Shown: positions 1 to 64,000 of the stretch, in pieces
Numbering within the stretch: position 1 is the first letter of the stretch
Layout of the letters: each line of letters opens with the position of its first letter
Assembly (NCBI GenBank): GCA_964016885.1
Contig: OZ024749.1
Coordinates: 43,648,001-43,712,000, forward strand
Reading direction: 5' to 3'
DNA from: Eledone cirrhosa
Lineage: Eukaryota
Length of the DNA: 64,000 bases
Translations under genes and position numbers: made by a program
Notes under the pieces: model-generated
What the model was told of the DNA's origin: nothing
Seen by the model: the letters and a program-made list of their open reading frames with translations, nothing else
Databases searched by the model: none

Positions 1-182
1 TTGAACGGTGTATCCAGTCTATAAAACTAACAGGCTTTTCTTTGAAGTCATAAACAACTGTTTATGACTTCTGCTTCAGTTTTAATTACGCAGCCAAAAA
101 TAAAAGAGAGTTAATCTTATATAAATTTCTGCGATTCTTGTCACAACCCGTAAAGAGAGAGGAGTAGTTTGACTACCTCATA

Positions 183-273
<91 letters not shown>

Positions 274-769
274 CTCTCTCTCTTTATGTCTGCTGCCTGC
301 ATGAATGTATGTGTGTGTAAAAGGGAGGAAGGAAGTGGCTGGTGAAAGTGTGAATGTATGTGTGTATTTGTGTGAACGTATATCTGTGAGTGTGTATTTT
401 TGTAAACGTGTCTGTGTTTGCACGTTTATATTTATACACTCATACATATAAATGAATACATATGCACATACACACAGGCACACACATATACACATACGCG
501 TCAGCGCCTGGACAAAAATTCTTTTTTTATATAAACATTAGTCGACAAATCCTCTTAACTATTCATCAGTTAGACTGAAAGTTAATGAAATAATTTATAC
601 ATGAGAGCGCCTGGCTTACGCCTAGGTAATCAATAAAATTGGTCTCTATTTACTCTAGAGGCGAAATGGTTTGGTGGATAATGTAGTGAGCTACAAATCC
701 ACTACAAATGTTTTCTCGTCTTACTGTAAAGAATAGCTAAACATTCGCTTGTTTTAATTTCATTAGAAT

Positions 770-896
770 TCTTAGAACGTTGATGAGAATACTTTACGGT
801 ATTCGTTCCGGCTCACTGCGTGCTGGGTTTAAATCCTACCGACATCAACTTTGCCTTTCAATAAATAAAATACCAGTCCAAAACTGGGGCAAGTTT

Positions 897-940
<44 letters not shown>

Positions 941-1050
941 TTACTCACGAGAAGAAATCGGCTGTGTTCTGGCCAGGAGAGGAATGGTTTCCGCAAACTT
1001 AAAATACCCAAGACGGTGACCCTACGACTCTATCATAATTTCATGACTCA
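770..1050 (+). mobile_element. Degraded tRNA-derived SINE with internal (CT)n and a distinct 3' tail
   Basis: Box-B-like GGGTTTAAATCC followed by CAACTTTGCCTTTCA. The tail ATCGGCTGTGTTCTGGCCAGGAGAGG...CCCTACGACTC matches the minus-strand copy at 11527-11870. Confidence 0.6.
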
Positions 1051-1732
1051 TGGGTGACGTGAATGGCTAGGTGACGAGAATAGGTACAGCATTATCACCG
1101 GTAATGCTACATGTTCGATTGTACACTACGAAACTTCCTCAACTGTAAATCCATCTTAACAAGCTTGATTCACAACTAAGTATGTGTGTGTGTGTGATTC
1201 TGACTGTGTATGCGGTTTATGTGGGCACGTGCCTGTATGTGTGTGTGTGCTTCTGACTGTGTGTGCAGTCTATGGGGGCACGTGCGTGTATCTGTGTGTG
1301 TAGGCGTATATTATGTGTTTATACATGTGCATGTGTCCATGTGAATGTGTGTGAATCTCTACGATTTATATTAACTGAAGATGTATACAGCAGTGAGTAA
1401 ACTGAAAACAATGCATTTGAACAAAAATATATTTTATATAGTCTAGTTACTTGGAGAATCCCGAGTGTCACTTCTCCATCAGCAATGCAATGAACCATGT
1501 GATTGGTCCGTTGGAAACGCAGAAACAATGACACAATTGTTCACTAAATGACATGTTAAATACATTATAAAACAATAGACAATGTCAAATAGACGCTTGT
1601 ATTTTCTCGTTTTTGACAAGCCACGGAGTTTCAGAGTTTTCTGATATAGAGTTCTGGGTGACCACTGCCTTGTCAGTGTGATTTAGTAGACGAACACTTG
1701 GCAGAAGATCATCCAACACGCACACGCACGCG

Positions 1733-1771
<39 letters not shown>

Positions 1772-1806
1772 ACGCGCACGCACGCACACTCACGCGCGCA
1801 CGCACG

Positions 1807-1870
<64 letters not shown>

Positions 1871-1871
<1 letters not shown>

Positions 1872-1928
1872 GAACCAGTAAGACCCCGACAGCTGAGCTC
1901 AAGCCGTTTCGACGGCTAATTCTGGACT
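1871..1928 (-). mobile_element. Fragment of TA-flanked PLE-like family B (3' half of hammerhead)
   Basis: GACCCCGACAGCTGAGCTCAAGCCGTTTCGACGGCTAATTCTGGACT matches copies at 12703, 21665, 24381 and 60601; flanked by (TA)n. Confidence 0.65.
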
Positions 1929-1961
1929 ATATATATATATAGACTTAATATATATATATAT

Positions 1962-2262
1962 ATTAAAATAACAGATTAAAGTTTAAGCAAAGAATCGCTT
2001 CTTTCACCTTTAACGGAATCTTCTGAAATAATAGACAATATATATAGTAATAATAATAAATGTGAAGACTAAAATCCAAAGAGGGCTCGATAAGGATAAA
2101 TATATATCAAATATATAAGAACCCTAGAGCAAATATTTATTAAAATAACAGATTAAAGTTTAAGCAAAGAATCATTGCTTTCACCCTTAACGGGATCTTC
2201 TGAGTTTCAGAAGATCCCGTTAAGGGTGAAAGCAGCGATTCTTTGCTTAAACTTTAATCTGT

Positions 2263-2268
<6 letters not shown>
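1962..2268. mobile_element. TA-flanked element with a direct duplication and a fold-back inverted repeat; degenerate HHR-like core
   Basis: TAAAATAACAGATTAAAGTTTAAGCAAAGAATC occurs at about 1963 and 2141, then inverted at about 2236-2268. The right arm reads CAGAAGA-TCCCGTTAAGGGT-GAAA. Related pieces lie at 5608-5646 and 39338-39385. Confidence 0.6.
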
Positions 2269-2333
<65 letters not shown>

Positions 2334-2464
2334 GAGGTTATATTTAATTTGTTGGGATTCAACAAGCTTAAACATTTTTATAACTGATTTTTATAACTGA
2401 TTTTATAACCGTTGGGGTTGTCTTTTTTCCGGGTATGTCAATATTTATTTACAAAACAAATCTG

Positions 2465-2530
2465 TATTTTATCTGATGAAAGCGCACCATAATTTACTTT
2501 GGTCGCCCTTGAAATATATATAATAAAATA
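2465..2530 (+). ncRNA. Minimal type I hammerhead ribozyme motif (family A)
   Basis: TATTTTAT-CTGATGA-AAGCGCACCA..TGGTCGCCCTT-GAAA-TATATA-TA-ATAAAATA: stem I is a perfect 8 bp, the core is intact and stem III is palindromic. Confidence 0.8.
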
Positions 2531-2605
2531 ATTATGGTTTTATAAATATAGTTTCCATTTATATATATTGTATATATATATATCCAAATATATATATATA
2601 TATAT

Positions 2606-2647
<42 letters not shown>

Positions 2648-3789
2648 ATATGTTTATTTGTGTGTATACTATTTGTGTGTATACTTATGTAGTAATATCA
2701 ATCTGTTTTGCAGATAGAATTTTGATCATAGTAAATATTATTCAAAAACAGTTAACCCATTGGTAGATTTAGCTTAAGGTTGATACTGTAACTTTATCAA
2801 ACACACAAGTTTATTCCTATTTCCGAGTTTTAAAACAACATATCGATTCTGCTTAGCGAATATTGCCGATTCTAACGTCTTTTTGTTTGCTTCTACTTCT
2901 AATCTTTACTTTGAATTCCTGAAAGTCTATATAGAGAACATAGATTATCAAATTCTTGGCTTAGTTCGACAAAATGTCAGAGGTGGAGAGAATCTTTCAA
3001 CTTTTATATCGATTTTTTTGTTGTTGTTTTGTTTTGTTTTTTTATTTGTATTTAATTACAGATGGCCGTTTATAATAACAAGCATTATATGCAATTAATT
3101 TTATCTTTGTCAACTAGCTTTTAATAAGATCTGTTATGCCCTACCATATATTTACAGTAAATACGTATCTATAAAATAAGATAATATAAAATAAAAGAAA
3201 ATAAAGAATAAAATTAAAATATAACGAAACAAAATAAAATAAAAATGAAAGCAAATATAAAATATGGAAGAAAAAAGTTTGCGTATGTAGGGTTATTTCG
3301 ATTATCTTGATTCGGATATTATATTGGAATTTTGGGGGGAAAATCTTGCCAAAAACTTCAAAAGCTCTCATTAAAGTTAAGGAAAAGGTGTTTATTAATG
3401 ATGCGCTAATATAAACGCCAAACAAGCTTAATAAATCACACAACATCAATAAAATAAGATAAAAACTCTAGTTTGCTAGTTTTCAGGCGAATGTTTTACT
3501 TACTTTCTGTTTACTTAACAAAACAACAAGATAAGTAAGAAATACGAAAGAACAGAGATGGAAGGGAAAAAAGAACAAATTTGAAATTGTAAGTGATTTA
3601 ATGTTTGTTTATGTGTCTGTTGTTAATTTAATGATTTGTTTTACAAGAATACGGCTTATATATAGAGAGAGATAGAATCATTCATTAATTTAAATTTATA
3701 GCTCCTGTAAATTAACAAGGAAATTAAAAGTTTGTGTAGAAGAGAGAGATATAGTATGTGTGTGTGTTTTCTGTATGTGAAAGCGAGTA

Positions 3790-3900
3790 TGTTAAGGTGC
3801 TGAACTCACGATCATAAGGCTCTGAGTTAGATTCCGGGGTCGGGCGATGATTGTGTCCGTCAGCAAGAGACTTTATTTCAAGTTACTACACACCATTGAC
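3790..3900 (+). mobile_element. CORE-type tRNA-derived SINE remnant
   Basis: tRNA-like head followed by TTGTGTCCGTCAGCAAGAGACTTTATTTCA; similar to copies at 31715, 51230 and 52915. Confidence 0.6.
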
Positions 3901-4943
3901 TGCCGGGGTTTTTTTTAAAAAAGGTCCTAGAAACGTTGTATGTCAATACGACGTTCCAATGACTCCTTCGGGAGATACGGGAACTTGCATGAATAGTTTT
4001 TATCAGCTGGCAAAAATGGATTGAACCTCTCTATTTTTAAGGGTTAGCTTTGTCACACATTGTATCACGTGTCTATGGAATGCTCTGTTATGTGTACGAA
4101 GGTTTGCCAAATAAGATGACAAAATGACTCATTGACAATGTAACTCTGTGGTTGTGAAGCTAATTTCTTAACCATGCAGGCATGCCTGCGTGAACTATTT
4201 CGGTTGATTGATAAGGAAAGTAGCTTGTATTAATGTTTCAACAATAAATATTTCTCAGATTACAAATGAATGAATAAATTTGAAGAGCTAAGTGTTAAGT
4301 CAAAATAATTGACTTAATCGGTTGTATTCGTTAAACTAGAAAAAGGGTGAGAAAAATTTTTATATTTAAGAATATTATTGAATTCATTTGGCTTTCCTTG
4401 GTGAGTGTTTATATATGGAAAAGAAGCAAGCTAGATGATATTAAAAACTTATGTGAGGGATTACAATAAAACAGTGTCAGAGAACTATGAGCCTATCTAA
4501 CAATGTCAGATTGAGAATATCTATAAACTTTCTGAAAGTGAGTAGAAAATGTAACATTGCTAAGAGAGGTTACGTATTTAGGTGATGTTGAGCAAATTGA
4601 AACACTTTTTAACGAAACGAAATACTTAACCATATAACCATGCCTCAGTATTTATTCGTTCATTCATTCATTTATATATATTTATCGCATATTTTTCTTT
4701 CGTTTTTCGTCTATTTTTCTTTCTTTGCAGTATATTGAGAATTGAAAAATATTTTTTTATTCATGCGAATATGTTAACACAAATTGATTAATCACTTTCT
4801 CTAATGTATTTTGTTTATTTAATAAATAAACAGGAGCTTGACAATAATTACTAGCAGAGTTACATTTATCAGCAAAGGTTAGGAAAATAAAACGAAAATT
4901 TTAACTGAGTTTGAATAAACGTTATTATTATTATAAACACACG

Positions 4944-5038
<95 letters not shown>

Positions 5039-5142
5039 GTATATGTATACATATATATGTGTGTGTGTATTTAAGCGTATATATTTGTATATATATGTAC
5101 ATGTGCAGATATATATATGTGTGTGTGTGTGTCTGTGTGTGT

Positions 5143-5190
<48 letters not shown>

Positions 5191-5649
5191 ATATATGTGT
5201 ATATATATATATACACACATATATGCACATGTACATATATACATATATACATATATATATATACACACATATCTGCATATGTACACATATATACAAACAT
5301 GCTCACACATATTTTCTCATCAGCCAAGTTATTTTTCTATCGTGTTAGAATGTCTTTCAGTTTTTGTTTTGTTTTTTTTTTGTTTTTGTTTTATGACCCC
5401 CAATACATATTTTATACGCTGCAAGAATATTTCCTTTCAAATCTTCTCAATGTTATTCTATATAACCAAGTCTTCTGAAGTAGAACTATCATTGACTCAG
5501 AAAGATAAGGTTTCGAGTCCCAGTTGTAGTCTCAATTTGAATATTGAACTCGCTTTTATACATATATACATATATTTGTGTTACGTATATATATATATAT
5601 ATATTATAAGAACAGATTAAAGTTTAAGCAAAGAATCCCTGCTTTCTAT

Positions 5650-5731
<82 letters not shown>

Positions 5732-5765
5732 AAATGAAAATCCGAAGGCAAGGTAAAATTCCAAT

Positions 5766-5851
5766 CATTTAATCACGACACATGTTTCAATAAGAGATAG
5801 ATCGATTGTGAAGCCATGATCGATTATCACTGATCTCATCAGGGGAAAATG
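5766..5851 (-). ncRNA. Hammerhead-like motif in left arm of palindrome
   Basis: Reverse complement reads CATTTTCCC-CTGATGA-GATC...TTATT-GAAA-CATGTG-TC-GTGATTAAATG; stem I is imperfect. Confidence 0.5.
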
Positions 5852-5940
5852 AATTGTCTTCAAATTCTTGATATGAGGGAGAAAAAACGATGTTCTCTCA
5901 CAGAATTCATTCCCTCATAATCAAGAATTTGAAGACAATT

Positions 5941-6026
5941 CATTTTCACCTGATGAGATCAGTGATAATCGGTCATGGCTTCACAATCGATCTATCTCTT
6001 ATTGAAACATGTGTCGTGATAAAATG
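5941..6026 (+). ncRNA. Type I hammerhead-like motif in right arm of palindrome
   Basis: CATTTTCAC-CTGATGA-(47 nt)-GAAA-CATGTG-TC-GTGATAAAATG, with a GUC cleavage triplet. Stem I pairs with a bulge; the base of stem II is weak. Confidence 0.6.
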
Positions 6027-6202
6027 ATTGGAATTTTACCTTGCCTTCGGATTTTCATGTTGATACTTATACTCCGTTTTACATCATCTAGCTGTTCCCT
6101 CGAATGGAATTGGAGATATACAAAAGCGTGGAGAACTTAATATTGCTAACATAAAGTTATTGGACCATTTTACACAACCAATAATGCACCTTACTATATA
6201 AC

Positions 6203-6249
<47 letters not shown>

Positions 6250-6310
6250 ATATATATTATATATATGCGTATATATTGTATATATATATAGTTGTGTGTG
6301 TATATATATA

Positions 6311-6379
<69 letters not shown>

Positions 6380-6386
6380 ATATATA

Positions 6387-6461
<75 letters not shown>

Positions 6462-6596
6462 ATATATATATATATATGTATGTATATATATATATATGTT
6501 TGTATATATATATATATATATGTATGTATATATATATGTTTGTATATATATATATATGTTTGTATATATATATGTTTGTATATATATATATATGTT

Positions 6597-6651
<55 letters not shown>

Positions 6652-7154
6652 TCATATATATATATATATAAGTGTGTGTGTATACATAAATTTTATATAA
6701 GTGTGTATGTATGTACACATATAATTTTTATATATACATATATATACACATAAATGTGTGTGTGTGTATAAATACATTAGAAGTAAATTTGTTTTTTGGC
6801 TTTACTTTTTCTCTAACCGTTGTTACCTTACATGAAAACATCGTAATATTTTTTTTATGGCACGAAATAAGTTTTTTTTTTACTTCTCTTCTCTTTGCTT
6901 TCGTCCAAGTTTTCGCCCCTGATCCTTGGTTAGCAGCCAATAAAATACCTATATAGACTGAGACGTGAAGAAGGCGGAGAGAAGGACATAGAATGAGAGT
7001 GGTGAGAGTGGGGAGAGAGACAGAGGGGGGGGATAGAGAGGGAAGAGATGGGAGAGACATAGGGGAAAGACAGAGTGGGAGACAAAACAACCAAAGAAGA
7101 CGAAATACAATAAAGAGTGAAGTAGAGACGTTGTATGATGTAAAAGGGAAAATA

Positions 7155-7198
7155 AAAAAACGTGTACAGACACATACACACACATATATATACATATA

Positions 7199-7280
<82 letters not shown>

Positions 7281-7321
7281 TTATATATATGTATATATAT
7301 ATATATATGTATATATTTATA

Positions 7322-7372
<51 letters not shown>

Positions 7373-7411
7373 GTATATATATATATGTGTGTGTGTATAT
7401 ATATACATTTA

Positions 7412-7476
<65 letters not shown>

Positions 7477-7615
7477 ATATATACACACATACATATATAC
7501 ACACAAACATATATATATAAGAAAAAAACGTGTACAGACACATACACACACATATATATACATATAATGTGTATATATATACATATATATATATATATGT
7601 ATATATATATTTATA

Positions 7616-7700
<85 letters not shown>

Positions 7701-7826
7701 GTATATATATATATATGTGTGTGTGTATATATATACATTTATATATGTGTGTATATATATATATATATATACATATATACACATACATATATACACACAA
7801 ACATATATATATATATATATATATAC
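7155..7826. repeat. About 370-bp tandem duplication of a compound TA/CA microsatellite block
   Basis: The anchor AAAAAACGTGTACAGACACATACACACACATATATATACATATAATGTG is present at about 7155 and 7523, followed by the same order of interruptions. Confidence 0.75.
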
Positions 7827-8124
7827 TGCTCAAAGCTGTATCTGTGTATGTCTGACAATAGATATAACTAATTAAATAATAAAAACAGAAGAAGACAAAG
7901 ACAAAACAAAAGAAGAAAGAATTATCAGGAACCATCCCAATGACTAAATGTCCCTTGCTATTGTTTTACATTTGACCTTTATGCTAATCAGATTTTCTGT
8001 CGGTTTTCCCGACGGTATAATTTGCAAAACGGAACTCGTAAATGTAGCGTTTCTTTGGGCGATTGGTCAAGAAGCTCAGAAGGAAGCCAAAATTAATGGT
8101 AATTTTTGTGGTTTGTTGTATATC

Positions 8125-8665
8125 TGTGTGTAGGTGTTGGTGTTATGTGTGGTGTGTTTACTTGTTTGTGTGGTTTTATAGAAGTCTGCGTGTGTCTGTG
8201 TGTGTTCTGGTGTGGTATAGTGTGGTATAGTGTGTGTAGGTGTTGGTGTTATGTGTGGTGTGTTTAATTGTTTGTGTGGTTTTGTAGAAGTGTGCGTGTG
8301 TCTGTGTGTGGTGTTATGGTGTGGTATAGTGTGGTATAGTGTGTGTAGGTGTTGGTGTTATGTGTGGTGTGTTTAATTGTTTGTGGTTTTGTAGAAGTGT
8401 GTGTGTGTCTGTGTGTGTTCTGGTGTGGTATAGTGTCGTATAGTGTGTGTAGGTGTTGGTGTTATGTGTGGTGTGTTTAATTGTTTGTGGTTTTGTAGAA
8501 GTGTGTGTGTGTCTGTGTGTGGTGTTATGGTGTGGTATGGTGTGGTATATCGTGTTATGGTGTGGTATGGTGTGGTATAGCGTGTTATGGTGTGGTATGG
8601 TATGGTAAAGATGGCGTGGTGTTGGTGTGATGTGATGTGGAGTGGTGTGGTATGGTCTGGTGTGT
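8125..8665. repeat. GT-rich minisatellite of about 105-120 bp units decaying into (TGTGG/TATGG)n
   Basis: GTGTAGGTGTTGGTGTTATGTGTGGTGTGTTTA recurs four times. Confidence 0.8.
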
Positions 8666-8934
8666 GATGCTTAGTTCGATAGATAGAGCAGATGTCAAGG
8701 TATATTCGAATGCAAACAGTAACTAACAAACAATACATTTAACTCGTTTCTGTCTTCGCTTTGATTGATCTTTACCCCTCACCTCGTTCTAGAAACTTCC
8801 CGTAACGTATGCTTTCATCACTAACTACTTATAAATAGGTATATATGCGGCTGTTTAAATATAAAAATGAAAAAAAGATGTGTAGCTATTAATGTTTAGC
8901 CCCAAGTCACGGCCTGCTCATGCTTATATTGACT

Positions 8935-9085
8935 TCTGATTTAGGCACAAGGCCAGAAATTTTGTTTGGATGATAGAGACAATCGATTGAATCGGTTCCA
9001 GTATTTAAATGGTGTTTTATTTTAGCCAGCCCCCGGGAGAATGAAAGAAAGTTACAATCGACGAGATTTGAACCCGAAACGCAGA
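8935..9085 (-). mobile_element. Degraded Meta-like SINE
   Basis: TAGGCACAAGGCCAG tail and GATTTGAAC (box B reverse complement). Confidence 0.65.
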
Positions 9086-9169
9086 CTGTATTGTAAAGTT
9101 TGAAATAGCTGTCACCACAATGCATACTAGTGTTATTATGATTAATATTACTACTATTATTAGTGTTAC

Positions 9170-9270
9170 TATAGAGTTACGGTCCTTTACGGTCTGAGTT
9201 CAAATCCCGCCGAGGTTAACCAGTAAAGTAATGGGGCCGATACAATCGATTTTCCACCCTTCTTCTTTCC
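9170..9270 (+). mobile_element. Internally deleted Meta-like SINE fragment
   Basis: ATAGAGTTACGGTCCTTTACGGTCTGAGTTCAAATCCCGCCGAGGTTAAC matches the family. Confidence 0.75.
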
Positions 9271-9289
9271 ACACTTAATCCTGGGAGCA

Positions 9290-9500
9290 GAGTCCTCAGA
9301 GTCCTCAGATATTCCTTCCAGTGGGTCCTGTGTCAGAAGCAACCATCTCCAACTGATCCGGCTGCATCTCCAAGCGAGACAAGCCAAGTTCTTGGATGTT
9401 ATCCAGCCATCTGGCTCGCCGTCTACCCCTGGGTCTCTTGCCGGTTGGTTTTGCCCGTAAAATCTGTCCAGCGATTTGCTCCTTTCCCCCGAACTGTTGG
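9290..9500 (-). mobile_element. RTE-clade LINE 3' end remnant
   Basis: Minus-strand translation EQIAGQILRAKPTGKRPRGRRRARWLDNIQELGLSRLEMQPDQLEMVASD shows the GKRPRGRP..RW motif of RTE C-termini; same family as 17813-18090. Confidence 0.8.
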
Positions 9501-9974
9501 CATAGTGCTAATATTAGAAAAAATTATTTTTTTAACAATGTGGTAGTTCTTCCTGCACACCGACTCACGCCAGCCCACCAATCCTAAGAATTCTTCCATA
9601 ACTTCATTTATTTTATATATTGTTATAGAATTTCAAATTAGTTATTTTTGTTCTCAAGTATGGTGTTTGTTTTCGGTTTGTTTTCGGTTTGTTTTGTGTG
9701 TGTGCTTGTACGCACGTATGCATGTGTCTGTGTGTGTGTGTGTGTGTGAATGTCGTGTATGTGCGTGTGGGCCTATATGCGTGTAGTGCGGGTGCGCCTG
9801 TGTGCATGTTGTGAGCCCGTGAAATTGTTTGTCTGTATGTATATACATATTTATGTATGTATTTGTGTATGGGCGTATGTATGCGTGTATGTGTGCATGT
9901 ATGTGTGTATGTGTGTGTATGTGTGTGTATGTGTATCCGTGTGTATATGTTTGTATGTGTATGAGTATGTGTGT

Positions 9975-10017
<43 letters not shown>

Positions 10018-10450
10018 CGTCCGTGTATGTGTGCGTATGATTTTTCATTTTCCTTTTTTTTTTTTCAAAATAGTTAATATATAAATGTGCTGTTTTTATG
10101 TCATTCACCCTCTACCCACATCTCCAAACTACACTTCTTAACAAAAGAACATGAAATTAAATATTGATTCCTAGAAAAATGTTTTGTTTTCGGAATAAAA
10201 AGAAAAAAAAATAGTTATTTTTTTTGTTTTATGCTTCCTTGTTTCACTATGAATTTCTCAAATCTTTTTTTATACTTATCTAACATATATATAGAGAAAC
10301 AAACTGTGCGACATCCACATAGATATACACATTTATAGACACAGTGTTTCACAGACAGAAATACACATACACACACTTACAAGTATGTTATATTTAAACG
10401 TATGTATGTATATACATGAAAATATATTCACACATACACACACATATGTC

Positions 10451-10523
<73 letters not shown>

Positions 10524-10583
10524 ATATGTGCATACACATATATATGTATATATAAAGTTATATCTATATAAATATATGTTCAC

Positions 10584-10624
<41 letters not shown>

Positions 10625-11135
10625 TATAAAACCAAATATATTCCAATTGATATGTATGTATACGTATGTATCTGTATGTCTCAATGAAAAGTGTGAATAT
10701 AATTTGACGTTGATTACATTGTAATATTTTGTGGAGTGTATATACATACAAATATATATATATATATATATATCCATATATATATTTATATATATACACA
10801 CCTGTTTAAATATATACACATGGCCGCGTGTGAATAAGGTATGGAATCACAAAAACTACGGAAATCATTATTTTTCCGACAGAGGAAAATGGGGCTTTTT
10901 GAATACAAACAACTAAGATGGCTGCCGTGTCGCCCCAATATGTAAGCAGTAGTTGGTGGGTTTCTTAACTTTAACAAAGGAGAGTGTTAATGTCTATAGC
11001 TATACTTGCAACTCTTCAATTAATAAAGCCTTATAGCATCGCTGTTTTACGCCTGGCCCTGGGGCAACATTGTACTCGTTATGAAGAATATATAATTTAA
11101 AAGAAAACATTATTTGTATTATATATATATATATG

Positions 11136-11207
<72 letters not shown>

Positions 11208-11526
11208 GGCAGACAGATAGATAGTTCCACGTATCGTCACATACATGTATATATATACGCTATGGTCACATGTATAAAATATTGTATTGAAAATTTTCCA
11301 TCAAATAAGATTGCCCAGAAAACGTGCTTAACAATGCTGTGTATGTGTGTCTCTGTGTGTATGTGTGTGTGTGCGTGTATGTATGTGTGCGTGTGTATGT
11401 ATGTGTGTTTGTGTGTGTTTTATTATAGCAGTGATGCTTTACCAGTTACTCGAGGGCCAGACGTTCCATACACGTCTAAGTCACTGTTGAAATACAATGA
11501 TATCTTAAGCACTTATTTCTTCTCTT

Positions 11527-11870
11527 AGTCCCGTAACTCCTGATGGAGTCGTAGGGACGCCGTATTGACACATTGACAAATTGACATATTGACATATGGC
11601 GTTGACATATGGCATTTTAAACCTGGCGGATCCCATCTCCTCTCTAGGCCTGAGCACAGCAGATTTCTTTCAGAGAAGTATAGGGAGTAAGAGAATGGGA
11701 ATGAGAAAGAGATAGAGAGAAAGAATCGACCCGACCCCAATACCAGACCTTGAACGGGTGAAAGGCAAAGTTGACCTCGGCGGGATTTTAAGTCAGGGAG
11801 CAGAAAACAGAAAAAAACCACAAAGCCCTATCTGATGTTCTAACCACTCTTTCAATTCACCGCCTTCAGC
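11527..11870 (-). mobile_element. SINE with Meta-like domain, CT-rich middle and distinct tail
   Basis: Reverse complement has AAGGCGGTGAATTG...AAATCCCGCCGAGGTCAACTTTGCCTTTCA; tail shared with 770-1050. Confidence 0.7.
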
Positions 11871-12141
11871 ACCCATAGACTCACAATTCCATGACACTAC
11901 TATTGGAGCAAAGTTGGCCAACCGCCGCAGGAGTGACCACGCGAGGTGGAGTGGCTATTTCAACGTACCCCACCCCCACCCCCTTGCTATTATCAGGCAA
12001 ACGCTTTCTCTATTCTATCCACTGGGATAATGAGACGGCTTGCGACAGAGAGCGTCCCTTCAGCCCGTCTGGGTCCGTATCATTGAGTTAGCGATGTTTG
12101 GGTACACCTTTTTGTTTTATATCTTCATCATACGGCCTCGC

Positions 12142-12179
<38 letters not shown>

Positions 12180-12374
12180 ATATATATATATATATGTGTT
12201 GTTATTTTTATTTTATCCTTTATAATCTTTCCTTCATTCTTCTACACATCTCATACACACCACGCATCTCAACGTACACCCACTTACATCTCTCTCTCCA
12301 CCACCGGATCTTGTTACCCGGAGATTTACCCATTTGCATTGTCGAGGCTTCCAAACGACTTAAAGATATTTACG

Positions 12375-12410
<36 letters not shown>

Positions 12411-12411
12411 A

Positions 12412-12455
<44 letters not shown>

Positions 12456-12702
12456 TATATGTACATGTATGTAAAAGGTAAACAGAAATAACAACACAAT
12501 CGGTACAGTATATGGAAGGGATATATTAGGTTAACGCTTGATATAGCAGGAAGAGGGTCTTAACGTTTCGGACGCCAGTCCTTCATTTAGAAGAAAGAAT
12601 GAGAAATAAGATAGATTGAGGGGACAGGTGGGTTGGAATTGGAAAAAATGTCTTGAGATAAAAGTAACAGGTCCATTCATATATATATATATATATATAT
12701 AT

Positions 12703-12884
12703 AACAAAGGTAGTGTGGTAAGGAACCAGGTGGACCATAACGCACCAGAGTACTCAATACTTAGGGTAGTAGAGTGGGTAATAGGAAACTGTTCAAGACC
12801 CCGACGGCAGAGCTCAAGCCGTTTCGATGGCTATTTCTGGACTCGAAACGGCTTGAGCTCTGCCGTCGGGGTCTTGAAAATGTT

Positions 12885-12888
<4 letters not shown>
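12703..12888. mobile_element. TA-flanked PLE-like family B copy with perfect 36-bp hairpin arms
   Basis: Arms 12792-12827 and 12843-12878. The leader GTGTGGTAAGGAACCAGGTGGACCATAACGCACCAGAGTACTCAATAC is shared with 24381 and 60601. Confidence 0.8.
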
Positions 12889-12917
<29 letters not shown>

Positions 12918-12920
<3 letters not shown>

Positions 12921-13183
12921 AAGTTTTATTTAAATTGTTGGGTTACAACGAGTAAATATTTATAACTGATATAAAAGCACTCAACAAGTATTTGGAGTAT
13001 ATTTACGATATTAAATAAATGGAAACTATATTTATAGAACCATATTTATCTATCTATTTATAAGACTGTTTATATTGTATTTTGTCTGAAGAAGGCATAA
13101 CATATTTTTAATATGATATCCCTGAAATATATATAATGAAATAAATATGGTTTTATAAATATAGTTTCCATTTATTTAATATC

Positions 13184-13186
<3 letters not shown>
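12918..13186. mobile_element. TA-flanked family A element with a 46-bp inverted repeat enclosing a hammerhead
   Basis: 13004-13049 is the reverse complement of 13141-13186 (one mismatch). The start resembles 2331-2390. Confidence 0.75.
13078..13143 (+). ncRNA. Minimal type I hammerhead ribozyme motif (family A)
   Basis: TATTTTGT-CTGAAGA-AGGCATAACATATT.TTT.AATATGATATCCCT-GAAA-TATATA-TA-ATGAAATA; stem I is kept through G-U pairs. Confidence 0.75.
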
Positions 13187-13234
<48 letters not shown>

Positions 13235-13244
13235 AAAAAAAATC

Positions 13245-13295
<51 letters not shown>

Positions 13296-13481
13296 ATTTT
13301 TTTTTTTTCAAATCAACAACGTCAGCAAATTAGACAACGAAGGCAGCTGTTTTAAACGATTCATTGTCTTAAATCTTTAATCAATGCACAGAACTTCTCC
13401 CACTTCACCCAGTTTACACACACATAAGTACGGGTATGTATGCGTGTGTGTGTGTATATATAATATATATATGTGTGTATG

Positions 13482-13561
<80 letters not shown>

Positions 13562-13733
13562 AGAGTGTGTGTTGATGACAAATTCGGTGAACGAAATAAA
13601 AGACAAAAAGCCAATGAAGCAAGCAATGAGAATGACAGGGAAACGATGTATAGATGGAACAATAGACAGAAAATGGAAAATGGTTGAATAGACAGAAAAT
13701 GGTTAAATTGGATAAATGAACTTACGTGTAAAG

Positions 13734-13809
<76 letters not shown>

Positions 13810-13894
13810 CGGTGGTGGTGGTGGTAGTAGTCGTGGTGGTGGTGGTGGGAGTAGTAGTAGTAGTGGTGGTGGTGGTGGTGGTGATAATAGTAGC

Positions 13895-13950
<56 letters not shown>

Positions 13951-14108
13951 CGGTGGTGGTGGTGGTGGTGGTAGTAGTCGTGGTGGTGGTGGTGGTGGTG
14001 GTGGTAGTAGTCGTGGTGGTGGTGGTGGTGGTGGGAGTAGTAGTAGTAGTGGTGGTGGTCGTGGTGGTGATAATAGTAGCAGTAGTAGTAGTAGTAGTAG
14101 TAGTAGTA
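13734..14108. repeat. (GTA)n/(GTG)n compound trinucleotide repeat with internal higher-order duplication
   Basis: The interruptions GTGGCGGTG, GTAGTCGTG, GGGAGTAG and GTGATAATAGTAGCAG each recur in the same order. Confidence 0.9.
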
Positions 14109-14207
14109 ATAGATTGAGTGTGGTAAATTGGAAAATAATTGAACTTATGGAAATTCGGTTCATCGGACATATTTTTACGAGATAAACCGTTTGATTCAAC
14201 ATTACAT

Positions 14208-14274
<67 letters not shown>

Positions 14275-14414
14275 AAACACACACACAAACTTACACATTC
14301 ACACATAAACACACACATATACATTGTGATCATACAATCTTCCAGTAGAGCACACCGCAATAATTTCTCAGAATCAACCAGATGTTTATATATTGTCGAT
14401 CTGTTGCTATATAC

Positions 14415-14591
<177 letters not shown>

Positions 14592-14611
14592 TACATATAT
14601 ATATACATATA

Positions 14612-14663
<52 letters not shown>

Positions 14664-14692
14664 TACATATATATATATATATACATATATAC

Positions 14693-14752
<60 letters not shown>

Positions 14753-14772
14753 TTGTGTGTGTGCGTGTGCGT

Positions 14773-14804
<32 letters not shown>

Positions 14805-15416
14805 TTATATATGTTTATATATGTTTATAAATCAGAGAGATAGGGAGAGACATGTGCGTATATATGTGTATGAGTGAATATATATATATATATATATATA
14901 TTTGTGTGCGTGTATTTTACTTTTCTTGTTCCAAAATACTTATATGTCGATTGACAGTTGGATTTAGAAATATCGATTGATCGATCCCCCACGCCGTTTA
15001 AAATTAATACGTCAACAATTACTGTGAAATCCCTCGAGAGAATAGGAGAGAAGAGAAGAGAGACGAGGAAAGATAAGAGAGGTCTTATGACCATGTAAAT
15101 ACGTTAGAATTTATGACTGAAGGTTTCTTAGAGAGAGATTAACTGAATTACCCCCCATCCACCTCCGACCCGTCTGTCTTGTGTTTCATATTTCCTCCTT
15201 CCATAAGTAATATATACTATTAATAATGATAAATTGGGGGATAAACCTATATATATATATAGAGAGAGAGAGAGATAGATATAGATATAGATATAGATAT
15301 AGATATAGATATAGATATAGATATATGAGAGATATATATACGATATTTATATATATATATATCAGAGATATATATATACGATATATATAAAGAGAGAGAG
15401 ATAGATAGATAGATAA

Positions 15417-15480
<64 letters not shown>

Positions 15481-15563
15481 GAAGAGATAAATACCTATAT
15501 AGAAAGAGATATCTAGATAGAGAGAAATATCTGGATAAATAAAAATATTTGGATAAATAGAGA

Positions 15564-15649
<86 letters not shown>

Positions 15650-15698
15650 GGGAGAGAGAGAGAGAGAGGGGGAGAGAGAGAGAGAAAGAGAGAGAGAT

Positions 15699-15750
<52 letters not shown>

Positions 15751-16077
15751 TGTGTGTAGGAATCTCAGACGCAAAAAATCACTAAACACGGTCGATTGTG
15801 ATAAATAATAACTTAGAAACTTTAAAATACGCTAATGGACGGGAAGAAGTAGACAACGGCTGCTATAAAATATCGAACTTCGTATCTCTCAAATTCCGGC
15901 TGAGTTCTAAGCAGTTCGATTCTTTGATACGTCCACTAGCCACCCTTTTTACATCTATAGGGGGTATTTTACCAGAGTTTCTAAGTTATTTTCCATAACA
16001 ATCGATGGTATTTAGTTAATTGCTACACCCGAAGTTCCAACATTTTCTACGGGCTTCATAACTCCTCATCGCTCCAA

Positions 16078-16203
<126 letters not shown>

Positions 16204-16502
16204 ATATATATATACTGTGTACATATGTATTTATATATATATTTATATATATATATTGTGTGCATACGTGTTGTTTTTTTTCTCCACAATTTTTTCTCAT
16301 TTTCCCTCGCTCGTTCCTCTCATCAATCTTTACTTTCTATTTATCTTCTAATTCTAACAATATCCTGATGAAGGATTAGTGTCCAAAACCACAATATTCT
16401 CTTCCTGGTGTTTCAAGCGTTGAATTAATATATTTTTTTCTATGTACTGAGCCATTTGTTTTGTTATTTTTGTTTACTTTTAACATACATACATATATAC
16501 AT

Positions 16503-16570
<68 letters not shown>

Positions 16571-17069
16571 TATATATATATATATATATATATATACAGT
16601 ATATATATTTATATTTATATATACATAAATACATACATATATATATATATATATATTGTGTGTGTGTATGTTTATTAAATGTGTAAAACATGATATATAT
16701 TTTCACCAATGATTTACATAGAACCACTTACTCCAATGTTATTACTTCTTCATATGTCTATGTTGTACCGAAATAGTTTAGAAAACTGAAGATTCAGACT
16801 TATAGATTGCCTATATGGCCTATAAAATTAGTTTATCTAAAATTGTCAGTTTCAATCATATAATATTACAATACACCAATAAAAGCTATAATGGTTATGT
16901 CTATACAAAAGATATTTTCTTCAAATCGTTACAGTCCGCTTACCGAAGCTGTTTATTTTATTCATATTTTAGTTAAAATAGTCTCAAATGAATATTTACA
17001 TAATAAACGTTTTATTTATGGATTTTACTCCTGACATTCATTTTTTTTTAAATATTTTATTTAAATATA

Positions 17070-17300
17070 AGGTGGTAGATTGCTAGAATTAGTTGAGCGT
17101 CGGATAAAATGCCATCGCGGTATTTATCTGGCTCTTCACTTGCTGGGTTCAAATATCGCCAAGATCAACTTTGCCTTCCAGCTTTCTGGGGTCGTTAAAA
17201 AAATAATACCTGCCAAAAACTGGGGTTGATTAAACCCCCAGTTTTCCCTTCCTCCAAATTTGTTTCCTCCAACTTGTGCTTAAACCAGAAACTAATATTT
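17070..17300 (+). mobile_element. Old full-length Meta-like SINE
   Basis: AAGGTGGTAGATTG head, GGGTTCAAAT box B, CAACTTTGCCTTCCA domain and CTTGTGCTTAAACCAGAAAC tail. Confidence 0.7.
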
Positions 17301-17340
17301 TATTTAACTATACAAAAGTCGGTTGTAATTTGCAAACGAG

Positions 17341-18090
17341 ATCAGAGAGTCGCTCAATGTAGAGTCGCTCAATGTAGAGTAGCTCGAGGTAGAGTCGCTC
17401 AATGTAGAGTAGCTCGAGGTAGAGTCGCTCGAGGTAGAGTCGCTCGAGGTAGAGTCGCTCGAGGTAGAGTCGCTCGAGGTAGAGTCGCTCAATGTAGAGT
17501 CGCTCGAGGTAGAGTCGCTCGAGGTAGAGTCGCTCGAGGTAGAGTCGCTCAATGTAGAGTCGCTCGAGGTAGAGTCGCTCGAGGTAGAGTCGCTCGAGGT
17601 AGAGTCGCTCGAGGTAGAGTCACTCAATGTAGAGTAGCTCGAGGTAGAGTCGTTCAATGTAGAGTCGCTCGAGGTAGAGTCGCTCGAGGTAGAGTCGCTC
17701 AATGTAGAGTCGCTCGAGGTAGAGTCGCTCGATGTAGAGTAGCTCGAGGTAGAGTCGCTCAATGTAGAGTCGCTCGAGGTAGAGTCGCTCAATGTAGAGT
17801 TGCTCAAGGTAGAGCCGCAATTACTCCGAATTGAGATATCACAGCCCCGATGCTATGGGTATTTGGTTTGAATATATCAGGAAAGAATAGTTGGACAAAT
17901 TTTACGGGCAAAACCAACCAACAGGAGACCCGGAAAGTAGACCCCTAAGTAAGATGGTTGGCTAACATCCATGAGCTCGGCTGGTCTCGCTTGAGGATCT
18001 AGCCGGATCAGTTGGAGACAGTTGCTTCTGACAGGAACCGCTGGAAGGAGTGTTCGTGGACTCTACTCCCACTACCGTCTCAGGAATAAC
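17341..18090 (+). mobile_element. RTE-clade LINE 3' fragment interrupted by an internal minisatellite
   Basis: Reads IR(ESLNV)n-EPQLLRIEISQPRCYGYLV*IYQERIVGQILRAKPTNRRP...WLANIHELGWSRLRI*PDQLETVASDRNRWKECSWTLLPLPSQE*, typical of the region after the RT domain in RTE elements. Confidence 0.8.
17346..17812 (+). repeat. 15-bp minisatellite, about 31 copies
   Basis: Units are AGAGTCGCTCGAGGT and AGAGTCGCTCAATGT, with minor variants. Confidence 0.95.
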
Positions 18091-19329
18091 TGGGTGAAGG
18101 AGAAAAGAGAATATGTGCATCGCTAGAAGATAGATAACTTTCTTTTTATTTGCCACCAGGGCATCAAAAGTGGGACAAGTACAAAGGGGGGAGTTTACAT
18201 GCAAAGACGTCCTCAATATGGAGGAGGCAATAACAAAATATAAAAATAAAATAAAATATAACAAAATAAAATTTATAACAAAATCCTCCATAGGGAGAAG
18301 GAGCCTTAGGGGGTCGCACACACCCCCGAAAAAAGTGTGCAACCCTTCTCCTCAGGAGTACAGAGAGGGGGTGCTCCCTTGGTCTTTCATCTTCCTCACC
18401 GATAGTCTGATGTAGAGTGAAGGCCCATTCACACGGGCCATTCTCCCCACTTTCACCCATCTTTCATAGATAAATATACAGATAGATAAGGAAAGAGAGT
18501 GGGGAAGGAGAATGAATTTCTCCGTATATATTTATAGAAACAAATAACGTCACAGCCAGGATGTAGCAAAAAAAGTAAAATACTATTTCGAATAATAATT
18601 ACATTATATACACTTTCCCTCCACTCAACTTTGTTAAATGTTCGTGAATATCCTAGATGATGACATGGAAGTTGGTGGTGATGATGTGTGTATGATGATG
18701 TGACATAGAAATAAGAAGAAAAAAAGATAAAAAAAAGATAGAACAAGGAGAATAAAATAAAGGAGAAAAGGAAAAAAAGGAAAAGAAATGAAAAAGAAGA
18801 AAAAAAACAAAATTAAGAAAAGAAAGGAAAAGAATGAAAATAAAAGAATGAAAAAAAAGACCGAAAAGACGAAAAGAAGAAAAAGAAGGAAAAGAAGAAA
18901 AATAAACGAAAAGATGAAAAGAACGAAAAGAAAAAATGAAGGAAAAGAAGAAAAATATACGAAAAGAAGAAAAAAGAAGGAAAAGAAGAAAAAGAAAGAA
19001 AAAGAAGAAAAATAAAGGAAAAGAAGAAAAATAAAGGAAAAGGGAAAAAGAAAGAAAAAAGAAGAAAAATAAAGGAAAAGGGGGAAAAAGAAAGAAAAAA
19101 GGAGAGAAGGTGTATTTTTGTTGAGTTTTTCTAGTAATTCATTCCCTATTATTGGTGACGTCCATCAAACTGTTTTATTTTAGAAAATGAAACTATAATA
19201 GAGTTTCATAGAATGACATTAAATGTCATTGTCATGTAAAATATATATTGTCATTTGATGATTGTGTAATAGAGTACAGCCTGGTGGTGGAGGGAGTGGA
19301 GGGGAGAAGTAGGGGAAGGAGTAGTAGGA

Positions 19330-20578
19330 AGTGGAGGGGAAGGAGTAGTAGGAGGTGGTGGGGAAGGAGTAGTAGCAGGAGGGAGAGGAGGGACAGGAGT
19401 AGTAGTGGGAGAAAGAGGAAGGGAAGGCGTGGAAGGAGTAGCAGGAGTATTGGGGAGGAAGGGAAGGAGTAGTAGGAGGTGGTGGGGAAGGAGTAGCAGG
19501 AGGGAGAGGAGGGACAGGTGTAGTAGTGGGAGAAAGAGGAAGGGAAGGCGTGGAAGGAGTAGCAGGAGTATTGGGGAGGAAGGGAAGGAGTAGTAGGAGG
19601 TGGTGGGGAAGGAGTAGCAGGAGGGAGATGAGGGACAGGTGTAGTGGGAGAAAGAGGAAGGGAAGGCGTGGAAGGAGTAGCAGGAGTATTAGGGAGGAAG
19701 GGAAGGAGTAGTAGGAGGTGGTGGGGAAGGAGTAGCAGGAGGGAGATGAGGGACAGGTGTAGTAGTGGGAGAAAGAGGAAGGGAAGGCGTGGAAGGAGTA
19801 GCAGGAGTATTAGGGAGGAAAGGGAAGGAGTAGTAGGAGGTGGTGGGGAAGGAGTAGCAGGAGGGAGAGGGGGGACAGGAGTAGTAGTGGGAGAAAGAGG
19901 AAGGGAAGGCGTGGAAGGAGTAGCAGGAGTATTAGGGAGGAAAGGGAAGGAGTAGTAGGAGGTGGTGGGGAAGGAGTAGCAGGAGGGAGATGAGGGACAG
20001 GAGTAGTAGTGGGAGAAAGAGGAAGGGAAGGCGTGGAAGGAGTAGCAGGAGTATTAGGGAGGAAAGGGAAGGAGTAGTAGGAGGTGGTGGGGAAGGAGTA
20101 GCAGGAGGGAGATGAGGGACAGGAGTAGTAGTGGGAGAAAGAGGAAGGGAAGGCGTGGAAGGAGTAGCAGGAGTATTAGGGAGGAAAGGGAAGGAGTAGT
20201 AGGAGGTGGTGGGGAAGGAGTAGCAGGAGGGAGAGGAGGGACAGGAGTAGTAGTGGGAGAAAGAGGAAGGGAAGGCGTGGAAGGAGTAGCAGGAGTATTA
20301 GGGAGGAAAGGGAAGGAGTAGTAGGAGGTGGTGGGGAAGGAGTAGCAGCAGGAGGGAGATGAGGGACAGGAGTAGTAGTGGGAGAAAGAGGAAGGGAAGG
20401 CGTGGAAGGAGTAGCAGGAGTATTGGGGAGGAAGGGAAGGAGTAGTAGGAGGTGGTGGGGAAGGAGTAGCAGCAGGAGGGAGATGAGGGACAGGAGTAGT
20501 AGTGGGAGAAAGAGGAAGGGAAGGCGTGGAAGGAGTAGCAGGAGTATTGGGGAGGAAGGGAAGGAGTAGTAGGAGGTG
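19330..20578 (+). repeat. Purine-rich minisatellite, about 118-125 bp units, about 10 copies
   Basis: GGGAGAAAGAGGAAGGGAAGGCGTGGAAGGAGTAGCAGGAGTATT recurs roughly every 121 bp. Confidence 0.95.
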
Positions 20579-20878
20579 TTAGGTGTTAGGTGTGGTGGGG
20601 GTGGTGGGGATGTACATAATGAGATAGAAGAAAGAGAAGAAAATAGAGATATTTGACAGAACAAATATGCTTTTCTTATAAATCCATTGGTTATACGGTG
20701 GGGAGGGGGGATCACTGCAATAATGGAACATCCAGAATATCGATAAAATAACAAAAAATTGAATAAAATGAAACGAAGTATATAATTACGCTGAGTCCTC
20801 AGTTTTTATTCCCCCTCATTTATATATCTATCTGTCTATCAATTTAGCTATCTGCCTATGTATTTGTCTATCTATCCA

Positions 20879-20921
<43 letters not shown>

Positions 20922-20926
20922 CAAAT

Positions 20927-20964
<38 letters not shown>

Positions 20965-20983
20965 ATTTTTTTATATCCATTTG

Positions 20984-21031
<48 letters not shown>

Positions 21032-21057
21032 CCTTCCTAACTATCTATATCCATTTA

Positions 21058-21106
<49 letters not shown>

Positions 21107-21537
21107 ATCCATTGACATATCTACCTACCTATCTCTCTCTTTAGCTATCCATCTCTATCTATTTATCTATCTCTCTATCAATCTATCTATCTATTTTTCT
21201 ATCTATCTCTATCTCACTATCTCTCTGTGTATCTATCTATCTATCTATCTATCTGGTGGCAAATAAAAGAAACATATCTATCTATCTATCCATCTATCGA
21301 TCTGTCTATCACCGTGATTATATCATGAATACTTTTATTCGATATTTCGTTGTGATTTGTTTCAAGACATTTTTTTTTTTTTAACTAATCTTTCTCTTTC
21401 TGATAATTTTTTTTTTTTTCATTTACATCACGAAATATTAACAATAGATTGATCAGGGTGTATATATGTATATATATATTTGTATGTTTGTACTTGTGTA
21501 TATATATTAATATATATATATATATATATATATACAT

Positions 21538-21590
21538 TCTTGTCAGATGACCCTGTGAGAAGCAGGCGCAACTCCAGAGTAACTTGACTC
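21538..21590 (+). ncRNA. Degenerate hammerhead-like motif in a TA-flanked fragment
   Basis: CAGATGA-CCCTG.TGAGAAG.CAGGC-GCAA-CTCCAGAG-TA. Stems II and III are recognisable, but two core substitutions make it probably inactive. Confidence 0.4.
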
Positions 21591-21613
21591 ACTATTTAGC
21601 CTTAATAAAATGA

Positions 21614-21655
<42 letters not shown>

Positions 21656-21664
21656 ATATATATA

Positions 21665-21720
21665 GGAACGAGTAGGACCCCGACGGCTGAGCTCAAGCCA
21701 TTTCGACGGATAATTCTGGA

Positions 21721-21724
<4 letters not shown>
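21665..21724 (-). mobile_element. Family B fragment
   Basis: GACCCCGACGGCTGAGCTCAAGCCATTTCGACGGATAATTCTGGACTC between (TA)n tracts. Confidence 0.65.
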
Positions 21725-21771
<47 letters not shown>

Positions 21772-21835
21772 TTATCCCGGGTTCAATCGGAGGTAACCAC
21801 AGTAAGTAAGGTACTCAATACAAAGCAGAGTATAA

Positions 21836-21947
21836 ATATTTAATATAGAAGTTGCTTCTACAGGACTAAAACTGTTTCATTCGGGAGGATGATTTCTCCC
21901 GAATGAAACAGTTCTAGTCCTGTAGAAGCCATTTCTATATTAAATAT
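21836..21947. repeat. About 50-bp-arm hairpin in a TA-associated fragment
   Basis: GCTTCTACAGGACTAAAACTGTTTCATTCGGGAG / CTCCCGAATGAAACAGTTCTAGTCCTGTAGAAGC, extended by ATATTTAATATAGAA / TTCTATATTAAATAT. Confidence 0.85.
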
Positions 21948-21998
21948 ATATGTGTGTGTGTATATATATATGTATGTATACGTACATATAGTTTTTCG

Positions 21999-22058
<60 letters not shown>

Positions 22059-22061
<3 letters not shown>

Positions 22062-22101
22062 TGCGTTATGGTCCACCTGGTTCCTTACCACATTTCCTTC
22101 G

Positions 22102-22104
<3 letters not shown>
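22059..22104. mobile_element. Family B leader fragment, opposite orientation
   Basis: Reverse complement of AACGAAGGAAATGTGGTAAGGAACCAGGTGGACCATAACGCACC, inside (TA)n. Confidence 0.7.
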
Positions 22105-22159
<55 letters not shown>

Positions 22160-22161
<2 letters not shown>

Positions 22162-22295
22162 GGTAGCTGTGCAATTTCCGTCTACCAAATTCCACTCTGG
22201 TAAAAGACACTTGCCCAAACTACCCTGCATCGTGACTAACCCTAGAACCATGTAGTTACCTCACTAACACCTTCACCACACAGCCATTCCTACAG
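22160..22295 (-). mobile_element. CORE-type SINE remnant (second subfamily)
   Basis: TTTCCGTCTACC...ACACTTGCCCAA...AACCATGT...ACCACACAGCCA; a similar copy lies at about 53210-53340. Confidence 0.5.
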
Positions 22296-22572
22296 ATTGC
22301 AATCGAAATATAATACAATAAACTGATATACTTTATACATGAAATATCGTTCGGGGGTACATCAGATTACTGTTGAAAACTGACATATGTTATCTAAACA
22401 CATCTCTCCTATTTATTTCATTATATTTATTATATTATATAGTTTTTATCCCGGTTTATATCAGACTGATGGAAAATAGAATTATCTTTCTAGAAAACTC
22501 TCAACGGATTTAGTTTAATTAGTCGTTAATGATTATTGCAGACATCGCATATAGGTTCTTTTCCAAGTTTTG

Positions 22573-22631
<59 letters not shown>

Positions 22632-22632
22632 T

Positions 22633-22741
<109 letters not shown>

Positions 22742-22742
22742 T

Positions 22743-22774
<32 letters not shown>

Positions 22775-22808
22775 TATACACATAAATATAATCACGTATA
22801 AGATATAC

Positions 22809-22849
<41 letters not shown>

Positions 22850-22875
22850 AATATGTACTTTATGTACTTGTGAAG

Positions 22876-22942
<67 letters not shown>

Positions 22943-23166
22943 TACACACATACACACATATACAGATATATATATATATACACACACACACACAACGCCC
23001 ACAACGTATGTGTTCGTGAAATTATTTTTGTGTTTCTTATGTACGAGAGAGTGTGTGCTGTTAATGTTTGCTTTTTGACGTACATAATATCGGTAATGAA
23101 ATCTGAATGTATACGTAAATACACGTACACGTAAATGATTAAATATATATATATCGTATTCATTTA

Positions 23167-23222
<56 letters not shown>

Positions 23223-23334
23223 TATATGTATGTATATGCGTTGGTAATATATGCATTAAACAAAAGCGCGCTAGATACTTAATATAATGCTATATACGAT
23301 ATATATCTGCGTATGTGTATATATGTATAGGGTG

Positions 23335-23365
<31 letters not shown>

Positions 23366-23509
23366 AGGGTGCATATGTATGTGTATCTGTCTTATGCCGA
23401 ACGAGAGATTTTATGCGGTAAATAAATATTTGACATTGAGTTATGGTTAATAATTTTCAGCTAGTCTTATATTCGAGCTTGGATTTTTGTTTCAAATTTA
23501 CAAGACTGA

Positions 23510-23672
23510 CTAATATTCAGGACTGACTTATGCGCAAGTAGTTACGATCTTATACTCAGGACTGACATACTCAAGTAATTATGGTCATATACTCAGGACT
23601 GACTTAAGCTCAAGTATTTACAACCTTATACTCAGGAATTACATACTCAAGTAATTACGGTCTTATACTCGA
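23510..23672. repeat. About 38-40 bp degenerate tandem repeat, about 4 copies
   Basis: TATACTCAGGACTGAC...CTCAAGTA recurs. Confidence 0.75.
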
Positions 23673-23832
23673 GATAAAATTATACTCTATTATTTACGAT
23701 ATATACTTAAGTCAAGTAACACTCTCTCCCCATCATAATTGTTTCATCTTCACGTTTTACAATTTAACGTTGATTTCTTCTTGTGTATTTTTTTCAATTT
23801 GTTAGTTGTTTTAGATGTTATTGTTTTATATT

Positions 23833-24056
23833 AAGGGCGGTGGATTGGCAGTATTGATAGAGCTTTAGACACCATGCTTTTCAGCATAGAGTTACGGCCC
23901 TTTATGATCTGTGTTTAAATCCGCCGAGGTTAACTTTGCCTTTCATCCTTACGGAGTCGATAAAATATAGTACCATTCACGAACTGGGCTTAATTTAATT
24001 GACTTTCCCGACCCCCAAAATTGCTGGCCTTGTGCCTATATAGGAAACCATTATTG
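23833..24056 (+). mobile_element. Full-length Meta-like tRNA SINE with probable TSD
   Basis: GGCGGTGGATTGGCAG head, TTAACTTTGCCTTTCATCCTTACGGAGTCGATAAAAT domain and GCTGGCCTTGTGCC tail; flanks are TTATTGTTTTATATTAAGG and TTATTGTTTTATTTCAAGG. Confidence 0.85.
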
Positions 24057-24309
24057 TTTTATTTCAAGGTAATAACATGATTCTATTTATTTTTCTTTAC
24101 TTTCCGAATAGGGAATATTTTAGCTGACATCAATCCCGACTCCCAAAGGGATTAATATAAAAAAAACATATTTATTGTGAATTACTTATTTGATGCAGAC
24201 TGGGAGTTCAACTTGCGGGAAGAGTGAATTGTTTGTTGTTATTTCTACATTCCCCTTCTTTTTTTGCATTATTTTATTAAATTAGAAGCCATTTTCAGTA
24301 GTAGTAGCA

Positions 24310-24360
<51 letters not shown>

Positions 24361-24380
24361 TCCGACCAAATATATATATA

Positions 24381-24580
24381 TAACGAAGGAGGTGTGGTAA
24401 GGAACCAGATGGACCATAACGCACCAGAGTACTCAATACTTAGGGTAGTAGAGTAGGTAATAGGAAAATGTTTAACCCCGACGGCAGAGTTCAAGCCGTT
24501 TCGACTGCTATTTCTGGACTACTACCAGAAATAGCCATCGAAACGGCTTGAGCTCTGCCGTCGGGGTTAAACATTTTCTT
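24381..24580. mobile_element. Family B copy with about 54-bp hairpin arms
   Basis: Arms at about 24464-24517 and 24525-24579; the leader matches 12703 and 60601. Confidence 0.8.
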
Positions 24581-24594
24581 ATATATATATCCGA

Positions 24595-24642
<48 letters not shown>

Positions 24643-24644
<2 letters not shown>

Positions 24645-24852
24645 TTCTTAGGGTAAACATTGATGCAATTCAATTCAAGCACTCAACGTACTTTTTCCAC
24701 ATAGGAGTGACGGAGTAAATAGCGAATAAGGAAAAGCGAAGTAGTTTCAGATGTTCAAGTCCTTTAATAATAATGCTGTGATGTCGTCATTGAAATCTTG
24801 TGCCTAAAGTAGAAACAATTATTTGGACATCTGAAACTACTTCGCTTTTTCC
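24643..24852. mobile_element. TA-flanked PLE-like fragment with a 29-bp inverted repeat enclosing a SINE tail piece
   Basis: GGAAAAGCGAAGTAGTTTCAGATGTTCAA / TTGGACATCTGAAACTACTTCGCTTTTTCC; the spacer contains CTTGTGCCTAAAGTAGAAACAATTAT. Confidence 0.65.
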
Positions 24853-25235
24853 ATATATATATATATATATATATACCAGTAAAGTACTAGGGAAATTTAA
24901 TCGACGTTGACTTTCCCAAAAATGTCTGGCCTTGTTTCTAGATTGAAAACCATCATTATTATTTTATTTATTTATTTTAGTGTTTCTGTTCATTACGGCA
25001 TATCAATAGGTTGCTATAATTACCCTTATTTATTTATAACATTTCCCGTCCCTTGCCTTCTCTTATCCGTTAAGGTCTTTCTGAGTTCAAAGCCATCCCT
25101 TGTTGAATTTGGCTTTCCTCCCTCAGCGATCGATAACTGATATGATCCACGTTTGGCGTGGGAGTGTATACACAATCGATTAGACTCATGATCTACAAAT
25201 TTGTGGGCCTCCATGACTGGCAATAAACGAAATAT

Positions 25236-25241
25236 AGTAGC

Positions 25242-25299
<58 letters not shown>

Positions 25300-25343
25300 A
25301 CAGCAGCTGCAGCAGCAGTAGTAGTAATAGTAGTAGTAGTTGT

Positions 25344-25374
<31 letters not shown>

Positions 25375-25375
25375 A

Positions 25376-25453
<78 letters not shown>

Positions 25454-25481
25454 TTGTAGCAGCAGCAGTAGTAGTAGTAGC

Positions 25482-25542
<61 letters not shown>
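25236..25542. repeat. (GTA)n/(GCA)n trinucleotide repeat
   Basis: Read directly from the sequence. Confidence 0.95.
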
Positions 25543-25629
25543 ACCATTGTTGTGATGGCTTATATTGTTCTTGTTGTTATTACTGTTGTATATGGTCGGA
25601 ATATACAGAAATGGTGGAGTGCACATCTA

Positions 25630-26695
25630 AATACTTTGGGGGTTTTATTTAAAACGTTGTACATTGAGAGTCTAAATCCCATAGGAATAGCCCTTGTCTT
25701 TTATCTACACGGGATCGATAACATTATTTCAAATCCCGCCGCGGTTAACTTTGCCTTTCATCCTTACGGGGTCGATAAAATAAAGTACCAGTAATGCACT
25801 GGGTAATTGCTGGCCTTGTGCCAAAAGTAGAAACAATTATTTCTAATATTGGCGGTGAATTGGCAGTATCGGTAGAGGGTCGGACGCCATGCTTTGACGC
25901 ATAGAGTTACGGCCCTTGCCATTCTGAGTTCAAATCCCGCCAAGGTTAACTTTGCCTTTCATCCTTACGGGGTCGATAAAATAAAGTACCAGTCATGCAC
26001 TGGTTAATTGTTGGCCTTGTGCCAAACAGAAGAAACAATTATTTCTAATATTGGCATAATGCCAGCAATTCGAGGGAAGGAGAAAGACGATTATATCGAC
26101 CCGGTATTTTACTGGTACTTTATTTGATCAACCTCGAAAAGATAAAAGCCAAAGGTCATCTCGGTGGGATTTGAACTCAGAACGTAGCAAGTCGTGTGTA
26201 AAAACAACCAAGCATTTTGCTCGATGGTCAGGCGACTCTGCCATACCACCACCCTTATAATTGTTTCTACATTTGGCACAAGGCCAGCAAATATCCAGTA
26301 CATTACTGGTACTTTATTTTATCAACCCCGTAAGGATGAAAGGCAAACCTAACCTCGGCGGGATTTGAACTCAGATCGTAAAGGGACGTAACTATGCTGG
26401 AAAGCATGTCCGATAACCTCGGCAGGATTCGAATTCAGATCATAAAGAGCCGTAACTCCGTGCTGTAAAGCATGGCGTCAGACCTTCTACCGATACTGCC
26501 AATCCACCGCCCTTGTTACAATAATTGTTTCTACGTTTGGCACAAGGCCAGCAATTACCCAGTGCATTACTGGTACTTTATTTTATCGACCCCGTAAGGA
26601 TGAAAGGCAAAGTTAACCTCGGCGGTATTTGAACTCAGAATGGCAAGGGCCGTAACTCTATACGTCAAAGCATGGCGTCCGACCCTGCCAATCAA
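25630..26695. mobile_element. Nested cluster of six or more Meta-like SINE copies in both orientations
   Basis: Plus-strand copies at about 25630-25840 and 25849-26045; minus-strand copies at about 26040-26255, 26258-26410, 26415-26513 and 26520-26693. Confidence 0.9.
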
Positions 26696-26699
26696 TGTA

Positions 26700-27010
26700 T
26701 TCGAATGTCCATTGAAATCTGTATCGAAAATATACAAAGTTCAATTGGTACTAGAAGGTGATTGGAAAGCTGTGTGGGGAAACGACGGAAGAAACAATCT
26801 TGCGGCACTTTAACAGTCGAAAACAAAGCGGATCATAGACCACTTGAATATCTGCTATTGTGCTGCTTGATAAAGACAAACGAATGTCTTATAATAATCG
26901 ATATTGATATAGCTGAACTGAAAAATATTGCAGAAAAAGGAAATAGAAATAATGATAACATGTCAAAACTGAGGTAAGAACTCTTAACAAGTGTAGAATG
27001 AAAAGAAAAC
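26700..27010 (+). mobile_element. Highly decayed RLE-type non-LTR retrotransposon 3' fragment (R4/Dong-like)
   Basis: Across frameshifts: NVH*NLYRKY..NWY..ETILRHF..KADHRP..KTNECLIIIDI..NIAEK. This resembles HWxLCxKY..WY..ILWDF..HxRPD..CLIIDI..NIxxKE of the restriction-like endonuclease region. Confidence 0.55.
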
Positions 27011-27256
27011 CAAGAAGACAAATGTTGTGAAGATATTAGCAACCTCGATTTTTCGTTTTTCTATAAAAGCTTCCATCCTACTTCACACAACTTCAAACAT
27101 GAGAATAAAGCATCAACAACATTACAAACGACTTCGTTGTTTAGAATTGTTAATATCCTAAGGAAAGTACTTTGTCTGTGAAAACTTGATCAATTTTCTA
27201 TTTGTCAACACCTGCACTTTGTGTAAATATGAGCACGTAAATGATGATTGAAAAAA

Positions 27257-27301
<45 letters not shown>

Positions 27302-27339
27302 ATACTGGGTAATTGCTGGCCTTGTGCCTAAAATAGAAA

Positions 27340-27370
<31 letters not shown>

Positions 27371-27371
<1 letters not shown>

Positions 27372-27790
27372 GGGTAGTGGATTCAGTAGAATCGGTGGAG
27401 TGTCGGACAAAATGCTTTGCGGCATTTAGTTACGACTTTCTATGTTCTGAGTTCAAATCCCGCCGACGTTAGCTTTGCATTTTATCCTCACGGGGTTGCT
27501 AAAATAAAGAACCAGTAATGCACTGGGGACGATTTAATCGACTTTCCCCTCCCCCAAAATTGCTGGCCTTGTGCCTATATAAGAAACCATTATTATGGTG
27601 GTGGATTGGCAGGATCGGTAGAGGGTCGCACGCCATGCTTTGCAGCATAGAGTTGCGGCCCTTTGCGGCCTGAGTTCAAATCCTGCCGAGGTTAACTTTG
27701 CCTTTCATCCTTATGGGATCAATAAAATAAAGTACCAGTAATACACTGGGATCGATTTAATCGACTTTCCCTCGCACAAAATTGCTGGCC
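27371..27790 (+). mobile_element. Two head-to-tail Meta-like SINEs
   Basis: Copies at 27371-27595 and 27596-27790, each with GAGTTCAAATCC and the TTTGC-TTT-ATCCT domain. Confidence 0.9.
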
Positions 27791-27995
27791 GGTGGCAGCA
27801 GCACCACCCCAGGCTAGGGACCAGTACTTTATTGTGGGTTTCACGTGAGCGTTATAGGAGTTGAGAAGTTATTGGAGCTGAAGTATTTTCTGGTTCTGAA
27901 GAGAAGGGCCAGTTTTTCGAAACGAACGAAAGGGGTCTACTTGCGTGTTGTTCATGTTTAAGGGTGATGAAGTGCGGTGTTTTAAGGATAGCAGT
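27791..27995 (-). mobile_element. CR1/Jockey-group LINE remnant (C-terminal to RT)
   Basis: Minus strand with one frameshift: KLALLFRTRKYFSS / LLNSYNAHVKPTIKYWSLAWGGAAAT, matching the LYKxxVRPxxEYxSxxWG motif. Confidence 0.7.
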
Positions 27996-28035
27996 AATAT
28001 TTATTTTCTTTTTCTTTTAACGAGATTTCCATGCT

Positions 28036-28172
<137 letters not shown>

Positions 28173-28641
28173 TGTGTGTGTGATGTTAGAGGTAATAGCG
28201 TGTAGTGTGTAAATGTACAAAAGGGAGAATCTGGCAGATATAGTTGAACATTTAATTTTTTTTTTTTTTTTTGGTTCTATACATTTTTTTTTTACCCATA
28301 ACTTTTCTTCCCTAGAGGTCAAGGATCGCTAACTAATTTACAAAGGAATCCTTTTTCAGTTATAAAGAACCTCCCCCTCGTCACCTTGCCACCGCCACCA
28401 CCATCGCTACACCTCATGAGAGCTGACATCTCATATCTAATTACTGCAGTATTGTTCTGTAATTAGATCTAAGGTTCCTAAGAAACGTTAATTATATCAT
28501 TATTATCACGAGAAGCGACAACATTCACAACAACAACCAAAGCAACCACAACAGTAGCCATAGTAACAACAGTTACTCTCGTAGTGGAGCTGCTTCGAAT
28601 GTTGCCGTGATTGGTATTTCATGGAATTATTATTATTATTA

Positions 28642-29045
28642 TTGGATTGGCAGTATCGGTAGAGGGTCGGACGCCATGCTTTGCAGCTTAGAGTTACGGC
28701 CCTTTATGATCTGAGTTCAAATCCCGCCGAGTTTAAATTTGCCTTTCATCCTTACGGGGTCGATAAAATAAAGTACCAGTCACGCACTGGGGTCGATGAT
28801 TTAATCGACTTTCCCCTCCCCCACAAATTGCTGGCCTTGTGCCTATATAAGACCAATATTGGATTGGCAGTATCGGTTGAGGTTCGGACGTCATTCTGTG
28901 CAGCAAAGAGTTACGGCCCTTTGTGGTCTGAGTTTAAATCCCGCCGAGGTTAACTTTGCCTTTCATCCTTACGGGGTCGATGAAATAAAGTACCAGTAAT
29001 ACACTGGGTTAATTGCTGGCCTTGTGCCAAAAATAGAAACAATTA
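28642..29045 (+). mobile_element. Two head-to-tail Meta-like SINEs
   Basis: TGGATTGGCAGTATCGGT heads at about 28643 and 28860; further tail fragments at about 29185-29235 and 29278-29342. Confidence 0.9.
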
Positions 29046-29344
29046 TTATTAGCCTTATTTTCGTTATTTGCTATTACATTACCAAGCAGAGCTCTGTGTG
29101 CTGTACATAATAGTTCTATTTTCTATATGTTGTGTATATTTGTAAGTCCTGGGGCATCGCCTTAAAAGGATTTAGTCGATTAGTATCAGTAATGCACTGG
29201 GGTAATTGCTGGCCTTGTGCCAAAAGTAGAAACATTTATTATTGGCAATATTAGGACAACATGACGCTTCTCAAATATACCAGTAAAGTTCTGGGGTTTT
29301 TTTATTCGACGTTTACCTTCCCCAAAATTTCTGGCCTTGTTTCA

Positions 29345-29686
29345 TCACCCCATCAATATCATCATCACGAACACCATTCCCAGCCCCACCACCATCACCC
29401 TCATCACCATCATCCTCACCACCACCATTCCCAAAACCACCACCACCACCATCATCCCCATCACCATCATCCCCATCACCATTTCCAGCACCAACAGCAT
29501 CATAACCGTCACCATCATCACCACTACAATCACCACCACCACCATCATAACCATCACCACAATCATCACCCCAGTCACCACCACCATCACCAGCACCACC
29601 ACCACCACCACCCATCGCCAACATCATCACCACCACCCATCACCAACATCATCACTACTACCATTCCCAGCACCACCACGACCACT

Positions 29687-29750
<64 letters not shown>
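29345..29750. repeat. (CAC/CAT)n low-complexity tract
   Basis: Read directly from the sequence. Confidence 0.9.
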
Positions 29751-30268
29751 AGAACAAGAATCAGGTGAACAACTTACAGTCAAATCCCACAACTCCCCCA
29801 CAACACACAGTACAACAACCAGAACCAGAATCTTGAAATCAACTTCCACTTGAGCATTCAACATTCAACAAACAACCACAACACAAACCACAAAACAAAG
29901 AAACAAACTTAGATATAAATAAACTTAGTAGAGAGAAAAGAATAGAAGAGAAGAGAAGTTAGTATGTTTGTGTGTTAGTGTTGTTTTATATATTGGTATT
30001 GGTTGTTTTATATATTGGTATTGAAGTGTTCATTTGCAATTAAATACCATTACAAGTGTTACCTATGAGAACGAGGTTTAAAATAAAAACTGTGTTAAAA
30101 ATATTTTAACAAATCAAAAGAAATTGTTTGGAGCAAAAGTTTTGAGACAATAGAGTAAAATTAAAATAACCAGTTTTAAGTGCTTCTGACAATAACATAG
30201 ACGTACGTATCGATATCTATGTCATATATGTGTAAGTTTGTATATATATACATATATATATATGTATA

Positions 30269-30379
<111 letters not shown>

Positions 30380-30392
30380 GTATATATATATG

Positions 30393-30425
<33 letters not shown>

Positions 30426-30484
30426 ATATACATGTGTGTGTATATATATATGTGTGTATATATATGTGTGTGTGTAGATATATA

Positions 30485-30559
<75 letters not shown>

Positions 30560-30733
30560 AACTTTTTTAAGCATCTTTTAATTTCTTCTTATATATATAT
30601 ATACATATATGTATGTATATATGTATATGTATGTATATATGTATATATATGTATATATATGTGTGTGTGTATGTATGTGCATGTTTTTATTTATATTTAT
30701 TTACATAACATTCATCAGTCTCTTCATCACATT

Positions 30734-30827
<94 letters not shown>

Positions 30828-30843
30828 TAATGAAGACTGATGC

Positions 30844-30938
<95 letters not shown>

Positions 30939-31081
30939 TGTGTTTTGAATATCTTTATGTGCGTGCGTATGGAAGTGTTTGAAAGTACATAAAATTAAGA
31001 AAGTAGTGATGAGTCTAAACTTAAAATGTAATATATTCACAGTGAAAATACTGATAGTCGTACAGTTAAACACATATAGAT

Positions 31082-31122
<41 letters not shown>

Positions 31123-31156
31123 CATTGAATGCCACAGAACGCTACATTGCTAGAGT

Positions 31157-31220
<64 letters not shown>

Positions 31221-31261
31221 TTATTGTACTGCCTCTCTGTTCTGTCCCTGTTCAATTTTTC

Positions 31262-31365
<104 letters not shown>

Positions 31366-31714
31366 GTATGTATATATGTATATATATATATATATATATA
31401 CACACATTCATCAACAGATCCACATATATTTTTCAATCAATCTATCTATCCATCTATGTATATAATTCATGACATTAAAAATATATGTCACTCTATATAT
31501 AGGAAGTTGATGATGAGTGTGAGACGGTGGTGGGGTTGTTTGTGAATGAATGAGTTAATTACAGATGTATAAAAATATATGATGCTATATGTATGAGTCT
31601 GAATATTGAAATATTGTAGAGCAACAGAAAAACACACTAATACAACAGATATAGATACAAAACTGCTATATACGTGTGTATATATATATATATATGTATA
31701 TATATATGAGATTC

Positions 31715-31872
31715 GCAATGGATTCGCAATCGTAAGGTTGTGAGTTCGATTCCTGGACCAGGCGATGCGTTATGTCCTTGAGCAAGACACTTTATTTCAC
31801 GTTGCTCCTTCTACCTGGAGTTGCGACCGATAGATAGTATTAGCAATTGGAAAGACCAATGGAAACATTGTT
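31715..31872 (+). mobile_element. CORE-type SINE
   Basis: GAGTTCGATTCC box B followed by TGTCCTTGAGCAAGACACTTTATTTCACGTTGCTCC; the tail GTTGCGACCGATAGATAGTATTAGCAAT is shared with 36357-36520 (-). Confidence 0.8.
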
Positions 31873-31911
31873 CCCTCGGTCCGATTTGACGAAAGTCGAT
31901 CGTTCCTTTAA

Positions 31912-32415
31912 TATATATGAGAAAAATGGAGCGCTGCATGGTTGCACATGGGTAACATATGAATAAAATTAGTCCTTCATCAGTGACCTTCCAACTTTCA
32001 TTGGTATTTCATCGCTTTAAAAGTCATATACCTCTAGTTGGCGCGAGCAATAACAAATAAAGTTATTAGGACAAGTAAAATAGGGTGAGACGAGCGAGAC
32101 ATGTAAGCAAACAACGATGGTATCGCAACGGAAAGATAGGAAGAGACAAGCACATGAAATCTGTAAGCTTAAGCTTGGTGAATTCATGGGCGTGAGATAC
32201 AGACCATCCGACATGGGTGAGATGTGAGCGAGAAAAGGATTTCACACAGGCCAAACGGGAGGAAGTGAGAGAGGGGGAGAAGCAGAGAGTAAGAAAGAGA
32301 GAGAGTAAGAAAGAAACAGACAATCGCAGCTGAGGAAAAAATATAAATATGAGAAAAATGGAGCACTGCGTGGTTGCACATGGGTTACATATGAATAAAA
32401 TTAGTCCTTCATCAG
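31912..32415 (-). mobile_element. About 430-bp unit bounded by about 70-bp direct repeats containing CTGATGA (minus); PLE-terminus-like
   Basis: ATATGAGAAAAATGGAGC...AATTAGTCCTTCATCAGT at about 31915 and 32348; 31960-32050 also matches 60904-60997 in the opposite orientation. Confidence 0.55.
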
Positions 32416-32591
32416 TTGTAGTAAAAGTTATTGTTGTTGTAGTGGATGTTACAGTAGTAGTTGTTGTTGATGTTACTGTTGTTGTTGTAGATGTTACAGT
32501 AGTAGTTGTGGTCGATGTTACTGTTGTTGTTGTAGATGTTACAGTAGTAGTTGTGGTCACAGGTGCTACTGCTGCTGTCATTGTTATTGTT

Positions 32592-32625
<34 letters not shown>

Positions 32626-33349
32626 TATGAATGTTTTGTAGTCTGAAAGTCATCAATTTAACGAGGAATTATTAGCAACAAAATAAATTAGTAACAAAAC
32701 AAATAAAGAAATAATTAAATATATAGAAAACTAAAAACAAAATAAATATAAAAGTTAACCAAATATATATATTAGGTCGTCAAGCATGAAAATTGTAAAA
32801 GTTTGTAGAAAAAGAAGAAATTTCTACAAATTTCATACTTGACGACCCAATACATATAAACACACGTGCGTACACCTACACAAACACACATGTAGGTAAA
32901 CAGATACATACGCACGCACTTATACGTACACCTACACAAACACAGATGTACGTACACTCATACATATATACAAACAATTTACAAACAAAATACAACCACT
33001 TTTATTATTATCACATGACAATATGGCGGCATTCATAAACAAACAATGAATTCAACCATATATAACAACAACAACAACAGCAGCAACAACCACAACAATA
33101 GCATTATCAACAGTAGCAACAGCAAAGACACGATTATAATAACATGATGATGATGATGATGATGATGACGACGACGTTAATGGAAGTGAACTGAAAATTC
33201 CGGTTCAATCCCATTGGTACAGGTTGAAAAAGTTGGCTTCCCAAGCCAACGAAACGTGCGTTCCTGATATGGCTCCGTTGTAATAATAGGCCTTGATAAT
33301 TATATATATATATGTGTGTGTGTGTTGTATTTGTTTACATGTAATATAA

Positions 33350-33520
33350 ATAATTGTTTCTACTTTAGGCACAAGACCAGCAATTACCCAGTGCATTACT
33401 GGTACTTTATTTTATCGACCCCGTAAGGATGAAAGGCAAAGTCAACCATCTGCGGGATTTGAACTCAGATCGTAACTATGCTGGAAAGCATGGCGTCCGA
33501 CCCTTTACCGATACTGCCAA
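33350..33520 (-). mobile_element. Meta-like SINE
   Basis: Reverse complement of the family sequence (ATCGACCCCGTAAGGATGAAAGGCAAAG, GGATTTGAACTC). Confidence 0.9.
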
Positions 33521-33592
33521 TATACACATATATGCATGTGAATACATACATGTCATATATACAGGAGTGTGTGAGAATTGTCGAACATACAT

Positions 33593-33629
<37 letters not shown>

Positions 33630-33696
33630 CACACACACATATATATATATATACATACACACACACACATATATGTATATATATACACATACACAA

Positions 33697-33729
<33 letters not shown>

Positions 33730-34115
33730 TATATATGTATATATACATACATACATACACTCACACACATATATATATATATATACATACATACACATAT
33801 ATATATATACATACATTCATACACATACACACACACACACACACATATATATACATATATATATATATATATATTTACATGCACATATATACATGCCATT
33901 ATACATGCACATATATACATACATACATAAATACGAGTGTGTTTCGCGCCTAAGTTAGGAATCTCTTTTTCATTTTCATTTTACTTTCTATCATGATATC
34001 ATTATTATCATTATCATCATTATTATCATTATCATTATCATTATTATCATTATCATCATTATCATTATTATCATTATTATCATTATTATTCTCTATGCTG
34101 CGAAACAGGGTGTCC

Positions 34116-34355
34116 GATGAAAGGCAAAGTTAACCTCGGTGGGATTTGAACTCAAACCGTAAAGGTGTGTAACTCTATGCTGGAAAGCATGGCGTCCGAC
34201 CCTCTACTAATACTACCAGATACGTTTCTTTACGGTCTGAGTTCAAATCCCGCCGAGGTTAACTTTGCCTTTCATCTTTACGGGGTCGATAAAATAAAGT
34301 ACCAGTAATGTACTGGTTAATTGCTGGCCTTGTGCCAAAAGTAGAAACAATTATT
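34116..34355. mobile_element. Meta-like SINE halves in inverted (minus then plus) arrangement
   Basis: 34116-34218 is the 5' part on the minus strand; 34228-34355 is the box B-to-tail part on the plus strand. Confidence 0.85.
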
Positions 34356-34852
34356 ATCATTATCATTATTATTATTCAACATTTCAAATATCTAATTCCG
34401 TTTCAAGAATTTTCTAATCTCGTCTATCGTAACAGTTAAGCTTCAAATAACCTAGAAAATGCTACTTAGAAATATTTTCCCGGCTAAGCTTCACTAAGAA
34501 CAATTATCAAACCTGCTCTTTAGTTTACATAGAATTCTCTTCTTGGAATTTTTTTTTTTTTTTTTTTTTTTTTTTTGTTAATTTTCTGTTGAAATAATAT
34601 TTTTTTCATTATTTCGGTTCTTAATTTAATATATACATATTACTATGTTTTTTTTTTGGAAATTAGCCTAAATTAAACAAATTTTAATCAAAAGTGACAT
34701 GACATACATTCACGTGTTTTCCGGCTTTTCTTGATTTGTTGAAAATGTTTTTCCTTCTTTTAAGAAATTGGACATTTTCTGTTTAAAACATTCTTCGTAA
34801 TTCACAGTAATTTCATTTTTACAGATTTTCTGTATAAATATATATATATATT

Positions 34853-34940
<88 letters not shown>

Positions 34941-34963
34941 TATATACATATATATATACATAC

Positions 34964-35057
<94 letters not shown>

Positions 35058-35096
35058 GTATATATATATATGTATATATATGTATGTATATATATG

Positions 35097-35131
<35 letters not shown>

Positions 35132-35171
35132 GTATGTATATATATGTATATATATATGTATATATATGTAT

Positions 35172-35212
<41 letters not shown>

Positions 35213-35214
35213 TG

Positions 35215-35247
<33 letters not shown>

Positions 35248-35254
35248 GTATGTA

Positions 35255-35352
<98 letters not shown>

Positions 35353-35371
35353 TATATACATATATATATAC

Positions 35372-35417
<46 letters not shown>

Positions 35418-35561
35418 TTATATATATATACACACATATATATACACACACATATACACATATATACACACATATTTATACACATATTCATATATATTCA
35501 TATATGTACACATAGACATATATATACACACATATATATATATATATTACACATATACATA

Positions 35562-35614
<53 letters not shown>

Positions 35615-36083
35615 TACATATATATATATATACATATGTACACATACATATATGTGTGTTTGTGTATCTATGTGTATACATGCATGCGTATACTTATGTG
35701 TGCGAACGCGTTTCTGGTTATTTTACTTTGGATTACATATATCACTTTTACTTATGCTTTTTTTTTCTTCCGCAATGTTTAATCCCGTTAGGAAAGATGA
35801 AGCAAGCATGTCGATATATTTATGAAATCAAAAGAAAGAAAAAATACATCATTATCTGACGGTATTACATACAAGCTGTGTTGCAAATCATTTCATATTT
35901 TAAGATATGACACCGTTGCTATTTCAGATAGATAGAAAAAACATAATTAAAATAAATAGATGATATTATTTATGGGATGAAAGAGAAAATGCAAGATATA
36001 AATACTTGTCACATATGACTTGCATGTTACGGCTCCTAAACAAGCATCTGGAAGATGACGTGTGTGAGTATAATAACACAGAG

Positions 36084-36324
36084 AGAGAGCTGGATTTAAA
36101 CCTTGGAGGGCCCGACGCACTTCAGGTTTTTTTCTGTTGGGCCTCAAACACAAAATATTAGAATATACAGCAAGCCCCACCCGGTTTTTATAAATACAGG
36201 TATTAAATTAAAAAATCCTAACCACCCTGAAACTAAAAAGCCCAGCTGAGGGCACAAGTAAATTGCTACGTCGCTGGTGGACTCAGGGTAATAGCTCCCT
36301 TTCCCCCTATTAAATCCGGCCCTG
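36084..36324. mobile_element. Putative hAT-like MITE
   Basis: Left end GAGAGCTGGATTTAA versus right end TTAAATCCGGCCCTG (TIR-like CAGGGCCGGATTTAA); no TSD confirmed. Confidence 0.45.
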
Positions 36325-36356
36325 TACACATAGAGTTTATATGTAATATATATATA

Positions 36357-36520
36357 ATGTTTTCATTGGTTTTTCCATTGCTGATACTATCTACCGGTCG
36401 CAACATGAAATAAAGTGGCTTGCTCAAGAACATAACCCATCACCCGGTACGATTATCGAACTCGCAACCTCATGATTACGAATCCGAATTTTTTAACCAC
36501 TGAGTCACGCGTCTTCCATA
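36357..36520 (-). mobile_element. CORE-type SINE
   Basis: TGAAATAAAGTGGCTTGCTCAAGAACATAAC...ATCGAACTC...TAACCACTGAG is the reverse complement of the 31715 family. Confidence 0.75.
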
Positions 36521-36829
36521 GTTAGCAGGTGATAATATTGACGGTGTTACTGCAACATAACAGACAAAACTATGCTTTCAGGTAATTAAAAATCAATTCG
36601 AAAATTAATTTTACCTGAGAACGTAAAACCAAGAATACAGGTGTTGACAATAAAGCAATTAAACAGAGTTACCAATGATTTTATGTTCTCAGGTTCTTAC
36701 TAAATAATGCCTCAATAAAACCACTAACGTGCATGCATAACTATACCTATATGTGGGCACGCGGGTGTACATTAGGACCCACCGTATATCTGAGAATGTT
36801 AAGGTAAATATAATTTAGAAATAGATATC

Positions 36830-37040
36830 TATGAGGATGGGCTGAAACGGTCAAAGCTGACTATGAAGAAATGAGGCTAAAGCTATGAAATCTTGCATGC
36901 ATTAATTTCAATAATTCTTATTAGTAACTGCATTGTTTGTTTCTAGTTAAAGTAACATCTGACTGTTTAAGGTGACTTCAAAAGTAACTAGTAGCGACTT
37001 CTCATGAAAATGGACCAAAATATACCATTATGTTTTTAGA
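36830..37040 (+). mobile_element. Mariner-like transposon 5' end remnant
   Basis: TA-TGAGGATGGGCTGAAACGGTCAAAGCTGAC resembles the terminus at 55529 and 63981; ends near a candidate start context GAAAATGGAC. Confidence 0.5.
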
Positions 37041-37117
37041 ATTAGAAGACTTTTGCTGTGAAAGAAGCTTCATCGAGATTTCAAATTTCGTTCATCGTTA
37101 CTAAACATGGTCATATA

Positions 37118-37302
<185 letters not shown>

Positions 37303-37404
37303 TACATGTAGAAATAAACACAATAAATAGTGTTTAAAATGTATACAGTATTTATACTTAGACCTTATTAATTACAGGGTATTAATAAGGTCTAAGTATA
37401 AATA

Positions 37405-37508
37405 CGCCGATGTTGACTTTGCCTTTCATCCTTACGGGGTCGATAAAATAAAATACCAGTAATGCACTGGGTAATTGCTGGCCTTGTGCCTAAAGTAGAA
37501 ACAATTAA
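37405..37508 (+). mobile_element. 5'-truncated Meta-like SINE with TSD and an adjacent 25-bp hairpin
   Basis: ATTAATTACAGGGTATTAATA is duplicated at about 37368 and 37504; inverted repeat at 37348-37372 / 37381-37405. Confidence 0.85.
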
Positions 37509-37785
37509 TTACAGGGTATTAATATGAGTATCTAACTCTGCCTTTTATTTGTGTATATATATATATAATCAGTTACAACAGTGACATACGTAGATACTTT
37601 AGTTTAGTTGGGTTTAACACTAACTCCAACACAATATGGCACACTTAATGAGATGGTGTTAAACCCAACAAAACTTAAATATTTCCGCATGTTACTATTG
37701 TAACTGTTTATATATATATATATCGTCCCACGAACTGAGTGCTCTAGACCATTGGATATGTATATCAGGTTTGTGCTAGATTGTG

Positions 37786-37900
<115 letters not shown>

Positions 37901-38163
37901 ACATCGAGGGAAAATATGATACATTATGAATTGTATATTGGAATACATCACAGATGTTCACTACCACGCATAATATACTTGTTTTAATGTTGGATGTGAT
38001 ATTGTGGTTTACATATTATATTTGATTTATAGAGATTTATATTCTTAACGTCCTCCGTGAAATGTTCTACGAATTTTACACATTGTTTACCTTCTTTTTA
38101 ATTCTCGGGAAATATTTTTTATTTCTGGGAGAAAACAACATTAACAAAAAGATACCATAATAC

Positions 38164-38235
<72 letters not shown>

Positions 38236-38370
38236 TGTATACATATACACACATATGTAGACATACATATACACATATATGTACACATACTTATACACAT
38301 ACAAGTACATATACACATACACACATACACACATACACACATATATATATATATATACACATACGCACAT

Positions 38371-38418
<48 letters not shown>

Positions 38419-38420
38419 AA

Positions 38421-38454
<34 letters not shown>

Positions 38455-38501
38455 TTTTATACATATGTCTAAATACATATACACATATGTACACGTACAT
38501 G

Positions 38502-38545
<44 letters not shown>

Positions 38546-38815
38546 TATATATATATATATACACATACGCGCCATATATACACGCACTTACACACACACA
38601 CGCACACACATATATATATATGGGATTTGTGTGAGAAATCAATAAATTCCCTACAGACCAGTTAATGTTACAGAGGTTATATTTTATATACGTTGCTTTG
38701 AGATTCTAAGGCTTATCTATACTCCCATACAATCATCAAAGACGTGTGGAAAAACACAGTTGTGTTTCACACATTCATATATCTCAATATGTGTATGTAT
38801 ATCCATACACATACA

Positions 38816-38868
<53 letters not shown>

Positions 38869-38946
38869 TACATGGTATGATTATCCTACAATTATACAAT
38901 TGTCAATGCACACAAACGTACACACGTGGGTGTTATATAGATTATA

Positions 38947-38991
<45 letters not shown>

Positions 38992-39186
38992 GTAAATATA
39001 TATACATATATATATAAGTATATATGTATATATATATTATGTATATATATATATTTATATGTAAATATATATACATATATATATAAGTATATATATATAT
39101 ATATATACGTATATATATATATATATATACATATACACATATATATATATATATTTATATGTAAATATATATACATATATATATAA

Positions 39187-39245
<59 letters not shown>

Positions 39246-39290
39246 AAATTGGTCGTATATATGAATATATATATATGTGTATATATATAT

Positions 39291-39340
<50 letters not shown>

Positions 39341-39403
39341 ATAATAATAAATTTGAAGACTAAAATCCAAAGAAGGCTCGATAAATAGATATATATACGT
39401 ATA

Positions 39404-39442
<39 letters not shown>

Positions 39443-39444
39443 AC

Positions 39445-39542
<98 letters not shown>

Positions 39543-39588
39543 GTATATATATATATATATATACGTATATATATATATATATATATAC

Positions 39589-39672
<84 letters not shown>

Positions 39673-39682
39673 GTATATATAT

Positions 39683-39721
<39 letters not shown>

Positions 39722-39814
39722 CATTATACATTATACAGACACACACGCGCATATATAATTATATGTATATATAATTGTATAGAGAGATAGATAATCTTTA
39801 CACACAAACACTTG

Positions 39815-39860
<46 letters not shown>

Positions 39861-39937
39861 TTACATATATATCTTACATACACACGCCCGTGTGAGCGCG
39901 CGTGTGTGTGCGTGCGTGTGTATATGTGTGCGTGTGT

Positions 39938-40003
<66 letters not shown>

Positions 40004-40784
40004 TTTGTATATACGCATGCGTGTGTGTGCTTTCTATGTGTACATGACTTTTGAAAGGAGTCTTATCCTCTCCCTTTCTCTCTATCTTCTGTACGATAAA
40101 GATTCGAAAACAGATGGAAAAAAAATAATAATAATAATAACGATATGATATAAATATTTTTCAATGGATCTTATATTATATTTGCCTCTTTTCTGTCGTT
40201 CAATAATACTGTTGTAATAAAATATAAATTCTACTGTGGAATCTAAACAAGCTGTTTAAGATCCAAAGCTGATATGTTTACGGGTTATATTTTTAAGTAT
40301 CATTAACCATCTTACAATGACTGTTGCTGCGATTGTCCTCATTGTCGTCGTTAATGTTGGTGCTGTTGCTGTTGTTGCTGTTGTTGTTATTGTGATGGTG
40401 TTGGTGGAGGTGGTTATTTTACTCCAAGTAAGCCCTAACCAGGCGGCGCTAAGGTCAAATGTAATCCAGTGCTGCCCATCCTCGTTATTTTCAAGAATGC
40501 CCTTCTTTGCCCCTTCCCCCATTTTGTTTTCTTACTTAATTTTGTTTTCATCTTTTTTTAATATTTCCATCGTTTTCAATCACCTTTTATTTGTAAAATA
40601 TAGTTGAAATTTTTTTCTTAAATCTAGAATTATATTATTTAATTTTCTTGGAGTTTCTGTAGTATGGTATTTTCTATTCTTTTTTTTTTTTACAGTTTGA
40701 GATTACTGGCCCCACACCCAAACTTCCTCCTTCCCTAAACTCGTGTAGGTGTACTATGGCCATGTGATTATTTCTGAGTACAAT

Positions 40785-41156
40785 TTTTACTCACTGAGAT
40801 GGTGGATGAGAAACACATGAGGATGCTGAGGATGACTCTGAATATTAACCAGTACACACTGAGGATGAAAAATTCAGAGCTGTACGAGAGTCTTCCAAAT
40901 GTCAGCTCAAATGTACCACAGGAGATTGAGGTTAGTTGGACATGATCACCGACATTCAGTGCTGATACTACACTCAGTGGCCCTGTGGGAGCTCCTACAT
41001 GTACACGCTAGAAAAGGGAGATCGAGGGTGACGTACGTTGATGCCTTTAGGACATACACTAGTCTCCGAGAGAGGCGGGACATAGAGACGATGATGAAGG
41101 ACAAAGACCGCTGGAGAGCACTCGTCCATAGATCTCGGGAATTTTACCCACACTAA
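40785..41156 (+). mobile_element. RTE-type LINE ORF 3' remnant (second family)
   Basis: RMLRMTLNINQYTLRMKNSELYESLPNV / RRLRLVGHDHRH..LWELLHVHARKGRSRVTYVD..MMKDKDRWRALV matches RTE post-RT motifs (RRLRxxGH, GRP, DRxxWR). Confidence 0.8.
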
Positions 41157-42108
41157 AAAGAAATTCTACGACACAAGCAGATATTAGTACAGATTTGTGG
41201 TTAGTACAGTCCTGTGGTTATTTCAAATTATTGAACGTCAACAAGAACATTTGTATGGTTGATTATAGTATTTACATAGTTATTTTGTTAGTATACTACA
41301 ATTAGATATAGTAAAAAATATGTCAACACAGAGATTAGAATGATCCCGTGATTATATCTGAGTACAAACGTTTATGCTGATGAACATATTAAACAAATAT
41401 GTTCATCAAATAATTATTTTAAGGAAATTTTGAAATTACACAAATCTTTGTGAAAGATGACATTGCCCAGTGTTTGATTGTTTTCCTGAGTCTGAGAAGC
41501 ATTTGTAATAGCTATTTTTTAAAGATTTTATGAATGTCTTAAGTTATTTAACCATCACTTATCATGTAAGGGCATGAAGCATTAAATTTATAAATTAGAT
41601 TTAGAACTATGCAAGCCGGGGTCAACTGAACATTAAAATAATCACCAGAATTAAAGCAACGCAAGGGATGAATTCTTTTATAAGAAAGTAATGTTTGTCT
41701 GTTTTTTCATCGATTCCCCGAGAAATTGTAGCAAATAATGTTGGTGCTACAAATATAATTTTGAAACATTTTACTATTATATATTCTCAGCAGAATGTTC
41801 TCATTCTTTAGCAGATCTTGCTGAATTCCATAAGGAAATAAACAATTAATTCCAGAGAAATAGAAAGATGTGAACGAACAGACAATTGATGTCTGTTGGT
41901 AGAAGTTTAAACTTCAACAGTGACACGTTGTAAATTAAGTCGAACATTTCCTCCTCGGAGATTTGAAATAAAATGTATTCAAACATTAGGTGTATTTATT
42001 TCAAAGTGCACCGTTTGCATTTACTACCTACAACACAGACATATTGTGCGTATGAATATGTAATACATACATATATATATATATATGTGTATATTTACAC
42101 ACACACGC

Positions 42109-42172
<64 letters not shown>

Positions 42173-42236
42173 GTATATATATATATATATGTATATACAT
42201 ATATATATATACATATATATATACATATATATATAC

Positions 42237-42325
<89 letters not shown>

Positions 42326-42352
42326 CATATATATATATACATATATATATAC

Positions 42353-42449
<97 letters not shown>

Positions 42450-42811
42450 TGAACGGCGACCAAAACATTGTGATTATATTTCGCTCAAGAGAAATTTCTA
42501 TTGGTAATTGGTAAAGTTAAGCATTTAAGTCGATGAGAGTGTGCGACACAGAGAGAGTGTGTGTGTGTGTGAGAGAGAGAGGGGGGCGTAGGGGAGAGAG
42601 AGAGAAATATTAACTGAATGTACAGTTAACACATGTGAGTAGTGTCCAAGTTATATTTCTTCAAAAAAAAGGTGCCAGTGACTTCGAAGTTTCGGTGATG
42701 TTATCTATTCAAACAACGAGTTCGAATCTTAGGGGTTTTTTTATCTTTAGTTCAAGTAGTCAGGTCTTGTGCTGTCTCTGATTAGTGGGCCAGGTTAATA
42801 GTTCCATGTAA

Positions 42812-43032
42812 TTGGTTTCTGATATAGGCACAAGGCCCACGATTTTTGAGGAGTGGGAAAGTCAATCAAGTCGACCTCAGTGCATTACTGGTGTTTTATT
42901 TTATCGACCTAATGAGGATAAAAGACAAGGCTAACCTCAGCAGGATTTAAACTCAGGTCGTAAAGGGACGTAGCCCTATGCGATAAAGAATGTTGTCCGA
43001 CGCTCTACCGATACTGCCAATCCACCGCCCTA
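42812..43032 (-). mobile_element. Full-length Meta-like SINE
   Basis: Runs from the tail TAGGCACAAGGCC to the head TACTGCCAATCCACCGCCCT (reverse complement). Confidence 0.85.
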
Positions 43033-43099
43033 AGTAATTCTATGTTATTAAGTCGATAGTTTGTGCTTTCTATCCTAAATGTTTTAATTATTAACGTAT

Positions 43100-43292
43100 A
43101 GGCGGTAGATTGGCAGTATCGGTAGAAGGTCGGACGCCATGCTTTGCAGCATAGAGTTACGGCCCTTTATGATCTGAGTTCAAATCCCACCGAGGTTAAC
43201 TTAGCCTTTCCTCCTTACGGGGGTCGATAAAATAAAGTACCAGTTATGCACTGGGATAATTGCTGGCCTTGTGCCAAAAGTAGAAACAATTA
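43100..43292 (+). mobile_element. Full-length Meta-like SINE with TSD
   Basis: Flanked by TTAATTATTAACGTATAG and TTAATTATTAACATATAG. Confidence 0.9.
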
Positions 43293-44080
43293 ATTATTAA
43301 CATATAGTCATAAATGTGTGTGTAAGTATTTCGGGTACTCTGATGAGGTTAACAATTTTAGAATATATCATCACCAGATCATGGGTTAGAGGGGCGAAGA
43401 ACTAGCAGACTTAAGGCCACATGTAGCCCTCTGAAAGACGCTCAACGTTCGAGGGAAAAGCCTTCATATTACAGTATATTTTGCATAATTTCATTTCATT
43501 TAATGTCTGTTTTAAACTGTGTCATAAAAGAAAAACTCACTTAAATGACGTTATTTACATGTGTAATTTTACTTCCGAAGATAACTGAGGTTTAGCGAGA
43601 CATTTCTTTCAATTGACCTCACTAGATTTCAATTATATATACCTTTCAGGTATAAAAACGCTCCTTACTCCATGCTTTAGGGCATACATCTGCATATATC
43701 ATCCCGTGCATCAATTCCCCCTCTTATGTGTAGTTTTGTTCTCGACATAAACACTCACACTTATGAGCCGTATACTCGTGAATCATCTCACAGTAGACTT
43801 ACATATTTCTACTTCCAGATGCTTTTGACACAAACATTCAAGTTGAAGCAATTTAATTTGTAGTTATTAGCTTCTATGATGATATATTAAGTTAGTTATA
43901 TTGTAAAATAGTTTATATACTCTTCAACATAATATATCATGAAATAAGGTAATAACTATAAACTTAATTTCCTCATCTTGCTTATGTCGAAAACAAAATT
44001 ACAAATATAAAATCAGACACTTTATTAACGTCACCATTATATACCTAATATATACACACATATACACACACACTGATTAC

Positions 44081-44218
<138 letters not shown>

Positions 44219-44253
44219 GTGTATATATATATATGTATGTATATGTATGTATG

Positions 44254-44311
<58 letters not shown>

Positions 44312-44586
44312 AATATATATGCATGTATGTGTATATATATATGTATGTATATATATATATATGTATATATATATATGCATGTATGTGTATATATATATAT
44401 ATGTATGCATGTATATACATATATATATACACACATACACACACACACATTATATATAAAGAAATAGCCAACATTATTATTCCAAAATATTTAAATTCAT
44501 TTATTCTATATTAACACATGCACACACAAATATATATAAATTATATTAATATATTTGCGTGTAGAACTTGTATATATACAGTATGA

Positions 44587-44668
44587 TACGGGGTGTCCCA
44601 AAAAATGTATACACACTTCAAAAACATTCTAATAAATATGTGTATATATTTTGATGGGATACCCTGTA
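44587..44668. mobile_element. Tc1/mariner-type MITE of about 80 bp
   Basis: TA-CGGGGTGTCCCAAAAAATGTATACAC...GTGTATATATTTTGATGGGATACCCTG-TA: imperfect TIRs with TA at both ends. A related copy lies at 49163-49266. Confidence 0.7.
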
Positions 44669-44790
44669 TATATACGTATGTGTGAGATATATAACAGATT
44701 GTGGTGTGGAGTGCTTTCGTGCGCTGTTTGTAGTTGGTTTTATTATCTAAGCTCTTCAATTAACTTCAGTTTATTACGTTGAAGCTAGAC

Positions 44791-44965
44791 TTAACCCATT
44801 CGTTACCATATTTCCAATAAAAGACTATTATGATATTCACATCATTTTGTAAATAAATCAAGAATTTGGACGGGTTTAGTAATATAACCAGCTTACTCAT
44901 TATTAAGCTGGAATTTGGAACATAAAGATTTTTTTTACATAAAACTATGATGGAAGCTTTTTAGA
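44791..44965 (+). mobile_element. Possible piggyBac-like non-autonomous element end
   Basis: Begins TTAA-CCCATTCGTTAC (TTAA target plus CCC terminus); the other end was not found. Confidence 0.35.
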
Positions 44966-44976
44966 TAAATACATAT

Positions 44977-45058
<82 letters not shown>

Positions 45059-45194
45059 GATGAGTTATATGGGTTGTTGATTATTCAACAAAGTTAATTT
45101 TACAGCAGATTAGAAGCAGTCTACAGATTTTATATGCTGTATCATTACTATTAAGAATATTAATAAATGGAAAATATCTTTATAAAACCATATT

Positions 45195-45255
45195 CACTTT
45201 ATTATACGTATTTCAAGGGTACTAATATTTAAGTACGCTTTCGTCAGATAAAATA
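45195..45255 (-). ncRNA. Minimal type I hammerhead ribozyme motif (family A)
   Basis: Reverse complement: TATTTTAT-CTGACGA-AAGCGTACT.TAAATATT.AGTACCCTT-GAAA-TACGTA-TA-ATAAAGTG. Confidence 0.8.
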
Positions 45256-45376
45256 TAATATTTGGTGTTAAGATAGTGACATATCATCATGTGAAATTAT
45301 GGTATAAGTTCAATGAAGATATATATATATATATATATAATAAAGATGAAATAAAAATGGTTATAATAGTTCCATA

Positions 45377-45446
45377 TATTTTATTATACGTATTTCGAAT
45401 ACAAAATCATCCTGCGACAGATGTTGTGTTCTCTTCAGATAAAAAA
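45377..45446 (-). ncRNA. Minimal type I hammerhead ribozyme motif (family A)
   Basis: Reverse complement: TTTTTTAT-CTGAAGA-GAACACAACATC..GATGATTTTGTATTC-GAAA-TACGTA-TA-ATAAAATA. Confidence 0.8.
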
Positions 45447-45590
45447 TAAGATATGAGACATAATAGCACTTGTTTATAGGATAGTGCTAAGTCTACATAT
45501 TACAGAAATATATGTGTTAATACTATAGTAAAAAATAGATAGGAAAAGAGAAGAAAAGGAAAAAGAAAGAGAAGAAAGAAAAAAGAAGGA

Positions 45591-45683
<93 letters not shown>

Positions 45684-46238
45684 TTGATCAGGAACGCTGT
45701 CAAATTGAAAACAGCTGTAAATAACGGTTAAAAAATAAATTGATGAGGTGTATGTGCGAATATTATAGAAGGTATTCGAATATTAGAGGTCTAAATATAG
45801 AAACTGGGTATATTATTTTATATTGGGTTTAAATACTAAAATTTGGTTTAAGAAGTGCAGAAATGTATTAATAAAATAAATATAAAAGGATTTTTATAAA
45901 ATAAAATAAAAATAGTCTATCTATGTCAAAGTTAATAGTTCTAGTAAAAATATATATATGTGGGGTATACTATTTAAGTTTTATTTTATATCATCAAGTA
46001 AATAAAGGAAACTGCTAGAAGGATTTATAAAGTAGAAAAAACGTAGAGAAAATCTATTATAATATGACGCCATCTTTTGTTTACAAAATTAACGAAGGTT
46101 TGAGCGAAAATCTAAGGCTATACAAAAGAAGATCAAAGGCTTAATATATACTGAGAAAACCAAAATAATACATTGTAGAATATAATGAAAGAGGTGTAAA
46201 GATAACAGTGACTCGTGGAATATGTTATAGGACATATA

Positions 46239-46371
<133 letters not shown>

Positions 46372-46536
46372 ATAATGATAAAGAACGAGGATTCAGTGTT
46401 GCATCATATCATATTTAATAACATATTACATATGTTTCTCTATCGATCAGCTCGAAGCAAGACCTATTATATATAGATCGAACCTGACTCTGTAATCGAA
46501 AGTTCTAAAGATCAGTTTGGCATATGAATTCTTCTC

Positions 46537-46605
<69 letters not shown>

Positions 46606-47380
46606 CGCGTGTGTGCGTGTGTGTGTGCGTGTGAGTGTGTGTACACACATATATATACATACATATATATAAAACATATATTATAGAGAGAGTGAGAAAC
46701 ATTTTTAAATAAACACTTTAGTATCATAGAACTAGAGGCGATCTGGTGTCAAAAGGATTAATAACTGGTCTTACTTGTGTATTTAAACCTATTGTGTTTT
46801 TATACTGAAGCTGTACTTAAAAACTGGTTCTACTTGTGTGTTTGTACCTATTAACTCTTCTTACTCAGTTCCATTTTTTTCGTATCAATCTGATACTTTT
46901 TTCCTCCATTTCCTATGTATTGTACGTTATCAGTTTCAGCTACTGAAATATTTCTATTGCTGGTTCTTATCTAATTCTATTATTTCGTTATTAATATTTT
47001 ATCATTATTATTATTACAGTCGTTTTTATTATTATATTATATTATATTATATTATATTATATTATATTATATTATAATATATTATATCATATTATATTAT
47101 TATTATAATACAATCGTTTTGATTATATTAAATTATATTGTTACAAATGTTTAAAAGAGTTATAACATTACATACATTGACAAAAAATATTTCATACTAT
47201 ATTATATAATTTTCAACAAAGTAATCTACCTTGTGTATCTGCATACGTGTGTGGGTGTGTCTGTGCACGCATGCGTGTAAGTGTGCGTGGGAATGTGGAT
47301 TATCGAGATTTTACATTATGATTAAAAAGTGTTGCTGAAGTATTTTTTTTAAATAGGTGTATCAAGTACACTATATTAAA

Positions 47381-48240
47381 ATACTATTGTGGTGGGTGTA
47401 TCTTGGGTGAGAGGATGACAGACAAAATACTATTGTGGTGGGTGTATCTTGGGTGAGAGGATGACAGACAAAATACTATTGTGGTGGGTGTATCTTGGGT
47501 GAGAGGATGACAGACACAATACTATTGTGGTGGGTGTATCTTGGGTGAGAGAATGACAGACACAATACTATTGTGGTGGGTGTATCTTGGGTGAGAGAAT
47601 GACAGACACAATACTATTGTGGTGGGTGTATCTTGGGTGAGAGGATGACAGACACAATACTATTGTGGTGGGTGTATCTTAGGTGAGAGAATGACAGACA
47701 CAATACTATTGTGGTGGGTGTATCTTGGGTGAGAGGATGACAGACAAAATACTATTGTGGTGGGTGTATCTTGGGTGAGAGGATGACAGACAAAATACTA
47801 TTGTGGTGGGTGTATCTTGGGTGAGAGAATGACAGACACAATACTATTGTGGTGGGTGTATCTTGGGTGAGAGAATGACAGACAAAATACTATTGTGGTG
47901 GGTGTATCTTGGGTGAGAGAATGACAGACACAATACTATTGTGGTGGGTGTATATTGGGTGAGAGAATGACAGACACAATACTATTGTGGTGGGTGTATC
48001 TTGGGTGAGAGAATGACAGACACAATACTATTGTGGTGGGTGTATCTTGGGTGAGAGAATGACAGACATAATACTATTGTGGTGGGTGTATCTTGGGTGA
48101 GAGGATGACAGACACAATACTATTGTGGTGGTGTATCTTGGGTGAGAGGATGACAGACAAAATACTATTGTGGTGGGTGTATCTTGGGTGAGAGAATGAC
48201 AGACACAATACTATTGTGGTGGGTGTATATTGGGTGAGAG
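47381..48240 (+). repeat. 46-bp minisatellite, about 18.7 copies
   Basis: Unit ATACTATTGTGGTGGGTGTATCTTGGGTGAGAG(G/A)ATGACAGACA(A/C)A, very homogeneous, with no unique spacers. Confidence 0.97.
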
Positions 48241-48384
48241 CATAAAGATAGGGGCCCCAGTTCTATCTGGTTGTTGTTACAGCTCAGACACATGCAGGTT
48301 TGGTAGGCATCCTACGTGGTTGCATCTCATGAGTTTTCTTTGGTGTTTTAAGGATAAAGGGCATCTGTCTTATCATGGAAAACA

Positions 48385-48495
48385 ACAAAAAATGAAGTCT
48401 CTGGCTCAAGCTCACAGCACGTCATCCGATCCAGAAATCAAGCCCGTTACCATACGACGTGGGTCCAGCACCCTATGTACTAGGCAGGGTGACGT
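48385..48495 (-). mobile_element. Degraded CORE-type SINE
   Basis: Reverse complement: tRNA-like head, then GTGCTGTGAGCTTGAGCCAGAGACTTCATTT. Confidence 0.45.
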
Positions 48496-49017
48496 CACGT
48501 GATTACTTCAAACCAGAAGATTTTGCACCGTCCGTTACATTAATTTCACGAGAAAGCTAATTCTCTGTTGATCGTACAACTGTTAACACTCATCATTGAA
48601 ACCAACGGAGACCCATACCATCTAATTCCATTCATATGTTGTGTAGTATCTCGACAATATACCTCGCCATAGAAAAGCAACAACAACAGCAACAACAAAA
48701 GCAACAACAACAAAATAAAAGCCACGTGAAAGAAGTGTATGATTGAAAACTGAGAACAGATATAAAATATGGAATGCTTCATTTATACAACAAAACCTTC
48801 GTCCTTTTCTGAATGTTGATGTGGATGTGTGATTATGTTTATTTGTATGTGAAGGAGCGTGTGCATGTTTGCGTGTGTGTAGGTGTTTGGATGTGAAGAA
48901 TGCATGCGTATGTGTATGCAAGTGCATGTTTGTGTGTGTATGTGTGTTTTACAGATTTTCTATTCGATTTCTTTTTTTTTTATATATATATTTGTATATT
49001 TTGTAGTGTTATATTCA

Positions 49018-49050
<33 letters not shown>

Positions 49051-49123
49051 ACTCTCTCTCTCTCTCCCTTAAGCATGCATTATATATATATATATATAAT
49101 GCATGTTTGAGAGAAAGAGAGTG

Positions 49124-49162
<39 letters not shown>

Positions 49163-49166
<4 letters not shown>

Positions 49167-49266
49167 TGTCCTCCAAAAATTGTATACACACTTTGATTAC
49201 ATGTACAGGCAATATTTGTTAGAATTCTGTGGAATGTGTAAACATTTTTTGGGACAACATCCCACA
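49163..49266. mobile_element. Tc1/mariner-type MITE (relative of 44587)
   Basis: GGTGTCCTCCAAAAATTGTATACACACTT...TGTGTAAACATTTTTTGGGACA inside (TA)n. Confidence 0.6.
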
Positions 49267-49268
49267 TA

Positions 49269-49319
<51 letters not shown>

Positions 49320-49508
49320 CCGATCCCAATTCAGGTCTTATACTAATCGATTAAGTCTTTTTCCCGCCTTTATATTTGTTTTGCTTTGTTTTGGTTGATT
49401 TTTTTTTTTTTACTCTATATTTCCAAGTGAGAGCCCAGCACATCGATTGAGCCTATTTATGTTGCCACATAGAAGCAGCCACTGGATTATTAGAACGCCC
49501 ACATGAAC

Positions 49509-49574
<66 letters not shown>

Positions 49575-49734
49575 AAATAATAATACAACGCTACGCTCTG
49601 TTCTGTATTCTGTTAACATAACTTTTCTTTTGTGGCGGTAAGAAAAGCTATAAAATCCAACAATTATTATTATTGTCATTGTCATTATTATTATTATTAT
49701 TATCGTTATTATTATTCTCATCATCATCATCATC

Positions 49735-49774
<40 letters not shown>

Positions 49775-49941
49775 AGAGAGCCGCAAAAGGTAGAGGAATT
49801 CTTCCATTTTTAATGCATTTATTTATATGTAGTTTGTTTCCGCATCCCTTAAACCGTGTATTTAGTAGAACAATATCAAACGGTATATAGACACATACGG
49901 CACAGACTGGTCTTATTTTGATAGCTATATAAAAGAGGGTG

Positions 49942-49973
<32 letters not shown>

Positions 49974-50000
49974 AATATATACTAAATACACACATACACC

Positions 50001-50031
<31 letters not shown>

Positions 50032-50738
50032 ATACAGAGAGAGAAAGGCGCGAATGTGGGAAGAGAGAAGGGAGAAGAAAGGGAGAGGAAAGAGAGACGA
50101 GGGGGAAGAGAGGGGAGGAGAGAGAGGGAAAAGAGAGAGAGATGAGAGGGGAGGAGAGAGAGGGAAAAGAGAGAGAAGTGAGAAGGAGAGAAGAGAGACT
50201 GGGGAGGAGGAAGAGAGAGAGCGAGATGAAAGAGGAGGGAGAAGAGAGAGGGAGAGGAGAGAGAGAAGAGAGAGGGGGAGAAGAGAGAGAGAGGAGAAAG
50301 AGGAGAAAAGAGAGAAAATGAAAGCGGAGCGGGTGAAAAAGATTGAAAATAACAGAAGGTAGTACCAATCAGATTTATTTTTCAGAAACCATTTTATTTT
50401 CAACAGAAATCTGTCAATGGCCAAGAAATGAAAAGGTAGAATTAAGAAACTAATTTCGCGCTGTGATGGAAAGCATTTCATTTGTATCGTTGACAATCTA
50501 GTCGAAAACGCCCGTAGACTCTAACACGCAAAGCTGACAAAAGAACAACCAAGGGAAACAATTCATTAGAACAATTTGACGTTATGATTTGCCTTCGAAA
50601 TATTTTCTCCTTGCTTTTGTTTCCTTTTCTTTTCTTGTTTTTCTTTGTTGCTGTATTTTTTTTTGTTTTGTTTTGTTTTGTTATTTCTTTCTCTTACGTT
50701 ACCTTCTCTTTCCCTCTGTAATATATATATATATATAT

Positions 50739-50811
<73 letters not shown>

Positions 50812-51229
50812 CATACATATATACATATACATATATAGAGAGAAATTAGTATATATATATATATATATATATACATACAATCATATATATATATACATAT
50901 ACATATGTAATTAGCATATATATATATACATATATATATGTTAATTTCTCTTAGTGAATCTTTACTAGACCACCAGATCATCAGTTGAGTGAATGGAAGT
51001 TTTTGTGTAAAGCAAAGGGGGGGGGAGGAAGGAAGGAATTTGGAGAGGGGGGGGGGGGGGGGGTGTCGATAATATTTTAATGTATTTTTACACAATGGAG
51101 AGTTAACAATGACCGATTTCTGGAATTTGTTGACGAATGGCGAACAAACGATAACTCTCCAAAATAAAAACAATGCAGGCAATGTACTGCCTTCCGCTAT
51201 GTTCTTAGTTCAAATCATGCTAGCGTCTA

Positions 51230-51530
51230 CTAGTGGTAAGGCTGTTGGACTTATTATCATAATGTTGTGGGTTTGACTCCTGGGCTGGGATGCGTGGTAT
51301 GTTCTTGAGCAAAGACCTCATTCTCGTTGCTCCAGTATACTCAGTGGAGGCGTGTGGCCTTGTGGTAAGAGTGTTGGACCTATTATCATAATAAGAGTGT
51401 TTGACCTATTATCCATGTTGTGGACTTGATTCCTGGGCTGGGTTGTGTGTTGTGTTCTTGAGCAAAACACCTCATTTCACGTTGCTCCAGTATACTCAGC
51501 TGAAAATGAGTACCAGCAATATTTGAGGGT
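51230..51530 (+). mobile_element. Tandem pair of CORE-type SINEs
   Basis: GTGGTAAG..TGTTGGAC...GTTCTTGAGCAAA...GTTGCTCCAGTATACTCAG occurs twice. Confidence 0.8.
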
Positions 51531-51974
51531 TTAACCCTCCGATGTCCCTACTCTACCAACGTATTGAGTGCCTTTTTTAACTGGTTACCACTCGGTGGAA
51601 TCTACATTTTATATATCTTTACCTCTCATATATATTTTTGTGTTATAATACACAAAAATACATATAGAGAGGGGAATGGAGGAGGGGTGCAACTAAAACT
51701 GTCGAATGGCTTAACTTGAACGTAAACCAATGTACGCCAATGCAATGCCAAACGGAAGTGAATGAAACAGAAGTATTGATGAACGGAAGTGAATAAAATC
51801 CATAACCCTACATTCAACCCCATACCGCACAAGAACAAGAAAATAGTAAATCAAACTCGTCCTTCACAATTATACCTACACCTCCAGGTAAAACTTCTAC
51901 CAACCTACACCAATTGCGTATATATGGGTGACGAATGTCATCACGCTGGATCCATCGTATTACATAGTTTCTAT

Positions 51975-52160
51975 AACAATTGTTTCTACTTTTGGCACAA
52001 TTATCCCAGTGCGTGACTGGTACTTTATCTTATCGACCCGGTAAGGATGGAAGGCAAAGTTAATCTCGGCCGGATTTGAACTCAGAATGTATAAGGTCGT
52101 AACCCTTTGCCACTAAGCATGGTGTCCGACGCTCTACCGATTTTGCCAATCCACCGTCAG
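51975..52160 (-). mobile_element. Meta-like SINE
   Basis: Reverse complement of the family sequence. Confidence 0.85.
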
Positions 52161-52208
52161 CGGCAACTGTATACACACACATACGTGTATATATATGTAT
52201 ATGTATGA

Positions 52209-52265
<57 letters not shown>

Positions 52266-52284
52266 TGTGTGTGTGTGCGCGTGT

Positions 52285-52338
<54 letters not shown>

Positions 52339-52373
52339 ATATATACGTATATATATATATACATATATATACC

Positions 52374-52437
<64 letters not shown>

Positions 52438-52912
52438 TATTACAACTTCCAACTAAAATCGTTCTGTAGCTAGAACGACGACACCAACAGCAACAAAAAC
52501 AGCTAAAGTTTCTAAAATATCTTGTGATTCCTCATTTTACCGACCTACACAGTTCTACCTACCTACCTTGAAAAAAAATACATAAATAATTGACTGACTA
52601 GATAAATAAATGTCTATTGAGATAGCAATTTGATGATGCATTCTGTTTGTACAGTGTTGTGTATGTATGTGGCAGAGGGAGAGGGTGAGGATGTGGTCAA
52701 GTCATTATTGGCATTCATCAGGCTGAAACGTCTGCTGTGTTGACTAAAGTAAACTAAAATAAAGTGAAATAGAATTAAAAAAAAAATATGGTTACTGGAG
52801 ATAACTTTCCTAAAGGAGATGATGGCGACAATTGTTGCCAACCAATCAAACATGGCCGGCAGACATAGTATTATTTGCCTCGTATAAACAACTTTAGTAA
52901 CAACGTCCAGCT

Positions 52913-53160
52913 GACTGGTTAGGTAGTTCGGCTGACGATCGTAAGGTACCAAGTCGGTTCCCTGTGGTACGTTGTGTCTTTGAACAAGACACTATATTTC
53001 ACATTGCTCCAATCCACTTAGCTAGAGAAAAAAAATTACTTTTACTCATAATTTAAAAGCCCAGCCTTGTCACACTACTCACCCTGATAATTATACTAAA
53101 GATACACGTGTCTGTGGAATGTCCAGATATTTACAAGATGATTTCAGGAACAGATTGTCC
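52913..53160 (+). mobile_element. CORE-type SINE
   Basis: GTTGTGTCTTTGAACAAGACACTATATTTCACATTGCTCCAATCCACTTAGCT core. Confidence 0.7.
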
Positions 53161-54704
53161 CACTATTCGAAAACCTGGAACAACTTTTAATTACAGATAC
53201 AATCCATTGGACGAGCTTCCAAACAATTTCCGTCTACCCTATATCAATCATAAGACTTCGAATCGATCTGGGGTATATGGTAAATGATACTTGCCCAACA
53301 TGCGATATAGTGAGTCAGAAACCGAGACATTATGACATCTGTCAGGTGTTGTCACTGACAACCGGGAAACAGTGTCAACAATGCAAAGAACATAGTTTTT
53401 TGGTCCAACCTGGTGATAGATTTCTTTACCGTTTTATAGTTCATGTGTATTCCTCACCTGTTGACCAGTTTCTAAAGTATCCTTCTTCTTCGTTTCCACT
53501 TTTCACGTCTTAAATCTTCCTACCAACACCTTAATAACTTTATATTAAATTATATTGCAGCATTAGACAAAAAAACAAAAAAAATACTTTCAACTTTTTC
53601 AAACATGGCAGCTTAAAAGCAACAAAAAATATGCAGCTCCGAATTAGTTTCCTCATTCATTTGATGAAGGTGTCTTATCCCGAAATATAAGGACATATAA
53701 AGAACTTCAAGTTAACAGCCTAATATCTTGGTTATATATTTTAACATTTACCATCCAATCCTTTGCTTTTACCTCTCAAATAAATCTCTTTTCTACAATT
53801 AATACAATTCTTCAATCAAACTACAACACTCAATGCCTTAAAATTTTCTTGATTTTTTTAAAACGTACTTTTCTTCCTATTCTCTATATTCACCCCCTGT
53901 GGAGCTCTCCTTTAACATTCACAACATTATTTTTATATTTTTGTATATATTGTTATTAATAAGGTGTGTGTCACACAGCCGAAGTATATAATAAAGATAT
54001 ATCTGTATAACCGAGAGAGTAAAAATGTGTAAATAAATATATACATACATACATTTTACACAGTCTCATTACCTTTATTCTGTGTATATACAGATATATA
54101 TATATAAGATATAACTATCATTTGTATTAATATCTCTTGCAAAGTCGGAATGTTGACAAAGATCGGTCGGTTGGGAGTCCTAACAACAATAAAGACCTTC
54201 ATAGATAATGGAATCACATCATTAATTATAAATAGTCACTAGTTGTTGTTGTAGTTGTTATTGAGATAATTGCTTTGCCTCTGGTTACAAAACATTTCAT
54301 GAAGAAAGATTTCGAAGTCATCCCGTTGAGCGATCACAAAAGATATTTACTATATCAAATAAAATATATAAAGAATCAACAGTATTCTCACTGAGACAAC
54401 GATCTTTCAGTATTTATAATAGTTTTATTAACACGGTTTCTTACAAAACAAACTACAAAATAACGTATAATGTGTTAATCCTGGAAACATTATAAAATAC
54501 ACCTCGGGCTGTGTAGAAGTGTGGAAAGGAAATCCTGTGATGATTATATTTTTTTTCTTTTTACTCCGGGCAATACATGTGTGCACGCGCGCGTATATAT
54601 ATATATATATATATATATATGATTTTGATTCCTGATTATGCGGCTATTATCCGTTAGCTGTGATAATTATCCGTCTCTGTAAGTAACTCCACCTTCTACT
54701 ATAT

Positions 54705-54799
<95 letters not shown>

Positions 54800-54915
54800 G
54801 AGAGAGAGAGAGAAAGAAAGAGAGAATACGCAAAAAGTAAAGCTTATGTGTTCGTTTGTAGCTGGGGATTCACCCCGTCACCACTGAGCGTTCTCCATGG
54901 GCGTTCCTTCAGGGG

Positions 54916-54958
<43 letters not shown>

Positions 54959-55366
54959 TATTTGTGCGTGCGTAGATATCAAAAAGAGAAAGAAAAAAAA
55001 GAAAGAAAGAACGAAAGAACGAAAGAACGAAAGAACGAAAATTCCCCAAATAACTCAATTCATGTAGAAGACTTTATTCATGTTTATTCATATATTCGAA
55101 TCTAAGGCTACACCTCATCTCTCTACTTCGTGTCCCTAGTTTCCGTTTCTTGTGGCGACCGTGAGGAAGGGAAACGAGAACCTAAGCTCCAGGGACTTCT
55201 AACAATATTCCTGCAAACGCATAAACTTATTCAACATTCAAAATACGAAAGTTTAGCGGCAAAATAGTTTGTAATGCAGCGATTCCATAGCTTGCCGCTG
55301 GTTAAACAAGCTCGCACCATAATCTTTACGTGCTCTGCTATGTAGGTGATAGTGTAAACGTGTATG

Positions 55367-55519
55367 ATAATTGTTACTACTATTGGCACAAGGCCAGCAA
55401 ATATCCAGTACATTACTGGTACTTTATTTTATCGACCCCGTAAGGATGAAAGGCAAAGTTAACCTCGGCGGGATTTGAACTCAGAATGGCAAGGGCTGTA
55501 ACTCTATGCGTCAAAGCAT
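55367..55519 (-). mobile_element. 5'-truncated Meta-like SINE
   Basis: Nearly identical to the copies at 26258-26693. Confidence 0.9.
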
Positions 55520-55528
55520 ATGATAATA

Positions 55529-55612
55529 TACGAGAGTCGAGTGAAAAGTTCATAGGCTGACCAAGATACTCTCATGGAATCTGATCAAATGAAGTTTATT
55601 TTCCAACATAAG
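55529..55612 (+). mobile_element. Mariner-like terminal fragment
   Basis: TA-CGAGAGTCGAGTGAAAAGTTCATAGGCTGAC resembles mariner TIR starts (TA-CGAGGG..TGAAAAGT). Confidence 0.55.
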
Positions 55613-55701
55613 TATACATACAGACATATATATCTATATGCTATATATACATACGCACATATTTATACATACACACATATATATATACTTACACATACAC
55701 T

Positions 55702-55743
<42 letters not shown>

Positions 55744-55858
55744 TACACACACATATATATATACTTACACACACACTCACACATATATATATACACACAC
55801 ATACACACACATATATATACACACATACGCACATATATATACACATACACACACACAC

Positions 55859-55890
<32 letters not shown>

Positions 55891-56164
55891 ACATACACAC
55901 ATAAATAAATACATACACACACACACACATATATATATATACATACACACGCACAGAGACAGAGAGAGAGAGAGAGAGAGACAACGAGAAATGGGGTGAG
56001 AGAGTGAGAGAAAGAAACACATATACACACGTGAGTGCATGCGTGTACCTATTGCGAGTGTGTGTGTGTGTGCGTGTGTGTGTGTGTGTGTGTTTGAGTG
56101 TGTGTATGTGTGTGTGTTTGAGTGTGTGTGTGTGTGTGTGTGTATTATGTGTGTGTGTGTTTGA

Positions 56165-56195
<31 letters not shown>

Positions 56196-56233
56196 AGTGT
56201 GTGTGTGTGTGTGTATTATGTGTGTGTGTGTTT

Positions 56234-56344
<111 letters not shown>

Positions 56345-57189
56345 GGAACATACAGGCAGAGTGACAGATAGACAGCTAGGTAGTATACCAAATAGTTATG
56401 ATCGAACGCATTTCTTAGATGTCTTAAAATTCGATGCCAGTAACAGTAAATGTATCCTAAAAGGTCAAAAGGTGCCATTTCTACTGTCGAATCTATATAC
56501 TATAATAATATATATACAGTTGCTCAGGTCGCTTGACTATAGCATTTTATTGGTCCCCCTGTTGCACTTTCGAGTTCTGATTCTAAATAGTCTAAAGACA
56601 TGGAGTTGTTCTTCGATAAGCCAGCAGGTTTACTTATCTGACAAGATGATGACCATCAATAAAGAATTACTAACAAATTTAAGTGCTTTTAGTAGAATGG
56701 AAATGTAATTTAGTTTTGATTCTAAAACGAAACTTAACGGCCATTTTATCAAATAATCGAAAGTTTTATACTGGAGGATTTAATAGATTTCACAATTAGC
56801 TTCTCTCTGAGGAGAAAAATGGCGAACGCCGAAAACTGCGGCCATTGAATTGACCGGTAAGTAATAAAAATAAGAGGCCGTTATGTCTAGTGAGTTAGAG
56901 ATAGGTGGGTGGGTGGCTTGGAAGAGTAGGAGAATGGTGGAGAGGTGGACAGTTAGGACAAAGGAGAAAAGAAAGGGAAGATGGAAATAATGAATTAATG
57001 GACTGTATAGAGAAATAGGAATAACTGCTTACAAAGAAAATAAGAAAATAAGAAGAAATAAAAGATAGACATGGAAAACGGGAAGACAGAAAAACGGGAA
57101 GACAGAAAAACACAGACAGACAGACAGAGAGAGAAACAAACAGACAGACAGACAGAGAGACAGACAAACAGACAGACAAACAGACAGAG

Positions 57190-57220
<31 letters not shown>

Positions 57221-57538
57221 GAGACAGACAAACAGACAAAGAGACAGACAAACAAACAGACAGACAGAGAGACAGACAAACAGACAGACAGACATAAAGA
57301 CAGACAGAGAGACAGGCAGACATAGAGACAGATAAACAGAGAGACAGACAGAGAGAGAGACAGAGAGAGGAGAGAGACAGAGAGACAGAGAGACAGAAAA
57401 ACAGACAGACAGACAGATAGAGAGATAGACAGACAGACAGACACAGAGAGAGAGAGGCAAAGAGACAGAGAGACAGATAGATAGCGAGACAGACAGACAG
57501 ACAGACAGAGAGACAGACAGAGAGACAGAGAGACAGAT

Positions 57539-57569
<31 letters not shown>

Positions 57570-57582
57570 GAGACAGAGAGAC

Positions 57583-57643
<61 letters not shown>

Positions 57644-57732
57644 AGGTGAGTTTTATTGTAGCACAATAAAGCAATGTTGATTTAAAACTTCACTATTCAC
57701 AAGTGTTTTTTAAGCTTCATATCATGTATCCC

Positions 57733-57803
57733 TATTTTATCTGATGAAAACGCAGATATCATCCCATGATGATATTTGTTTTTGAAATGCGCATAGTAAA
57801 ATA
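57733..57803 (+). ncRNA. Minimal type I hammerhead ribozyme motif (family A), best-formed copy
   Basis: TATTTTAT-CTGATGA-AAACGCAGATATCATC.CCAT.GATGATATTTGTTTTT-GAAA-TGCGCA-TA-GTAAAATA; 15 of 16 stem II positions pair, counting G-U. Confidence 0.85.
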
Positions 57804-57833
57804 CTTGGAACTCTTTTAACCATCTTTTGATCT

Positions 57834-57898
<65 letters not shown>

Positions 57899-57962
57899 TG
57901 TATATTTATATACACACTGGTAGACACACACCCTCATCATTCGATCATTAATTATACACCAC

Positions 57963-58080
57963 AGTTCAAATCCCGCCGAGGTTCACTTTGCCTTTCATCC
58001 TTACGGGGGTCGATAAAATAAAGTACCAGTAATGCACTGGGTAATTGCTGGCCTTGTGCCAAAAAGTAGAAACAATTAAT
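57963..58080 (+). mobile_element. 5'-truncated Meta-like SINE with a perfect 20-bp flanking duplication
   Basis: ATTAATTATACACCACAGTT at 57947-57966 and 58075-58094. Confidence 0.9.
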
Positions 58081-58114
58081 TATACACCACAGTTGTTACC
58101 ATCATTGCTACTAC

Positions 58115-58181
<67 letters not shown>

Positions 58182-58357
58182 GAAACAGTCTAATGGAAAA
58201 TTGTAAAGACTGTCGTTTATAAAGTCATAAAAACTTCCACAAATAAATCCACAGGTTTAACTTGATTCGTCTGTAGTATTGTATATATTACATCTCTTAT
58301 CTTCTCCTCAGCTTCTCTCATCTCATTCATCCACAAAAACATCCACTCCTGCTAGTA

Positions 58358-58790
58358 CCACCACCTCCACCACCACCACCACTACAACCACGACCGTGCC
58401 ACCACCACCACCACGACCGTACCACCACCACTACAACCACGACCACCACCACCACCACCACCACGACCGTACCACCACCACTACAACCACGACCGTGCCA
58501 CCACCACCACCACGACTGTACCACCACCACCACCACGACCGTGCCACCACCACCACCACGACCGTACCACCACCACCACCACCACGACCGTACCACCACC
58601 ACCACCACCACGACCGTACCACCACCACCACCACCACGACCGTACCACCACCACGACCACGACCGTATCACCACCACCACCATGAGTCCCATCACCATCA
58701 CCGTCACCACCGTCACCACCACGACTATCACCACTACCCCCACCACCACCACCCCCACCACCACCATCACCACTACCACCACCGTCGTCA
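58358..58790. repeat. (CAC)n-based minisatellite with CACGACCGTAC anchors
   Basis: Read directly from the sequence. Confidence 0.9.
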
Positions 58791-59093
58791 ACACCTTGTG
58801 TCATATATTTAGCCAGTAATACTGGTCTCTATCTCTAACATCAACCAGTCTCTCACTAATCCGACAAAGAGATCCGGGGAACACGTATTTCCTAAGCTTT
58901 TAGGAGACAGCAAATATATGGAGGAATATTAACACCCAATATATGTAGTTTGTTGAGAGAGGGAGGGTAGAGAGAGAGGGGGGTGAGACAGACAAACAGA
59001 CAGACAGAGAGACAGCGAGAGCCAGAGAGAGAGAGATAGCGAGAGACAGAGTGTGAGACAGAGAGATAGAGAGAGAAAGACAGATACAGAGAT

Positions 59094-59150
<57 letters not shown>

Positions 59151-60449
59151 GAGAGAGAGACAGAGAGAGAGAAAGAGAGAGAGAGACAGAGAGACAGAGA
59201 AACAGATAAAGTGACACAGACGGAGAGCGAGAGCGCGAGAGAGGGCAAAACAGAGCGAGAGCGAGGGAGAGAGACGGTGGAGAAGAGTTGCAATATGTAA
59301 ATCCTACTTAATCCCAGATAGATGTTACTACTTGTGATCGATACACGTTCGATTTCACCCGATAAATATGCACAATAAAGCAGAAATGTGTGTGATTCAC
59401 CAGGTCTGTATTAAAGCTATTTTTCAAGTTTTCTATTCATCAATTGTGAATATAATATAAAGAATATAAAGAATTATATTAATCTGTCAGAAACTAAATA
59501 ACTGCGTTGCTATTTAAAGCAAGATTCTCTCACCTCGGGAGCAACGATTCGTGCTCGCTGCCATTTGAAATTTGATAGAAACTGTTATAAAAGATGGAAA
59601 ATGAAAGAAAATTCGAGAAAAAGTTATTCTCCTTAGCTCAGGTTTCTTATAAAACGACGCGTGTAAGTTCGTAAGATGGTGAATTTTAAAGCTTAATAAC
59701 TATTTGACTTTTAACACTGGACATTAAAACTCGTGAATACGCTGCGGTTGTCGTGCTATATTAGTAGAATTATCCAGCAGTGGAATCCCACGAAATACTG
59801 GATTTACTTCCATCTTGAATCGATTCTGAAAAGGGGAGATAATTGGCCTACCTCCTGATAGGTCTTTAGTTCTAATCTACTAGTAGTGTTTCATTGTGTT
59901 ACTTGACATAAACATGTAATTCTCCCCCACCACACACACACACGATCATAGTTCACCTAACTGTCGTGATTACGTGCCATATCATATGAAAATGTCACAA
60001 ACAAAACACTGGTGATGCATCCATACAGAGTTTTGTCAACAGAGCTGCTTTATGCAATGAAACTGAAGCTTTACATCATCTATCGAAAACCTTTGGAGAC
60101 ATGGAAAGATATCGTTGTATTCATCTATTCGCTTATTGTTTTTTTTTTATCACATATCAATTTCTTTGAGAAACAAAAGAGATGAGTCTATTTCTCATTT
60201 CACAGCCAGTATATATACCTTCAGATACTATCTAATTAAAGAGCATCTAAACAGCTACTATGCATGCCAGAAATAGCAGGCAAATTACTCCATCAAGTCA
60301 CAGAAAGAGAACAGCGCTCCTGTGAAACAGTAATGCTATTTTGAGAAACTGTTTACACACACATTATATATACATATATATATATATATATATACATATA
60401 TATATACATATATATATACATATATATACATATATATATATATATATAC

Positions 60450-60900
<451 letters not shown>

Positions 60901-60903
60901 CCG

Positions 60904-60989
60904 TTGCTCGCATCAACCGGAGGTATATGGTCTTTAAAGCGATGAAATGCCTATGATGGTTGGAAGATCACTGATGAAGGACAAACTTT

Positions 60990-60997
<8 letters not shown>
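60904..60997 (+). mobile_element. TA-flanked fragment of the 31912 family
   Basis: TTGCTCGC..GAGGTATATG..TTTAAAGCGATGAAAT..GTTGGAAGATCACTGATGAAGGAC matches the reverse complement of 31960-32050. Confidence 0.65.
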
Positions 60998-61028
<31 letters not shown>

Positions 61029-61313
61029 AAAAAATAAAAATGATTTGGTCTCAACAGTTCGACTGCCTACCAGCTGTTTTTTTTTAGGCTGGAAAAGGTT
61101 AAGTTTGTGAGCAAATGAAAGCGAAACAAAAATATCCAGCTGCAAGATATTCAGATAAACACTTCACATTTACAAGATCAGAGATATCTCGTTTCGCACT
61201 GACTGTTCCTGTTTATATTAGCAAGAAAAACAAAGGAACATATTCTTTAATGACTCTCTGTGTGTGTATGTGTGTATATATATATATATATATTATACAT
61301 TCTTTAATGACTC

Positions 61314-61381
<68 letters not shown>

Positions 61382-61430
61382 TACAGTCATTAAAGAATGT
61401 ATGTATATATATACACATACAGTCGTTAAA

Positions 61431-61496
<66 letters not shown>

Positions 61497-61533
61497 GTGT
61501 GTGTGGGTGTATATATATGTATATATATATATA

Positions 61534-61608
<75 letters not shown>

Positions 61609-61659
61609 GTATATGTATGTATATATATGTGTATAAATATATGTGTGTGTGTGTCTATA

Positions 61660-61800
<141 letters not shown>

Positions 61801-62038
61801 GTATATATATGTATATATATATGTGTGTGTGTATATATATGTATATATATATATATATAGATATATATATATATACAGTAGGATATTAGGGGACGAGGAC
61901 AATGTTTAATCTACGCCCTATATCAGTAATCAAATCTGTTTCTCTGACGACGTAACCTTGCAATTACCTGGTAGCAATTAATACATACATAGAAAAAGAT
62001 AAATTCCCAGAGTGTATATATACATATATGTGTGTGTA

Positions 62039-62097
<59 letters not shown>

Positions 62098-63389
62098 ACA
62101 TCTATATATATATAAGTACATACACACATGCATACATACATACACACATACACACATATATGTATACATAAACACATTTACATATATACATATATGTATA
62201 TATATGTACACATTTACATATATACATATACATACACACATATATGTATGTGTATATGTATGTGCGTATGTAGATGTAAACACATCTACATACACACATA
62301 CATACATACATATATGTCTATAAGTATACATAAACGCATCTACATACATAGATACATACACGCATACATGCATACACACATACGTACATACACACACACA
62401 TACATACACACATGTTTATATATATATATATATATATAAACACATCTACGTACATACACACATGTTTATATATATATATATATATATATATAAACACATC
62501 TACATACATACACACATGTGTATATATGTGCATATATATATACACACATACATCATACATAAATGTATACATACACCGTTGTATTTGTTTTGATCATGTA
62601 GATAGGAGCGCTAAAGACACGCCTTTTCAAATTTAGTTTTGTTTCTGTTGCTTGTTTATTATTTTTCCTGTGTTAAATTACCTTTATAATAACAATATCT
62701 ACCTGTTCTCTCTTTTTTTTTGTTTTGTTCCTTTACTTTTGTCGCCATTTAGCTGGAGAATTTTTGTATCTTTTTTCAAGTCTTATCTTTTCTTTCACGT
62801 CTTCGTTTCCTGTTTTTTTTATTACTGCCAATTTAAGTTTCTAGTATATTTTCTTTGTTAAATCTGTTTATCATCCTCTCTTTCTTCTTATAACGAAACA
62901 CCTTTCTATTCAGTTACTAAATCAACATATTCTACATTATCTGGGCGTAGAAAAAAACACAAAAACAAGACTGTGCGTTTTCTTGAGAGAAACTTGCAAA
63001 TCTGATAAAAAAAATAAAAAAAAAAGATCAGCATTTCAAGTCAATTTAGAAACCTTCAGTTTCAGTGTGGATAGAACCACACATTCTCTCTCAATTAGAC
63101 TATATGTGTACCCTTAGGAATAGGTAATTTTTCGAAAGTTACAATCTTGCTGCTCCCACCATCTAATCCTGTTCGAATTAACAAAGTCACGGGATTTACA
63201 AAATTTTAGCTCAATCACACAACCGCTAAGCGACCCTCAAACGCCTTGAAGTTAGAACATAATATACGCAATAATTAATTTTGTTCTTTTGTTCTTTTGA
63301 TCCTGGTTACAGAAGTTGATTTTTTTCACCTTTGTCTGCTTCCAGCATAACTTGAGCAATATTTGCCTTAACCTCTCCATGCTCTCCGT

Positions 63390-63645
63390 TTATTCTTGCT
63401 CTTCTTGCTCTCCTTTTCTCATAGGTCTCCTTTTTTCATTGCTCTCCTTTTATCCTTGCCCTCCTTGCTCTCCTTTTATCCTGCTCTCCTTGTTCTCCTT
63501 TTATCCTTACTCTCCTTTTCTCATAGCTCTCCTTTTATCATTGCTCTCCTTTTCTCATTGCTCTCCTTTTATCGTTGTTCTCCTTGCTCTCCTTTTCTCA
63601 TTGCTCTCCTTTTATCCTTACTCTCCTTTTATCCTTGCTCTCCCC
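63390..63645. repeat. Pyrimidine-rich repeat of (TTGCTCTCC)(TTTTATC/TTTTCTC) modules
   Basis: Read directly from the sequence. Confidence 0.85.
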
Positions 63646-63980
63646 ATTATATTATCCTTCTAATATCAAGAATAAGTCTGAACAAGTTTTTAATTTAAGA
63701 GAAAATTATATAAGAGATAAAAAGTTTTATCTGAAAAAATAACTTTCCGGGCGAAAGCTTCAAAATTTCACGGTCGATGAGGGTGGCCATGCTGTTGTCC
63801 GCCTGATCTAAATGTTTGCATAGATTCGTGTTTTGTTAATTGAAATAAGATAGGTCGTTTAGAAACTTGATAGGTCGTTTAGAAAGTTGAAAAATAAGGG
63901 CCACCCTAGAGTGTATGTATGTATATGTGTATGTCTGCGTGTGAATATGTATATATGCAGGTATGTGATGCGTGTGTGCG

Positions 63981-64000
63981 TACGAGACTCGGCTGAAAAT
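63981..64000 (+). mobile_element. Possible start of a mariner-like TIR at the window edge
   Basis: TA-CGAGACTCGGCTGAAAA is similar to 55529 and 36830; only 20 bp are visible. Confidence 0.35.

Follow-up and report, generated by a model that had tools for sequence, protein, structure and literature searches.

Why would a ribozyme keep one unpaired nucleotide inside a helix that is otherwise maintained by compensatory change? This question was raised by a 64,000-nucleotide stretch of the Eledone cirrhosa genome (contig OZ024749.1; hereafter the window), in which five hammerhead motifs of one family, family A, carry a mismatched C at the fourth pair of stem II counted from the core. An earlier sequence-only reading of the window had proposed that this C marks a hammerhead subtype, and that it serves as a tertiary contact or a protein-binding determinant. 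The five motifs and their mismatches were found where and as that reading had described them, and its pattern of three pairs, a mismatched C and renewed pairing was borne out in all five rows. The C and the base facing it are designated 10.4 and 11.4, respectively, and the coordinates are listed in Table 1.

Table 1. Hammerhead features in the window (positions are those of the window)
Feature	Position	Strand	Bases at 10.4/11.4 or remark
Family A type I hammerhead (AAG subfamily)	2465..2530	+	C2483 opposite C2507
Stem I of the 2465 copy	2465-2472/2523-2530	+	
Core of the 2465 copy	2473-2479 and 2511-2514	+	
Stem II of the 2465 copy	2480-2510	+	
Self-complementary stem III of the 2465 copy	2514-2521	+	predicted cut after 2522
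C10.4, conserved unpaired C of the 2465 copy	2483	+	
C11.4, base facing C10.4 in the 2465 copy	2507	+	
3′ end of 5′-truncated Hydra-clade element, into (TA)n target	2531..2562	+	
Family A hammerhead (AGG subfamily)	13078..13143	+	C13096/C13120
Family A hammerhead (AAG-GTAC subfamily)	45195..45255	-	C45237/C45218
Family A hammerhead (GAA subfamily)	45377..45446	-	C45428/A45400
Family A hammerhead (AAA subfamily)	57733..57803	+	C57751/U57780
Family E hammerhead, ORF-linked Hydra family, different stems	5942..6023	+	C10.4 (5960) opposite U (6000)
Family E hammerhead, inverted mate of the 5942 copy	5769..5850	-	C5832/U5792

All five family A motifs follow the order stem I, CUGANGA, stem II, GAAA, stem III, H17, stem I, and have the core (CUGANGA...GAAA...UH), the three stems and the open stem I of a type I hammerhead. 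In the five-row alignment, stem II pairs 1, 2, 3, 5 and 6 were formed in 5/5 rows with two-sided changes at each, while pair 4 was formed in 0/5. The covariation score of this alignment was 0.514, a value reached by none of 500 shuffles, and slid controls gave 0.12-0.27; the position-4 mismatch pattern is not a product of chance. Across the subfamilies the base facing C10.4 is C, U or rarely A, and it is G in 0.35% of copies. When each copy was folded alone (ViennaRNA), C10.4 was unpaired with a probability of 0.88-1.0 in four copies; in the 2465 copy, stem II preferred a slipped register that pairs C10.4 (probability unpaired 0.12). Stem III is an 8-nt self-complementary sequence in all five motifs, covaries among subfamilies and gives self-duplexes of -3.2 to -10.5 kcal/mol; this is the short self-complementary stem III of dimer-acting (double) hammerheads, and cleavage as a dimer is here a prediction. 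Rfam at its gathering threshold gave no match of any family within the window, and the best 150 of 671 matches in an E-value search of the window were all microsatellite-driven miRNA matches.

Several other arrangements were observed around these motifs. The two hammerheads at 45195-45446 (-), which come from two subfamilies, form a tandem with a spacing of about 190 nt and share an identical palindromic stem III, and a single transcript of them could fold as a mixed double hammerhead. At 2531-2560, 13144-13175 and 57804-57830 the family A hammerhead is followed by an inverted repeat, ATGG...CCAT, whose interior is roughly inverted between the AAA/GAA and the AAG/AGG subfamilies. Immediately upstream of the 13078 hammerhead lies a short inverted piece of its own element's 3′ end.

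The 3.0-Gb genome was then searched with a family A pattern that left stem II free; the assembly searches covered this one genome and, in it, families with a pyrimidine at stem I position 2.1. The results showed that C occupied 10.4 in 82,250 of 85,643 copies, another base being present in the other 3,393. Where A follows, so that no CpG is formed, C10.4 was lost in 631 of 46,128 copies (1.4%), and in the rest the loss was 7%, chiefly C-to-T in CpG. Loss of the catalytic C3 amounted to 1,589 of 83,839 copies (1.9%) and was scattered, the C10.4-loss and C3-loss subsets possibly differing in age. A G faced C10.4 in 290 of the 82,250 copies, and 100 listed copies of this kind were spread over all subfamilies. 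The expectation that the C and its non-pairing would be conserved in larger alignments thus held. In inverted pairs with one non-C10.4 copy, the mate retained C in 13/14, which indicates that non-C copies mostly arose by decay after insertion; the family A source elements are thus fixed for C10.4, most departures from it being of later date. A non-C base was shared by both mates in 1/14 (7 such pairs among the 100 listed) and a G opposite C10.4 in 3/8; as counts bearing on the transposition of C10.4 mutants (1/14, 3/8 and 0/6), these are small samples. Judged from inverted pairs that share the change, a C10.4 mutant may have been copied once, with gene conversion as the alternative. Young, ORF-intact element copies are present in the genome, and contigs from sequencing runs yielded nothing beyond subfamily variation. 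Among the sequencing runs listed as containing the sequence none was an RNA run, a result that argues neither for nor against expression.

A structure scan of genomic DNA revealed further families with the same position-4 defect. The C.Y mismatch marks four families besides A, with different stems I and II, and the hammerhead population carrying it comes to about 100,000 copies in one genome. Family B gave 11,373 matches, and of the 100 listed 99 have C10.4 (by eye); family C gave 6,033 (96 of 100 listed); the D set, with many subfamilies, gave 4,385 (98 of 100 listed); and family E, which has C.U, dominates 2,442 matches against 549 control matches. Clusters were built from 321 distinct copies, with the two test columns ignored and the central matches of biased searches omitted. 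C10.4 was found in 23/23 multi-copy clusters (21 singletons, which include unrelated families and decayed copies, being excluded from these counts), and its partner was C in 20, U in 2 and G in 1, the single G-partner cluster including mates of matches from the G search. Pairs 10.2, 10.3, 10.5 and 10.6 were formed in 22-23 of the 23 clusters with 2-4 pair types each, and pair 1 was often G.U or U.U, with G-C in 4/23. At the level of copies, pair 4 was formed in 15/321 versus 279-312 of 321 for pairs 2, 3, 5, 6 and 7. At a looser clustering threshold C10.4 was the majority base in 15/17 clusters, and the remaining two were small and mixed rather than C.Y families that had lost the C. Stem II of the C.Y copies spans 20-47 nt, so the distance from C10.4 to its partner varies, which points to a constraint on RNA structure and not to a DNA motif.

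Hammerheads of other kinds were also recorded, and more than 15 distinct families occur in about 1 Mb of this genome's DNA. Three single copies of other long-stem families (L107, L068 and L295) have U.C at stem II position 4, which their relatives do not keep consistently. One minimal-type hammerhead with an extra base (L299) lies 3′ of a Neptune-like endonuclease ORF. An old, dispersed family (L380-L408) has a canonical-looking type I hammerhead with a 6-bp stem I plus internal loop, a 4-bp stem II ending in C10.4-G11.4 (sometimes C.A), a loop of the form C...A and a similar 8-nt stem III; a Hydra ORF was looked for nearby and none was found, and this family may be a retrozyme-like element or the ancestral state.

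To which element do these hammerheads belong? They sit at the 3′ end of Hydra-clade Penelope-like elements (PLEs), and the window copies are 5′-truncated 3′ ends. Between paired hammerheads lie ORFs of up to about 800 aa encoding a reverse transcriptase (RT) and a C-terminal endonuclease, and those at three loci (L096, L105 and L183) contain RLRW/RMRW, DKT, CNCRxxxxCPL (CxCx5C), CxLC (CxxC) and CxH. Both the order and the motifs are those described for the Hydra clade, which has a single ORF with RT followed by a C-terminal GIY-YIG-like endonuclease, RWK-like, DKT and CxCx5C motifs, and CxxC and CxH close to the end (PMC8557442). A Pfam search of the element ORF gave no match, and its nearest named protein relative is an octopod protein with 42% identity. 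Insertion at (TA)n, partial tandems (pLTR) and inverted 5′-truncated copies were also found, as in this clade. With an ORF of about 2.4 kb and a 3′ UTR of 0.9-1.7 kb, the elements are longer than the Hydra-clade elements of Craig et al. (2021), for which a length of <3 kb is given as a tendency and not as a strict criterion (PMC8557442). The hammerhead lies 0.9-1.7 kb downstream of the ORF end, 240-295 nt upstream of the next ORF start in tandems, and some 50-100 nt short of the (TA)n target (in family A a median of 52 nt separates the predicted cut from (TA)n). At this place it is non-coding, so a coding constraint on C10.4 was rejected. A splice-acceptor reading was likewise discarded because an AG before the C is not common to all subfamilies, as was a non-LTR retrozyme, because the window copies are dispersed truncated 3′ ends between microsatellites and not tandem repeats of about 170-400 nt that each contain a hammerhead.

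An ORF was tied to the hammerhead without a (TA)n break in families A, B and E only. ORFs considered as partners of families C and D are separated from the hammerheads by (TA)n breaks; these links were dropped, and no linked ORF was found for either family. Short conserved 5′-leader blocks, with a TACTCC-like start and GCTCC...GTTGAGC, were noticed between the pLTR end and the ORF start in A, B and E despite saturated flanks (L101, L105, L106, L088, L183, L085 and L434).

The linked proteins of A-AAA, A-AAG/AGG, B and E are 47-59% identical to each other, and the 200 nt upstream of the A, B and E hammerheads align at 0.47-0.60 versus shuffled means of 0.50-0.56. ORF-linked A, B and E formed one clade (SH-like 99) in two quick trees, which were made without bootstrap and the second of which omits two long-branch rows and one short row. 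In their sister, the next lineage whose hammerhead could be linked, position 4 is a C-G pair. Among 78 metagenome Hydra-type loci, 42 yielded 44 distinct hammerheads; position 4 was paired in 41/44, tiny loops occupying it in the other three, and in the long-stem ones it was paired in 22/22. C-G was the commonest position-4 pair there (17/44), and the published Hydra hammerhead rows (File S2 of PMC8557442, by eye) showed the mismatch in 0/26 and C-G in 16/26. Since the mismatch is present in the A, B and E clade and position 4 is paired in the sister lineage and in 41/44 metagenome hammerheads, the mismatch is, by sequence comparison, a selected and clade-specific feature of one Hydra subclade. 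The suggestion that the C and its non-pairing define a subtype of PLE hammerheads is therefore upheld far beyond the five copies. The simplest history would be a single C-G to C.Y change, which likely was retained while all its surroundings turned over; with the mismatch arising once, its phylogenetically independent support is confined to its survival, within one genome, over about 2 substitutions per protein site. Because C10.4 is also the commonest base in the outgroups, where it pairs with G, the preference for C appears in part older than the mismatch. In viral contigs there were 79 pattern matches, of which 1 was weakly structured, and these were taken as chance.

Another abundant Hydra lineage is also represented, at 2203-2253 (+) of the window and at locus L188. 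In 32 of 34 distinct copies the core of its hammerhead reads CAGAAGA, a U4A change; stem II is 4 bp long and has C-G as its fourth pair, and stem III is a longer hairpin. The linked ORF is 41-44% identical to those of families A, B and E.

Comparison with known hammerheads places the variant more precisely. Like the Hydra-clade PLE hammerheads of Craig et al. (2021), those described here are type I, lie near the 3′ end, accompany (TA)n targets, have no extra base before 10.1 and often U.U or G.U at pair 1, and combine a short palindromic stem III with a protein bearing RW, DKT and CxCx5C motifs; they differ in being unpaired at position 4 with a helix beyond it, a state seen by eye in 0/26 of the published rows (PMC8557442). 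With the minimal PLE hammerheads of Cervera and de la Pena (2014) they share a dimer-type architecture, a long helix II, massive genomic dispersal and an expectation of low or assisted activity (PMC4209133). In minimal PLE hammerheads, however, an additional base precedes G10.1-C11.1 and helix III is very short or absent (PMC4209133), and the label "minimal" given to the window motifs had to be dropped: there is no extra base before 10.1, pair 1 is rarely G-C, stem III is 8 nt long, and the extra-base register, when tried, gave worse pairing in the window sequences. Canonical type I hammerheads of Schistosoma and retrozymes share the core, and position 4 ends their helix II, but they depend on a helix I of 6 bp and a helix II of 4 bp, with a 3′ A that ends loop 2 and pairs with a U of loop 1 (PMC2632901, PMC7229834), whereas the defect here is 1x1 with C or U as the 3′ base and a stem I of 4-8 bp; the motifs thus lack the features of canonical loop-loop type I hammerheads (PMC4209133, PMC2632901). 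Irregular second helices are on record elsewhere: a bulge in mid helix II of D. virilis Penelope (PMC4209133), the S. purpuratus 1 row of Fig. S3, in which position 4 is C.A and on which no comment is seen in the available text of that source (PMC4209133), a bulged A in chrysovirus hammerhead helix II in print, and an internal loop 2 in CChMVd (-) (PMC2632901).

What, then, does the unpaired C do? Four readings were weighed, and we rank recognition by a protein first, followed by an RNA tertiary contact, a hinge or brake, and lastly an inherited relic or DNA-level signal.

The sequence-only reading had tied a tertiary contact to a conserved stem I. Its observation of stem I conservation stands inside family A, where the 8-bp stem I is nearly constant even across lineages with saturated flanks, and fails elsewhere: the C.Y families B, C, D and E have stem I sequences different from that of family A, with only 4-5 contiguous pairs. 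The mismatch occurs with unrelated stems I of 4, 5 and 8 bp, so a fixed contact between stems I and II is weakened and the link to a conserved stem I was not sustained. A protein-binding determinant would fit better. A contact of C10.4 with stem I or a partner ribozyme, through which the C would flip out or dock in place of the canonical hammerhead loop-loop contact and give an active fold at low Mg2+, is possible but rather unlikely. In its favor, the canonical 4-bp helix II gives way to loop 2 at position 4 (PMC4209133), CChMVd (-) makes the contact with an internal loop of its domain II, and Schistosoma has a loop 2 closed by a C:A opposition (PMC2632901); besides the constancy of stem I in family A, its first three pairs are Y-R, R-Y and Y-R in 23/23 clusters, a regularity partly imposed by the search patterns. 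A search with a pyrimidine at 2.2 gave 139 matches and no high-copy long-stem family. Against such a contact, neither a conserved G/U partner nor a base covarying with C10.4 was seen in stem I or the flanks of the C.Y families, the known loop-loop motif requires a 3′ A (PMC2632901) while C.A occurs in 6/321 copies, and altered relative stem lengths break such contacts in tested hammerheads (PMC3088659).

Somewhat less probable is a hinge or brake, in which the mismatch would divide the long stem II, leaving a weak base of 3 bp and a helix distal to it, so that the helix bends clear of stem I or cleavage stays slow until the RNA dimerises. The three core-proximal pairs are indeed predicted to form weakly (0.06-0.85 in the five copies), stem II of the 2465 copy can shift its register, and both the weak pair 1 and the U.C oppositions in single copies of other families agree with it. 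A hinge, however, needs no C on the 5′ side, yet C is there in every cluster, and the long-stem outgroup hammerheads do without a break at position 4. Improbable is a functionless relic, or a C kept by some signal in the DNA, for instance a promoter element of the pseudo-LTR, a reading which a single origin, the non-independence of the copies, the derivation of all C.Y families from one genome and the promoter signals that a pLTR can contain (PMC6765202) would allow, but which is opposed by compensated change at all neighbouring stem positions amid saturated flanking DNA, by the restoration of pairing in no amplified subfamily though single G repairs arise, and by the second base, which a DNA motif would leave unconstrained 12-39 nt away.

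Recognition by a protein is the reading that we favor, tentatively and by analogy: C10.4 may be a base-specific handle on stem II for the element's own RT-endonuclease. A 5′ base that is always C, facing a 3′ base that is free but never G, suggests that the C itself is read and that the helix is not merely broken, and a protein partner would account for both the clade restriction and the indifference to stem I. Families C and D keep C.C, as expected if the protein is borrowed. The model for such dependence is PAc, the anole Poseidon element of Frangieh et al. (2024), a PLE whose hammerhead likewise lies near the start of reverse transcription and cleaves only when the element's protein is added, with a minimal template that includes stem II (PMC11167929). 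PAc belongs to a different clade, and its hammerhead overlaps the ORF start, whereas here the ORF begins 240-295 nt downstream; its binding site is mapped to 172 nt, with no nucleotide determinant mapped in the available text, and its cleavage is not required for insertion in vitro (PMC11167929). Counting against the handle, the U.C copies of other families hint at a geometric role.

In the course of events that we envisage, two hammerhead copies on a tandem transcript (pLTR-ORF-pLTR) would be joined by their 8-nt palindromes into a double hammerhead. Replacement of C-G by C.Y, likely a single event, would have exposed the Watson-Crick edge of the C where the canonical 4-bp stem II stops. There the RT-endonuclease would bind, choosing the RNA to be reverse-transcribed and aiding stem II, with its weak base of three pairs, in reaching the cleaving fold. 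A more doubtful proposal than the handle itself is that the hammerhead of this clade became a ribonucleoprotein switch: by reading the unpaired C, the clade's RT-endonuclease would license cleavage and would also choose which RNAs, autonomous or non-autonomous, are copied.

The mismatch is genuine, selected and clade-defining; both the ribozyme of which it marks a variant and the transposon clade are known. In the literature searched, which left Lunse et al. (2017), Martick and Scott (2006) and one supplementary file of PMC4209133 outside, a conserved C.Y at 10.4-11.4 was not found described; the alignments of Lunse et al. may already show the variant. Why PLEs carry hammerheads is stated to be unresolved (PMC8557442), and the low activity of their hammerheads has been attributed to unknown helper factors (PMC4209133). 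Descriptors that require an unbroken helix II, and Rfam at the gathering score, can miss a population of about 100,000 hammerheads in one animal genome. A non-core nucleotide held as tightly as a catalytic residue offers a precise mutation for separating cleavage, protein binding and transposition, and, if it is indeed read by protein, no protein determinant would have been mapped before this C on a natural hammerhead of a retroelement.
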